A DNA stretch of 64,000 nt from Kondoa subrosea (Eukaryota), in the NCBI GenBank assembly GCA_039545335.1, contig BCIN01000001.1, positions 2,291,129-2,355,128 on the forward strand, given 5' to 3'. A model generated the notes under the pieces. It did no database searches, was not told the DNA's origin, and saw only the letters and a program-made list of their open reading frames with translations. Shown here piece after piece: positions 1 through 64,000 of this stretch (positions within the stretch are counted from its first letter, which is position 1; each line of letters starts with the position of its first letter). The position numbers and the translations under genes were made by a program.

Positions 1-15
1 AGTTTCTCTACCTAG

Positions 16-578
16 GTGACCATCGTTTATGATCAACGGTCCCAACGCTCTCGCGGATTTGGTTTCATCGTCATGCGCGAGATTGAGGATGCCACCCGAG
101 CCATTGCCGACATGAACGGTCAAGTGAGGTTTTTCCAATACTGGTGCAACAATTTATACTGAACCATTGTGTTCAACAGGAATTACATGGTCGCCGCATT
201 CGTGTAGACTACTCAACCACCTCTCGACCTCATAACCCAACTCCAGGTCAGTATGTAAGCCAAATTCACAGTTTCCTGTTTCCTCTACTGCAGCTCATAG
301 CTATGGCTTAGATGGGCTATGTTCCAGCCGGGGGCGAAGCTCCACCACCAGCTGGTCGCGATGACAGAAGACCACCCAGAGATGATTACGATAGAAGCCG
401 TCGCGACCCGTACGAATCTAGAGGATCCCGATACGACGACAGAGACAGAGGTAGGGACAGAGATTACGACGATCGTCGAAGACGCTCTCCCAGCCCTCGC
501 CGACGTCGTTCGCCAAGCCCAGCTGCTCGCCGCTCTCCTCCTCCTCGCGACTCATACTCTAGGGATGATCGCTATTAG
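16..578 (+). CDS. Transformer-2-like SR/RRM splicing factor (5' part lies outside the window)
   Basis: Exons 16-123, 180-254 and 312-578 splice to ...VYDQRSQRSRGFGFIVM...[27 protein letters not shown]. This contains RNP1 (RGFGF) and the Tra2-type post-RRM motif, followed by an RD/RS-rich tail ending at TAG 576-578. Confidence 0.85.
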
Positions 579-1177
579 ATGGGAAGCCAAGTATGCAGAA
601 TGTCAAGGCATAGTCAAGGCATGGAAGGTTTCAAGGAGAAAAAAGAGGAAGCACGAAGGTTGCTCAAAAAAGGAATGAAACCTCGCATACCAAATCAAGT
701 CTTTTAGTGAAATAGAATGACTTTCCGCTCTCGTCTCAGCATAGCAAGCTTCACTCAAGGCACTGCTCGAAGTGAACAGAGAGAAGCTAACAGAAGATCA
801 GCAGCCTTTCTTGTGCTGAAGCCAAAGCCCGATTGACAAATATTCGTATCGCCGCAAGTGAAGTATTATCAAAGTCTCGATCCTTATTTATTCCCGGGAG
901 CTGCTGCTTCTGCTAGTGCGCTCAACATCGGTAAATGCCTTGCTATTATAGACACTTGCCTCATTGTTTAACATTGTCTGAAATTGATTGCGTTGCCTTT
1001 GCCTCTGTTTCCTTGTAATCTTCTTGCCTGACTGCTGAGAGCTTCAATGCGGGATCCTGACTTCGCCTTTTGGAAAGCTCGAGACGACGTGTGAAACTTA
1101 CAAAAAATTCGTTGTCGAAAATTCCGGCCCATTTTCTATCTTTTTCTCTTTCCCTCAAGCAGTCTTCCTCTCACATT

Positions 1178-2451
1178 ATGGGGTAGGTCGCAAGTGTATA
1201 CAAGACACAGACAACACTGACGGCTGCTTTCTGCTTCAAAGTATTGATCTAGCTCACCATCACGTTAAAAAGAGGCAGCGTCAAGCGCCAGCTTCCAAGG
1301 TTTGTCCCATGAAGATCGTTCTGACCAAGAGCTGAAGTCTTTTGTATACAGGACGTGGAACTCTTGCTCCTTGTCAAGGTGAGCTTCCTCGGTACACTTT
1401 CTAGTTTCTGCTCATTCTGCTATCGCAAAAAGCTTTACCGTTTCCTGGCTCGACGGACAGACTCTCGCTTCAACAAAGTCATTCTCCGTCGTCTATTCCA
1501 GTCCAGAATCAACCGTCCACCTGTCTCTGTTTCCCGTATATCTCGAGAGCTCAAGGGAAAGAAGGACAACCCAATCGTTGTCTGCGTTGCGACCATCACT
1601 GATGACAACCGCATCGCCGATGCCGACATTCCAGAAAAGGTCACTGTTGCAGCTCTTCGCTTCACAAAGACTGCCAAAGCGAGGTGAGGCTTTCACTCTT
1701 TGAATTTCTTCTTCTGGTTGCCTGCTTCTTCCCCAATCGGTCTGGGATTGCATGACTTTCGCGAGTTTGCAGCAGTGTTGAGCGAGTGACTGAAACCGAA
1801 AGACCAAGTGATTACAATAGCTCGATTAGCCTTTTCTGCGAAAGATGCTTTTGGAAAACTTTGAGTCTGAGGCCTTTTCAGATTGCGATACGAGTCATAC
1901 TCGGTAGCTCCCAGAGTCGGCTTCATCGACGATTACAAGCTTACCGCTTGGAAAGTCTGTCAACTGGTCTCATGCTTCGTGCATTTCCGTCAACCGAAGA
2001 GCTATTCATTGGTTGAAAGCTTCGACTCTCGGTTGCTATACACGTGTCACATGAATGCCGGGCTCTAACTCCGTCCGAACTGTTGCTTACTTTCGCGCGT
2101 GTCTATTACCTTCGCCAGAATTATCGCACGCGGTGGTGAAGCTTTGACTCTTGACCAACTTGCTCTCCGCGCACCAATTGGATCGAACACCCTCTTGCTT
2201 CGAGGTATCAAGAACACTCGTGAAGCCGTCAAGCACTTTGGCATGGGCCCTCACAAGGTTTGTATTTTCTCGCACATTTCAAGATGATCCACTAATGGTA
2301 TCGTGAAATCACAGCACAAGAAGCCTTATGTCATTTCCAAAGGCAGGAAAGAAGAACGCGCCAGAGGTCGCAGGAAGTCACGTGGTTACAAGGCCAAGTC
2401 AGTTGGTTTCTCTTTACTCGTTCCAATTTTGCTGAGAAATTGCGCAGCTGA
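1178..2451 (+). CDS. RPL18: 60S ribosomal protein eL18
   Basis: Spliced [12 protein letters not shown]...[35 protein letters not shown]...[15 protein letters not shown]...[28 protein letters not shown]. There are six introns, including a long one at 1684-2118. The last coding exon is C+TGA at 2448-2451. Confidence 0.97.
1799..1877 (+). ncRNA. Candidate intronic box C/D snoRNA in the RPL18 intron (target not identified)
   Basis: C-like box GTGATTA (1808-1814) and D box CTGA (1867-1870) are closed by a terminal stem AAAGACC (1799-1805)/GGCCTTT (1871-1877) with one mismatch. The C box deviates from RUGAUGA. Confidence 0.4.
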
Positions 2452-2717
2452 TTGTTTCTCGCACGACACGTTGCCGCGTGGCAGCACGCATCGGACACAT
2501 TGTACCTTGTGGAATGTTTTTCGCATATTCACCGTTTGCAATTGTACTTCGCTGCGTCTGCCATGTTTTCACATTGTTCATGTTGTATTGTGTCGACTTT
2601 TGCCATGCACCGTTCACAGTCGCAACACGACTAGGCCTGATCACATCTATTTGGCACTTAATGTGCGTGCTAAGACCAGTACAGGAGGTAGCGGTGCAAC
2701 ATGTTGGGAGTATCAAT

Positions 2718-4114
2718 TTACTCCGCTACATCTTTAGTATCAACCCACGGGGCTATAAAATCAGCTGCTACGTTCGTAATATTATTGTCATCCTGGGCAT
2801 GATGGGCTCAGCCATGACGACTTGTACAGAGACAGGGCTTGACATACATCGTCAAAAATGACCTTGTATATTGGCCGCTAAATGATGAAGAATCAATATT
2901 TCAACCGCTACCGACAACAGTATACAATTCACCTTCGTTTGGATAGGTGATGCTGCAACTCGGGCGTGATAGAATGAAGTCGTTTCTGGATACAAAGCCA
3001 TCACTTCCGCACCCGGAGGGTAATCTGCTGGATAAGTATTGCGATCTCTTGTGTCGGGTAGAGGTATAAGAGATCGTATTGTGGTTGAATAAATTCTGTT
3101 TGCCGAGATTGTTAGCTTATATTCAGACATGATATGTCTGTGGAGATTACTGACTTCCCGGGATTGCCATCGTCTCCCTCGACATCCTGCACATCGTATC
3201 TAGAGGTCCTGAAGTGTCAGATAGGAACATGAACTGCATTTGCAGGCAATTACCGACCTCGTCTTGTCGTTGTTGATGGTCTTGACTACTTTAGCCAAAA
3301 TCCAAGACTGGTTATCTTCGGATGGATCTGCATCGGGTGCTCGAAAGGCAACGGGTCTTCCGGCCATCAGTGGCAGTTGAGTGACGCCTGGTTTTTTGGG
3401 CAGAGACGGTGCTGATTTGGGAACTGAGCTGATAGCTGGACTAGAACGACGGCTCCCATTATTTGATGTAAGGGATTTGTTGAAGGAAGGGCTTGGTGCA
3501 TTGATCACAGAGGACTTGCTGCCATCGCGCCTCATATTTGCGGACGCTGCTGTTGTTACATTGACCGTCATATCAGGCGGCGCAGGTGAAGCGGTGTCGA
3601 GGCGTCGCTTCTTACGCTTGTCTGGACAAAGACAAAAACATGTTCACAAGCGGAAGTACTGACGCAAGTGACAATGACATACCGAGTATCGTTTGGGATA
3701 CAGGCTCAGGTATGGCTGAACGAGTAGTTATAAGCCCAGCCAGGGTTTCGAGTGCTTCGCTAACACATCTTGAACGGCAAATTACAGTTCAGGGAACATT
3801 GTTGCTAGCTCGACTTCGGCTTACCTATTCTCCTCGTTAATGTCCCGCTTAGCAACTTCATATGCCCTCTCCAACTTTGGTCGCACAATGGCAATAGGTT
3901 CCGTTTCTCCCTGTAGCGAGGCTTGGAGAACATTGACTTGCTTTAAGTTCTGACCGCTGCGTGCTTGAAGACTTTGATATGCTTGAATTTTACTTATTAC
4001 GGTAGACCAAGTCTGGGCGTCTGAGCTAGATATTGAGAGGAGTATTGCAACAAACGAGAAACAATGCTGACCGCTGAAGGTTCTCGCAGACGCGTGAGCG
4101 GGTAGCTGGCTCAT
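2718..4114 (-). CDS. SGF29: SAGA-associated factor 29 (tandem Tudor H3K4me reader)
   Basis: N-terminal helical region followed by GRPVAFR...WILAKVVK...YDVQDVE and YPPGAEVMALYPETTSFYHARV...YKVIFDDD, typical of the SGF29 Tudor pair. The gene is multi-exon with stop TAA at 2718-2720. Confidence 0.85.
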
Positions 4115-4370
4115 GTTTAAAGTGGAAAAGGCGATCAACTATACCGCAAGTGAGCGCAATATAAAAGTGGTATGGTTTCGAAAGACAGAGCCAATAATTA
4201 TAGATTACATCAGCACTAGACCGTGGTTATGCTTCTTCAGTGGTATCAACAGCTTGACAGCAGGGTATCGCTCCCATTAGTACATAATCACCAAACAAAA
4301 CCCAAATGAGCTGGGCAAGAAGTGGTTAGCTAGAAAGCAATGCTGCTATCGAGATTTGCTATACCTCTAA

Positions 4371-6101
4371 TCATTGCGCATGCAACTCATTCTTTTGCAA
4401 ATCGGGCTCTTCCCCGTATGGACTGGGAAGCCTGGAATTCATGGATTTCATTTCTGCGAGCGGTTGGTCTTCGAGCCCACGGTACGACACCGTTGCAGAC
4501 GAGGTCGTGCCAATCTCAGACTTCTGGCGATTTCCATGAGAAGACGACGTGGCTACAAAGTGACTCTTGCGCGCTTGCTTTGTAAAGTCGTAAATCAGGA
4601 AATTCTCTTCGCATGATCTCAGATCCGCTGAAAGACCTGAGATGTCCACATTTGGATTTCTCTTTCTAGCCTTCAGAGGCTGTTAAAATGTGGTCAGATA
4701 GAGCAAGCTTTCGTTGCTTCATCGCTCACATTATCCTCCAGCAACAGCTCTTCAAGCTCATGAGTGGCATCGAAGTTTGCCTTCTTTGACTGTTGAAGAT
4801 TTCAGCGAGGGCAATGCCTTCGCTACGTGGAACATACATCAGGCTCGAAAGGTGGAGTAAGCTGTTTTGCCTCGAGTTTGACCCAATCCAAGCCATTGAA
4901 CCATGGATGCGCCATCAGCGTCTGAAGCCCGCCGGACCCTTTGCAGCCCAATCGTTTAGCTACGTCTCGTTCAAGCAGCTGTTGACACGGCGATGAGTCT
5001 GAAAACGAAGCGCCAATGCCCTGCAAGGCTTACTCTTTGCAAAAAGTCATTCCCAGCTGAACTGATGGCTAGTGAAGTTGAAGGTAATTCTGGGAAACGA
5101 AGTGGTTCGCGTAATATTGCGCTTGTTAGGCTTGAATTGGTTTTTCCTCTAAACGGTCTTTTGCCGTATAGCAGCTCAAAAGCAACCACGCCGAGGGACC
5201 ACCAATCGATAGTAGCGAAATACCCACGCTTGCTAAGGACCTCAGGCGCTGGAGACGCAGTACATATATCAGGAAATTTTTCAAGGGGGGGGGGGAAAAG
5301 AGGCGAGAAAGCGAACCCATATACGCCATAGAACCTGCTACACTTGTCAGCGCCCTCTTCTCTGTGAAATGCACTGCAATATTGAAGTCCGTCAAATGGG
5401 CATTGCCTTTCTCGTCTAGCAAAACGTTATCTGGTTTCAAATCCCTGGCCAAGAAGAACGTTTAGCTTTTGTCTGCGTTGGACGAGAAAGAAGCGCGCCG
5501 ATGGACTATGCCTTTCTTATGCAGATAATCCAGAGCTAGCGCCAGCTCCGCCACAAAGAAGCGGACCATTTCTTCTGACATGTTGCCCATTCGATCCAGA
5601 TGGAATCTCAGATCACCGCCCAGCATCAGATCCAGAACCATGAACAGATTCTCGTCATCTTGAAAAGCGTATCGCAGGTTGCATACGAAGGGCGAATCTA
5701 TCTCTTCTAATAATCTTCGCTCTTGTATTATATTTGAGACTGCTCTTTGTTTCACGCATCCTGACACTCCCACAATAAGTAATGACGAAGTAGCAGCAGA
5801 TAGCTATGTACTCTGTTTGTTTATGTACTTCAAAGCGTACAGAGCTTTGGTCTGCTTGTGCTGAACAACTCTGACCTGGTACAAGGTAATCAGTTTGTAT
5901 CACGCATAATGTTCGACATCTGCTCAAGTGCCTACCTTTCCAAAGGCCCCCTTTCCAACACTTCGAAGTAAGAAGAAATGCCACAGGTCGACTGGACCGT
6001 CGAAATCAATCTCCTTCGATGTCCAAACTCATATCAGCTGGCGTGCGCAGATTCTTGCGTAGATCACTGACTTCTGGAGCGCAACACAGGCTTTGTCCCA
6101 T
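4371..6101 (-). CDS. AGC-group Ser/Thr kinase, YANK/STK32-like
   Basis: Spliced MGQSLCCAPE|EIDFDGPVDLWHFFLLRSVGKGAFGK...ERRLLEEIDSPFVCNLRYAFQDDENLFMVLDLMLGGDLRFHL...HRDLKPDNVLLDEKGNAHLTDFNIA...NFDATHELEELLLEDNPLKARK. The DFN motif and the C-tail are characteristic of YANK kinases. Confidence 0.85.
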
Positions 6102-6352
6102 AGCCGCGAGATTGGCTTAATGAAGCAAAAGACCCAGATTGTCGAGCCGAGTCGCAGCTTCGAGTTCTGGTAGAGGACTCTTGTGCTTGATAGAAATGTC
6201 TGTAGCTGAATCAAGGGTATAGATGCCAATATGCTGGTATGAAAATCAATTGCAGGGTCATGGAGCAAGAAAGGCTCGCGACAGTTTGAATTCGATTAAG
6301 CTTTGTAACTACAAACAACAAAATACATTGTACATGCTCTACTGTACAGGAC

Positions 6353-9300
6353 TCATCTTCTTTCCTTTACAAAGAGTTGTAGTGCGAGATACGATGAGAC
6401 GGTGAAGATGGTAAATAGAACGACAAGGGTTGACACGTCTGGCCACCAGAAGGCCTCTGCGCGAACCAATAGCATGGGTCAGATAACGGCACATATACAG
6501 AGCGGAGAGTCATACGAGCGCGGAAACCAAACAAACTTAGGATAGTAGCTGAAGGGACCTAAGATGGGCCTTTGTGTTAGACGATGAAATTTCATCGCTG
6601 AGGTGCGACTGACTTCGATATCCACGCCATAACGATGCTCTTTTAGCTGCAGGTATCTGACCTCGTTCACCAGCAGCGATTCATATGCCGCGTGAAAGAA
6701 GGAGAAATTCTGCATCCAAGCTGTTCCATAAGGCATCTTGTCTTTGTTGATTAATAAACCAGCAAAAAGAAGACTGTTGATCCGCGTGCGCGTCAGGAAG
6801 TGTATCTAGAGGCAAGAAGGCAAGAACGACGTACTTAAACAGCATGACCAAACTTCCGATCAGGTTGGCAACTCCGCTATCGCTGATGATAATACTTATA
6901 AAGAAGACTACGCTGCTGGCTACCAAGTTGAAGAGAACAAGGACCAAAATGAATTTCCAGAATTCTGGCACCGCGGCAACCAGACCAACGGGCTTGTAGA
7001 CGATCGCGCCGAGGATAAAAGGAGGAACAACTCGCAGGGGCAGGATGTCGAATAATATTTTAGCAGCGAAGTAAGTGACAGGAGAGTAGTAGCCATTTGC
7101 CCTGGCAGTGACAGTCAGAACGAAAGTCAAGAACTCCGCACTGCTTACCTCTCTCTCATGAAAAGCATGCGCTCGTTCGCAAAGACACCTAAGGAGGTGA
7201 GGCAAGAGAATCCGAAGAGAGCGAGAATGAAGAAGAATAAACCCATGCGGTTCTGAAATCCTTTAATGTCATCCCTATTGCAAAATTCAATCATTGTACT
7301 CCTTCGAGGAAGCAGAGCACTAACGTTACGCCCGCAAATAGCAAGGAGCAGATGACTGTAAGAACCTTCAAGTCAGCTCCCGTCGGTCAAGAGATGCAAA
7401 TGACTCACGAGCCAGAGCGATTGAGACTGCATAATGCGACAGCATCAACAGCGGATTCCGATACAGATTTTTGAAAGCTCTTCCGCTGAGTATCCGGAAT
7501 TGTGTCCACCAGCTTGCTCTTCTGTAGCTTACAAGCAGGTCGTCTTTCTGATCTTTCCCATTGACAGGAAGCGCAGTCGCGGCTGCGGCGGAGATAGTCA
7601 TCTTTCTTACGCCTTCCGCAATTTCGCTCGATTCATATGAATGAATCAATGATTCGAGTTTCTTGGACAGTGTGCGGCCCGTAGCGTTGAAATCAGCGAT
7701 GGATGCCTTGTTTTTCAGTCGTATATCGTGTTTATGCAATTTGAGTGATCCCTGCCGTATGGCCAGCTCTTCTTCGGATGCAGAGGGTTGAGATCTCAAC
7801 GAGGGGTCTGGATCTAGCCCCGTCTCCTCACGTTGCGATGTTTGATCAACTGGTCAAGCATATCAGCACGCATGCTCGGCTATGCCGACTGCACATACTG
7901 AGAAAATCAGCGATATTGTAGCCAGCGGGACAAGGATATCCAATGCTTTGAAAGTGATCTTGACACTTTGAAAGTGGTCCAGAATAGACAGTCCGACCTT
8001 GGGCTAACAAGACGAGGTGATCGAAAAGAGCCACAATATTGCTTCGAGGCTGATGAATTGTGAACACGACGGTGCGCCCGTAATTTCTGGCAAGTAATGC
8101 GAGCGACTCGACCACATTGTAGGCGTTGTAGGAATCGAGACCTTTTGTACGCGGTTATTGGTAGTTCGATAGGTTTAAAGCGATACAACTGACCACTTGT
8201 TGGCTCGTCCAAAAACAAGATAGATGGCGATGTAACCAGTTCGCAAGCAATGCTTACCCTTCTTTTCTCGCCGCCGGAAATCGATCTTCTCCCGGTCTCG
8301 CCAATCCGCGAGTCTCTTATCGACAAGATGCCTAGTTCGCGCAATGTTTCTAAGGTTCGGTCCCGCTTGGCTTCATAGGACATCTCCCGCGGCAATCGAA
8401 GCAATGCAGAGTACAAGACAGTTTCATAGACGGTTAGGGTCGCCATCAAAGTGTCTTCTTGATCCACAAAGCCGATCAACCTTTTGTACTGGGCGTTGGT
8501 GAGCTTCTGTCCGCCAACGAGCGTTTCTCCGGAAGCTTGACCGTGTTTAGCTTTGCGAGCCAGTATGTCCAGGAAAGTAGATTTGCCTGCGCCAGAAGAA
8601 CCAACAACCGCCATAATCTCGCCAGCTTGTACCGCTCCGCTCACGTTGGACAGTATTTGCAGTCCATTAAGGGAATAGGATATGTTAGAGAATTGTAACG
8701 GCGCAGGTGCACGTTCGCTTGCGCAGTTATCGTTGTCGGGAAGACGAATAGCTCCATGCTTGTACGACATCTTGTGTGCTCGACCCAGATACCAGAACAC
8801 TGCGCGAAACTCAGCATCGACGGCCTCGTAAAATCAAACAAACCTACGGAGACAAGCAATCAATACCACGAATCCAGCTAATGCTATACTCAGCGCGACT
8901 AGCTTGCTATTGTCGGGAGGCGATGGCCGCTGTCATTGTCGGCACAAATATTTAGCATGCGCAAAGCTATGCTTTCCTCTTAACTCACCACGAAGCCAGG
9001 CACTTCTGAATAATGCATGCATTCTCCAGCATCGCAAGTCAGGGTGATGTACGTGTCACCAAAGATGTCGTTGATTAGGTTATTCATGGCAGGCTCTTCG
9101 AACTTGCAGTTCTTTCCGTCTGTCGCACAGGAGAACTTGCCCGGGCCTTTGACTTCTTCTGACAAGAAATCGCCAATATCTGATGTTGTCGTACTCCGAA
9201 TCAGAGCTTGTCGTCGAGATAAAACGACTGCTTCTTACCCACCGAACCAGCTTCTCCGCAGAGCATTCTTTCAGGTATACAGCTGCACTGCATATGTCCA

Positions 9301-10114
9301 CACCTGTACTCCGTTCGATTGCTACCGGCACTTGCAAATGCTTGAACATCGCAATCTTGCAAATTACAGTAGAAAGACTCGATCTTACCAATCCAGAATT
9401 GGAAAGAACATGTATCGCTTGCGCGATCACAAGAAAACGTTACTTGCGGTTTGCGATCGGGCAGCATATCGAGGATCTTGCGATCTAATATAATGGTCAG
9501 ATGTAGTACAAGGAGCAGGATCGTGTTGCTTAGCATACTCGTTACATCGCACATCTGGTGTACTCTTCTGACGGCATAACCTCCTTTGTAACACACCGCT
9601 CCATTTGACGGATCTTCGGGCGACGCAAGAATTTCTGATGGTGATCTGACGCCAATGAGAGCGCTGCAGGCTTTGCCCGTTTCGCACACTATCATATCGA
9701 ATGAGAATCGAGATATCCGCATTATCAATCATTTGCTCTACCGTTGCAGTTCAAGCCTGACCATCCATCGCTGCATTCGCAGTCCTCCCCTGTTCTGATT
9801 CGACGATTTGCGCCTTGCGCAGGCGAATCGCACACTGGGAGCAGCATTGCAACGTCAGTACCAGGCTTCAAGGTGCTGACGCGGGCAAGAAACTCACAGG
9901 GCTGACTACAGTCTTCTCCTCCGAAGCCTTCTGCGCAAGAACATTGTCCATCATAGCCCAGGCAGGTACTGTTGTTGATGCAGTCGAATGCTGGTTTCGT
10001 ACAATCGAACCGCGAAGGACAAGGCGGACATCTGTCTTCTAGGAGCTGGTACAAAGCCTGCGATCGCGCGAGCATCGGGCCCGTCAGCACGATCAACGCC
10101 AGCAGCGCGATCAT
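6353..10114 (-). CDS. ADP1: ADP1-type ABCG half transporter with N-terminal EGF-like domains
   Basis: Signal peptide, Cys-rich EGF repeats ([24 protein letters not shown]), Walker [10 protein letters not shown], signature [12 protein letters not shown], Walker [10 protein letters not shown] and an ABC2 membrane domain. The protein ends ...FVKERR* (TGA 6353-6355). Confidence 0.92.
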
Positions 10115-10276
10115 GATGATACTCGGTTGTATTCGAAAGACACATTGTCACTCATCATAAGAACTTGCTATTTCACAATATTACACATACAACATCTCTA
10201 TAGTGCGTGCGCTGACTATGTACCATCTAAATGACAAACAATCGCTCTGACTATTCTAATGAAATCGGGTTGACAA

Positions 10277-13200
10277 TTAAGGAGGAACAAGATCAATGGG
10301 ACTTGACAGTTTCTCGTGTGTCGGTCTTCGCCGGCGAGACTTGAAATCCAGCTCGACCAATTCGTCTTGCTCGGCTTCAGACTCTCCATCATGCTCTACA
10401 TCCGCGTCGTCGCCCGAATATATGCCTGCATCGTCTCTTGCACCTGCCGAAACCGGTGAAGTGTCGCCGAAGTTCAAAGCTCTTGCTGAAGGACTTGACA
10501 TGGGATGTCGCGGATGAAATTGGCCGGTCAGGACTTCGGCAATTTGCAAGTGTCCGAGTGCTTTGGGTGTTGTAATTTCTTCTTCCTCAGGTGGCTCGTC
10601 AACGCTGCCATTCCTGGGTGTCGGTGCTACATCGCCATATCGCCATCCATTACCTGAATTCCATGCCAATGCATTTGTAGAGCCTGCATTGGGATCGATC
10701 TCCTCCAATTCAGATAGCGAGTCATCGCTGAAATTCTGTTCGATATCATCTTCATCCTCTAAATTTTCCTCCTCTGCATCTGGCGTTTTCAGCTTCCGAC
10801 CGAAGGCATCGAAATCTGCGCGTTCCATATCGGGAATTGACGATGTCGAGCGCGAGTTGATAGCATATAGACTTGTCGGGTTGACTGATTCCGCGTCGGT
10901 GTCTTCTTCTGTGCCGGAGATATCAGACCTGCCTGATCGTCGACCTCGAATCGGCCCTGGACTACTGCTGGGAGTTCGATAGCCAGTTTTCAGCCGATCC
11001 CATACATATCGGATAGAAAGCTTGCTTTCGAGATCGCTCGCTGTTGGATTATGTGGCGGAGAAGTAGCTCGGTCCGTATCTCTACATGAAGAGAAAGACT
11101 TCCTAGGCGATAGCTCTCCGGCCAAATTTGACTCTGTAACGAATTCAGCTGCTGAGATTGGCCGACGAATGAAGGGAGCATCCAAGCCACTCATCAAAGT
11201 TGTGTTGCGATCGAAAACGGAGGCCGATGTACCAGCCGAGCTGCCAGACAGGGAACGTGACAGCACAGGAGTGGGACCTGTGCTTGGTGTATGACTTTTC
11301 GATGGTGCTCCTTTGCTATCGGGGGCTGTAGCTTTATTACGCATAGACCATTTGCGACCTATCGCAGAATCAACTTGAGGTGGTGGAGAAGAAGCGTTGC
11401 GTGCTCGCTGGCTGATACTACTTGTCTGACGGCTGGCAACTCGCGTGGAGGACCCTTCCGACCAAACGTCTGGTTGACTGGATATCGCGCTTGTACTATT
11501 ACTGTCGGCAGAGGGCCTTCTTGAACGCATAGCATTGCCGAATCTGGTCATCGCCCGTTTCAGCGATCCCCGTAAGCCAGACTTATCGCTCGAGTTGAAA
11601 CGATCGGCTGTCGCATGGCGCACATCTTCGGTGGTGATCGTTACCGCTGGAGCATGGGCAGGATTGGTAGCGTCCACCCACTTTTCAGGATTGTCGAGTT
11701 TCCGCAGAAGCCATGGATGGGTCTATAACATCTCGATATAAGCAATGGTGATCACACGGGCATCCGAGAGTGTTGCCGACCTTGACCTCTGCTAGAGAAA
11801 TTCGCTTCAAAGGATCCTTTTCTAATAGTCTCGAGAGTAAATCAATAATCTCCTTCCCTTCTACGCCTTCAGCAGAAAGGTGATCGGCTCCGATCCATTC
11901 TGGAATAGCTGCTTCCTGCCTCGGAATGATGTTGTAGAGCATATATTCAGTTTCCGCTCGAAAAGGAGTGTTGCCGAAAAGTAGGCAGTAGAGCGTTACA
12001 CCTAGTGCCCAGATGTCGATCGCTTTCCCGACTGGCGGTGGACTGGACTGATGATGTTTGTCTTTATCTTGAGTAGGATAGGAGGAGGACAGGACAGGTC
12101 GAGAGATGGTGGTAATGGTTCGGCTAGATAGTGGCCGTTCCTTAAGACGCATCGGTCGGCTCTGCTCGAAAGAGCCAGCGAAGATATCGCGATCGCCAGC
12201 AATACGAGAAGGACTCTCTTGCGGGAGTCCAAAGGGAGTGTGCACAGGAGAATCAGCTGAATAGCAAAGCTCCGGGGCAAAGAAAGCTGGACTGCCTGCC
12301 GTTTTTCGTAATGCTGCACCGTCAGTGAGAGAGCCACCTTCGGTGCGAGAGAGGGCATCAGAAAGATGAGAAACCCCAAAGTCCGATATTTTCACGCAAG
12401 AGTGACTATCGTCTGTCCATAATAGATTGGCCGGTTTAATATCTCGGTGGATGATTCCTTGATAGTGTACTGTTATTTTGTCAGCCTGCAACAAGAAGTT
12501 TTCAGCGTTCGACATACAATATTCCAGACCCAGTACGACATCTCGAAAGGTGCGCCTAGCTTCGTCGACAGTCATTGCAGGTTCGCTGTATCCGTTCGGA
12601 TTCTGCCAAAGAATTTGGCCTCCACCGAGGTATTCGAGAACCATGAAAATCTTTTTGCTTTGAGGGTCATTGATCACTTCTTTGAGCTTTACCACGTGCT
12701 TATGATGGCATCTTGTATTCCCTTGAGTCATAGATCGCAAATGACATGCGCAAACTCACCGCTTCATTATCGCTATCTCCTGTCTGACTTTCTCATCCAT
12801 CTGCAAAGGACTCCGCCTGACCCTCTGTCGTGTCATGTACAAGCCGGCAACAGGACCCACACCTTCGTGAGCTTGAGAGCGCTCCTGTGTGATGGCGGCC
12901 GATGATGCCGCAGGAGAAGACAGATCAGAGCCTTGATACTGCTGCTGCATCTCATCCTCCGCATAAGTGAGTCTTCTGATGCTGCCAGAAGATCCAACCA
13001 GCTGATCTGTATTGATCGGAGGCAGAAATCCTTCCTTCTGGGCCTGCGTTTCACGCGGGGTCGGAAGATTGCTATCGGTACTCGACTTTTGCGAATGCGT
13101 CTTTGACGATGATGGGATAACGATGGGCTTCAACCCCGGAGCATTACTTCCGTGCTGCGTCAGTTGCGCCTTCTTCAGATTCCGCTGTGGTTCTTCTCGA

Positions 13201-13682
13201 TAGACTTCCTTCATTGCACAAAGACCTAGACTTGCACCGGTATTTTGATCCACTTCTTCACATAACCAGACCCGGCCATGAGTTCCACGACCGATCTCTT
13301 TCAGACGAACGTATCTGCGTGCTGCTTCAGATTCGCGCAGAGCATTATGCATGGATGGCTCGTACTGATTGACCATTCTGCGGCCTTTGGCATCATACGC
13401 AAGTTTGATTCGAGTAGTGTCCTTGACCTCTTCATCCTCCTCGCTAGGCCTCTCCGCTTGAGCCTGGATGACATTATCACTCAAGCTCCGACTGTGCAAA
13501 CCAATTTTCCGCTTCCCATTCATCGCTGCCTCTTTGTTCATTGCAGCGGCGTCATGATCCACATCAATCGCGACCCAATCAGCGACGGAACCAGAGGTAG
13601 ACGGAGGAATAGGCCTGCTTGTAACAACAAATGATGAGGTATCGAGCTTTCTCGCTTTGCTTGAAGGCCTAGAGCGTGTCAT
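10277..13682 (-). CDS. CaMKK-family (Sak1/Ssp1-like) protein kinase with long disordered tails
   Basis: NQYVRLKEIGRGTHGRVWL...EIAIMKRCHHKHVVKLKEVINDPQSKKIFMVLEY...HRDIKPANLL...KISDFGVS...KTAGSPAFFAPE...GKAIDIWALGVTLYCLLFG. The start codon is uncertain (13682 or an upstream in-frame ATG). Confidence 0.85.
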
Positions 13683-14162
13683 ATCGCTTCCCTTGAACCT
13701 CTCGAAGATTCCTTGTCTTTGTTGGGGATTTGTCTGCAGCAGTACCGACATACATATATTGAGTTCCGATTTCAGTGCATTCAGTAGCTCGTAATGTGGT
13801 GGGCCGACAGCATGTAGGGGTGTACTTGAGTGTAGGCTATAGAGCTCTGGGTTGCTCACGGGGTCGGTTCACTGGTGTCTACGAGAAAAGAATATCAATT
13901 CCTCGTACGCCAAGATGAGGTTTATGATATTATTATTGCACAGATGCAGATGACGCGCAGAATTGTTCTCGTGGACATCTACGATCGACTGCCTTTGCTT
14001 TCTTTCAGAGATACAATACGATCTGCAGAGGTACACAAATTGAAAAGTCGAAAAACCAGATGTTGGGGGCATTATTCATGTTGGCTTGGCTTTCCCCCTT
14101 GTATTCGTTGGGAGGAGTTAGGATCGAGATGATAGCAGTCGCACGAGACATATGAGGAGTAT

Positions 14163-15545
14163 TCAGGCTTTCTTCAATTCACTCGTCAATTTATGTGAAG
14201 CAATTCCTGTTGTTGCGAGACCATCAGCCATCCCATAAACCACTGCGTACGGAGCATAAACTTACTATTCCAGTCCAACTTCTGCTTGTGCACGGGCAAA
14301 GCTCTCCTCAATTCCTTGAAGGTCTTTTCACTCATATCTGAATATGCCTCATTGAGCGACAGCTGATACTCCCTCTCCGCATTAGCGATCTTCTTCAGAA
14401 CTTCCTTGGCGACTGCAGCAGGTTCTGATGCAGACAGGGTGAAATTGATCTGGAACTTGCACGTTAATGCAATTCAATGTATTAGCGTACCGACTAACCG
14501 CAGAAGAAGCATGCATCTGAACGTTTCCTTGTTCATAATAATGTACGTCTACCTTCATCTCTCCAGATACAGTGTTTGCGTCTAAATCGATTTCGTAACA
14601 TGAGCGCCAGCGTCCGGTCCAAAAATTGACAGGGTTGTATTTGTTGCCGACCAAATAGATGGCAAACTTTCTCGAGGCGGGTTGTTGACTCTCAGCAGGT
14701 TGAGCTATAGATTCTGATTTCGAAATTTCATCTGTTGACTCATGATCTTCCTCCGCAGCTGCAGTACCTTCGGTCGCTTCTTCTATCTCTGAAGACTGTA
14801 CAGGTATTTCATCAGCTGCAGGAATTGAGAATGTCGCTGGAGCAGCTATGGGCTGAGAAAGACAGAAAGCCGAAGCGACGCCTTGCGAGTAGTGATTACT
14901 AGCATACGCTGTTGCTGAGCTTTCCAGCGACGACCTAGACTATCGCATGAGCAACTGTGCAAGGCTTCCGACACGCAGAATAGTACCGAAATGCTTCGAG
15001 ACCCTCGTGCACAGCAAGAGGTTCGAGCTTGGAAGGATGCTGTACCTAGCGAATCAGGCCACAGAGGAGTACGAGGACAAATTCACTGACAAGCTGGACA
15101 TGATCGAACTCGAAGCTTTGCTTTGATCGAGGGTCAATGAAGCGCTTAGCATCAGTTGAAGTTTGCGAAGCTTTACAGATTAAGACCTTGTAGCAACGTC
15201 AACCTTGCGAAGAATTACCGCTGTAGCACGACGCACTGGTTCGTTTGATCCAGGTACTTCAGCGACGGTGTATTGCTCTACGTTGTATTGCTCAAGTGCT
15301 GGCGCTATGCCAGATTCAAGGGCGACATCGTCTTGTATGATAGTACGTATGTCTGCCTGATGCTATCAGCGCCAGCACGAGCCCTCTACAGTCTACTGGG
15401 GCTCACCGTTCAAGACATCATTCACTTCACCAGCAGGAGCCTGAAGCAACATCTTTGATACCAACGCGATCTATCGGAGCGTCAGCCCAGCGTCAAACTA
15501 TTTCCCAGCTCATTACTGCACCTTCTCTTCAGTTGACAAATCCAT
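14163..15545 (-). CDS. CAP1: F-actin capping protein alpha subunit
   Basis: MDLSTEEK|IALVSKMLLQAPAGEVNDVLN...VGNKYNPVNFWTGRWRS...VDVHYYEQGNVQ...SEKTFKELRRALPVHKQKLDWNRIASHKL. Stop TGA at 14163-14165. Confidence 0.93.
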
Positions 15546-15573
15546 GATCCGCTGTTTGGAATGAAACCGCGAA

Positions 15574-16560
15574 ATGGACGGAGAGCCTATACCTCGCGTT
15601 ACAAGCATCTTGCTCGGCTCTGCCATTGCCATGTCTGTTCTTGTAGTACGTTGCAATCCTTATTCATGCTTCAGCGTACTCAAATTCACCAATAACAAAA
15701 CAGCAATGTCATTTTGTGACACCCTTTCAGCTCTTCTACGCTCCTCGACCTGTCTTCTTACAAGGTCAAGCTTGGAGGCTGCTTGCGAGTTGATGCAGTC
15801 TATATTGGTCATTCACGGCTGATCAGTCTTCCGGTCAGACCAACTTCCTCTTCTTTGGCCCGCTCTCCTTGGATTTCTGCTTTCATTTGTTCTTCTTCGC
15901 TCGCTATTCGAAAATGCTAGAATCCGGAGCCTTTCATGGCCGACCAGCTGACTTTGTTTGGATGCTCTTCATCTGTTGCGCTTCACTGGTCGTAAGTCAA
16001 ACGCTACAGCTGTCTATCGGTGACTGATCTGCAACTGTGTGCTTAGGTTTTGGCACCTCTATCGCCTTCACCATTCCTGTCTTCACCATTCTCTTTTGTT
16101 CTGGTGTACATTTGGTCGAGATTGAACCCGTTCGTGAACTCCGTCAGACTGTACAAATCGTTGAGAATGCTTTCACCAGCCACATTCGCCTATCTTTGTT
16201 CGGTGTAGTCACCATTACTGCTCCTTACCTGCCTTACGCTCTGGTCATCTTTTCCTGGGTTCTGAGCTCCTCATTGACTAATGTCATTGGGGACTTGCTT
16301 GGAATTGCTGTTGGACATTTTTACTATTTCTTTGCTTTTGTATGGAAAGAAGAAGTTGGCAGTGGGCAAAAGTGAGCAATGTCTGTGCTTGTCTGTTCTA
16401 CGCTGATACACAAATAGGAATGTACTGGCTACGCCATATATAGTGTATGTTCAGCTTGCGCGTTCTGGTTATGGAACAAATGACGAAGTGCTGTACTAGC
16501 CGACGATTGATTCAAGGGATACCGCCTCGAGAAGAGCAGGCGCCCATGGCGGTACAATAA
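15574..16560 (+). CDS. DER1: Derlin (Der1-like ERAD rhomboid pseudoprotease)
   Basis: Spliced [11 protein letters not shown]...VTPFQLFY...[34 protein letters not shown]...VYIWSRLNP...APYLPYALV...[14 protein letters not shown] contains the WR motif and GxxxGH. Stop TAA at 16558-16560. Confidence 0.9.
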
Positions 16561-17005
16561 TCTTTATGAAGGCCCCTTGTCGTACAAATAAGGTGCAGCT
16601 TAGGTACAGCTTCGATACATTTGTCCATCGGGTGAGCTGCCACTTAGTCAGTGTCGTATCTACCCCGACTGATTAGCAATAATGCAGATTGTCTATTGAT
16701 GGCGCGCCTCTCTCGACCCTATGTACAAATGCATATACATCTTTGGCAATTGGTGCCGACATCCTCGCACAAACAAGCCTTGCCCACATCAGTCTCATGC
16801 CTCAGAGTGGCAGGCAGCAAGGTCTATGCCGGAAATCAAGGTTGAAGTCAAGTACGCAGCGCATTTCAGTGGGCATCTAAAGGCGTCCCACAATAAGGGA
16901 CTTCATAGACAAATGACTGTAACACATACGTCTGAGTAGCCAACTTCGGTCCTCTTTCTTATTCTTACTGAATTTGTGCTTCTTGACCTTCGACCGCTAT
17001 TAATT

Positions 17006-18748
17006 ATGACACATGTGCGTTTGCTTCGTACCTGCAGGGACACTGACTGAAGCTTGTCACAGCTCCTACCACCTAATTTGCTGAGACTCTTGTGAGCCTC
17101 TCAACTTGAACGAAAGGGAATTCCGAATCTGATTTTGTTTTACCCAGTGCTCCGCGGCCCCCATTAGAGTTCTACAAACCACTAGGAAGAGATCCGGACA
17201 AGCCAATTGGCAGCAAGAAGCCAATTGATGGTGTGGCCGGTCTATTAGAAGCTCTAAAGCAGCAAGAAGCAGAAAATCCAGACGCTATGCAAGTAGACTC
17301 GACTGAACCTACAGACACTGAATATCAACAGTTCCTCAATCGTGTCGAGAATCGCAAAGCTGCTAAAGAGGAAATCAAGAAACGCAATCAACCTGAACAA
17401 TTTGATCCAAATGAAGACCCTAACGCTGCTGGGGACCCTTACAAGTCTCTGTTCATCTCTAAGTTATCTAAAGAAGCTACGGAAGAGGATCTCAGGAGGG
17501 AATTCGCCATGTATGGTCACATTGAAAAGTTGCGCATTGTTAGAGATGTTCGGACAGGAAAGTCTAAAGGTTATGCTTTTATACTCTACGAGAGAGAAAA
17601 GGACATGAAGGGTATATTTCATAGTCACCTGGACGCTGAACCTACTTAAATGTTGTTAACAGCTGCATATAAGGACGCAGAAGGTATCAAGATTCTGGGC
17701 AAGCGCATTCTTGTCGACGTAGAGCGAGGGAGAACAGTCAAGGGCTGGAAACCTATGCGGTTGGGCGGAGGACTTGGCGGTCGGCCCAAACCTGTCGCTG
17801 CGCAAGAAAACACTGGCTATTTCTCGGAACGTGGTGGTTTCGTGAGTTCAATCTGCCTTCTTGAGAGGCATACCAGGCTGATGCCTATGCAGCGCGGCCG
17901 AGGTGGATTCCGAGGCGGCATGTCTGGAGATCGAGGTGGATTCGTGAGTTGCAAGCAGCATTGCCCTCAGAAAACAGGCTGACACATCTCTTTTCCTTTG
18001 CTGCAGCGTGGTGGAAGAGGAGGCGATAGAGGAGGTTTCCGGGGCGGGTTCAGTGATCGTGGGTCTTTCCGTGGAGGTCAGTCTTCTTTATTTCTGGCTT
18101 GGCTTTCCAAAGCCAGGCCCAAAGCAGATGGTAGGCTAAAGGTATTGCATTTTCTCTTTTCTCTCTCTTCTCTACAACCTTTCTTCCACTACTACATCAA
18201 TTTCCGATAATCAGGCTTTGGCGGAGATCGAGGAGGCAGTCGACCAAACGCCTTCGGACAGGGCGCAGGAGATAGAGGTAGCTTTCAACAAGGTCCTGGA
18301 ATTCAATCCGATAATGGCTATGGGGACCGCTCTTCAAGGGGCAACTTCAATGCACCAAGAGGAGCAGGTATTGGCTTCTCGAATTCCGGTTTTGGCGGCG
18401 GTCAGAACAGTTTCCGTGGTCCGCCTCAGCAAGGGGCCTTCAGCCAGCCTCCCTCCGGCGCATTCGGCCCTTCTGGTTCTTCCAATTCTGGCGGATTCAA
18501 GCGGGAGTGAGTACTTTTGGTTACGCCTCGATTACCGAATACTGACAAGACTTAGCTTTGATCAATCCAACGAGTCGAGTAGAGGGAATTTCGGCTCTGA
18601 CGCGCGCAACTCATATTCGTCTCGAGATAATCAGCAAGATTCATCGCGTGGAACATCAAGCTATGGTGGTGGGTATAACGACTCGAGAGGTGGAGGCTAC
18701 TCGAGAGGAAGCTACGACGACAGGGATTCCAAAAGACCGAGATATTGA
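17006..18748 (+). CDS. SNP1: U1 snRNP 70 kDa protein
   Basis: [20 protein letters not shown]-terminus; [13 protein letters not shown]...[63 protein letters not shown]-rich tail ending KRPRY*. Confidence 0.95.
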
Positions 18749-19255
18749 AGTGCAAAAATGTCGCATCGTCAACATTCAGATGCAGGCCTTTGCTCGCCTA
18801 CATATATCCTTTGTAAGTAGTAAGTAGTTTTAGCCACGAAATCTAGCAGCAGGTAGGGTACAGCTACCATGCTGCATACATTGAACATGCTTCCTTTCGG
18901 CGGAGTCGTTATAACTTATGTCACTAGATTTTTATGTATCGCTCTTGACAAGTATGCACGAATGCACCGGTGCATCAATGACTTTTCTTTGTACAGTGAC
19001 GCAGTCATTGTCTTGTCGAGTCTGTCGTGCATTCTTATTCTGCCGTGCTCGTCAGCTGCGCTTGCGAGGTAAAGGTTGCGCCTGGAATCTGTAATATCGG
19101 CTCTCGGATTGGATTGTCGGCGCTCATGACGGGTAATATAAGCTCGCTTCTGAGCTTCATCATTGGCTCAGAGAATATCTTCCCTTTGTCGTAAAGTTAA
19201 CCTGGCTTGGAATTCATTCTGTCTATTGTTGTCTAACGATTCAAAGCGCTCAAGT

Positions 19256-21679
19256 ATGGCAGCTCCTCCTCCTGCTCCTTCTGATCCATTTGCTTTACCG
19301 CCTATCTCTGATCCGCTAGCTGTACCGCCAGGTTCTGACCCATTAGCGAACCAGGGCAAAGACCCTGCTGGTAGTTTGATGCCATCTGATCCCATGGCTG
19401 CCCCTCCTATGGGTAATCTGGACCCTCGAGTACCACCGATGCCTGATTTAGGCGTTGCCGATTCAAAGTAATGCCAAATTGTATTTCAAGCTCCGTGCAT
19501 CTGACTCTCTGAACAGCGCTGGTTTCGGAGAGCCAAGCTTGGGAGGAGAGCCAAAGCTTCCAAGTATGCCTGGAGAGGATCGCCCAGGCATGATGAGTGA
19601 GCCTTTCGGCGATGCTACTAAAGGAGGTGCACCACAACACCATGTCACCGGTGACAACGCTGGGTATTGTCCTGCTTCACCTTTGCCGTCGCAGCTCTGA
19701 CTTTCTTTCAGATCACGGCAACCTATTGGTCCTAGATCTTGCTGGTATGCTGCTCTTCCTGACCGACACGACCTATGCTGACCTCGCAATATGTTTGACA
19801 GGGGTGGTAGTGCCGGCAAGCTACATTCTCATTCAGCATACCCCGGCTTTGTACTGTCTACTATCGCAGTACTTTTGTTGACCCTCGTTTCGCTCGGAAT
19901 ACCTTGCATCAATGGTCTAGAACTGGTCAAAGCCTCCAGGAAGGATGGACCCAGTCAAGTAATGCGCGTTGGCCTCTTCGGAAACTGCTTAAGTGACAAC
20001 ACTTTGCACCTTATCCAGTGCAGCAAACCCGGTTTCAATCCGTTACAAGGTTTTGGTCTTCCAGATGAGGCTGCGATTCAAAGTGCGCTTCCAAAGAGTT
20101 CCACCTTTTGGTTTGCGTTGGTTCCTTTAGACGCTGTACTGGGAGCGATCACAATTCTGTCTGACAATACGCATCTGCTGCTCTTCTACTTCTTGCTCAT
20201 GACCACCGTTATTACTGGCTGTACAAGCGTAATCATGATTATGGTTGTCTCGCCTGTAGTGAAGAAGCTAAATTCTGGTATGTTTTTGAGCTTGTTCAAA
20301 AAGCTCACTCGTGATACGACATGGTAGGAACTGCACTCGAGTCTAAGATCGGAATTGGACTGTACATGATAGTGATTGCGGCTGTTCTATTATTTGTTGC
20401 GGTATGTGGTACAGTTGCTCTCTTGCGAGAAGCTGATGGTGTGCCTCAAGACCGTGCTAACCTGGGAAAGTTCTGCCTTTCAAAGCTGTCGACCTTCCAA
20501 GAACGAGCTTGGAGCAGATGACGGTAGGAAGTCTGCTATTGGGTCTTCTCAATACATCTCGTCACTCATGTCTGATCCGGTGCAGCGAGAAAAGGGAATG
20601 GGCAGACCCGTACAAGGATTCAAGAGATCATTGGAAGCACGATCGAGATGAGCAGACTCATCCTGATGCGCAGCCCATGTCCCACGATCAGTTCAGTCAA
20701 GAGTGAGTAATCGCTCGCCACCTCGCTCCTAGCTAAAAGAGTCTGTAGCCCAGCTGCACCTGCGTACCATGACGACATAATGCCGCCATCTGACGCGGCA
20801 CCTCGTAAGTAAATGATAACGCGGGAATCTGTCCTCTAATTGAATGCCCTAGCGTTTGGCGCCGAGTAAGTAAGAATCCCCTTACTGGAAGTGCATTCTG
20901 ATGATAGGTAGCGGGGCCCCTGGCGGAGGTATGGATGGGTGAGTTATCATTGTATGAAGAAGATAGAAAATCTAAGGCTTTAGGAAACAGCATGCCTGCC
21001 GAACCAGGCCAAGATGGCGATCCGATGGCAGCACCGATACAAGATGGCGACTCAGGCGCCATCCCTGATGTGAATGTGAGTGACCTCTAATCATTCCAAT
21101 GCAGCGAGCTGACATCCAATCTAGAATATTGATGCTCCTGCACCTGAGCTTGATCCTGTAGGATGTCATTATGCCTGATGCAAAAGCAAGTACTCATTGA
21201 AGTTATGAACAGGCTGTCGCTTCAGAAGCCAAGGACGCTATGTACGTCCTTACTAAACCACGGTATCAAGCGCAGCTGATCATTTTGGCAGGCGGAAAGA
21301 CTCAACAGCCGTGCTTGATGACGAGAAGCAGCGACACCAAGACATGGTCAAGAACTTGCAAGGTATCCCTCTCAACAGGCCCAAGAAGAACAAGAAAAAG
21401 GACAAGCGCGTGGCTGATGATCCGCTTACTTTTATGCTACAGTGGCAAGCGAAGGATAATTGGGATGGATGGGACTATCGCAATCCGGACAATCGAGCTT
21501 CAGCTATCGCTCAAGCAGCGATTCTTCAGCCTGGGCAACCAAATCCTGAAACAGGCATCGACAATGCGCAAGATAATCAGATGGATGTCTTTAGTTCAGC
21601 CTCAATGATGGAACAAGGGATGTCTGCACCTAGCCGACAACCATCTCGCAAGCCATCCAGGCAACAATCCACGCGCTGA
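19256..21679 (+). CDS. SUR7/PalI (claudin-like tetraspan) family membrane protein with Pro-rich N-terminal extension; 3' exon structure uncertain
   Basis: Four in-frame spliced exons lead into TM1 (GFVLSTIAVLLLTLVSLG). This is followed by the loop motif VGLFGNC...C and further hydrophobic segments including KIGIGLYMIVIAAVLLFVA. The downstream exons to 21679 may belong to the same gene or to a second gene. Confidence 0.55.
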
Positions 21680-22718
21680 AAACGTATAAGTTCCAATTTG
21701 TAGGCATTGTATTAGTTTGTCATGTGGAAAGAGCCTATAATTTGAAATTCCCTTCCCTGCTTCTTATCTAGCCTCTTAGCACGCTTCTCCTCGCTGGTTT
21801 TGTTATTGACTTCGCTTGTGTTCACGTATGTCTCAATGACTTGGCTATGACAGTAAGTTTTCAGTATCTGCCAAGAAGAGAACATGGTGATGTCGATTAA
21901 ATAAATGCCAATTCACAAGAAAACCCATTTTCTGTTGTTGCGTTAGACTTCTATGATTCTGCGAATGTCATAGACAGAGACACGATGACCAGGAAGGACA
22001 GAAACAAGGAACGCAAAAGGACGAATTGAAATCATGATCAAACAAGGCAGAACAGCTTACAGGGCTTGAAATACAATGCGACGAAGTGAATAAGCACGAA
22101 GGGTGCACGACCTCTGAACACAGATGCAGGATACCCGTCGATACTATCTTTTGCTTTTGTGTACTGCAACCCAACGACCAGATCAAGCTAAACCACTAAT
22201 ACAAACTAAAGCGCAGAGGACAGTCATGCGGCGTGCTTGGCTTTGCCTGCTCTCACTGTGGTGATGAGGGGTTTGACATCGGCACATTGTTCTGAGTCTG
22301 CAAGCGACATGTCTACGCAGAACAGAAGTGACGATATGTTCTACTGAGTTAGGTCAGATATGTTCAGATTTGTAGGCGTAGAAAGATCTTACCGAAAGTC
22401 ATAGCTCAGTGAAGCAATCGACAACCTTGAAGTAACAGCAGCAGAGTCTCTAGAATGAGCTCCGTACCTAACCTGATAATCCAGAGAGCGCGAGCCAGCA
22501 GAAGAAAGCAGTAGGTGGATCCAAAGCATCAATATTCAGGAAGAGGAGCTTGCTGTGATATGGTCGAACTTTCAGCCATGTAACACGATGTCTCGTCATG
22601 TTCAGACTCGCATTTCAGAGATAGAATATCATCTGTTTCAAGTTTAAGCGTTTAAAAGCTGGTCTTGCAAACAAAACACTCACCCAGCTAGTAATCTACT
22701 GCTGTAAAATGAAGACCC

Positions 22719-24224
22719 TTAGACTTTTCTTAGCTTTTTTCGCGGTTTCAGCATCATCACTTGAGGTCTTGCCGTTGCACTGTCCATATCCTCTGCTTTC
22801 CTCTTCTCGGCAGCCAATCCTTCAGGTAGAACAACACTTCGAAATACTTGATCCAGGGTGCCAGAATGCCCAAGTAAAGCCGTCTTCAATTGCGAAAGCC
22901 ATGAGGAATGCGCTGCTGCTATACGAGCGACTGAAGTCTTCTCACTCTGGTCTACCGGGAGCGAAGCTGCAAACGGATCTGCTTGGTCGGAGATTTGCTT
23001 TTCGACAACTGGCTGAGGGATCGGTTTCAGCGAATAGTTGACATTGTGATATGTACTCCAAAGTTTGGTATAGACCGAATGCGCCAAGCAAGGTATTTGA
23101 TCTGACTGTTGCGCCATCACTGCCCCTTCGACTTTCTTTCCCACTGCGCCTTCCGCTTGTAGTGCTTCATCTTTTAGCTTCTGCTTCTCCGCCTGGCCTA
23201 CAGCTTCCGTCGGATTCCCTTCTTCTCGACAGACCAAAACGAAGAAGCCAACAATTGCACCCGAACAGCATTCTTGTCTGAAAGCCAATCTTTCCCAAAA
23301 TTCATCCAAACTAATGCCCTTCAGTCTAGATTTCTCCAATTCTCTCTGATGCTCCAGTTGCGAGTCTTCTAAGGAAGAGCCGTGTACTTTAGTTTGCGCG
23401 AGATGAGCATCTTCATAATCACCTGGTTCGCCGGCTGCTGACATAGGTGAAGAAGTCAAAGAAGTGAGAAAACGAGATTTAGGGTCGTCAGGGAATGCAG
23501 GTATCAGATCGCCAAGTTGTTGCATCTCTAGAGGTGCAGAGCAAATAGCTGGTAAACTCTTGTATGGATGACCATAAGACCACTTGAGAGCATCTTGTGG
23601 ATCTTTGGGCGGAACTCCAATCAGTCTTCTGGCTTCTCCCTCTTCTGTATCGGGCAAAGCGAACCATGCTTTGATTTGCTTGATGGAATCTTGTTTGCAG
23701 AAGTTAGCAGCCAAGGTTAACACGCTCTTCCACCATGCAGAAAGTCTCTTGTCCGACAAGACACGCTTGTTGGTGTTTTCGATGCTGCCCGGATAGAGGT
23801 ATTGTGCAGCAGCTCGACCAAAAACATGTACTCGGACGTCTTGACCTCCATGCATGCAGAACCAAGCAATGAACGCAGCTGAAACGGCCTTTGCTACTGA
23901 AGGGCGCGAGAAGATGCCGGTCGTGTCAGCTTTAGAAATGTATAAGAGAGTAGTATTGGTCGAAGGTATTTTGAAAAGACAAGCTTCAAGACCGAATGTA
24001 GGAACAACTTGACTTTCTTCTACGCACTCGCCAACAGACAGGAGGAAGTCTTCTATCCATACCTTGCTGTCCTTGTGACTGGAAGCCCAAGGGAAAAGTG
24101 AATAGGTTCTTCTGGAGTCTGATTTGAGCAGAGCCAGTTCTAATTTACGCGTTTTGCCAGTCAAGCGTGCGGATGCGGTCCTTGCTAGCTGCTCCTCGAC
24201 GAATTTGAGGAGATTGGACTGCAT
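22719..24224 (-). CDS. RTT109: Histone H3K56 acetyltransferase Rtt109
   Basis: Single ORF with YISKADTTG, AQYLYPGS..N..KRVLSDKRLSAWW, IPAFPDDPKSRFL and FWERLAFRQECCSGAIVGFF. The first in-frame ATG is at 24224. Confidence 0.92.
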   Translation of the reverse strand: MQSNLLKFVEEQLARTASARLTGKTRKLELALLKSDSRRTYSLFPWASSHKDSKVWIEDFLLSVGECVEESQVVPTFGLEACLFKIPSTNTTLLYISKADTTGIFSRPSVAKAVSAAFIAWFCMHGGQDVRVHVFGRAAAQYLYPGSIENTNKRVLSDKRLSAWWKSVLTLAANFCKQDSIKQIKAWFALPDTEEGEARRLIGVPPKDPQDALKWSYGHPYKSLPAICSAPLEMQQLGDLIPAFPDDPKSRFLTSLTSSPMSAAGEPGDYEDAHLAQTKVHGSSLEDSQLEHQRELEKSRLKGISLDEFWERLAFRQECCSGAIVGFFVLVCREEGNPTEAVGQAEKQKLKDEALQAEGAVGKKVEGAVMAQQSDQIPCLAHSVYTKLWSTYHNVNYSLKPIPQPVVEKQISDQADPFAASLPVDQSEKTSVARIAAAHSSWLSQLKTALLGHSGTLDQVFRSVVLPEGLAAEKRKAEDMDSATARPQVMMLKPRKKLRKV

Positions 24225-24470
24225 AAGAGACGCGTCGTGGTTCAAGGTCAACCGTTCTCAAGCCTTAAGCAAATGTCATGCCTCGCCCGCGCAATGCTAT
24301 CTGGAGTCCATTCCGTCTAGTCCAAAAGCAGCAGGCGGACGAAAGTAAACAATGTGATGTAGTATTAATAAGCATGGTTGGTCCGATGCATCGACGACAG
24401 TAGATCGTTGACGTAGACTTCTCTTGACCCAGGTTGTCCTAAACCACCAACCTTTTCTCTCACAACGATA

Positions 24471-24847
24471 ATGTCAAGCATTGGCGAAGATCCTCTCCGT
24501 ATGCCTACCTCTTCGATCTTTCCAGCTAGCCGAGCTGATTTCCTAACAGAGCAACAACCCGGCTTCAACGCAGGCGCGGAAGACAATGCAGTCTCTGAAG
24601 ATGCTGTCAAGCAAGGTGAGCATACCTGTGTGCTTGGATCAATCACTAACCTCGATTTGGCAAGGCGATTTGCAGGACATCAGCAAAGAGAACATCATCG
24701 ATGACCGAACTCGTGGTGCTCAACAAGAAGCTTACGCCGCTGAGAACGAAATGGATAGAAAGACTGCAGATGGTATGCTATGTCGGTAGGTCACCGAAAC
24801 TCGAGATATTGATTAAAGCCTATGCAGCCACCGGACAAGACTCTTAG
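24471..24847 (+). CDS. Small (~73 aa) acidic protein with a CHZ-like (histone H2A.Z chaperone) motif
   Basis: Exons 24471-24498, 24550-24615, 24665-24772 and 24828-24847 give MSSIGEDPLQQQPGFNAGAEDNAVSEDAVKQGDLQDISKENIIDDRTRGAQQEAYAAENEMDRKTADATGQDS*. DISKENIIDDRTRG resembles the CHZ core (ID/S.xNII...RTRG). Confidence 0.6.
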
Positions 24848-25082
24848 AGCGCTGCAAGCGAATGGAATTGTAATACATGAAGGAGAGAATTGAGATTGTG
24901 CCTTGATCTTGCGATTCACCTGTCTAGATCTCAACGGGATTTGGCACGGGATTTAGTGACCACCGCGAGACCCTAGATCCTGTTCGCGCAAAAACCTCTA
25001 TTGACATGAAACATTACGAGCGCACAACACGAGCTTGAAAAGGGCAGAGAGGTTCGAGCGAGACTTGTCAAGGATCAACCAA

Positions 25083-26005
25083 ATGGACACGCAAATTGAG
25101 ATGCTGGCTTGTCTTCTTCAGCAATTTGCTCTGCAGCATCAGGGGAAGCGGTGCATTGTTGGACTATGTGGCATCCCTGGCAGTGGAAAAACCACGCTCG
25201 CTACAAGAATTGTAGCGCTCGTCAACGGAGGAAAAGCGCCAGAGGATCATACTGCAGTGGTTTGCGGCATGGATGGTTGGCATTTGAGGTAAACGATATT
25301 CTGGTCCGCAGAGGTTGTGCTGAGACATGTCAGAGTCGACTCTCAGTCGAGCGGAGTTGGACCAACTTGCGAATCCAGAAGAAGCACACAGGTCAGCAAC
25401 TCTGTATGTTCCATGTTATCATGCTAAATTCGATGCAGACGGCGAGGAGCCCCTTTCACCTTTGATGCATTATCTTTCGTTACCTTTCTTGAACGACTAA
25501 GCAATGCTGGGCCCGAGGAACCGGTTTTTGCGCCTTCTTTCGCCCATGAACTCAAGGATCCGGTAGCTGATAGCATCTTGTTCAAGCCTCAGCATCGTAT
25601 TGTTTTGATAGAAGGAATCTATCTGTCTCTATCGGACTATCCATGGTGTCAAGGGCATCAATATTTCGATAAGATCTGGCTGCTCGAGTGTGATAGATCT
25701 AGAGCTAAGCAGAGGCTGATCAAGAGACATGTTTTGACTGGTGTGACCACGAACGAAGAGGAGGCCGTGGAGAGAGGTGCGCCTATTGAAATCTGTTTCT
25801 CTTTCGCTATGGTATTAAGACACCTCGCAGCTGAGCTCAACGATTTACCCAATGGAGAATATATGTTATCTCATGTTAGTCTATTCGTGATCAACCGATT
25901 CTCTGGCTAATGGTAAAACAGAGCATCGACTTCGATCTGCGAATACCGAGCATAGAAGATCGTGAAGTAAGGAGTCATGAAGTGCGAGAAGAAGAGCTAC
26001 AATGA
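25083..26005 (+). CDS. Yfh7-like P-loop kinase (phosphoribulokinase/uridine kinase/pantothenate kinase superfamily)
   Basis: IVGLCGIPGSGKTT Walker A; MDGWHL..R..LD; RRGAPFTFD; APSFAHELKDPV; IVLIEGIYL; RLIKRHVLTGV...AELNDLPNG. Stop TGA at 26003-26005. Confidence 0.82.
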
Positions 26006-26040
26006 CTGTGCATTTCGAGATACATTTGTGCCCACCCATG

Positions 26041-26873
26041 TCAATTCCTCCTCTTTCTTTTCGAAGGCGGTGGAGCTGCTTCGTCGGATACAGCTGCCTT
26101 TGCTAGCCTTTCCGCCTTCTTCTTTACACTGTTGGCTGCGGCACCGTTGACCTTTCCCGTACCAGATGATTCCTGATTGCCTACATCCCTACCTCGAGCT
26201 TTCTTTGTTCCTCTTGTACTCTTCTTGCCGCGCTTTGTGGACTGCTCTTCTTCCTCGCTGCGCTGTTGACCTTTCTCGCCTTCTTCCTCATCTGCTTCCG
26301 ACCCCTCCGCTTCGGTCAAGGGTGAACCAGCGTCTGTCAGTGGGGATTCCGCTTCTTCTTCTTCATCATCTTCTTGATCCTCATCATCAGCAGCTGCGAG
26401 ATCTTCTGCTTGTGATGTATCTTCTTGACCTCCTGCAGGAGGTTCCGCGAAGCGACGCTGAAACAGCAAATTAGAAAGGTCGTGATCTTGCGTTCTTTGA
26501 GCTGTAGCTTCCAAATCAAATCCAAGCAAGGCTACAGTATGTCTTGAGCTCTTTGAAGACGAAGAAGAGCTGGTGGAGGGAGTAGAGCGTAAAGCAGCAG
26601 ACATTTCAGCATCCTGTTCTCCGTCACCGTAATTGAGCAACTGAGATGCGTCAGAGACGCATTGACTGGACGTACCAGAGAGTCCATATCCTTCAGATTA
26701 TACCACTCCTCCAGCTTTGCCCAAAGCGTATCAGCATCTATGCTTTTGCCCAATTCATTGAGAAGCATAGTTTGCATCCCTGCCATTGCAAAATGCTTGT
26801 TTAGGCCTAGAGGACGATATCTGATTACTGCACGCAGAAAAGCTATCTGGAAGTCCGTTGATGTGTTAGTCAT
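26041..26873 (-). CDS. EAF7: NuA4 subunit Eaf7 (CT20/MRGBP family)
   Basis: FQIAFLRAVIRYRPLGLNKHFAM...LWAKLEEWYNLKDMD matches the CT20 domain. One intron, then an acidic and basic tail with a C-terminal NLS-like KRKRR. Confidence 0.82.
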
Positions 26874-27076
26874 GGCGGTTATTGAAGAAGATAACAGTGC
26901 TAATTATTGATGTGAGAGTGAAGCAGAGCAGGACAGACGCTGTGCTAAGGAGTGGCGCTAAGTGCTGGCTCAGCGCGTGCGCAAAGCCATCGAAACTTCC
27001 GGGACAGGCAAAGCCCATTTGATCGGTTTCAATACATTACATCCATTTACCGCTTACTATACAGGTCGGCACCATA

Positions 27077-30000
27077 TTAGATGCTTTCATCGTTCGCATA
27101 ACCAAGTCTGCTCGGAATGGAAGCTTAGCTAGTACGCTCAGCGAACACTGTACAACTAAACTCACCTGCGCATCTCAGCCAATTTGCGTCGAGCGTCTGT
27201 AAGTCTTCGCTCGGCACTAATGACCTCCACAGCAGCTTCCATCTCCCTAGTCTTAAACTCGTGAGCTGTTTGACAGCGTAAGCATCTCGTAACAGTATGA
27301 CCATCAACACGCACAAGCCATATTTCCGTAATCAAGCACTTCATCATCATTCTGCATCTGTTTGGCAGTAATGGCTTTGACCTGTTTGACAAGTGCTTTG
27401 CAGGCATCTGAGACGGCTTTAGCAGCTATCTCAAGCTTCTCTTGCGACTTGGACATGAAAGCCGATTTGACTCGAGAAGCTTGCACTAATTGAGCAGTTG
27501 CAGCCGCAACTTCATTGGAAGCGACAATAAGTTGATCCAGCGATCGGGTCCCCGAAACCACACCATCGGCAGTCTCAATCAAGGTTGTTGTCGCCCATGC
27601 CACGGCTCGTGCTGCACTGACCAAACCTTCTGTCCAGCGGTTGTTCTTTTTGTAAAAGGCTTGCGCAGAGCTGGAACCACGACCTTGAGCGACTATTTCT
27701 TGTTGCGAGGCAGTAGCTGCAGCGATCAATCTTCCGATTGCTCCAGTAATGGCCATTGCCGCTGATAAGATTGCATCGTGTACTTGGATGTCGATATGTG
27801 AGTGTCGAGACGAATCTTTTGGCCGGTTCATGAGATTCTGCAGCTTGTTTGTTGCATCTTCAATTGCTCTAGCAGCCGCTGACATTTCTTGCTCGACCAG
27901 ATCTCCAATATCTCCATTCGCTTTCGACAAAGAACTTTTCGGCGTCAATTGCTCGACAGCAGTAGCTAGAGTTTGCAAAGCATTTCGAGAATCCATACTG
28001 TTGCTGAGCACAACCTCTCGCTTGCTCGGCAAGGAAGAGCCTTGTAATCGGGAAGATTGCAGAGATAGGAGGAAGCGGACAATCACCTCTCCTGGTGTCT
28101 TGGCTCTTTGAACCAGCTTTTCAACCGCATCGTCATCGGAAGCAAGTCTGGTTATACCCTTGACGTTTGCAAGGACTTCTGCTATAGCCTGAGCGAGGTT
28201 GTTCGCAGTCATGATCACTTGTACATGCTCGCCGCCTTTTTCTCCGCTGAGGTAAAGACTGAAGGTCGAGGAAAATTCCATTACTGAAGCTTGGGCTTGC
28301 TCGATCGCAGACAAGGAGAGTTGAGGAGTAGCGTTTGAATTGCCGACAGACATAGCAGATTCTAAATCGTAGATGGAATCGTCAACTTTGCCGACACAAC
28401 CTTGCAAGATCGAATCGATGATTTTATTCAGCTTGTTGTGTTGATCCAAAAGAAGAGCGTCAATTTGAGCATTCACTGCCGAATCAGCTTCGCCCTTGTC
28501 AGTATGGGAATCGACCAGTCTGTTTGTGGTTTCATCGAGCGAGAATTGCATGATCTCGATTTCTTGATCTTTCTCTTGCCGCACGCGTTCGATTTCCCCA
28601 TTGCGCTCTTCGATCTTGAGTAACAGGTCGTCAATCTGCATTTGCTTAGACTACGATATAGCGGACAAGATGAATCAGATTGCGAAACAGAGACAAATCC
28701 TGAACTTACCCGCAACGATTCTTCGAGCTCTGTCAGCTGCCTGTTGTATTTCCCAAGCAGACCGGATACCTCTGAGCTTTTATTGCGTGTTGCGTCATCA
28801 GCTCGTTCTTCGGCAAAGCGAAGATCCCGCTTCAATCTTTCGACCTCATCTTTCTGGCTCTGCGTAGGCACTGGTGTCAGTCTGAACTACGTTAATAGAG
28901 ACGGACGTACGCTTTTCAACCTATCGGTCTCAAAGCGAGCTCGGTCCCTTTCTCTGATCATATCGGCTAACTCCAGATTCTTACTCTTCATGTCGCGTTC
29001 CATACGTTCCATCTTATCGATGCTTTCTTGAGCTGAATTTGCTTTAAGTGAGATCTGTTTCTGCTTAGCTAGCAGATCCAGATGTTCGGCTCGCAGTTGA
29101 GTGTAAAGTTTAGCCAATGCTTCATACTTGTTGCGCCAGAGAGTGACTTGGTCCATTAGCGATTTCTGCATTTCATCTTTTGAGTTGAGCTGGGCTTGTA
29201 TATTTGCACCAATGCCGGCCAATTCAGTCTCCAATGCTTTCACTCTCTGCAAAGTTCTCAGCTCCGAGCGTTGCAATAATCGCTCGATATAGACTTACTC
29301 GATCATATTGTTCCAACATCATCTGATCTCGCTCGTATTGCCCTCTCATGCCGAGGATCTCCCTTTCTAATTCCATCTGCCTGCTAGAGTATTGCATTTG
29401 ATGTTGCTGCTGCTGTTGTCTGAGCAATTCTTCTTGAGCCTGTCGCTCGCGCTCTTGCTGCATTCGTTGCTGTTCCTCGAATTCTCGTTGAGATCTCGCT
29501 TGCTGTTCAGCTAACCTCCTTGATTCCGCTTCTCGTTCATTCTGTAAGCGCGTTTGTTCAGCTTTCTTATCTTCAAACTCTTTGAGCATTCGAGCTTGTT
29601 CGTTGACATCTGCTGAAGGTGCCCTAGGCGGATCCTTCGGTCCTTCGGTGCGCTCCTTTTTAGGCGGAGGCATGAAATCAGGAGCTACATCTGTCAGATT
29701 TGGCGGGTCTTGAGGAAGTTTAGGGACATTGATCAAAGCAGTAAGGTATTTGAGATTCGAGCATTCGTAGTAGAAACGTCTTAGGTTGTGATGTTGCGAG
29801 TTGAAACGGCTTCTTAGAGGGTCCAGCACATCGTTAGCCTCGATTTCTGCAGGCAGGCAGTCAACGCAGTTCAATGAGTTTTGTAAATAGGCTTACGTCT
29901 GTGCATAGCTCGCAACATGCTTGTTACGAAGCGATATATACCATAGCTTTCCTTCACTTGAGGGACGAGAGCTGAAATACGACATTCGTTATTTGTACTT

Positions 30001-30792
30001 GCGCGGAAGTGTGCGAAGATCAGCTTTTGAAAAGAGTCGATTTGGTCTTGCAAGTTCATAAGATCTGTGATAGTTTCGTAGCCTTCGTTTGGGTCGTCGA
30101 TACCGCGCAAGGTAACATATTCTTCGTAATCGAAGACCCCATTGAAGTCGCGGTGATTCCGGTGAAAGCGAAGTTTGGCCAACAGAAGAGTAACATAGGC
30201 TCGGATCAATGGACCATAGCCTCTTTGACCTTCGCTTCCTACTGCCCTTGAGCAACTCTCTAGCCAATCAGCATTATCTTGAGCTTCTCGAAGACACTAT
30301 ACGATGTGCATGTCAGCACGATTTTGTCATATAAGCCTCCGTTGGTGTGGATTGACTTACAACTTTATGGCCGTCTTGTAATATCTTGTGTACGGTGACT
30401 AGAGCCTTGAAAGCGGATACTTCATCTGACAGAACTGGAAGCACTCTCAAGCCTGTCCATATTGAATGCGAAGACTTGTAGTCCCACGTGTACACGATAC
30501 ATTCTGTGCGACAAGTGATCATCAGCTACCGTATATAGCTAGTTAACAGAAACAGCGCTCACTCCGAACATGTTTGGGTTTGGGCGCTGTCTCTTCTGCT
30601 GTTGTCGCTTTCTTGATATTCAAGGCCAATTCAGCTTCTGCCTTGTCCTTATCAACCTATACACATCCTTGAGCTCGTACATATCTGTAGGCCAATGCGA
30701 GAGCTCACAGGACGAGTTGGCTTATCGAAATGACCACAATTATTAGCATTCACAGTCTTGACAGCATCTCACGCAGCTCACGTTCGACTCAT
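27077..30792 (-). CDS. SLA2: Endocytic adaptor Sla2/End4 (ANTH, coiled coil, THATCH/I-LWEQ)
   Basis: IKKATTAEETAPKPKHVR...CIVYTWDYKSS ANTH; RFYYECSNLKYLT; FYKKNNRWTEGLVSAARAVA and LIVASNEVAAATAQLVQASRVK THATCH. Stop TAA at 27077-27079. Confidence 0.95.
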
Positions 30793-30962
30793 CAGCTCGT
30801 CGATTCCGGTCTATATAGTCGTTGCTATAATTCATCGTCGAGTACAGAGGACAATAATGAGGGGAAATTCGCGAGTGGATATCCACCTGAGAACACCGAT
30901 AGACGGATAGCTACAGTATCGAAAGCAACAGACTATGTACATACTCCACAACCTGACCAAGA

Positions 30963-33900
30963 TCAAATCCTAACAAAGAAGCTCTGCTCGCCTTCCTTTG
31001 GCGTGACTATGCTTCTCTGCAGCAATGGATCACCGACGCTGCATCGGACTGCGAAACATATCAGCTGGTTGAGCCAGACAGCACGGGCCGCTACGTACTC
31101 CTTTCACTCGTCAGAGGAGAGATGAATGGCATGAATTCCGTGATACCATTATCGGCGCGGGCTGATTTTAGAGCATCTCGTATTGCGAGGAAGACGGAAC
31201 AGCCTAGGAATAGAGGTGGTTCGCCTTGATACAGTGTTAGATATAATGCTGCAATAAACAATCCATGACAGAACATACCAACACCTTTGGACGTGGGAAG
31301 AGGGTTGAGTACGTTATACCTTGAAGAAAAAATAAGGCCCCACCTTTGGACGAATGCACAGTGCCGAGATCTGGCCATGAAGCATCTCTTAGTAAAGAAG
31401 TGTTAAACTTCTGCGGAATATCGGAGAAGCCAGGGATCTTGTAAGCACCAGGACCTAGAAGTAGAGACCGTTAAGGTTAGTATTGCCTAAAATGAATTAC
31501 GGATTCCCTTACCTCGTGTGAAAAGGCCGCCATTGTGTCGCAACCACAGACTCTCTTCAATTGTGAACAGTCCTTGACCTTGTACGAAGGCACCTACGAG
31601 AAAGTATCAGCACTTCCACTTCAGAAGAACAAGGGAGCTGACCCATTATCTGTCCAGCATCTATAGCAGGATTTAATGATTTCCCGATATCCCTACAATG
31701 TGAAAGGTCAGCGACAAGTTGCCGGACTACATCGGGCCACTGACATGCGAAGGTCAACTTGTAACACCGTCGAATCGCCTGTAAGCATATCGACTTCAAC
31801 CTCGGCCAATGCTATTCCGGTTGTATAGTAGTAATAGAGGTCAGCCGGCTGTCCCACTCGAGGAGGATCACCATCTGAGACACATATATCAGCGCATGAG
31901 AGCTCGCGTATCAAGTAGTTCCTTCACAATTTTGCCAAATATAGCCAATTCTGACCGCTCGTTAGAGTGTGACGTTTACAGAGATTTGACGCATGTACTG
32001 ACTTTGGGGTAGAATAATGGCCAGTCGCAGACAAATGAACCCGGTCCACTGCGTAGAAGTATCAGCTATGCAGCAATGCTCTTCGAGATCAAACTCACTC
32101 CAAGCAGCATGAGCACTGTGCAGATCGCGTAAGCCTCGGTGCTGTAAGTTCCTAGAAGTAGCCTACATGTCCTTGAGAGTGGCATCAGCCGGTAATTTCT
32201 TGCGATAGGGTTCCAATCGTTTCTGAAGTTCCGCGCACGCGACTCGAACAGCAGCTCCGTTGAGATCGCTACCGGTCGAAGCAGCTGTTGCTGATGTATT
32301 CGGTACGGTGTTGGTCGACGTTTCGCTAACAAATACAGTATCGAAAGGAATGGATAACTCTTGCGCCTGGACAACATGTCAGATGGATGGTGAGTCAAAA
32401 TTTCGACATACTGCGATCTGACACATCTTAGTGTGTAATCCTTGACCCATCTCTGTCCCTCCGTGCGAAACCAAACAGGATCTGGAACAAAATTATGAGT
32501 ACCGGCTTTTGGCAAGAGCAGAAAATGCAGCTTACCCATCTTTATAGATGTGGACAAGCGCAGAGCCCTGTAGACCTAAATTTTAGTCAAACACGGTGCT
32601 AAGCAGGCTCCACATCCCTGGTTGAACCATTTGACCCCAAAGCTCACGCCAAATGTTGTTGGCAACAGACTTAGACCGCGCTTTCTCCACTTGTGTTCTT
32701 TATTAAATGCATCGACTTCTTGACGACGATCATGGAAATTCGCATCCGCCGAAAGCTCTTCATACATGCGCGGAACATGGTAGTCGGTGATAATCTGCTC
32801 GTAAGGCATGGAATCTCCTTCCTTAAGCATATTGATCCTCCGTATCTCGTCAACGCTCTTGCCGAGTTGATGTGCGATTGATTCGATATAGCTGCAAACA
32901 GAGTCTAAATCTAACATAGACCCAGGCATCAAAAGAACTTACCTTTCTGCAATATACATCCCTTGAGGTCCTCCAAAACTGTAATACATGTTTCAGTACA
33001 GATCCAAATTGCTTCGTTGTCGACTGACCCTCTGAAAGCAGTATTCGACATCGTATTTGTTTTGCATATCTTGCCGTGCACAAATACATTTGGTATCTTG
33101 TAGCTGTTCTGTATGTGTCCCAGTGCGCGGTCGATCACACCCGCAGAGATATCAAGCTATACACCGGAGTATTTAGCACATCTCCTCTAAGCCAACAAAA
33201 CTACATACCGAGTGACCTCCATTGCAGTACACTTTGGCTTTACTACATATACAAGGTGTTTGGGGATACTTGCCAAGCTCAGAGGGAGATCGACGAACAG
33301 TGCTTGGAGCTTTCCATCTTTATCCGTACCAACCGTCCAATGGCAAAAAAATGGATGTCGCTGGCCCGTCCTGTAGTAGCTCCAACATCAGTAATGGCTC
33401 TTGATCTAGGGCCAAACTAACGAGATCATATCAGCATCCCGATCCAGCATACATCTGACAGGTCGTCGATACTTCTTCGCGCCCATTGCCAAAATACAAG
33501 CCTACACGCCTAAATCCATACAGCTCATGTATATCGGAAGTCACTTACAAGCTGAACACTCCCTTTTGACAGCGAATGAGCATTGTTTTTCACACAAAGC
33601 AACGGGCAGCTTACTCGTTTCTTTGCCGCCACTATATCATAGAAGCATAAGAAAAAATTTGTAAGTAGCAATGGATCTTACAAGCCTCCTCCAAGTCTTT
33701 TTGTCCGCGCGATCAGCTTGTTTGAATCAACTCCCTGTTGAACAACCTGAGCATAGTGCGATACGGACGCTCGTGAGCGCTTACAGTGACTTGAGCGACA
33801 TATTCCTGTACTTCCGTCGGATTCTGTGTCGATGAGAATATTTCCATTTCACCGTCTTCCAATTTCGGCAGAACGATACAGGCATTCGTTTCGAGATAGA

Positions 33901-36759
33901 AATGTTCTTTGGACATATGAGCATCTTAAAATGTGGTTATGAGAGCCTCACCTTGTCCGCCCATTCTCGCTGAGCCTTCGAAGACTTTATCGCATTTGGC
34001 CAAAGACTCGTCAATGTCTTCACCGCATCGCATGATTTTATCATACGGGTGGAAGCTCGAGGCTTCTATAGCTTCTTCCATTGTAAGTATAGGTGGAAGA
34101 ACCTCATATCTGACCACTACAGCTCTGACAGCTGCCTGAGCTTGAAACTTGGTCTCGGCTAAAATGAGTCCTATCGGTAGACCAGCAGATTGAACATCAT
34201 CAACAGCTAAGAAAGGCTCTTTGCCGCCTGTAGCAGATTTTAGTCAAGTAATGGTTTGGCTCAGACGATCGACTGACCGGGTAACCCCCAGTAATTGCTC
34301 TCCGGCGAGGGCAAGTCGTGATAGTCAATCCAACCGTGTACACCTTCCATAGCGAGCGCTTTTGTGGTATCGACTTCGAGTATTTTCGCATGCGCTCTGT
34401 CAGACAGGAGCATCCATCCATATAGCTCATTGTGAAAGCGAGGCATATCGTCAACATCTGCGTGGGCTCAGCACTCGCCTTTTGGTTTTTTGTTTGATCA
34501 AACGACTCACAAATCGCTTCACCCGTGACATGCTTGCCGCCAGAAAAATGAGGCAATTGTCGTCCAACAACCTCTTGCGCGTACGGAGCACAGTTATCAT
34601 TGACACCTGATGAAAGTTCTCGGTGAATTTGAGTGGTAATGTCCTTGACTTGAGCTGGTAATAGAGAAGGTGACAGTTCGAGTTCTTCGATAACCTCGTG
34701 CCAGAATTTGTAAAAGAAGGATAAAGTCAAAGTCTTTCGATAACTGGCCATGTCCCCTGGTACATTGAATGGTAGAGCGAATTCGGATTCGAGAGCAGCC
34801 AAAACAATTTCGAGTGTTCCCTTGTCTGCGAATGGTTCACCAATAAGGGCCTCTGATGCTTCTTTCGCTTCAACGGTAAAAGGAGCCATTCCACCATAAA
34901 CTAGGCCACAATCTTTGACCATGCCTAGGGCGTCCAAAGTGACGGAAAGACAACTTGTGACAATGCTAATGTCGTCGTCCCGACGCTTAGCTTGTTTATA
35001 AGCTTTTACCACCACCCGATCTGCGGAAGATTGATTCAGAGGGACTTTTATCTTCGTCAAGATAGCGTTTTCAGGCAAAGCGGTCTTGCGGTAACCCTGA
35101 AAGAAGTCTTTTAGGGGCAATTCGAAGACTCCTTTATCACTCGATTGTGCAACCAAAATGGCCTTCGACGCGAGCAAGACAGGATTCAGATCACTGATTG
35201 GCGAGGCTGTCGCTAGATTGCCAGAGGAACTCGCGACATTGCGCACTTGTCGACCGGCAAAATAACGCAACTGATGGTGTATTGCTGCAAGGACGCTTGC
35301 TTTTCGAGGTCCTAATTCTTTGTGGATTTCCTTGCAGAGCGTTTCCAGCTCAAACAAGGGCAAGTTTGCTCCGAATTCAAAGTATTCGGAAGTTGCGGAA
35401 GGTCGTTCATGACCGGTGAGTTCCTGGATATCCGCAACGTAAATGCAAACATTATACGGAGCAGCCTTGAACTTCATCTCAATCTGGACTTCACTACTTC
35501 CAGATACGATTTTGGCCTTGGGATAGGCATTTTTCATCTGAATCAGCTGTTCGAGCGTTACCGGCCTGAGCCAGAGTCGGAAGTCATTGCCAAAAGCTAG
35601 AGCTTTGGATTGATGAGAGCGTAGGGCAGGCGGATAAATGAGTTCAGTGCCAGGTTTGTATGGTTTGAAATCGAAGACGGGAAAGATAGGTAGAGGTTTG
35701 TCTGATTTCGATCCTCCATTCATTTTGCAGCAGTCCTTGCGTCCACAACCATTCAGTGCAGTACCAGTGTTAGTCTTGCCAATGCCTGCTTTGACACCTG
35801 TGTGATTCGTCGCGTCATGATCTACGAGACCATTAGGTGCTTTGGGCCCATCAACGTCCGCTAAAGGTGTTCCGCTGTTCACTTGCGCAGAAGCAATTCC
35901 GGAATAATCGTGACGTGGTCGAGGCACATCGATATTTGCTGCTTTCAGATTGGCTGGAATCGACAGATTATCCGTCAGTTTTCCGGCGACGTAATCCGTT
36001 ACGAAGGATTTGGCAGCGTCCAAAATGGATTTCATGCCCGTACATCGGCACAGATTACCATCCAGAACGCCTTCGAGCTCGATCTCTTCGGCACTTAAGG
36101 AGAAGCCCTTTTCATACATTGAATTCCGTAACAGAGCATAGATACTCATAACACTGTCAGGGACATGACTCAGCGTTTCTTTTTACCTGATAACGAGTGA
36201 CACCTACATTCCAGGCGTACAGAAACCACACTGAGAGCCATGAAGCGCAGCTAATCGCTGTTGAAGCGGATGCGGGTTCTCCACTGTTCCTAATGCTTCG
36301 ATGGTGATGACATGCTTGCCATCCACCATGGCCAAGGGAGCAAGACAGGCGTTCACGGCATCATGCTGTACTTTGCCAGTGCCAGGATGCCGCCGCTGTA
36401 TTACAACTGCACGATATACTTGGTAACTGTATAGTTGCAAGACTATTGAAAGCGTACCAGTGCAGGCTCCGCAACCACCTGATGCTGAATGAGTATAGTA
36501 TTGAGATAAGTCTTGACAAACAAACCTTCTCCGCCTTTGCACACAGATGAATTCAGGCAAGTGATGAGAAGAAGAGCAGAGAGGACTCACATCCCAGCTT
36601 GGTGCCAGTCAGCCCGCGTTGACTGCGAAGAAAGTCTAACAGAGTGCTTTGAGGATCCACTTGATTCGCATCCAGCTTAACAGGGCTTCCATTGATGTAA
36701 AACGATAAGTACGAAGAGTACTCTGCTAGACCATGCAGCTCTGGTGGCATATTCAGCAT
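30963..36759 (-). CDS. hxA: Xanthine dehydrogenase (2x[2Fe-2S], FAD, Moco)
   Basis: [40 protein letters not shown] domain [11 protein letters not shown] and [13 protein letters not shown]; Moco domain [49 protein letters not shown] and [12 protein letters not shown] (catalytic Glu). The gene has many introns; stop TGA at 30963-30965. Confidence 0.96.
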
Positions 36760-36920
36760 ATTGATAGTCTTGATTGGTTGAGCGGGACAAAGAGAAGATA
36801 GCCTGATTTTGAAGGTCTATCGCGGACAATCAGTGACCGATTGCGGTCTGATACTCTCTATATAGTGTCTGGATGTGTGAATGAATATCACGTAGAAGCA
36901 TCAACCTTATCGCGGCCAGA
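36760..36920. promoter_or_regulatory. Bidirectional promoter shared by XDH and Moco sulfurase
   Basis: 161 bp between divergent ATGs. It contains HGATAR sites at 36762-36767 and 36796-36801, reverse-strand GATA cores within the direct repeat TATCGCGG (36818-36825 and 36908-36915), a CGG-N11-CCG (36823-36839), a GACCG-N4-CGGTC palindrome (36835-36848) and a central TATATA-like element near 36859. Confidence 0.7.
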
Positions 36921-39542
36921 ATGAATGAACCTTATGGATTCACAGAACAAGGTTTCGAAGATGTACGCAATATCGAATGCCCTGCTCTGGCAAAGGACGG
37001 AATATACCTGGATCACGCAGCTTCTCCTCCTGCTCTTCTCTCTGCCGTCTCAAACTTTCAGCTCGATCTTGCTCAAAGCTTGTACAGTAATCCACATTCG
37101 AGATCAACAGCTGGAACAAGGACAAGCCAACGGATCGATGCAGTGAGAAATCGGGTGATGCGATCTCTGTTCGGCTTGGACATGGATCAGCAGAAGGATT
37201 TCGACCTGATCTTCACCTCTGGGGCAACAGCTGGATTCAAGCAAGTTGCAGAAGCCTTCCCTTGGTCTGAAGGCTATACCTTCCGCTACTTGAAGGAGGC
37301 ACATTCTTCTTTAGTCGGTATGCGAGGACTTGCGAACAAAGCTGGTGCGGCAATTCATCCGATGTCAATGCAAGAATTATGTAATTTGGCGAGAATGGGA
37401 ACAAAGGAAAAGACACTCTTGGCTTATCCTGCTCAATGCAACGCAACTGGTCGCAGAATCTCGCTAGACTTCTGTGCCGCAGTGAAACGCTCGTCTCTGC
37501 AAACATTGATCATCGTAGATGCCGCCGCTCATTTGTCCACTTCGTCGCTGGATCTATCTACACTACCGCTAGAAGAAGCACCTGATTACATCTCCTTCAG
37601 CTTCTACAAGATATATGGCTTTCCAACAGGATTAGGCGGACTTCTAGTAAAGCGTTCAAGCGGAAACATGTTGAAGAGAGATGGGTACTTTGGCGGTGGG
37701 ACGGTAGATGCTTTGACCGTGGATGATCCAACATGGACAGCTCCTCATGGCAGCAAACTGAAGACACCTTCTCTACACAATCGATTTGAGGATGGTACGA
37801 TCAATTTCCTAGATATCATCGCTTTGGATCATTCTATGAACACACACGACCGCATCTTTGGTAGTCTTCCTGCTGTTTCCAAATATACAACGAGTTTGAC
37901 AGCATATACCGTTCGAGAAATGCTCGCTTTACGTCATGCTTCTGGCAAACCAGTCTGCCGCGTGTATAATCGAGGACCAAGAGACGACTTTGTTGGCGAC
38001 TCAGGAGCAACGATCGGCTTCACTTTGCTCGATCAGGAAGGCGAATCACTTGGTCATGTAGAGCTCGATAAGCTTGCATCTGTGAACGGTATGTCACTAA
38101 TCTCGAATCTCCGGTAAACATCCTTATGATAGCTGCAGGGTTTCAGATTCGTACCGGAGGGCTATGTTCGACCGGTGTCATTGCTGCTTGCGTAGGATCA
38201 TCGGATGAGGATATATTAGCGAATCATGCCAAAGGTCGTGTTTGGTGCGTGCAAATCAGTTGTCTCCGGATAAGACTAAGAGCTGGGCAGTTGGGACGGC
38301 GAGGAGTTTGGTGGAATCGATGGCAAAACAGCAACGGGAATCGCAAGAATCAGTTTCGGTGCAATGTCTTCTTTGCAAGACGCAAAGGCTTGGATTGGTT
38401 TCTTGCGGAAGTTTTATGTTCTTCCAGAAACGAGGCCTTCGAGTCCACCGAGGCTGCGCAGCGGCGAGGTGTATTTGAAGACGATGTCCATCTGTAAGTA
38501 AGCGCTCGCACCGCAATACGTTTTTACAATTTGTGCTTGCCAGACCCTATCAAGTCTTGTGCTGCGCAGGATATATCTCTAGCACAGTCCTGGGAAGTCG
38601 ATTGGCAAGGTCTAAAATACGATGTAAGTTGCTCTCCGCCAAACGGTATGCGCTAAAGATGCTCTCATCTAGCGACAATGGATGCTGGTCAACAGTGCTG
38701 GTACAGCCTTGAGCCAAAAACGGTACCCCAAAATGGCTTTGATTCAGCCAAAAGTAGAAGTGGCATTAAAGCGCTTGAAGATCACGATCCCTGATTCCGT
38801 TCCTCTCTACATTTCGCTGCAACAGTCGTCTGCGCGCAAAGCTATACATGATGCAACAGTGTGCTCCTCAGCCGTCCAAGTCTCACTTATCGCCGATTGC
38901 AAAGCAGCGAACGACGCCCTATCAGCTTTTATCGGAGTCGAGTGTCAATTAGCCTGCCTATCATCTGACTCAACGAGTCGGCATGCTCATTTTGATACTC
39001 TATCGTCTCGAGTGCCTATAGCTCTATCGAACGAGAGCCCCTTCTTGCTCATTAGTCAATCAAGCGTGATGGCAGTAAATGAATGGCTCGATGAACTCGC
39101 ACCGGACAAAGCACTCCAGCCTGTGCCAGCTTCAACTTTCAGAGCAAATTTTGTGGTTGAAGGAGCTGTGCAATTCGAGGAAGATGAATGGAACCTCATT
39201 GTCAGTTCCTTCTCTTTCTCTTTGCATAGTCAACCTTTTTACCAAGCGAATCTAATGCTAGCAAATTGGTGGTCAAATCTTTCAAGTACTAGCTCCATGT
39301 CGACGTTGTCAGATGATATCCATCGATCAAGTCTCTGGCCAGAAAATAACAGAACCCTTCAACATACTCAGTAACAGAAGGCGAAACGGCAATGGAAAAA
39401 TAATATTTGGCATGCACAGTGTGTTCGGTTCTATCTTTGTATTGCCAATTATGCTGAATGATAGTCTACAGTGATACATCGACCCGAGCTGTCACAAGTT
39501 CCACACTATTTATCTGTACTTGACCCAGTGAAGATCTTCTAG
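36921..39542 (+). CDS. hxB: Molybdenum cofactor sulfurase (NifS-like PLP domain plus MOSC domain)
   Basis: IYLDHAAS, LYSNPHS, LIFTSGATAG, AYPAQCNATG, SFSFYKIYGFPTGLGGLLV (PLP Lys), YFGGGTV, RFEDGTINF, IRTGGLC (persulfide Cys), RISFGAMS. MOSC part: YPIKSCAA, YDRQWML, NESPFLLI, FRANFVV, PCRRCQMI. Stop TAG at 39540-39542. Confidence 0.94.
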
Positions 39543-41922
39543 AGCTTTGCGGCGGGAGCAGCGGCACCTTGCATCACCAATCGAAGCTCAGTAGCTGCTT
39601 CTTCAATATAGTGCGCCAATTCTTTCGCTTTGCCGGTGCGCGTGCAAATGCAGAATCTGATATCGACGTCAGCTCAATGCATCTAGAATCCAGGACATGA
39701 GCCACGTACCGTAAGGATTCGCTATTGACGGAGTAGGCCAAGCCAAAGCCATCGGGAACGACCTGACGGGTACATTTATTCCATTTGATCTACATCGGAC
39801 CACAATGACTTACCTCGCTATAACCCCAGCAGGTGAAATATTCGGACGAAAGCTGAGAAGTAGACAGAATCCAATTACACGATTCCGAGAAAGCAGGATC
39901 GTTGTAGATTGAGGGCATCTCCTCGCCCGGCTGTAGCAGCTTTTTCAGTCCTGTGCCATAATTGTCGAATAAGCCAATCATTTCAATATGAGCGCAGGCA
40001 TACCGAAGAAATGCCTGTCGACACCTTTGCCTTCTGCTGCCAGACCAGCGTACTTGATGTGCGAAGCGGCAGCTTTGCGCATAAGATCTGCCTTTTCAGA
40101 AGCCTAGGTATCTCCGGTCAGCTGTAATCTGAAACTTTGATTTGAGAGTACTGACAGGAGCATCGCTTTCCATCGCTTGGCACCATTGTAGCATTTCAGG
40201 AGTAGCACTGCGAATGACTTCAGTTCTACCAAGCTTGAATTTCCTCGTTTGAGCAGATTCGTAAGTTGGTGCTAGCTTGCCATTCATTTTATAGTAAGCC
40301 AGAGCCATGGTACATTGGGCCCAACTCTGTCGTTGTGGAAGTTAGTATGCTCATCCCGTGTGTAGAGATAGACGTACATCAGGAGAGGTTTTGAATGCCT
40401 TGATCGCGTTCTTGCCATACCCCTCGTAATTCAGTACATGCATTTCATGCTCAGACTTGAGGGTGGCCAAAGCACTCGTAGCGTCTTTAATGTGCTTCTT
40501 AATGGAGTTGTCGACCTCAAATAAAAGTTGTCGCGGTTGAGCAAGTTTTGTATTTGCTATCGGGGACCCTAGATCAATCTTCTTCGAATCGAGACTTCGC
40601 AAGATGAATTCGTTAATGCGCAGTGTAGGAGTTCCGTCTGACATGGAGTGCTCTCCACTGACGTGAACATCAGCTAGAATCTTCAAAGGCAGTATTGCAG
40701 ACTCACTTGAAACCCGACTTTCCGTTTTCGGTCACAATAACTGAGACTCCTGTAAGTTGCATGTTCTCATAGCCTAGACTGGATCACTTACCTTGATGTT
40801 TGTCCATGAACCTGTTTGGTTTGTCTCCGACCCAAAGATTCCAAGATACAGCATCCCTCGTGACCGGTTTGCTAGAATCGAGACATAGTAGAATGATAGC
40901 TGATTCGATCTTCTCTAGAGATTTGGCATTCTTGCTGGAAAGATTGATGAGATCTGTTCTTGCTGCTGCCCAAGCATCCCGATCTCCTGTTGTCAACACA
41001 CCGATTGGATTCGGGTCATCTTCTGGACCTGCTTGATCAATGATTCTCTGAAATTGTCTACACGTATCCATTAGCACAGTACCGCCATCATACAAATGAC
41101 AACCTACTGTTGCAGATCTGCTTCACTTAAGAAATCGCCATTGCTAGCTAAGATAGGCACTTCGTAGAACTTGTTTCGACGCAAGACGACAATATGGTTG
41201 TTGCTTTCTGGATCAAACTTCTTCCCGAAGTCAAGCCCTTTGTTTGGATAGCGACAGGTGTTAAAGAGGTATTTGTAGCTACTCATTGCCAGAGGAGTAG
41301 TTCTGTTGTACTATATCAGTGATTTGCTTGCTTGTGTGATGCCACAAATGCTTACTTTACCATTTCAGGCTCTAGAACACCAGATTCTAGCATTCGTCGG
41401 AAGTAAAGTACAGCCCGGATCAAGCTAGCTGCTCTTTTGGCAGGATCTTTCCGCCTGCCATTTACATCAGTAATTGTTCAGGGCCAATTTGAGTGGCACA
41501 ACATACGATAGATCATCCTTGTGAGCATAGAAGTAATTGGCGTAGAGCAATGAATCCCTCGGAGCGAAATAAGCTGCTTCATTCCACCAATCCGATAACC
41601 AACTATCCGTTTTCCCAGCTCTTTCTTGTAACCTTTGCTGCAATTTCTGTACTAGAGGGGATTCCAAGAATTCTTCGGCTACTTGTTGTGCTCTCAAATA
41701 TGCTTCGTTTGGTTTGTCTGCTGTTACCAATTGTTGACCTGGTTCTGTTATGATAGGTCGTATGGACTCCAGCCAACGTGATGTAGTGTCAACCAAAGGA
41801 TTGACTGGTAAGTTTGGAAGCTGGCTTTCGTGTTGCATCATAGTCGAGGATTGCTTGGGATTTGAAGTACTGGCAAAGGATCTAGTCATTTTGATCATTT
41901 GTCTACCAGACCTAGCTGCCAT
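39539..41922 (-). CDS. CAT2: Carnitine O-acetyltransferase with a mitochondrial presequence and a C-terminal PTS1 (AKL)
   Basis: LPNLPV, WLSDWWNEAAY, FNTCRYP, NGEHSMSDGTP (catalytic His), TYESAQTRKFKLGRTEVIRS, GVDRHFFGL and WILSTSQLS. The protein ends AAPAAKL*. Confidence 0.94.
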
Positions 41923-42834
41923 TGAAGGTTGGTAAGGTTAAAGGGAAGATTTCGCCTTCAAACAGTTGTTGTCAGGTCACCGAAATAGCCGATGTCTTTC
42001 CTTTGTCATTAAGTTTCAATTCAATGTTCACGAGTCTGTAGATTGATTACTTCAAGCCCACAATCTTGCTGCAAACCCTATGCAAGCCAGCAGATCTCTT
42101 GACACCGAAACACGAAAGACTTTTTTTACATTGACATACCAGGTAAGCAATCAGGGATTATAACTCAAGTCAATCCACAGCAGTAAGATACACAAAGCTC
42201 TTAACAGTACTATGCACGTACCTATTAATGGCCTTAGGTTTCGGGACTTTCCAAGCGAAATGATACTAATGCAAAGCCGCAGCTGCTAGCAAGACTTCAT
42301 CCTGCGTGCCACATTGCGAACTGGAGATCTGAGCTAATGTCGAGGAGACACAATATCAAGGGGATTGTATAAATTCCAAACTTCAAGCTCGAGCACCTTA
42401 TTCGAGCATAGCTTCGGCTATGCAAAGGCGTGTGGAAGGACACACCCAAGTGATAGCAATAGCTCATCATATATGCATCGTCTGCATAATCATAACATTG
42501 GGCGAAAGGAGTAGGAATACAACAGTGCTTGCAAAGACCTGGCAATATGGCCCCAAAAGCGATGGAAGAAAGCTGGGAAAGCAAGAGACCATATACAGCG
42601 GTGCCTAGTGGAGGTCAGAGAGGTCAGGATATGCCGATCTAGTTTTGCTTGAGAGGAACAGAAGCGATAGACATCAACGACAAAATCAGATACGAGGCAA
42701 AACATTGGACGCTTTCACAGCACATCGCAGAGACGAAGAAGACATGGATCATGTATTACAGCCTGTGCAGTGGCTGCGTAGACCTCGAGTGACCGTTTGA
42801 AAAAACCCTCGGAACTTGACAACGAACCAAAGTC

Positions 42835-43909
42835 ATGAGTGTTATCGACGCAACTCCGCTGCTGACAGCTTCCACATCCAAGCTTGGCAACAGATCAACC
42901 TCTGTGGAACGGGACTTGGATCCTTCCTATGATTTGGCCTACTTATCAGTGCTCGACCCAAATACGATTGATGCTCAAGCTTATGCGTCAGTTGGTCCCT
43001 CTATGCCCGCTGACTACGGACAGCTGAGATTTTGACTGCAGTGAAGATAAAGAGCAAGCTCTGATGGACAATGCTCGATTAGGCGTCCAACTTCTCTTTA
43101 ACCAAATTTTCGCTTTACCTACTCATTCCAACACTGATGGTGTTTTCGCTAAACTACCTGAACCGGTTAACCCTTTACCGCGTTCTAAACCTTTACCAAA
43201 ACCTAAGCCTGAAACTAAATGGGAGAAATTTGCAAGATCAAAAGGAATCAATATGAAGACCAAAAAAGATAAAATGGTCTTTGATGAAGAGAAACAAGAT
43301 TGGGTTAAAGCTTGGGGTTACAAGGGAAAGAACAAGGAAGTTGAAGATCAGTGGATTGTTGAAGTTCCAAACGATAAACCATCAGATTTTGATCCTGTCA
43401 AAGAATCTAAATTGGCAAGAATGGAGAGAAAGAAGAAGAACATGATGCAGCAACAAAAGAATGTCATTGCAGCTCAGAAAGCAGAGGCAGCTGCAAACAA
43501 GAAACCTTCTGGTGTACCTGAACTGACTGGCGCAAACAAGGAATTGCAATCCGATAGGAAATCAGCTTTACATCGTCAACTTCGTCAGACTAGAACAGCA
43601 ACTGCCTCACTTGGCAAATTTGATCCTACACTCCGCAACGAAGAACAGTTGGTTGGAAAGAAGAATAAAGGTCTCAAGAGGAAGTTTGAACCTGTAGATG
43701 TCGATGCTTCAACAGAAAGAGAAAGCGCATTGAAAATCTTGAAAGTGGTGGAGAAGGGTGATGTCTCGCAACAGGGCAAAGGCAAGGGCAAAAAGAACGA
43801 GTTGGTCAATGCTCGCAAGGCAATCAGGGCCACTACCGGCGGAAGAGGTGCTGCAGCTTTGGTTGGTAGAGCAGATTCTGGTCTGAAGAAGAGCTCAAAA
43901 AGGAGATGA
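42835..43909 (+). CDS. RRS1: Ribosome biogenesis regulator Rrs1
   Basis: YDLAYLSVLDPN; ARLGVQLLFNQIFALP; LPRSKPLPKPKPETKWEKFARSKGI; WVKAWGYKG; ATASLGKFD. One intron near 42987-43041. Confidence 0.95.
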
Positions 43910-44136
43910 GCGTCAGAAGAGTAGATTGCATCGGATCTCGTTTGAAGCTATGCTATATCTTTTTGTTCGATTCCGCTTTCCTTCACTCTACTCTGTCTTG
44001 CAATTCTTGCTTTGCTTTCGGGGACAGCTGCTCGTGTCCACCGTTATGTCTTCTTGCAACCATGAGACACTCTGTTATCTGCTTGCGTGTCTCTGAGATT
44101 AATGCATCTTGGTTTGATCACTGCGCGTAGTAAAAT

Positions 44137-46095
44137 CTACCATGTCCATCTATAGTATATACAAAGATACACAAAGAGAGCAACCCAAGCCACTGACCAT
44201 GCATCCTTTGCAGTCTGTACAATTAGACTGACTGCCCCGATCCTTTTGAGCCATGAAAGCACCGCATCCAACCTCGTGATTCTCGTCAACCTCTTGAGCA
44301 ATCTTGTAAACGGTCTAATGAGGAACCGATAAACCGGTCCTAATCTCACCAACAAGCCTTTGAACTCTTCATGTTCTTTTCTGCCACCTCTGCCTTCCCA
44401 CATTCCTAACCTGCTCACCCTTCTCATCCTTCCATAAGAAGGTCTTTGCGCTTCATAAACAGGTGTAGAAGGTGAAGGTTCTTCTTCAGCGGAATCGAAA
44501 TAAGCATATCCATTCCCTATATCCGCGTTGCCATATGTAGGACTGTAATCCAAATCACTGTCTTCTTCAGAATCGCTAACATCGGGTAAATAAACTTGTT
44601 GAGAAGCTTTCCTCCTGTGCGACGATCCGCCGAAAGAAGATCGAGATCTGGTCGCCATATGTGAAGGGAGTCGGTTATGTTTGACTGTGCTAACTCTTTT
44701 CGTTGAGATGAGGAGAGCTTTTCGGAATTTAGGTGCAAGGATGAGTAGAAGGGATAAGAAAGCGAAGGGGACGTAGAGACGGGAGATAATGCTTTGCTGA
44801 TTTGGGAGAACGCATGCTTGTGTAGCAAAGGTTGCCGCTGATCCTGAAGCGGGAACATCTGGCTCAGGATTATAGAGTGATAAGAGTTGAAAACCAGGAT
44901 GTCGAACGCCAGAAGATGTTGCGAATGATCGAAGAGTGATTTCTTGCACGCTAGAAGAGAAAGAGGCTGGTGAGATCAGTTTGTGTGAGATTGCGCAATA
45001 GTCGTGATCGTCTGCTGAAAGAACTAGCGAAGGGGATGTGTATTGCAGAAGCATGGAAGAGATATCCTTGTCGAGCAGGTTCTGGTAATTTCTGGTAATC
45101 TGCTTGCTTCCGTCAGCCCCCAGAGCAGGTTGGTTTATACGCATGCTTACCTTAGCTACGATTGGCGTTTGAGACTCTCTATTTGGTCCGCATGCTGTTC
45201 CAGCTTCACGATAGAGCGGTATATGCGACAGCAGTATCCTAGGGAGAGTGCTGTAGGTGTGAGTAAGGTTTTGGACAAACCCAATTGCTGAGGTGTCTGA
45301 ATTTTCATCTCTCTTGTCCAGGTGTCCAACTTGCTGCCGCTCCTCTAACAGACCCATGGCATCGACAAATATCAAAGTATGGTTGCCGAACTCTCGGATG
45401 CCTTGAGTCGGACCGAAAGCATCCCTAAACTGTTCTCGTGCATGTTTTGAGACTTCCAGGCTATTGTGAAGTCCAACGTCCGTGTTTCCCATCACATATA
45501 GAACAGGCTTGCCTTTAGGCAAGGGAAAGAGCTGCTTGAAGCGATCCGTATAGTGAGCATGATCCAGCCGATCTGTAGCTTGCACACCAGAGTCCAAGAG
45601 ATCGCCCAAGAAGATGTATGCGTCCGGCCTATGATGAGATACGATAATCCTCCACGCCTTCGCTGAGAAGTAATCTGCTAGCTTCCCCTTGGCCCATGCA
45701 GCAAGGAAGTTGTGATCGGGATAGCTGCCTGTCGACGTTCGATTAGCGTTCGATCAGCTGGCAACATAGTTGAAGTCCTCCTCACGAGAGTCAGGGATTT
45801 GCGGACTATTCAACGCTGCGAAGTCAGCTCTGGTCGAACTGATCTTCGACATAACTTACTCAGCGATCACCAGCACACGGAAAGCTCTGGCTCCGCGCGA
45901 ACCATTTGCGACAATTCGTGAATTTTGAGGCGAAGGCCAGTAGCAGCGGTGTATTCGATGTGTGAAAGTAATGCTCTCGGTAACAAGCAGCAGGATAGCC
46001 CAGGACAGTCTCAACAGATTGACCAGATTCTTCCATTGTCGTCTACCTGTCGTCCGTGATGGTCGACGTCCACCTGTAGACGGTGCGCGGATCAT
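44137..46095 (-). CDS. Cdc1/Ted1/PGAP5-like metallophosphoesterase membrane protein
   Basis: N-terminal TM followed by CYWP, RVLVIA, FLGDLLDSG, VMGNTDVG, RILLSHIPLY, YQNLL, VLSADDHDYC and PGFQLLSL, with C-terminal TM segments. Confidence 0.82.
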
Positions 46096-46524
46096 AAGAT
46101 CTCCTTGTGCTTCCCTTCAGCCTGATTACGAGAATCTCAAGGAATTCGCATTGGGCTAGCTCGGCGGCAGTGAATCAAGGACCAAACAAAAATCAGCTTG
46201 GTTTTCCTGCCTGCACCGCGATTTCTAACAATGCTCTTAGTGATGTATCCGAGTTTCTGCGATCTCACGAATTACTACAATGAGGAATCAGCTTTGTTCA
46301 TTTCGCCTTTTCAGCATAGTGCTTGATGTGTCCGCGAGTCTTTTTCTGCTCGACAGCTCTTTCTACCTTACTTCTGGCTGGACGTCTGGCCTGATATCTG
46401 TATGACAATAAATCCGCAACTCCTATATACGGGCGTGATGTTTTGAATTTCCTACTTCTTTCATTTGCAACCACTTCCAATTCTTTCACATTGCTTTCTA
46501 CTCGATAGGAGCACGCAGTTAGCT

Positions 46525-48681
46525 ATGTTAAAGAAGCTTTCACCGTTTCATAGCTCAACATCAGATCTGCCAGCCCAGCTCACACTTCATTCCGCACGGT
46601 CCTCGAATTCCTTGGATATCTCGCGTTCGCAGCCCAATACACCTGGTGCCTATTCGCCAAATCCACAGCAAAATAGCTACTTTCCTGGTTCGCCTTTTGT
46701 AAACCAGTCGGACGAATGTCTATCCAGGGCCCAATTAGAGAAGAGCTTGAGATGTTTAGAAATTCTATTATCTGCTCTCAATGAGTTCAGAGGTCTAGTT
46801 GTCGCGTTAGCCAAAGCGGAGCGAAAGATCAGCAAGTCAGTGAAATCCTCAAATAATCTGGAATTCGAGTCTGACTAAAGTCAATAGAGCTGGAAAGGAT
46901 TTGGCAAATGCAATGAAAGAGTCGCTATCTGAGAAGGATGCTATCGGTACATATCTGTTTCTGTAGCTGTGAGGGGAATTCACTGAAGCGTTGATACAGT
47001 CAATGCCCTGTCATCCGCGTCGGCCCTGTTCGATGCACAAGCAGAAATCGATGCCAAATACTCGAAACTCGTTCACAAAGAATACGAAACTGCAAATGAA
47101 GCTTGCGAGAAGGCGTTCTCTAAAATCGCTAAAGAAGAAAGACAACACGATGAAGCTATGATGTCTGTGGATACGAAGTTGAAGAGAGCTTCCGCTGCTT
47201 ATGAGAAACGGATGCGAGCTACCACGAATGGAAGCTCTTCTGCTCAATTTATGGCTCTGGAACACGAAAAGCATATTCATCAGCTTTCCGCCTTGTCGAA
47301 CGATATGTCAAGAATGAAGCAATCTCATTCAATGCAGATGCGGAGTAGAAGGGACAACATCGTCAGGGAAATGGCTCGTGCAAATGTTCACCTAGCGGAA
47401 TGCGAATGGAAGCGAACGTGTGAAGCGGTGCGAAAGTCAGGAACTGAAATTGGACGTGTCATGGCTTGGAGTTCTTTGATCTGCATCGGTTCGGCTGCAA
47501 CAGTACAAATGCCGCTACCTTTGTCAGATGGCGAATCTTTGCGGTCTTCGCCTGTCTCTCCTTCGAACGAAGCAAGACTCCTGCCAGAATCTTTATCTCA
47601 AGGAAGTCAGCGCAACACTCCTTCCGTATCCTCTCGTCCTTTACCTATGCCTCGCATCCATTCTTCCCCTCAAACCATAAACAGACAATTCGATTCAATC
47701 AGCAGCAAGCAATTCGATTCCGTCAAGACCATACGACCCAACACGGAGTCTGACTATACCTCGAGGCAGCCATCAAGCTCCGTCCAGGATTCACCTCCTT
47801 TGGCTCATCCTTCGCCAAAAAGATCGTCACAAGCAGCAATAGCCACTTTCGAAAACGCTTCTCAGGAAGATGACAGCGAAGACGTGTCTGCTTCAGCTAG
47901 TGAAGCATCAACTACAGATACCAGGAACACATCACTTGAAGGACCTCCTTTAACTGCTGGGACTCGCTATAGCGTAAGCCGACGTCAACACCTGCTTTGC
48001 TCCTATGCTTATCCTCCACAGTCACTTCCCAAGATTTCTACTCCTGCTGAAGAGAAATTCGAAGATGATCTAATGCTGCCCAAGGGATTTGTTCTGGAGG
48101 AAGAAGAGTCGAGAGATGTAGCTGTAGGGGCAGCGAGAGGAGCCGAAGTACAAAGATCAATGAGTGTGGAAAGTACGGCATCGAGCAGGAGCTTCGTAGC
48201 TAATATGAAGCAAAAATACATGGAAGAGAAAAAGAAGATCCAGGTGAGCATTTCGTGAGATCGCATGGATCGGGACTGAAAGTACATTTTTCTCCTAACA
48301 CAGCTTGCGAACCAAAGTATACCTACACCAACCGACTCCAGGCATGCCAGTTTGTCTTCGAAAGTCTCGGATCTAGCTTCGCGCTTTTCTCCCCCTCCAG
48401 CAGATTCATATCGGAAATCGGAAGACACCTATAGAGCACCTCGAAGCAGCGGTTATGCACCTTCCGTTCGACCCGCAGTCACGCGAAGCATCACGACCCT
48501 TTCAGATCTGGAGCAATTGTCGAAGAAGAACGTACAAGCTGATCGTCATCCCGATATATGCGGATGTCAGGAATGCGGCGTCAACAAGTACTCGCCTGAT
48601 CGATCTACCGCAAGACAGAAAGCGGACAGACGTGTGAGTATGCCAACTTGGTTATCGCGCGGGGAAGGCACTTTGCGATAG
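46525..48681 (+). CDS. Helical BAR/IMD-like domain protein with a long Ser/Pro-rich disordered tail
   Basis: Spliced amphipathic/coiled-coil region (LEKSLRCLEILLSALNEF...VNALSSASALFDAQAEIDAKYSKLVHKEYE...KIAKEERQHDEAM...KLKRASAAYEKR), then a low-complexity tail with a C-terminal HPDICGCQEC motif. The family assignment is an inference. Confidence 0.6.
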
Positions 48682-48761
48682 ATAGAGGTTGTTTGATATG
48701 TATGTCTGCATGCTGCTGTATACGCTATGTATGTGATACAATATCACATGCTGTGTAATTT

Positions 48762-49426
48762 CTAGACCAGAAGCTTAGCATGCTTGTAATCTGAGTCTTC
48801 TACCAAAGCCTTGACAGGTCCTGCAACTTGCCGAAAGTCCGACTGACGAGCGAATTCATAGTGATGCTCTAGTGACTCCCAAAGGGTAAAGACAGCCCAT
48901 TGATGATTTCCTTTGCTGTCATTCTCGCAAGCCCAAATCGCTTTAGCTGAAGCTGCTTTCTCCATTAATGGCATAACTTTCTCAAAAGCATCTTCAAAGA
49001 CTTCATCTTTCCCTTGAGCTACTGCGTGTATGGCGATAGCGAGGACTTGAGAAGATGAAGGTACAGGGGGAGTTTGGTCCCAAAGGAAGTGTAAGATGGA
49101 AAGAATATCGAGTTGGTCTCGAAGAGTGTCTTTCAGCGCGAAGTTGGCGTCAGAAGCGACAAATATGTCTGCACGATTGATCAGTCCAAACAACACCCGA
49201 CTTCAATCAAGAGGGTCTCACTATGATCTGCGACGCTTGACCAGCTTCCTAACATGTATAGCTTGTCCGCCTCTTCTATACATTGCAAGAAGCAGAAATG
49301 TTTCCCGCTGGCTTTCGTCCGCACATCTCGGACATGCTCGAGCTTCTCGATTATCCCCTCAGATTCGACCGTCAAAGGAGCTTTGAGCTGTAAAGTAGCT
49401 AATTCACACATTGGTCCGGTGGCCAT
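48762..49426 (-). CDS. Two-domain ABM-like (dimeric alpha-beta barrel) protein
   Basis: Two repeats with the W-x-S-x-x-x-H motif (LYMLGSWSSVADH, FTLWESLEHH); one intron. Confidence 0.7.
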
Positions 49427-49737
49427 GATGTACTATGTTTCCAAAGAGCGAGAGAGGGCAAGGAAAAGAGAGAAGAAGAAGAAGGATTGCTGAAAGTTTG
49501 AAACCAACGAAGACAAAAGGCGGCAGGTTGACAAAAGAGACAGTCTTTATGGCAGACATCCTCATGTAGCTAGTCATCACCGATATATACTGTCCTATAG
49601 CGTACCTATGGATCTGCATGATCACGCTGTTGCTCATCGAGCTTTGAAATCCTCGTCAAGCTTGACCTGAATCCTCGACTGAGGCGAAGGCGGACTGCTT
49701 CCTTACAACAGTACACTGAGCCCTACTGCCTCAAAGG

Positions 49738-51753
49738 ATGTCCAGCGAACCAGCAACGTCAGGACGAGTGACCATAAATTGCTCAGCTATTGGATCTATC
49801 AATATCGAACTATGGCCCTCTATTGCTCCCAAAGCATGCAGGAACTTCATTCAATTGAGCTTAGAAGGTTATTACGATGGCTGCATCCTACATCGAGTTG
49901 TTCCCAACTTCCTTGTTCAAACTGGTGATCCTACAAATTCTGGTATGGGTGGTGAATCCATATGGGACGAACCATTCGAAGATGAGATCTCTCAGAGACT
50001 CAAGTTCAGCAGAAGAGGAATAGTAGCGATGGCCAATATAGGCAAACCGAATACGAACCAATCTCAGTTCTTCATGACTATGGAGCGTGCGGATGCGTTG
50101 AATGGCAAATCCACCATCTTTGGTACCATTGTTGGTGACACAATGTTCAACTTGCTCAAATGCAACGACCTGGAATTATCACCTAATGATCCTGAACGTC
50201 CTAAATATCCCCCAACTATTAAGTCTATCGATGTGATTGATAATCCTTTCGACGATATCGTCCCTCGTATCACTGCAGCAGAAAGGAGAGAGCAAACTGC
50301 AGCGAGAAAAGAAGCACGAAAGAACAACAAGCTCGATAAACGCCGAGGAAAGGGCACCAAGTTAGTCATGTTACTTATGGAACAGCCCGCGGTATCATAA
50401 AATTGTCTATTACAGGAATGCCGGTCTATTATCTTTCGAAGCTGAAGCTGAAGCGGAATCAACACCTTTGGCTAACGCAAAGTTGCTCTCAGCTCATGAT
50501 GTCTTGAACGATTCCAAGCTGTCGAAAGAAGTGAAAGACGATCGTGGCTTCTCGATGGATCTTCCTGCATCTTTCGCCGACATGCCCAGCGCTTCTACTT
50601 CTAAAGCAGTATGTTGTTCAATTAACGAGAATATACCTCTTGTCTCACATATTCCCTTATAGCAGCAGAAACCTGCCAAAGTACGCGTTGCTCCCATAGA
50701 GGAAGAGGAAAAGCCCAAAAAGAAGCGCAAAGTAGAGGAACCAGTGAAAGAACTTAGCAAGTCGTGAGTTGTTTTCCTCATCAATGTACTGAATTGTTCC
50801 TCATAATTTGCGTCACAGTGACAAGATCAGAGCTGAAATCGATTCCGTTCAAGCATCACTTCGAGCGCTCAAGAAAAAGAAAAACGATACCGATTCGGAA
50901 GATGACGACGATGAGAATGCAATCAAAGCTAATTCTTCATTATCTGGAGCTTCTTTGCTTGCTGCTCAACGAGCTTCTTTCTTGCAAAGTGGAAAAGCGG
51001 CAAAGGGTAGCAAAGGTTCGACCGCCGAAATAGCTTTATCAGCTGGTGGTATGAAACGGAAAGGCGCAAAGAGGGAAGGTGATGAAGATTTAGTGCAACT
51101 CTTAGAAGGTTTCAAGGATGAACTGAGGGAAGCGAGAAAATTAGCTGCTGTCGAAGCCAAACTGAATCCTCCAGTGGTCGAAAAGGCAGCAGAAGAGTCA
51201 ATTTTAGGTTACAACGGCGAGATCTTGGAAGAGGAGGAGGAAGAGGACGACAACGATATGAGCTTCATGACACATAAATTGGTTTTCAGAAAGGATGTGG
51301 TGAGTTCAAGAAGATACCTATGGCAAAGATCAATTCGCTAAGTTTACCATCTAGACCCTAAATCGATCTGAATTCACTGTGGACGATTACAAAGTCATTG
51401 ATCCTCGAGCAGAAGGATTTACTCTAGAAGATGCGAAAGGAGAAGAAGATAGAAGAAGAAGGAAGGGTCTTGCCCCGAACGTCCGCGCCTACGATCCAGA
51501 AGGCAAAGATCGAGGTGGAGGTCGTGGAAATCGAAATCTCACGGTGAGATGAAACAGCTCAGACTGCTATAGATTACATTACTGAATACTCTGCATCCAG
51601 AACTCAAGAGAATACAGAGAGAAGTCAGGAGTTGAGCGGGATTGGAAAGGGCAGACTGCTGCAGACAAAGCTCGCCCTCGAGCAGGAAGAGCTGATCATG
51701 GAGAGCGACCTAGTGCCTCGGAGGTTGGTAACAATGTTGCAAGAAACGTATGA
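49738..51753 (+). CDS. CWC27: Spliceosomal cyclophilin Cwc27
   Basis: EPATSGRV...IELWPSIAPKACRNFIQLSLEGYYD...HRVVPNFLVQTGDPT...RLKFSRRGIVAMAN...NPFDDIVPR; LSAHDVLND; FMTHKLVF; DYKVIDPR. Stop TGA at 51751-51753. Confidence 0.93.
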
Positions 51754-51795
51754 ATTTGCTCGTTCGAAACGTCAATACGCAAATTGCCAGGTACA

Positions 51796-52573
51796 TTAAT
51801 TCTGCGTGTCCTTCTTCCGTTTCTTCTTCTTCCGCTTCTCCTCTCCATCTTCTTGATCATGCTGTGTCGTGGAAGTGGTCGAATTTTCCAACGCGTTTAC
51901 AGCAAGAGCTAGCTTAGCAGCCTTCTTTAGTGCTCTGCGAGCTTTCCTCTCTGCTTTGGTCTCCTCTCTCTCTTCTTCGTCTTTCTCTACCGAGTGCTGC
52001 CGCTTCTTGCCTTTCGCTTGCAGGCCCTCAATATCTTGCACAACAGCCAGTGGATGTTTTGGGACTTCTACTTGCTCCTCCTCCTCTTCTTCTACATTGC
52101 CATCGAGCACTTTCCCTCGCAAGAATGATCCATACAATCGAGCTTTAGCTGCTTCCCTCTTAGCTTCCCCAATATAATCAGTTGATGCACGAGCAGGATT
52201 CAGCTTGGATGTGGATGCTACAGGTATAGTGGAGCTAGATACCATAGGAGGTGGCAAGGGAGAGAGAATGCCTGTGACAGTGCGATGTTCTTTGGCCTGG
52301 TAACAAATTTCGTCAAATCCTTAGTATCCACATAAAAGCCTAGCGCACTGGTGTTGTTGCTTTTGATTGCTGATCTGTCTTGTTGATCTTCTTGGCCACG
52401 CCAGAGAACAAATGATCCCACCATTGATAACCATTATAAGTATCTTTGCCCACGCCCGACAAAGTCTTTTTCTGCACAACGCTGACTGGCCGAGCACGTC
52501 CTCCTTTTCGTAGAGCTTTTCCTGTCCCTTCCCAACCTTGCTGAACCAGGAAATCGCTGGAGTTAAATACCAT
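51796..52573 (-). CDS. Nucleolar G-patch protein (Tma23/GPATCH4-like)
   Basis: MVFNSSDFLVQQGWEGTGKALRKGGRARPVSVVQKKTLSGVGKD...QWWDHLF; later LYGSFLRG and a Lys-rich tail. Confidence 0.8.
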
Positions 52574-52729
52574 TTCGCAAGTTCGCTGTCCCAGAACAAA
52601 GTACTGTAAAGTAGTGTCTCTTCTAAACGAGCAAGTAACTGCAAGCAAGTAACTGCATTGCCTCGAGCTCTATTTGATACCTCGACTCTTGATACCAGTC
52701 CGCTGCTATACCTCTTCGTTTGTGAAGGC

Positions 52730-55169
52730 ATGCCTGATCTGCACGTCGTTCTTGTTGGCGACGAAGGCACGGGAAAGTGTACGTTCTTGTCTGTGTTCGT
52801 GGTAGTGCTGTCTTTGAGATAATCTGTCCAGCCTCTATTGTTACATCTCTAATCAAGGACGATTTCATCGAGATCCAGCCAAAGACTGTGCTTCCCAAAG
52901 TTTCCATTCAGAATGGCTCAGCAACAACATACATAGTCGATACTTCACCTAGGAAAGAAGATCGGCATCATCTCGAATCTGAATTACGAAGAGCTCATGT
53001 TGTTGTGATTGTCTACGCTGTGGACGACTCCAATTCGTTCGATCGAATAGCAGAGTACTGGTTGCCGACTATTCGTTCAGTAGGCATCAATGTACCTGTG
53101 GTCCTGGTGGGAAACAAGATTGATCTGAGGAACGATGCGCCAGAACATTTGACGACCGAAGCACTGGAAGCCGAGGTCGCGCCCTTGATGCAGGCTTACA
53201 AAGAGATAGAGACCGTACGCGTGCTGCCTCTGCTACTGTTTGTGGATTAAGCTGATAGCAATCTCAATTAGTGCGCTGAGGTGAACATGTCTTTTCTTTT
53301 TCGTTCCGTAGCTGATATCATTACAGTGCAGCGCAAAGAACGGCATAAACATCGCAGAAATCTTCTACTTTGCTCAGCGTGCCGTCTTGTACCCTACCGC
53401 GCCTCTCTATGACAGTCGACAGCATACAATCAAACAAGCATGTGTCAACGCACTGCGCCGCATCTTCAAGCTTTGCGATCGAGATAAAGATGATCTACTT
53501 AATGACGAAGAATTGAACGGCTTCCAGGTCAGAACAATCTATTGAATGCGTCGAGAGACTGCTGACTAATTCTTGTTGATGCAGCAAAGGTGTTTCAGTC
53601 GACCTCTTCAGCAATCAGAGCTGGATAGCATCAAAGATCGCGTTCGAGAACATTCACCAGATATGTCTACAGATGCTGGCTTGACTCTAGACGGTTTCTT
53701 ATTCCTCAACACTTGTTTTATTCAAAACGGAAGAATGGAATCTACCTGGCTTGCTTTGCGAACCTTTGGCTATGGAGAAGACTTGCAGCTCAAAGATGAA
53801 TTTGTCAACCCTAGGTTTGATGTGCCGGCTGATTGTTCTGTCGAGCTGAGCCCACAAGGTGCCAATTTCAACTATGCTTGATATATGAACTAATCATAAT
53901 ACAGGATATGATTTTCTGTCTGATCTGTTCCAGCGACACGACAAGGTTGAATAAGACGTACACAGATATTATCACTAGCTGATACATATGTCAGGATCAA
54001 GACGGCGCTTTGTCACCTGACGAAGTAGATGATCTCTTTAGCACCTCACCTGGCAATCCTTGGGTCTCGTCGGGTTTCCCTCGAGATACAACCGTCACTA
54101 ATGAGGACGGGTTTGTTACTTTGCAAGGCTGGCTTGCGCAGTGGAGGTATGTTCTGACCTGATTAAGAGAAAGCAGTGGACTAATTTGAATCGTATAGCA
54201 TGACTACCCTACTCGAGCCTCGATTGACATTGGCATACCTCGCATATCTTGGGTATCAGTTCTCCTCCATCAACACAATACCGCTTACATCAGCTGTCTC
54301 ACATTCGGCACCACGCAAATCCGAACGAAAGAAAGACAAGTCGCAACGAAATGTCTTCACGGCTGTCTTATTAGGCGCTTCGGGAACGGGCAAGACTAGT
54401 CTCAGAAGACGGTTTGTGGGCAGAGATGTGAAGAATGCTCAGTACGATGCTACGAGTAGGAGGGAAAGTGTGGTAAACGCGGTGGAAATCAAAGGTTCAG
54501 AAAAATATTTGGTGGTAAGTTAAGTTGACCCAATTCGTGACACCTCATACTTATGCTATTATAGCTGCAAGAGTATGGCAGAGAAGAACCAGAGCTGCTT
54601 CGGAGCAGCAAGAAGCTTGCCAATGTCGATATGCTATGCTTTTGTTACGATTCTTCAGACACGAACAGCTTCTCGTACGTGACCACATATCTCTTGTTAT
54701 AGTGGAATAGCTGATCTCTATCTCAGCTACATCTCCAATCTCCGCGCTACCTACAAACTTGATTCCATCCCTTCGATTTTCGTTGCTACAAAGTCGGATC
54801 AGGATCTAGCAGTACAAAGGCACGAGGTCCAGCCTGATGCGTACTGTCGAAGACTGTTCCTCCGTACACCCATACCGGTTTCGCATCGTCATCCTGAAGA
54901 TCTGTATACCGAGATCGTCGCTGCTTGTGTCTCGCCTGGAGGTAATGCTTCTGCTACTATATCGTTATGATACTGAAGAGCTCTCTTCGGTTACAGCGAG
55001 TAAAGCTATAGTAGGAGGCCTGCAAAAGACCAAGAGCAATCCCGTGACATGGTGTTTGGCAATATGTGGAATAGGGCTAGGAGGCCTGGGAGCATATGCC
55101 CTGCTGAGCGGCAAGGGTTGGAGAGTCCTGAGCTTCTTGTCGTTCACTTCCCCAAAACTAGAGCTATAA
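52730..55169 (+). CDS. GEM1: Mitochondrial Rho GTPase (Miro)
   Basis: VVLVGDEGTGK, LVGNKIDLR, ECSAK, IFYFAQRAVLYPTAPLYDS, EF-hands (DRDKDDLLNDEEL, DKDQDGALSPDE), second GTPase LGASGTGKT...FVATKSDQD and a C-terminal TM anchor. Confidence 0.95.
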
Positions 55170-55386
55170 TACGAAAGTCATGCAAGTCATCAATTATTGT
55201 TTGCCATTTGGTGACTTGCCAAGTGACTGCGACGAAGTAAGACGCAAAGACTAGTTGACGAACGTGCGACGCGTGAACGTCCTACCGCTCTGCTCTGCCC
55301 TACTCTTTTCTACTTTGCTCCCATACTCACCTCCCGGCAAGCTTGGTCGTGCTAGAAGCTAATTTGAACTCTCAATTGCATCGAGC

Positions 55387-57564
55387 ATGGACAGCGATTT
55401 ACCAGACTATGAGTGAGCTCTCAGGTTTCCCCTCAATGTACGATCGCTGACAATCCGCTGCAGTCAAGTGTCGGAGCAAGGCGATAGAGTTGCCGCAATT
55501 CAAGTGCGCTGCTTCATTCTTGTGGTCCTGCTACCTGCCTTAATCGTGTAGCAGCCTTCAGTCTGGATCCCAGAGCCTGCTGAAGGCGATAGAACGATAG
55601 ATCTATGGTATGTTCTCGCTCTACGGGACAGGTAGTTTAGCTAACCTCGGCCTTCTTGCACACTTTAGCTTTGTTATGGACTGTACTGGGTTAGTCAACA
55701 TGCACCTGGATCTCCTCGCTCATGCTGAGCGCTCTTAAAGCTCTATGGGGTAAGCAGTATGATTTCTCTGCAAACCTGCCGTGGTTTATGAATCGCTTGT
55801 CTAGCTCTTACATCATGTCTGCGACCCAGAACATTGAAGTCATCATGAACGAGATCGTATCGTCTGAGAAACTTTCTTCGCCTGCTTGCCTTCGTGTTTC
55901 GTTGGTCGCTTACAGAGATCATCCTCCTCAAGACAATACATATGTGACGAAGACAACGTATGTCACGCACCTTCAACAGACTTGCTGCTTATCTCACTCA
56001 CTTCTCCCTATCTATAGACAATTTACTTCAAACGTCACTGTGATCAAAGCGGCTCTCAAATCGCTGTGTGCTTCAGGCGGCGGTGACGGGTATGAGAAAG
56101 ATCTCTCTGTGATCTTATCTTCACTTATTGGTCGATGGTATTTTTTCATCTAGCGCGGAAGCTAGTACAGCTGCCCTCAAAGAAGCGTGCGATGGTCTGG
56201 CATGGCGAGATCAAGCTACCAAAATGGTTGTTCTGATTACCGACGCACCTCCGCACGGCATAGGAGAATATGGTAGGCTCTATATGTAAGGCGTTGAATG
56301 CCTAAGCTCACCTTGAACTAGGGGATGGGTTCGCTGATGGAAGTGTGAGACAGCTTCAGAATACTCAGTATTTTGATCAGCTTATCTGTTACCGTGTTCA
56401 AAAACAGCCTGATGGGGTCGATCCTTTACAACTGGTCCGACATATGACCTCAAGGGGAATTACGCTAGTCAGTGTCGTCAAAACGCTTTTGTTTTGCGCT
56501 AAACGATATGTTCCAGTTTACGGTCGCTTGTGAACCTGCGCTTTCCGGTTATAGCTATGCGACGGACTTCTATCGTGGCTTGGTCACTATTTCTAGCGGA
56601 GCTCTGGTTCCGCTGACAAATGCGGCCCAATTGGCACACGTAATCGTGGGATCGGCTCTTGAGCAGATGGATATGTAAGTGTCCTTCGTTCGTATCATCA
56701 TAATCTTCTGAGCTGAGATGATATCAGGGAACGACTGATACAGGAAGTTGGCAACGCGGTTGTGGAACGGCTACAATCCGGTCAGCAATCAGTCGACGAT
56801 GTCGCTATGGAGCTACACAACTCGCTCTCTTTGCGCAACGAAGGCACCAAACATTTACTAGTGGAAAATATCTACGTGAGTTCACGACTTAGTGGCTGCG
56901 ACCACGTCCGACTATGCCTTATAGAGAGACAGCGCTGAGGCACAACACAATGTCCAAGTCTGGGCCAATGCTGCGAGTCTGGCTGATGCTAAGCCTCTGC
57001 TGAAAAAGGTACGTGACGCTCAGGTATCTGGTCTCACAATCTGAAGTATTGTCTCAGGTTACCGGTTCGAGATTCACAGATGCTGTATGTCAAGAGCTAT
57101 CTTTTAACCCCTAATGTCTTCTTTGGCTGATACATGTGCTTTTGCTGCTTCAGTACAATTCTCGACGATTGGGCTCTTCCTATTCTCGATCGAGCTATTA
57201 CACACCAGCGATACCTCCACGACCTGAACCGAAAGTTGAGTCTGTGACGCCCAGCTCACCACCTCGCAAAGTTGTATCCTCTTTCAAGACCTTCTCAGCT
57301 CCAACTTCGATATCAATGGCCAGTACAAGCATGACTGCTTCTCCTCCACCAAAAGATAAGACACCTCCAGGGTCTCCTAGTGCCTTCGCTTCCTCTCTGT
57401 CGTCTTTTGGATTGCGCTCGCCGACAAATGCGAACGCACCAAAAGCCAAAGAAGACATTGACGCTGATGCCGTTCTTGGGGGCGTAGAATTGCGCATGGG
57501 CGGGATCAGTCTCGAGCAGGCTACAAAGATCGCTCGTAGTGTAGCCTTTAGAGCTGCCAGATGA
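55387..57564 (+). CDS. Fungal von Willebrand factor A (VwkA-type vWA) domain protein with many short exons
   Basis: Spliced IDLCFVMDCTGSMGSYI (MIDAS DxTxS), LRVSLVAYRDHPPQD, ASGGGDG.EA, LITDAPPHGIGEYGDGF and VACEPALSGY. The C-terminal tail is Ser/Pro-rich; no kinase domain was seen. Confidence 0.82.
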
Positions 57565-57647
57565 CAGAGGAACATGTCAATTCGCAATCTTGTACAATCG
57601 CATTTTTTTACCCATTCAATACCATCTTCTGCATACAACGAGTGTTT

Positions 57648-58930
57648 TTACATCTGCTTCTCGTTGACCATTTCTGTCCCTTCCAAGCCAGCAAGAAGAT
57701 TTGTTACAGCTTCGCTAGCCATAAGATTACGAGTTTCGACTGTTGCGCTGCCGATGTGAGGTAAAATGATGCATCGTGGCTCCATGACTTTGTCCAATAT
57801 GAGCATTGTTCAAGCCAGATGCAGACATTTTGTGGCCTACCTAATGGATGATCAGCCGGGATTTGAGGCTCGTTGGTTAAGACGTCAAGGCCTGCGCCGA
57901 GTAACTGCTCGGACTTCAGACTTTCAGCCAAAGCGTCGGAATCAATGATTGGTCCTCGTGCGGTGTTGATTATGACTGCCGTGGGTTTCATCTTCGACAG
58001 AAATTCGGCATCGACCAGATTTTTGGTTTGAGGTGTAAGCGCACAACATACGAACAGCACATCGGAATCTCTTGCGAGCTGGTCTTGACTGTCGACTGGC
58101 TGTATCGAGATTTTGAAATTCTTCAGCCCATAGAAATCATCTTTCGCTGATTTTCCAGGCTTCGACGTCAGATAGATGATATTCTTCGGAGCAAAAGCCA
58201 TCATGCGCTATAGGTGTGTGAGATCCTGTCTTTGAGACATGACTGAATCCGCACCTGGCAGGTAGCTTGAGCAATGCGTCCGAATCCTAAACACCCGACC
58301 GTCTTGTTTTTGAATTCCTGACCACACAGTAATGTAGCTGTATACGAAGTACGACTGAATAATCGCCGCGCATACAGTATTTTCGACTCACGCGCCCATG
58401 ACAGTTGAGGCCATTTGCCATCGATGACCTTGCGCATAGCAACTCCAGCCAGTCTCGAAGCGCCGAGAGCTAAGAAGATACTCAAGTCGGCCACGGCATC
58501 TGTCAATGCCTTAAGAAATGCAAAGCCTAAGACACAAATATCTTTCAAGGGAAGGCTCGACTCACATCTGGTGTGTAGCCCAATCTGATATTCCGCCTTT
58601 TGGCTGCGTCAAGTGATACATGATCGAATCCAGCTGAATATGTTGAAATGACTTTGAGCTGCTCGCCAGCAGTAGCAAGCAGTTCCTCGTCGATCTGTCC
58701 AAGGAGAAGAAGCATAAATATAGCGAGAAGAGAAGTGCTCAGAGCCTTACCTTGTCATTAAGCATACAGATCAATCCATCACATCCTTTGATGTTCTCGA
58801 GTAGAAAAGTTCTGTCGCAAGCTTTGTCTTCCTTCCATTCAACCAGATCAGTGATACGTTTATTCTTGACTGCCTCATCAAGCGCTGCCCGACCGTCTTG
58901 AGGCAGTTCGCGGGTGACTAGAACTTTCAT
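57648..58930 (-). CDS. D-isomer-specific 2-hydroxyacid dehydrogenase (glyoxylate/hydroxypyruvate reductase-like)
   Basis: KVLVTRELP, STYSAGFDHV, GYTPD, LTDAVADL, VGCLGFGRIA (Rossmann), VIINTARGPII, GAGLDV..NEP and LPHIGSAT. Stop TAA at 57648-57650. Confidence 0.9.
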
Positions 58931-59311
58931 GCTGCTATGGACTGACTGTCAATATGGACAGGAATGGAAGGGGGTAGCGTCCATAAACAACATAGTTCCA
59001 GTTTTCTAATGATAGTCAGGAGCATTTTATTAGCCTAAAAGTAAGCTGAGACAATGCTAATTGCTCGTTCAAAATTGAGGTCGTAGATGGTGAACCGATT
59101 CCTACTCCACAGCATACAGTAGCTATTCTTGACGATAGGCCGCAAGCTATGCCACCTTCTCAATACGGATACCTTGCGCGCAACATATTTCAATCTAATT
59201 CTAGTTTGTATAGAATTGAACATGATGACAAGCGAAGGGCTAAAGCGTGCGGAAGATGGTTGGGTCCAAATTGTACTCGATATTTTACAATGATTCCTCC
59301 TTCTAAAAGAC

Positions 59312-60671
59312 TTACTTGAGCAAAATATCGCCAAGCAGCTCCTCTTCCTCCTCAATCTCTTCAAAGATGCTTCTTTCGGTGTGCTTTGGCTCAATCTCTT
59401 GAGTTCTGGTGACAACCGGTTGTTCTAATGCTTTCGCAGCTTTCTCCCTGTTCTGAGCCAATAAAGCCAAACCAGCTATTGATTGGTCAGAACCAGCTTT
59501 CGGCGCTCGATGGGAGCCACGCAGAGGAAGAGGAAGCAGGTTCGGCCTGACGTCAAGCTTCTCTGCCTGATCGAGGTGAACAGCATCTTGAAAGAATTCT
59601 GATTCGTCCGAAGAGTATGCTCGAGCATCATACTGTATCCACAAATTAGCTTGCATCGCATAACATAAGGAGCAAACGCACAGTAGCATCTTCCTCTTCA
59701 TCCAAGACCATCTCCAACACATCATCCGTTGCCAGCTCGTCCTCCAAAACGTAATCCTGCTCTCGATCTGTAGAGCGCAAGACACTCAAACCAGACTCCG
59801 ACTTCATCTCTTCCTCTACGGCATCACCATCCACTACTCTTGAAACTCGATTCTTTTCCTCATATTTCCGTTGCTCGCCGTCATATTGAACGATATTCAG
59901 ATCTGGTTGACGACCGTTCTTCTTGCTCGTGCCTTTCCATTGCTTCGGATCCACTCGACCGAAAAAGGAGTCGGTCCCTTCTTTCGCTTGTTGAACAGAC
60001 TGAGCATTGACTGCGGCTTTTACACCAACTTCAGGTTTTCGAACGGCTTTTGCAGCTTTGTGCGTAGGCCTCTTGCCTTTCTTTGGAGGTGCAATTGGTC
60101 GCAAAGCTTCATATATCTCTGCCGGATGATAGACAACTTGAGGATTGTAGACCTACACCGGCAATCAGTTTTGCTTTACAGCCAGAACAGAGGAGAAACA
60201 TACCGAGGAAGGTTCAGTCGACCAAAGGGGAGGAATAGCTCTTGCAAGGTAGGTCGCCGAAGCGACAATGGTGAACAGAGCCAAGACCTTCTGAGGTGTA
60301 AAGGTTTGCTTTTGCGCTAAAGCGATGATTGCGGCCGTGGAGATGCGTCTGTGATGGGCATATTGAGGACGCTTGCCTGAAGACCAACGTGGTTGGGAGC
60401 CAAGTTTGGGAGAGGTCGAACTCCAGCGCAATTGAGTACCAACTTTTGGAGAAGTAGCGGAAGCATAAGAAGGAGGTTTATTGCAGATGATTCCCAGACC
60501 CTCTCCACTGTTGATGGCGGTCGGGAACTCGACAGACTTGTGGAGCGGTGAGCGAACGAAGGGTCCTCTTTCCAAATCAGTTGAATCTTCTGTAGCATAG
60601 GTGGATGAGACACTGTCGCTTAGCTTGATATCGAAAGACGTACTGTAGGTTGAGCTGCTATATGAGGCCAT
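59312..60671 (-). CDS. Uncharacterised single-pass (type II-like) membrane protein; 3' end uncertain
   Basis: ORFs 60165-60818, 59646-60104 and 59312-59785 join in frame through GT-AG introns (TCG|gtatgt...tag|GTC and ACT|gtgcgt...cag|TAT). There is one hydrophobic segment, VLALFTIVASATYLARAI, and an acidic C-terminal part. Confidence 0.6.
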
Positions 60672-61149
60672 CCTTGTATATCTTGAGTGACAGACGCGAT
60701 GGAGTAGGAAAGAGTGAAAGAACGAGTGATCACAAACCAAATGAACAGTCGACTTGAAATACCAGAACACACGAAACAAGAGAAAGGATAAGAGATGGTG
60801 ATCGGGCAGAAGGCTCAATCAGGTACAGGGACCTTCTTGCACGCGCTGGAAAGCCAACTCATATAAAGGAGACGCATAAGGAAATTGGAGAGAAAGCCAT
60901 CCTCGTTGAATTGGCTGAAGCGTTTCTGTTCCTGTCACATCAAGGCAGTGGGATCCTGATATATGCACAGTACAGGACTTGGCCTCAATGGCCTGATATG
61001 TATCTGATCAGACGGTAACTCGTGGTACATAAAAACCTTGAAACACCACGAAATTCCAAAGAGGGACGCAATTGCCATTAAAGTGAATGCTTGTATCTAA
61101 TGCTATACTACACTAATGCACATGCCAACGATTACCGGAAAAATTACAT

Positions 61150-63848
61150 TTACAAATTAGCTGACTCAACGCGCTTAACTTCCGATACATCCCAGTCGTC
61201 ACAAGCGATTGCAATGGCTTCCATGACATGAAGAGCTCTCTGAATGAGCATATACGATGGTGATGCAGATGGTGTAAACTTCAGCAATTGGCTGCCGAAA
61301 TCGTTACATCAGCTCTCGGCCTTCAACTCAAAGGGATTGACAGCCTACCGCAAGATCAGAGGGTAGCGAGACAGCCTCTGCACTGGCATTATGATGATAT
61401 CGGAAAAGCTGAGTTCTTTTGAAGAAGTGGATCGACTTTGATGAGCTACACTCTGCCTTTTCGCTCTAGAAGCAGTCACTGACGCCCAGCTTCTTCTTCT
61501 GTCAAACTTGAGCGATGAAGAGCTGCTTTGAGGTTCTGAGCTGGCTGCTCTCCGGTGATTGCGAACCGGTGCTTGCACAATCGGGATTCGTAAAGCAGCC
61601 ATACATTCGTCAAGGATTCTCACGAAATCCAGAAAAGCTTCCCGCATCTCGTCTTCCAGACTAAGAAAGGTGGCACCTACGCCATATGGTGTCGGATCGT
61701 CCTCAATCTTTTTGCAAAGTTGATCAGAGAGAATTAGAATATTAGGTAAATAGGTTCGCAGAAGATTGATGTGTTCCGATTCTTGAGGTAGGGGAAAGCT
61801 TGATGGGATTGATGGATCAGGATTATGAGCTGGAAGACTAGCTGTGGACAATGACAGGTGCATTTCTGATGATAGGGTAGCATGATCTTCCGATATAGAA
61901 GATGAAAAGGGTAACGCAGGAGGAATCGATTTGTCCAGATGCTAAAGATAGTGATGAGCATGTTGAGTCGATATAGAGACGAAATGCATACATTCAACAA
62001 GGCACTGAGATGTCTTGCATAACTTTTTTCCGTTATTATCAATTCACGTATAATAAAACAAGCTTGAGTATGGTCGAAGTCCGCTTGTTGACTGATCAAA
62101 TCCATGTTTTTCGTATTTCGGAAGTGATGCATTGCCTGAAGAAAAGTGCCGTCATCGTCAATGCCCATGAGTGTACTGAGAGCCTTGCCCTTCTCCTTCT
62201 CAACTTGTGCTATTGCTCTGACTGCTTGTGCGGAGCTAGACAGCTTTTCGACGTCGCTGTCCTCGTCTTGACCCTGTATACCACTCTCAGACCAGGTAAA
62301 GCTAGGCCCTTTTTTTCGAGCGGGAAGATGCTGATCTTGCGAAGGTATCCTTGGACTACTGATCTGATCTACAGTTGGCGAAACGGGCGTTTCTTCTACA
62401 GGAGAAGAACACGTTGGTTCAGATCCATCGAGTATAGATTCATAACGAGTAGATTTGAAACCATTGACGGGATCTTCGACTATTGCTACATCGGCTTGTC
62501 GTACTGTAGCATCTTTGGTTGCCTTAGTAGGTCGTCTCTTCAATTTCTTCGTGTTGCTTGGCACGGATGTAGCTTCTGAAACTGCAGATTTGGTTCGCTT
62601 CAATATTCCCAGTGCTTCGCCAACGCTCTGTAGAGTACTTCTTCTCCGCAGAGGTTCTTTACTTGTCGCTGATACAGGCACAACGGGAGCTGTTTTGGCA
62701 GCAGAAGCGGTCTCTTCGACTGCATTGTAGTGGAAGAGAGGTTCTTCATTCGCTTCAATGCCCCAATCCGATTCTACAGGAGGGCTGTTGGGAGTAGGGA
62801 TCCCGGAAGACGAGTGCGAAGAGTTATGATAGCTGTTAGAAGGAGTTGATAAACTTGAGCTGGATGCAGCAGGCCTTCTTGCTTGAAGGGGAATGTTCTC
62901 GCTGGTAGGCTGATCTGATTCCCTTCTTTTTTTCTTCAATTTAATCGAACGTCTTGGTGAAGTTTGCCCCTGTTCTGGTAGTATTATGCTGCTTGATGGT
63001 GCAGATACTGCTATTGGAGTAGCCAGAGGTGGCAGTATGGGCGATGATGTGGCATCTATCGAAGCTGACCGAGGAGGAGCATGTTGCCAAAGAAAGGGCA
63101 TATCTTCAAGCTCCTGGCTCTTCTCTCGACTCATGACGGAAGAAGCTAATGGTGAATTCATCGAAGGGGAAGCGACGGAAGGCGGTATAGGAACGGACAT
63201 CTGTGACATTCGCGGTGAAGGTATAGGTCGAATGAAAGTGGAATTAGCCTTGGTCGGAGGACTAGGTAGAGGTCTGTGAAAGAGAGCCTTCGCCGGTTCT
63301 GCCTTTGTAGAATAGACTATATCGTGCAGTGGGAATGAAGCCGGAAGGGAGCGCATGAGAGCTGGTATTTCCGATGCTGTTCGTCTCTGCATAGGAAGAC
63401 CTTCGATGAAGGTCGTTCTATTAGCCTTCTGGACTTCTTCGCCGAATGATGCTACTCGACGTCGTTGACTACCTAATTCTGCTTGAGCCGATGTAGGAGG
63501 GGAAGAAAACTTTGATCTGCTTGCAAGATCATACGGACTGGATAACAAGGGATCGTAGAAGGATGCGTGAGGCAAGTTGGGCGAATCATAGTCCTTCTTC
63601 CGGGAAGATTTCGCTGCTGGTCCTCTCAAGCTTCGTCTGTGAGGATTACTGTGACCAGATCTTGAGTCTGTCTCCTTGAACGATCCAGTTGAAGGTGAGC
63701 TCGGTTGCTGATTTAGAACATTCGATTGCTGGTTGATTGGCGAGATCTTGCCTGGCCATCTGTCGGGTGTCGTCAACTGTGTCCCTTGGGTAGTCGTTGA
63801 AGATTGTGACGCATAAGACTCGTCAGAATTGGTCTTGCGGAAATTCAT
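61150..63848 (-). CDS. Dbl-homology (RhoGEF) domain protein with a long disordered N-terminus
   Basis: FIIRELIITEKSYARHLSAL ... DIIIMPVQRLSRYPLILRQLLKFTP are the conserved DH regions CR1 and CR3. The protein ends shortly after the DH domain (TAA 61150-61152) with no PH domain. The start may lie further upstream. Confidence 0.8.
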
Positions 63849-64000
63849 TTTGTCAAAGCACTGAGCACAGCATGACAGCTGTCACAGCGAGAGGGAGACG
63901 GTAAGATAACAGGAATCTGACGAAGTCCAGCGAGCCAGAGATATAGACCTTCTGAGGAGTAGAAACGTTTCTAATCTAGACCTTGCCAGTGACAGAAGCC

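Follow-up and report, generated by a model that had tools for sequence, protein, structure and literature searches.

To be of any use, enzymes of the xanthine oxidase family depend on a dedicated sulfurase. The NifS-like domain of this sulfurase draws sulfur from L-cysteine as a persulfide, the sulfur is handed to the molybdenum cofactor (Moco) on the C-terminal MOSC-type domain, and the sulfurated Moco supplies xanthine dehydrogenase (XDH), which is otherwise inert, with its terminal Mo=S ligand. In Aspergillus, Drosophila, plants and mammals the genes of XDH and of the sulfurase (MOCOS) are treated as separate loci that are coordinated in trans. In the window analyzed here (the whole stretch of 64 kb) they are immediate neighbours, which raises the question whether this arrangement is peculiar to one assembly or represents a conserved genomic unit. 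We suggest, with a probability of roughly 0.7, a conserved divergent XDH and Moco sulfurase pair of Basidiomycota that is transcribed outward from one short common control region.

Two complete genes on opposite strands

The sequence-only reading had described a complete XDH gene on the minus strand and a complete MOCOS gene on the plus strand, 161 bp apart. This description is exact, and its outer ends (30963 and 39542) match the gene models. The HxA-type XDH gene (30963..36759, minus strand) has its 1432 codons for amino acids spread over 30 exons, which are separated by 29 introns. It was modelled by full-length spliced alignment to XDHs bearing all seven Pfam domains (guide proteins P0001, P0002 and P0014), and the locus was also matched by tblastn with fungal XDHs. 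The predicted model is intact from the ATG at 36759 (a second in-frame ATG is read from the DNA at 36750 on the minus strand) to the stop codon at 30963-30965, which is the sole in-frame stop of the coding sequence of 4299 nt. All 29 introns in the intron table are of the GT..AG type and span 38-71 nt with a median of 51.

Five out of nine minus-strand stop-to-stop ORF fragments contain Pfam domains of the XDH family (Fer2_2, FAD_binding_5, CO_deh_flav_C, Ald_Xan_dh_C and MoCoBD_2). Along the minus strand the domains follow in the expected order, i.e. 2Fe-2S (Fer2/Fer2_2), FAD_binding_5, CO_deh_flav_C, the Ald_Xan_dh_C hammerhead and the Moco-binding part. Among solved structures the XDHs of rat, human and cattle rank first. 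The FAD exon matches XDHs with E-values of 1e-62 to 1e-65 and aldehyde oxidases with 1e-51 to 1e-53; the respective values for a Moco-domain exon are 1e-19 to 1e-21 and 1e-11. By these comparisons XDH, and not aldehyde oxidase, is the nearer of the two families. The translation carries the motifs GGGFGGKETR, FRGFGGPQG and GVGEPPLF, which may correspond to the substrate and catalytic residues Glu802, Arg880 and Glu1261 in bovine numbering.

The Moco sulfurase gene of the HxB/ABA3/MOCOS type (36921..39542, plus strand) was modelled with the guide proteins P0121, P0122 and P0140 and consists of seven exons and six introns. Its predicted coding sequence of 2313 nt starts with the ATG at 36921, ends at 39542 and contains only the terminal stop; the introns in the table (46-61 nt) are canonical. 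In the single frame of 770 amino acids a NifS-like PLP domain at the N-terminus precedes MOSC_N and MOSC. Two of three plus-strand ORF fragments match either Aminotran_5 (1.2e-20) or MOSC_N (7.8e-10) together with MOSC (3.4e-7), cysteine desulfurases of solved structure are matched by the N-terminal exon and the closest homologues are annotated as molybdenum cofactor sulfurase. The invariant columns S227, Y229 and K230 (S-x-Y-K lysine) of the alignment (A1) are all retained, and the near-invariant columns R-x-G-x-x-C-N-x-G and C-R-R-C appear as RTGGLCSTG and CRRC. In this family these residues comprise the PLP-binding lysine, the persulfide-forming cysteine and the conserved MOSC cysteine. Both domains and residues are those of a Moco sulfurase, and the predicted protein would act as such. 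The earlier proposal of a functionally matched enzyme and sulfurase is thereby borne out by Pfam architecture, motifs and structure matches.

A few splice junctions are model-dependent since the gene models rest on homology and not on transcripts, namely those at a 6-nt and a 9-nt micro-exon, at the 38-nt intron and around 33549-33631, the latter varying with the guide protein used for XDH. These uncertain micro-exons and the use of our own homology-guided aligner would be the arguments for an artefact of assembly or annotation, with two genes that are not truly adjacent or with one of them being a pseudogene. Such an artefact is extremely improbable in view of the frames that are open over 29 and six canonical introns and the catalytic motifs in both translations. 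Moreover, all sampled words of the stretch occur in two sequencing runs (both possibly from the source sample), an independent metagenome contig exhibits the same layout and both genes lie side by side in 14 other annotations.

The intergenic region and comparison with known systems

The two start codons are separated by 161 bp (36760..36920, read directly), and because of this short distance both promoters would have to overlap. The spacer is presumed to act as a bidirectional promoter and to include both 5' leaders. This would lead to joint activation of XDH and MOCOS, for which a GATA factor responding to the nitrogen status is the likeliest candidate. A motif scan detected four GATA-factor type HGATAR sites in the spacer, two on the plus strand (36762..36767 and 36796..36801) and two on the minus strand (36817..36822 and 36907..36912), whereas the total of 200 sites over the 64 kb would lead one to expect approximately 0.5. 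Four or more sites are found in only 0.5% of spacer-sized windows across the 64 kb. As an argument against a special role, clusters about as dense or denser are also present elsewhere in the window, e.g. at 25568-25696 (seven sites) and, inside the MOCOS coding region, at 38887-39029 (six sites).

Both minus-strand sites lie within the copies of an 11-nt direct repeat (family D1, core TATCGCGG). The first copy (36818..36828, plus strand) overlaps the GATA site and the second (36908..36918, plus strand), which is identical in 10 of 11 positions, follows at a distance of 90 bp and ends 3 bp upstream of the MOCOS ATG. The 8-nt core occurs twice in the window, both times in this spacer; it was chosen post hoc, and when the window was shuffled 100 times, 31 of the shuffled sequences had at least two copies somewhere. 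We treat the repeat as a lead to a putative regulatory element via which a second factor might possibly act.

Bacterial xdhAB(C) is similar inasmuch as xanthine dehydrogenase genes likewise adjoin the gene of a factor delivering sulfurated Moco, as is well established. In contrast, the bacterial operon is co-directional and polycistronic whereas the window contains two divergent, intron-rich and monocistronic genes, and the bacterial maturase XdhC belongs to a protein family different from the NifS-like/MOSC fusion found here. The opposite strands, the introns and this fusion rule out a bacterial-type xdh operon with XdhC, and among the Pfam matches of the window ORF fragments no XdhC-type domain is present. 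The designation "operon-like" in the sequence-only reading is a loose one for such a eukaryotic gene pair. We know of no reported linkage of plant ABA3 or animal MOCOS to their XDH or aldehyde oxidase client genes. Plant ABA3 and animal MOCOS (ma-l) represent the same two-domain sulfurase with the same role for enzymes of the xanthine oxidase family, as described in the accessible part of PMC13653126.

With hxA (XDH, purine hydroxylase I) and hxB Aspergillus nidulans contains members of the same two families in the same relation of enzyme and activator. These genes reside on different chromosomes and are co-regulated in trans without being neighbours, in contrast with the pair in the window and its common spacer. 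The hxB gene, which available passages of PMC5746545 term "an unlinked gene" relative to the hxn cluster, is induced via the purine regulator UaY and has HGATAR sites for AreA in its promoter (PMC8478523, seen in part, which also gives HGATAR as the AreA-site consensus). Passages of both papers place hxB under the control of UaY and HxnR and describe hxA as co-regulated with purine genes (PMC8478523, PMC5746545). Therefore, co-expression is already the rule where the two genes are unlinked. For the pair in the window we infer that the spacer functions as promoter of both genes, that they are co-expressed and that selection is the cause of their linkage.

The niiA-niaD genes of fungal nitrate assimilation are likewise head-to-head and functionally dependent nitrogen genes with a short GATA-rich control region, and one of them encodes a molybdoenzyme. 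They differ in encoding two consecutive enzymes of a pathway whereas the XDH-MOCOS pair would combine an enzyme with its post-translational activator. Clustering of fungal nitrate genes is documented in the part of PMC5611559 available. A conserved cis-linked pair could provide a compact natural bidirectional promoter for nitrogen and purine control, e.g. in genetically tractable yeasts like Rhodotorula.

Recurrence of the pair in other fungi

The expectation that adjacency extends beyond this assembly is borne out by 14 named records, in which consecutive locus tags or accessions on contigs of equal size indicate that the genes are neighbours. These are Bondarzewia mesenterica (g7346/g7345), Termitomyces Mn162 (006229/006228), Mi166 (009317/009316), T112 (KAG5728218/19) and "cryptogamus" (H2248_002571-72/002570), Tricholoma furcatifolium (009962/009963), Tricholomella constricta (007759/007758), Rhodosporidiobolus poonsookiae (000545/000546) and R. 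nylandii (009285/009284), Rhodotorula toruloides (GEM09251/52 and NBRC10512_005708/07), Microbotryum saponariae (2g08024/25), M. silenes-dioicae (C004g02802/01) and M. lychnidis-dioicae (MVLG_06038/37) as well as a record named "Hyaloraphidium curvatum" (KAI9024730/29). Besides the latter the lineages concerned are Russulales, Lyophyllaceae/Tricholoma, Sporidiobolales and Microbotryales. Orientation is readable in two loci, i.e. the window and the metagenome contig L001, where the XDH N-terminus is encoded by the minus strand and MOCOS by the plus strand in the same head-to-head layout; by our own reading a distance of about 389 bp, which includes four HGATAR sites, separates the two start codons of this contig. 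In the parts of the literature accessible to a full-text search no published account of this linkage was found.

Recurrence in many distant basidiomycetes makes the pair look like a conserved unit rather than a coincidence. The alternative would be neutral residual synteny, i.e. chance neighbours in an early basidiomycete that stayed unbroken in some lineages with a spacer of no special regulatory meaning. Here the gene of Sla2, which adjoins XDH in the window, can serve as control. In all six pair-bearing species found in the Sla2 search (R. poonsookiae, R. nylandii, Bondarzewia, Tricholoma furcatifolium, Tricholomella and M. lychnidis-dioicae) it is located on another contig with distant tags; therefore the XDH-MOCOS pair outlasts the background synteny. 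Its adjacency is conserved across distant species and two subphyla. The partners are, in addition, a known couple of enzyme and activator, and in each of the two loci of readable orientation the genes diverge from a short spacer, so that neutral synteny is considered improbable.

What speaks for it is that the pair can be broken without gene loss. XDH and MOCOS lie apart in all 12 Mycena species for which both were listed (on contigs of differing size) and in Phenoliferia sp. Uapishka_3 (on different contigs), and in Meredithblackwellia they share a contig of 3.96 Mb with accessions approximately 1054 apart. Linkage is therefore dispensable. Among 17 metagenome loci with an ascomycete-like MOCOS and at least 1.5 kb upstream none has XDH beside it. 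MOCOS was also found in Ustilaginomycotina and Tremellomycetes, with no XDH partner among the matches listed. Since XDH is patchy in the phylum, the pair might be used as a simple genomic marker of presence, loss and transfer of purine hydroxylase.

Phylogeny of XDH and MOCOS against a control

The trees of XDH and MOCOS (LG+G4, LG+C20) have a common backbone with the window sequence followed by Russulales and then by Agaricales together with Microbotryomycetes. The latter grouping obtains a support of 100 for XDH and 99 for MOCOS with LG+C20. Agaricomycetes as a single clade are rejected for XDH (delta lnL 182, AU p 2.5e-76) as well as for MOCOS (delta lnL 85, p 2e-4), and the matches of both genes in Agaricomycetes are drawn from the same few lineages. 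In both trees Mycena is sister to Phenoliferia and Meredithblackwellia, with SH-aLRT values of 97 (LG+G4) and 89 (LG+C20) for MOCOS and 84 (LG+C20) for XDH. The Sla2 control tree, which was built alike, contradicts this backbone; it recovers Agaricomycotina at 100, Mycena beside Lyophyllaceae and Bondarzewia within Russulales. Congruence of both trees, which the sequence-only reading had proposed as a check, was thus obtained in conflict with the control, and it fits joint inheritance of the two genes.

It was further claimed that the unit could be retained, lost or transferred as a single piece, and physical linkage would indeed allow this. The congruent trees fit this claim. The unit itself is not universal in view of the split genes in Mycena, Meredithblackwellia and Phenoliferia. 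The same trees raise the tentative alternative that the pair was kept mainly by moving as a unit. The copies of Agaricomycetes would then have been acquired horizontally from Pucciniomycotina yeasts, including at least one transfer from Microbotryomycetes to Agaricales, and XDH-MOCOS would be a self-sufficient mobile module within Basidiomycota. The patchy purine-hydroxylase capacity of Agaricales, and possibly that of Russulales, would go back to at least one acquisition of the linked pair, and tight linkage would persist since only both genes together provide a Moco-making recipient with a working enzyme.

Joint transfer is possibly reflected in the rejected monophyly and the well-supported groupings, but these come from quick searches with SH-aLRT support only, and the tested groups were named after the trees had been seen. 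The branches of the window sequence and Bondarzewia are long (0.43-0.93) and could be attracted toward the root. Nesting within Microbotryomycetes is not proven because the XDH test did not reject monophyly of this class (p 0.26). A single two-gene fragment also fits badly with the unlinked genes in Mycena and its nearest gene-tree neighbours. Finally, Amon et al. 2017, in the portion of PMC5746545 available, attribute the two basidiomycete XDH clades to an old duplication with differential loss. Transfer as the main cause is for these reasons rather doubtful, and the conserved divergent pair with a common control region remains the preferred reading. It would offer a clean test of whether eukaryotic gene clustering serves co-regulation or co-inheritance and co-transfer.

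The "Hyaloraphidium" record is nested within Microbotryomycetes for both genes. This would suit a transfer, and the record may represent a contaminant or a transferred contig in a public assembly labelled as chytrid.

The divergent gene pair and its products

The window is fungal DNA with many introns (GC ~0.44-0.50). A Pfam scan of ORF fragments (stop to stop) from the 31-39.5 kb interval revealed domains of the xanthine dehydrogenase (XDH) family on five of nine minus-strand fragments (Fer2_2, FAD_binding_5, CO_deh_flav_C, Ald_Xan_dh_C and MoCoBD_2), and on two of three plus-strand fragments Aminotran_5 or MOSC_N plus MOSC, which belong to the molybdenum cofactor (Moco) sulfurase (MOCOS). 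Reading of the DNA places the start codons at 36759 (minus strand, XDH) and 36921 (plus strand, MOCOS), and the spacer between them (36760-36920) has exactly the 161 bp reported in the sequence-only reading. Also the gene ends proposed there, 30963 and 39542, coincide with the ends of both spliced models. These models are predictions by our own protein-to-genome aligner, which allowed GT/GC..AG introns and was guided by three homologues per gene. A search for sequencing runs containing this DNA listed two DNA-type runs of a single sample, which may be the source, and no RNA run.

The XDH model (minus strand, stop codon 30963-30965) comprises 30 exons and 29 introns, all of the GT..AG type and 38-71 nt long (median 51), with a coding sequence of 4299 nt for 1432 amino acids. 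The MOCOS model (plus strand, ending at 39542) has seven exons and six introns of 46-61 nt, its coding sequence of 2313 nt specifying 770 amino acids. Both contain a single in-frame stop codon, at the very end. The intron density of XDH, 29 introns per 4.3 kb of coding sequence, is extreme. Two micro-exons of the model, 6 nt (31279-31284) and 9 nt (36526-36534) long, are uncertain, the same is true for the 38-nt intron, and the junction at ~33549-33631 varied with the guide protein.

Among solved structures the FAD-domain exon of XDH matches rat, human and bovine XDH with E-values of 1e-62 to 1e-65 and aldehyde oxidases with 1e-51 to 1e-53; for a Moco-domain exon solved XDH is again ahead of aldehyde oxidase. 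The protein contains GGGFGGKETR, FRGFGGPQG and GVGEPPLF, which we take to be the XDH-type Glu/Arg/Glu active-site motifs. The N-terminal exon of the sulfurase matches solved cysteine desulfurases and its translation holds the cysteine motif RTGGLCSTG, the MOSC motif CRRC and the lysine of the S-x-Y-K column that is invariant in our 20-sequence MOCOS alignment. The top database homologues are annotated as xanthine dehydrogenase and molybdenum cofactor sulfurase, respectively, with best identities of ~47-54% on large exons and 60% (XDH) and 47% (MOCOS) at full length.

According to Pfam searches with 87 further ORF fragments, the remaining genes of the window are ordinary housekeeping genes. Downstream of XDH follows a Sla2/Hip1-type endocytic adaptor with ANTH and I/LWEQ domains (~27165-30720, minus strand, nine modelled exons), and downstream of the sulfurase a carnitine O-acyltransferase (40354-41937, minus strand, assigned by Pfam). 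Neither flank has an obvious tie to purine or molybdenum metabolism, and no further purine-catabolic or Moco-biosynthetic genes were seen with Pfam among the ORF fragments of the 64-kb window.

Adjacency and orientation in other fungi

Since locus tags and accessions in public records follow gene position, consecutive identifiers can be used to score adjacency. They were read from the best 120 of 1697 XDH matches against the best 120 of 258 MOCOS matches, complemented by two cluster look-ups. The sequence-only reading had proposed to look for the pair beyond this assembly, and XDH and MOCOS indeed turned out to be neighbours in at least 14 other named records, with consecutive identifiers on equal-sized contigs. 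From Russulales and Agaricales these are Bondarzewia mesenterica, Termitomyces Mn162, Mi166, 'cryptogamus' and T112, Tricholoma furcatifolium and Tricholomella constricta; from Microbotryomycetes Rhodosporidiobolus poonsookiae and R. nylandii, Rhodotorula toruloides (two annotations), and Microbotryum saponariae, M. silenes-dioicae and M. lychnidis-dioicae. The remaining record of this count bears the label Hyaloraphidium curvatum (786-kb contig). In Termitomyces J132, which is not included in the count, both genes are located on equal-sized contigs.

The pair is split in 12 of 12 Mycena species with both genes among the matches listed (the contigs differ in size) and in Phenoliferia sp. Uapishka_3 (different contigs, distant accessions). 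In Meredithblackwellia eburnea the two genes are not adjacent and share a 3.96-Mb contig, with accessions ~1054 apart. No XDH partners from Ustilaginomycotina, Tremellomycetes or early-diverging fungi occur among the best 120 of 1697 XDH matches. Errors are frequent in public gene models near the pair: the MOCOS model includes a helicase in Tricholomella, a kinase in Mycena venus and WD40 repeats in Rhodosporidiobolus ruineniae as fusions, one model of Termitomyces Mi166 is over-long (1575 aa) and XDH of Termitomyces 'cryptogamus' is split in two.

Sla2, the neighbour of XDH in the window, served as synteny control. In all six pair-bearing species among the Sla2 matches (R. poonsookiae, R. nylandii, Bondarzewia, Tricholoma furcatifolium, Tricholomella and M. 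lychnidis-dioicae) it lies on another contig, and its tags are far removed from those of the pair. A wider synteny including Sla2 was therefore rejected, and the pair is kept where the surrounding gene order is lost. We class it among the conserved, divergent pairs of functionally related genes, or minimal metabolic clusters.

Information on orientation came from metagenomes. A scan with the 20-sequence MOCOS alignment yielded 598 pattern matches, 563 of them relatives; 80 loci were kept, and tblastn with XDH proteins gave a match in one of these 80. This locus (L001) carries the closest MOCOS relative with upstream DNA among the 80 loci (47% identity to that of the window), and its genes are arranged head to head: at 3-1382 the minus strand encodes the N-terminus of XDH, and from ~1805 the plus strand encodes MOCOS, with a gap of ~389 bp between start codons assigned by our own reading. 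At a Mycena-like MOCOS locus (L020) no XDH was detected in ~1.2 kb of upstream DNA even at E <1; another locus (L022) offers ~240 bp upstream, too short to judge. Beside ascomycete-like MOCOS tblastn found XDH in 0 of 17 loci having at least 1.5 kb upstream.

Common history of both genes

Phylogenies were reconstructed in quick searches under LG+G4 (44 rows for XDH and MOCOS) and under LG+C20 (23 XDH and 26 MOCOS rows, most ascomycete and metagenome rows being dropped). Congruence of the two protein trees, a point raised by the sequence-only reading together with horizontal transfer, was observed: XDH and MOCOS have the same backbone under both models. The window sequences are basal, followed by Russulales (Bondarzewia, in the case of MOCOS also Heterobasidion) and then by a strongly supported clade of Agaricales and Microbotryomycetes (SH-aLRT of the quick searches 100 for XDH and 99 for MOCOS), inside which Mycena adjoins Phenoliferia and Meredithblackwellia for both genes. 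With test groups picked after seeing the trees, a topology with Agaricomycetes constrained together was rejected for XDH (AU p 2.5e-76) and for MOCOS (p 2e-4), and one with Microbotryomycetes constrained together was not rejected for XDH (p 0.26).

The identically built Sla2 control recovers the expected species tree. Best matches of the window Sla2 are found in Pucciniomycotina (61-66%, Pseudohyphozyma 66%), those in Agaricomycetes reaching 58-63%. In the tree of 45 rows, sampled from two subphyla, it falls on the Pucciniomycotina side of a split with an SH-aLRT of 100 (quick search) and branches deeply by itself, separate from the sampled Microbotryomycetes, Pucciniales and Atractiella. By this placement the window belongs to a basidiomycete from a sparsely sampled lineage, probably inside Pucciniomycotina. 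Since Sla2 follows the species tree and XDH and MOCOS share their backbone, the common history of these two genes departs from the species tree. One possible explanation is a joint horizontal transfer of the pair between Pucciniomycotina and Agaricomycetes. It is also possible that an old duplication was followed by differential loss, a scenario that Amon et al. (PMC5746545, section 2.3) put forward for XDH alone. Long-branch attraction is a further possible source of the conflict in the XDH and MOCOS trees.

Hyaloraphidium curvatum is a Monoblepharidomycete. Both genes of the record labelled with this name (proteins P0043 and P0127) are placed inside Microbotryomycetes in all four trees with support of 97-100, next to Leucosporidium or the isolate JL201, which suggests a contaminant contig from a basidiomycete yeast or a horizontal transfer. 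Because of this nesting the record is not counted for a pre-Dikarya origin, and a chytrid-age origin of the pair was rejected.

MOCOS is present in early-diverging fungi (Mortierellomycotina, Glomeromycotina, Basidiobolus and Coemansia) and Amon et al. (PMC5746545) report no XDH from Mucoromycotina, so that the early-diverging fungal sulfurase may serve another client. In Tremellomycetes MOCOS (Naganishia) clusters with Ustilaginomycotina, apart from Agaricomycetes and Pucciniomycotina, which clashes with the species tree.

The spacer as putative common control region

The relation of XDH and the sulfurase as enzyme and activator is textbook knowledge. Enzymes of the xanthine oxidase family require a terminal sulfido ligand from HxB/ABA3/MOCOS (review PMC13653126). 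In Aspergillus nidulans the purine regulator UaY and HxnR induce hxB alongside hxA (PMC8478523, PMC5746545). In these basidiomycetes a common bidirectional control region would hard-wire the coordination of XDH and MOCOS in cis, i.e. the same coordination as that of hxA and hxB, here proposed in cis. A nitrogen regulator of the GATA type probably controls this shared region, and linkage would also secure the joint inheritance of both genes. No description of XDH-MOCOS linkage in any eukaryote was found in the full-text literature, where subscription journals are thinly covered (absence of evidence), nor in the available parts of PMC8478523, PMC5611559, PMC11489736, PMC13653126 and PMC5746545.

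The spacer contains four HGATAR sites (36762, 36796, 36817 and 36907). This consensus is the site of AreA-type nitrogen regulators and is drawn on the hxB promoter of A. nidulans in PMC8478523. With 200 HGATAR sites in the window ~0.5 are expected per 161 bp; four are reached by 0.5% of spacer-sized windows across the 64 kb, and other regions of the window have denser clusters. In the metagenome locus L001 the spacer holds 4 of the 11 HGATAR sites of the contig, some as tandem copies. Moreover, the spacer contains a direct repeat of 11 nt (copies 90 bp apart and identical at 10 of 11 positions), first noticed by eye; its 8-nt core is absent from the rest of the 64-kb window, and shuffled windows had at least two copies of this core somewhere in 31 of 100 cases. 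As regulatory motifs, the GATA sites and the repeat are leads but not proof. No inverted repeats were found in the spacer, and a scan of 36500-37200 for bacterial sigma-70 promoters and terminators gave 0 sites, these bacterial models being not applicable to a eukaryote.

About 40 bp ahead of the MOCOS start a short frame is located that starts with ATG and has four codons and a stop (36882-36896), which may be a uORF if transcription begins 5' of it. The 8-nt word across this upstream ATG recurs at the true MOCOS start (repeat family, 36878-36929). The densest GATA cluster of the window comprises seven HGATAR sites within ~130 bp (25568-25696), in a region where ORF fragments have no Pfam match; it may represent another nitrogen-regulated promoter or simply chance.
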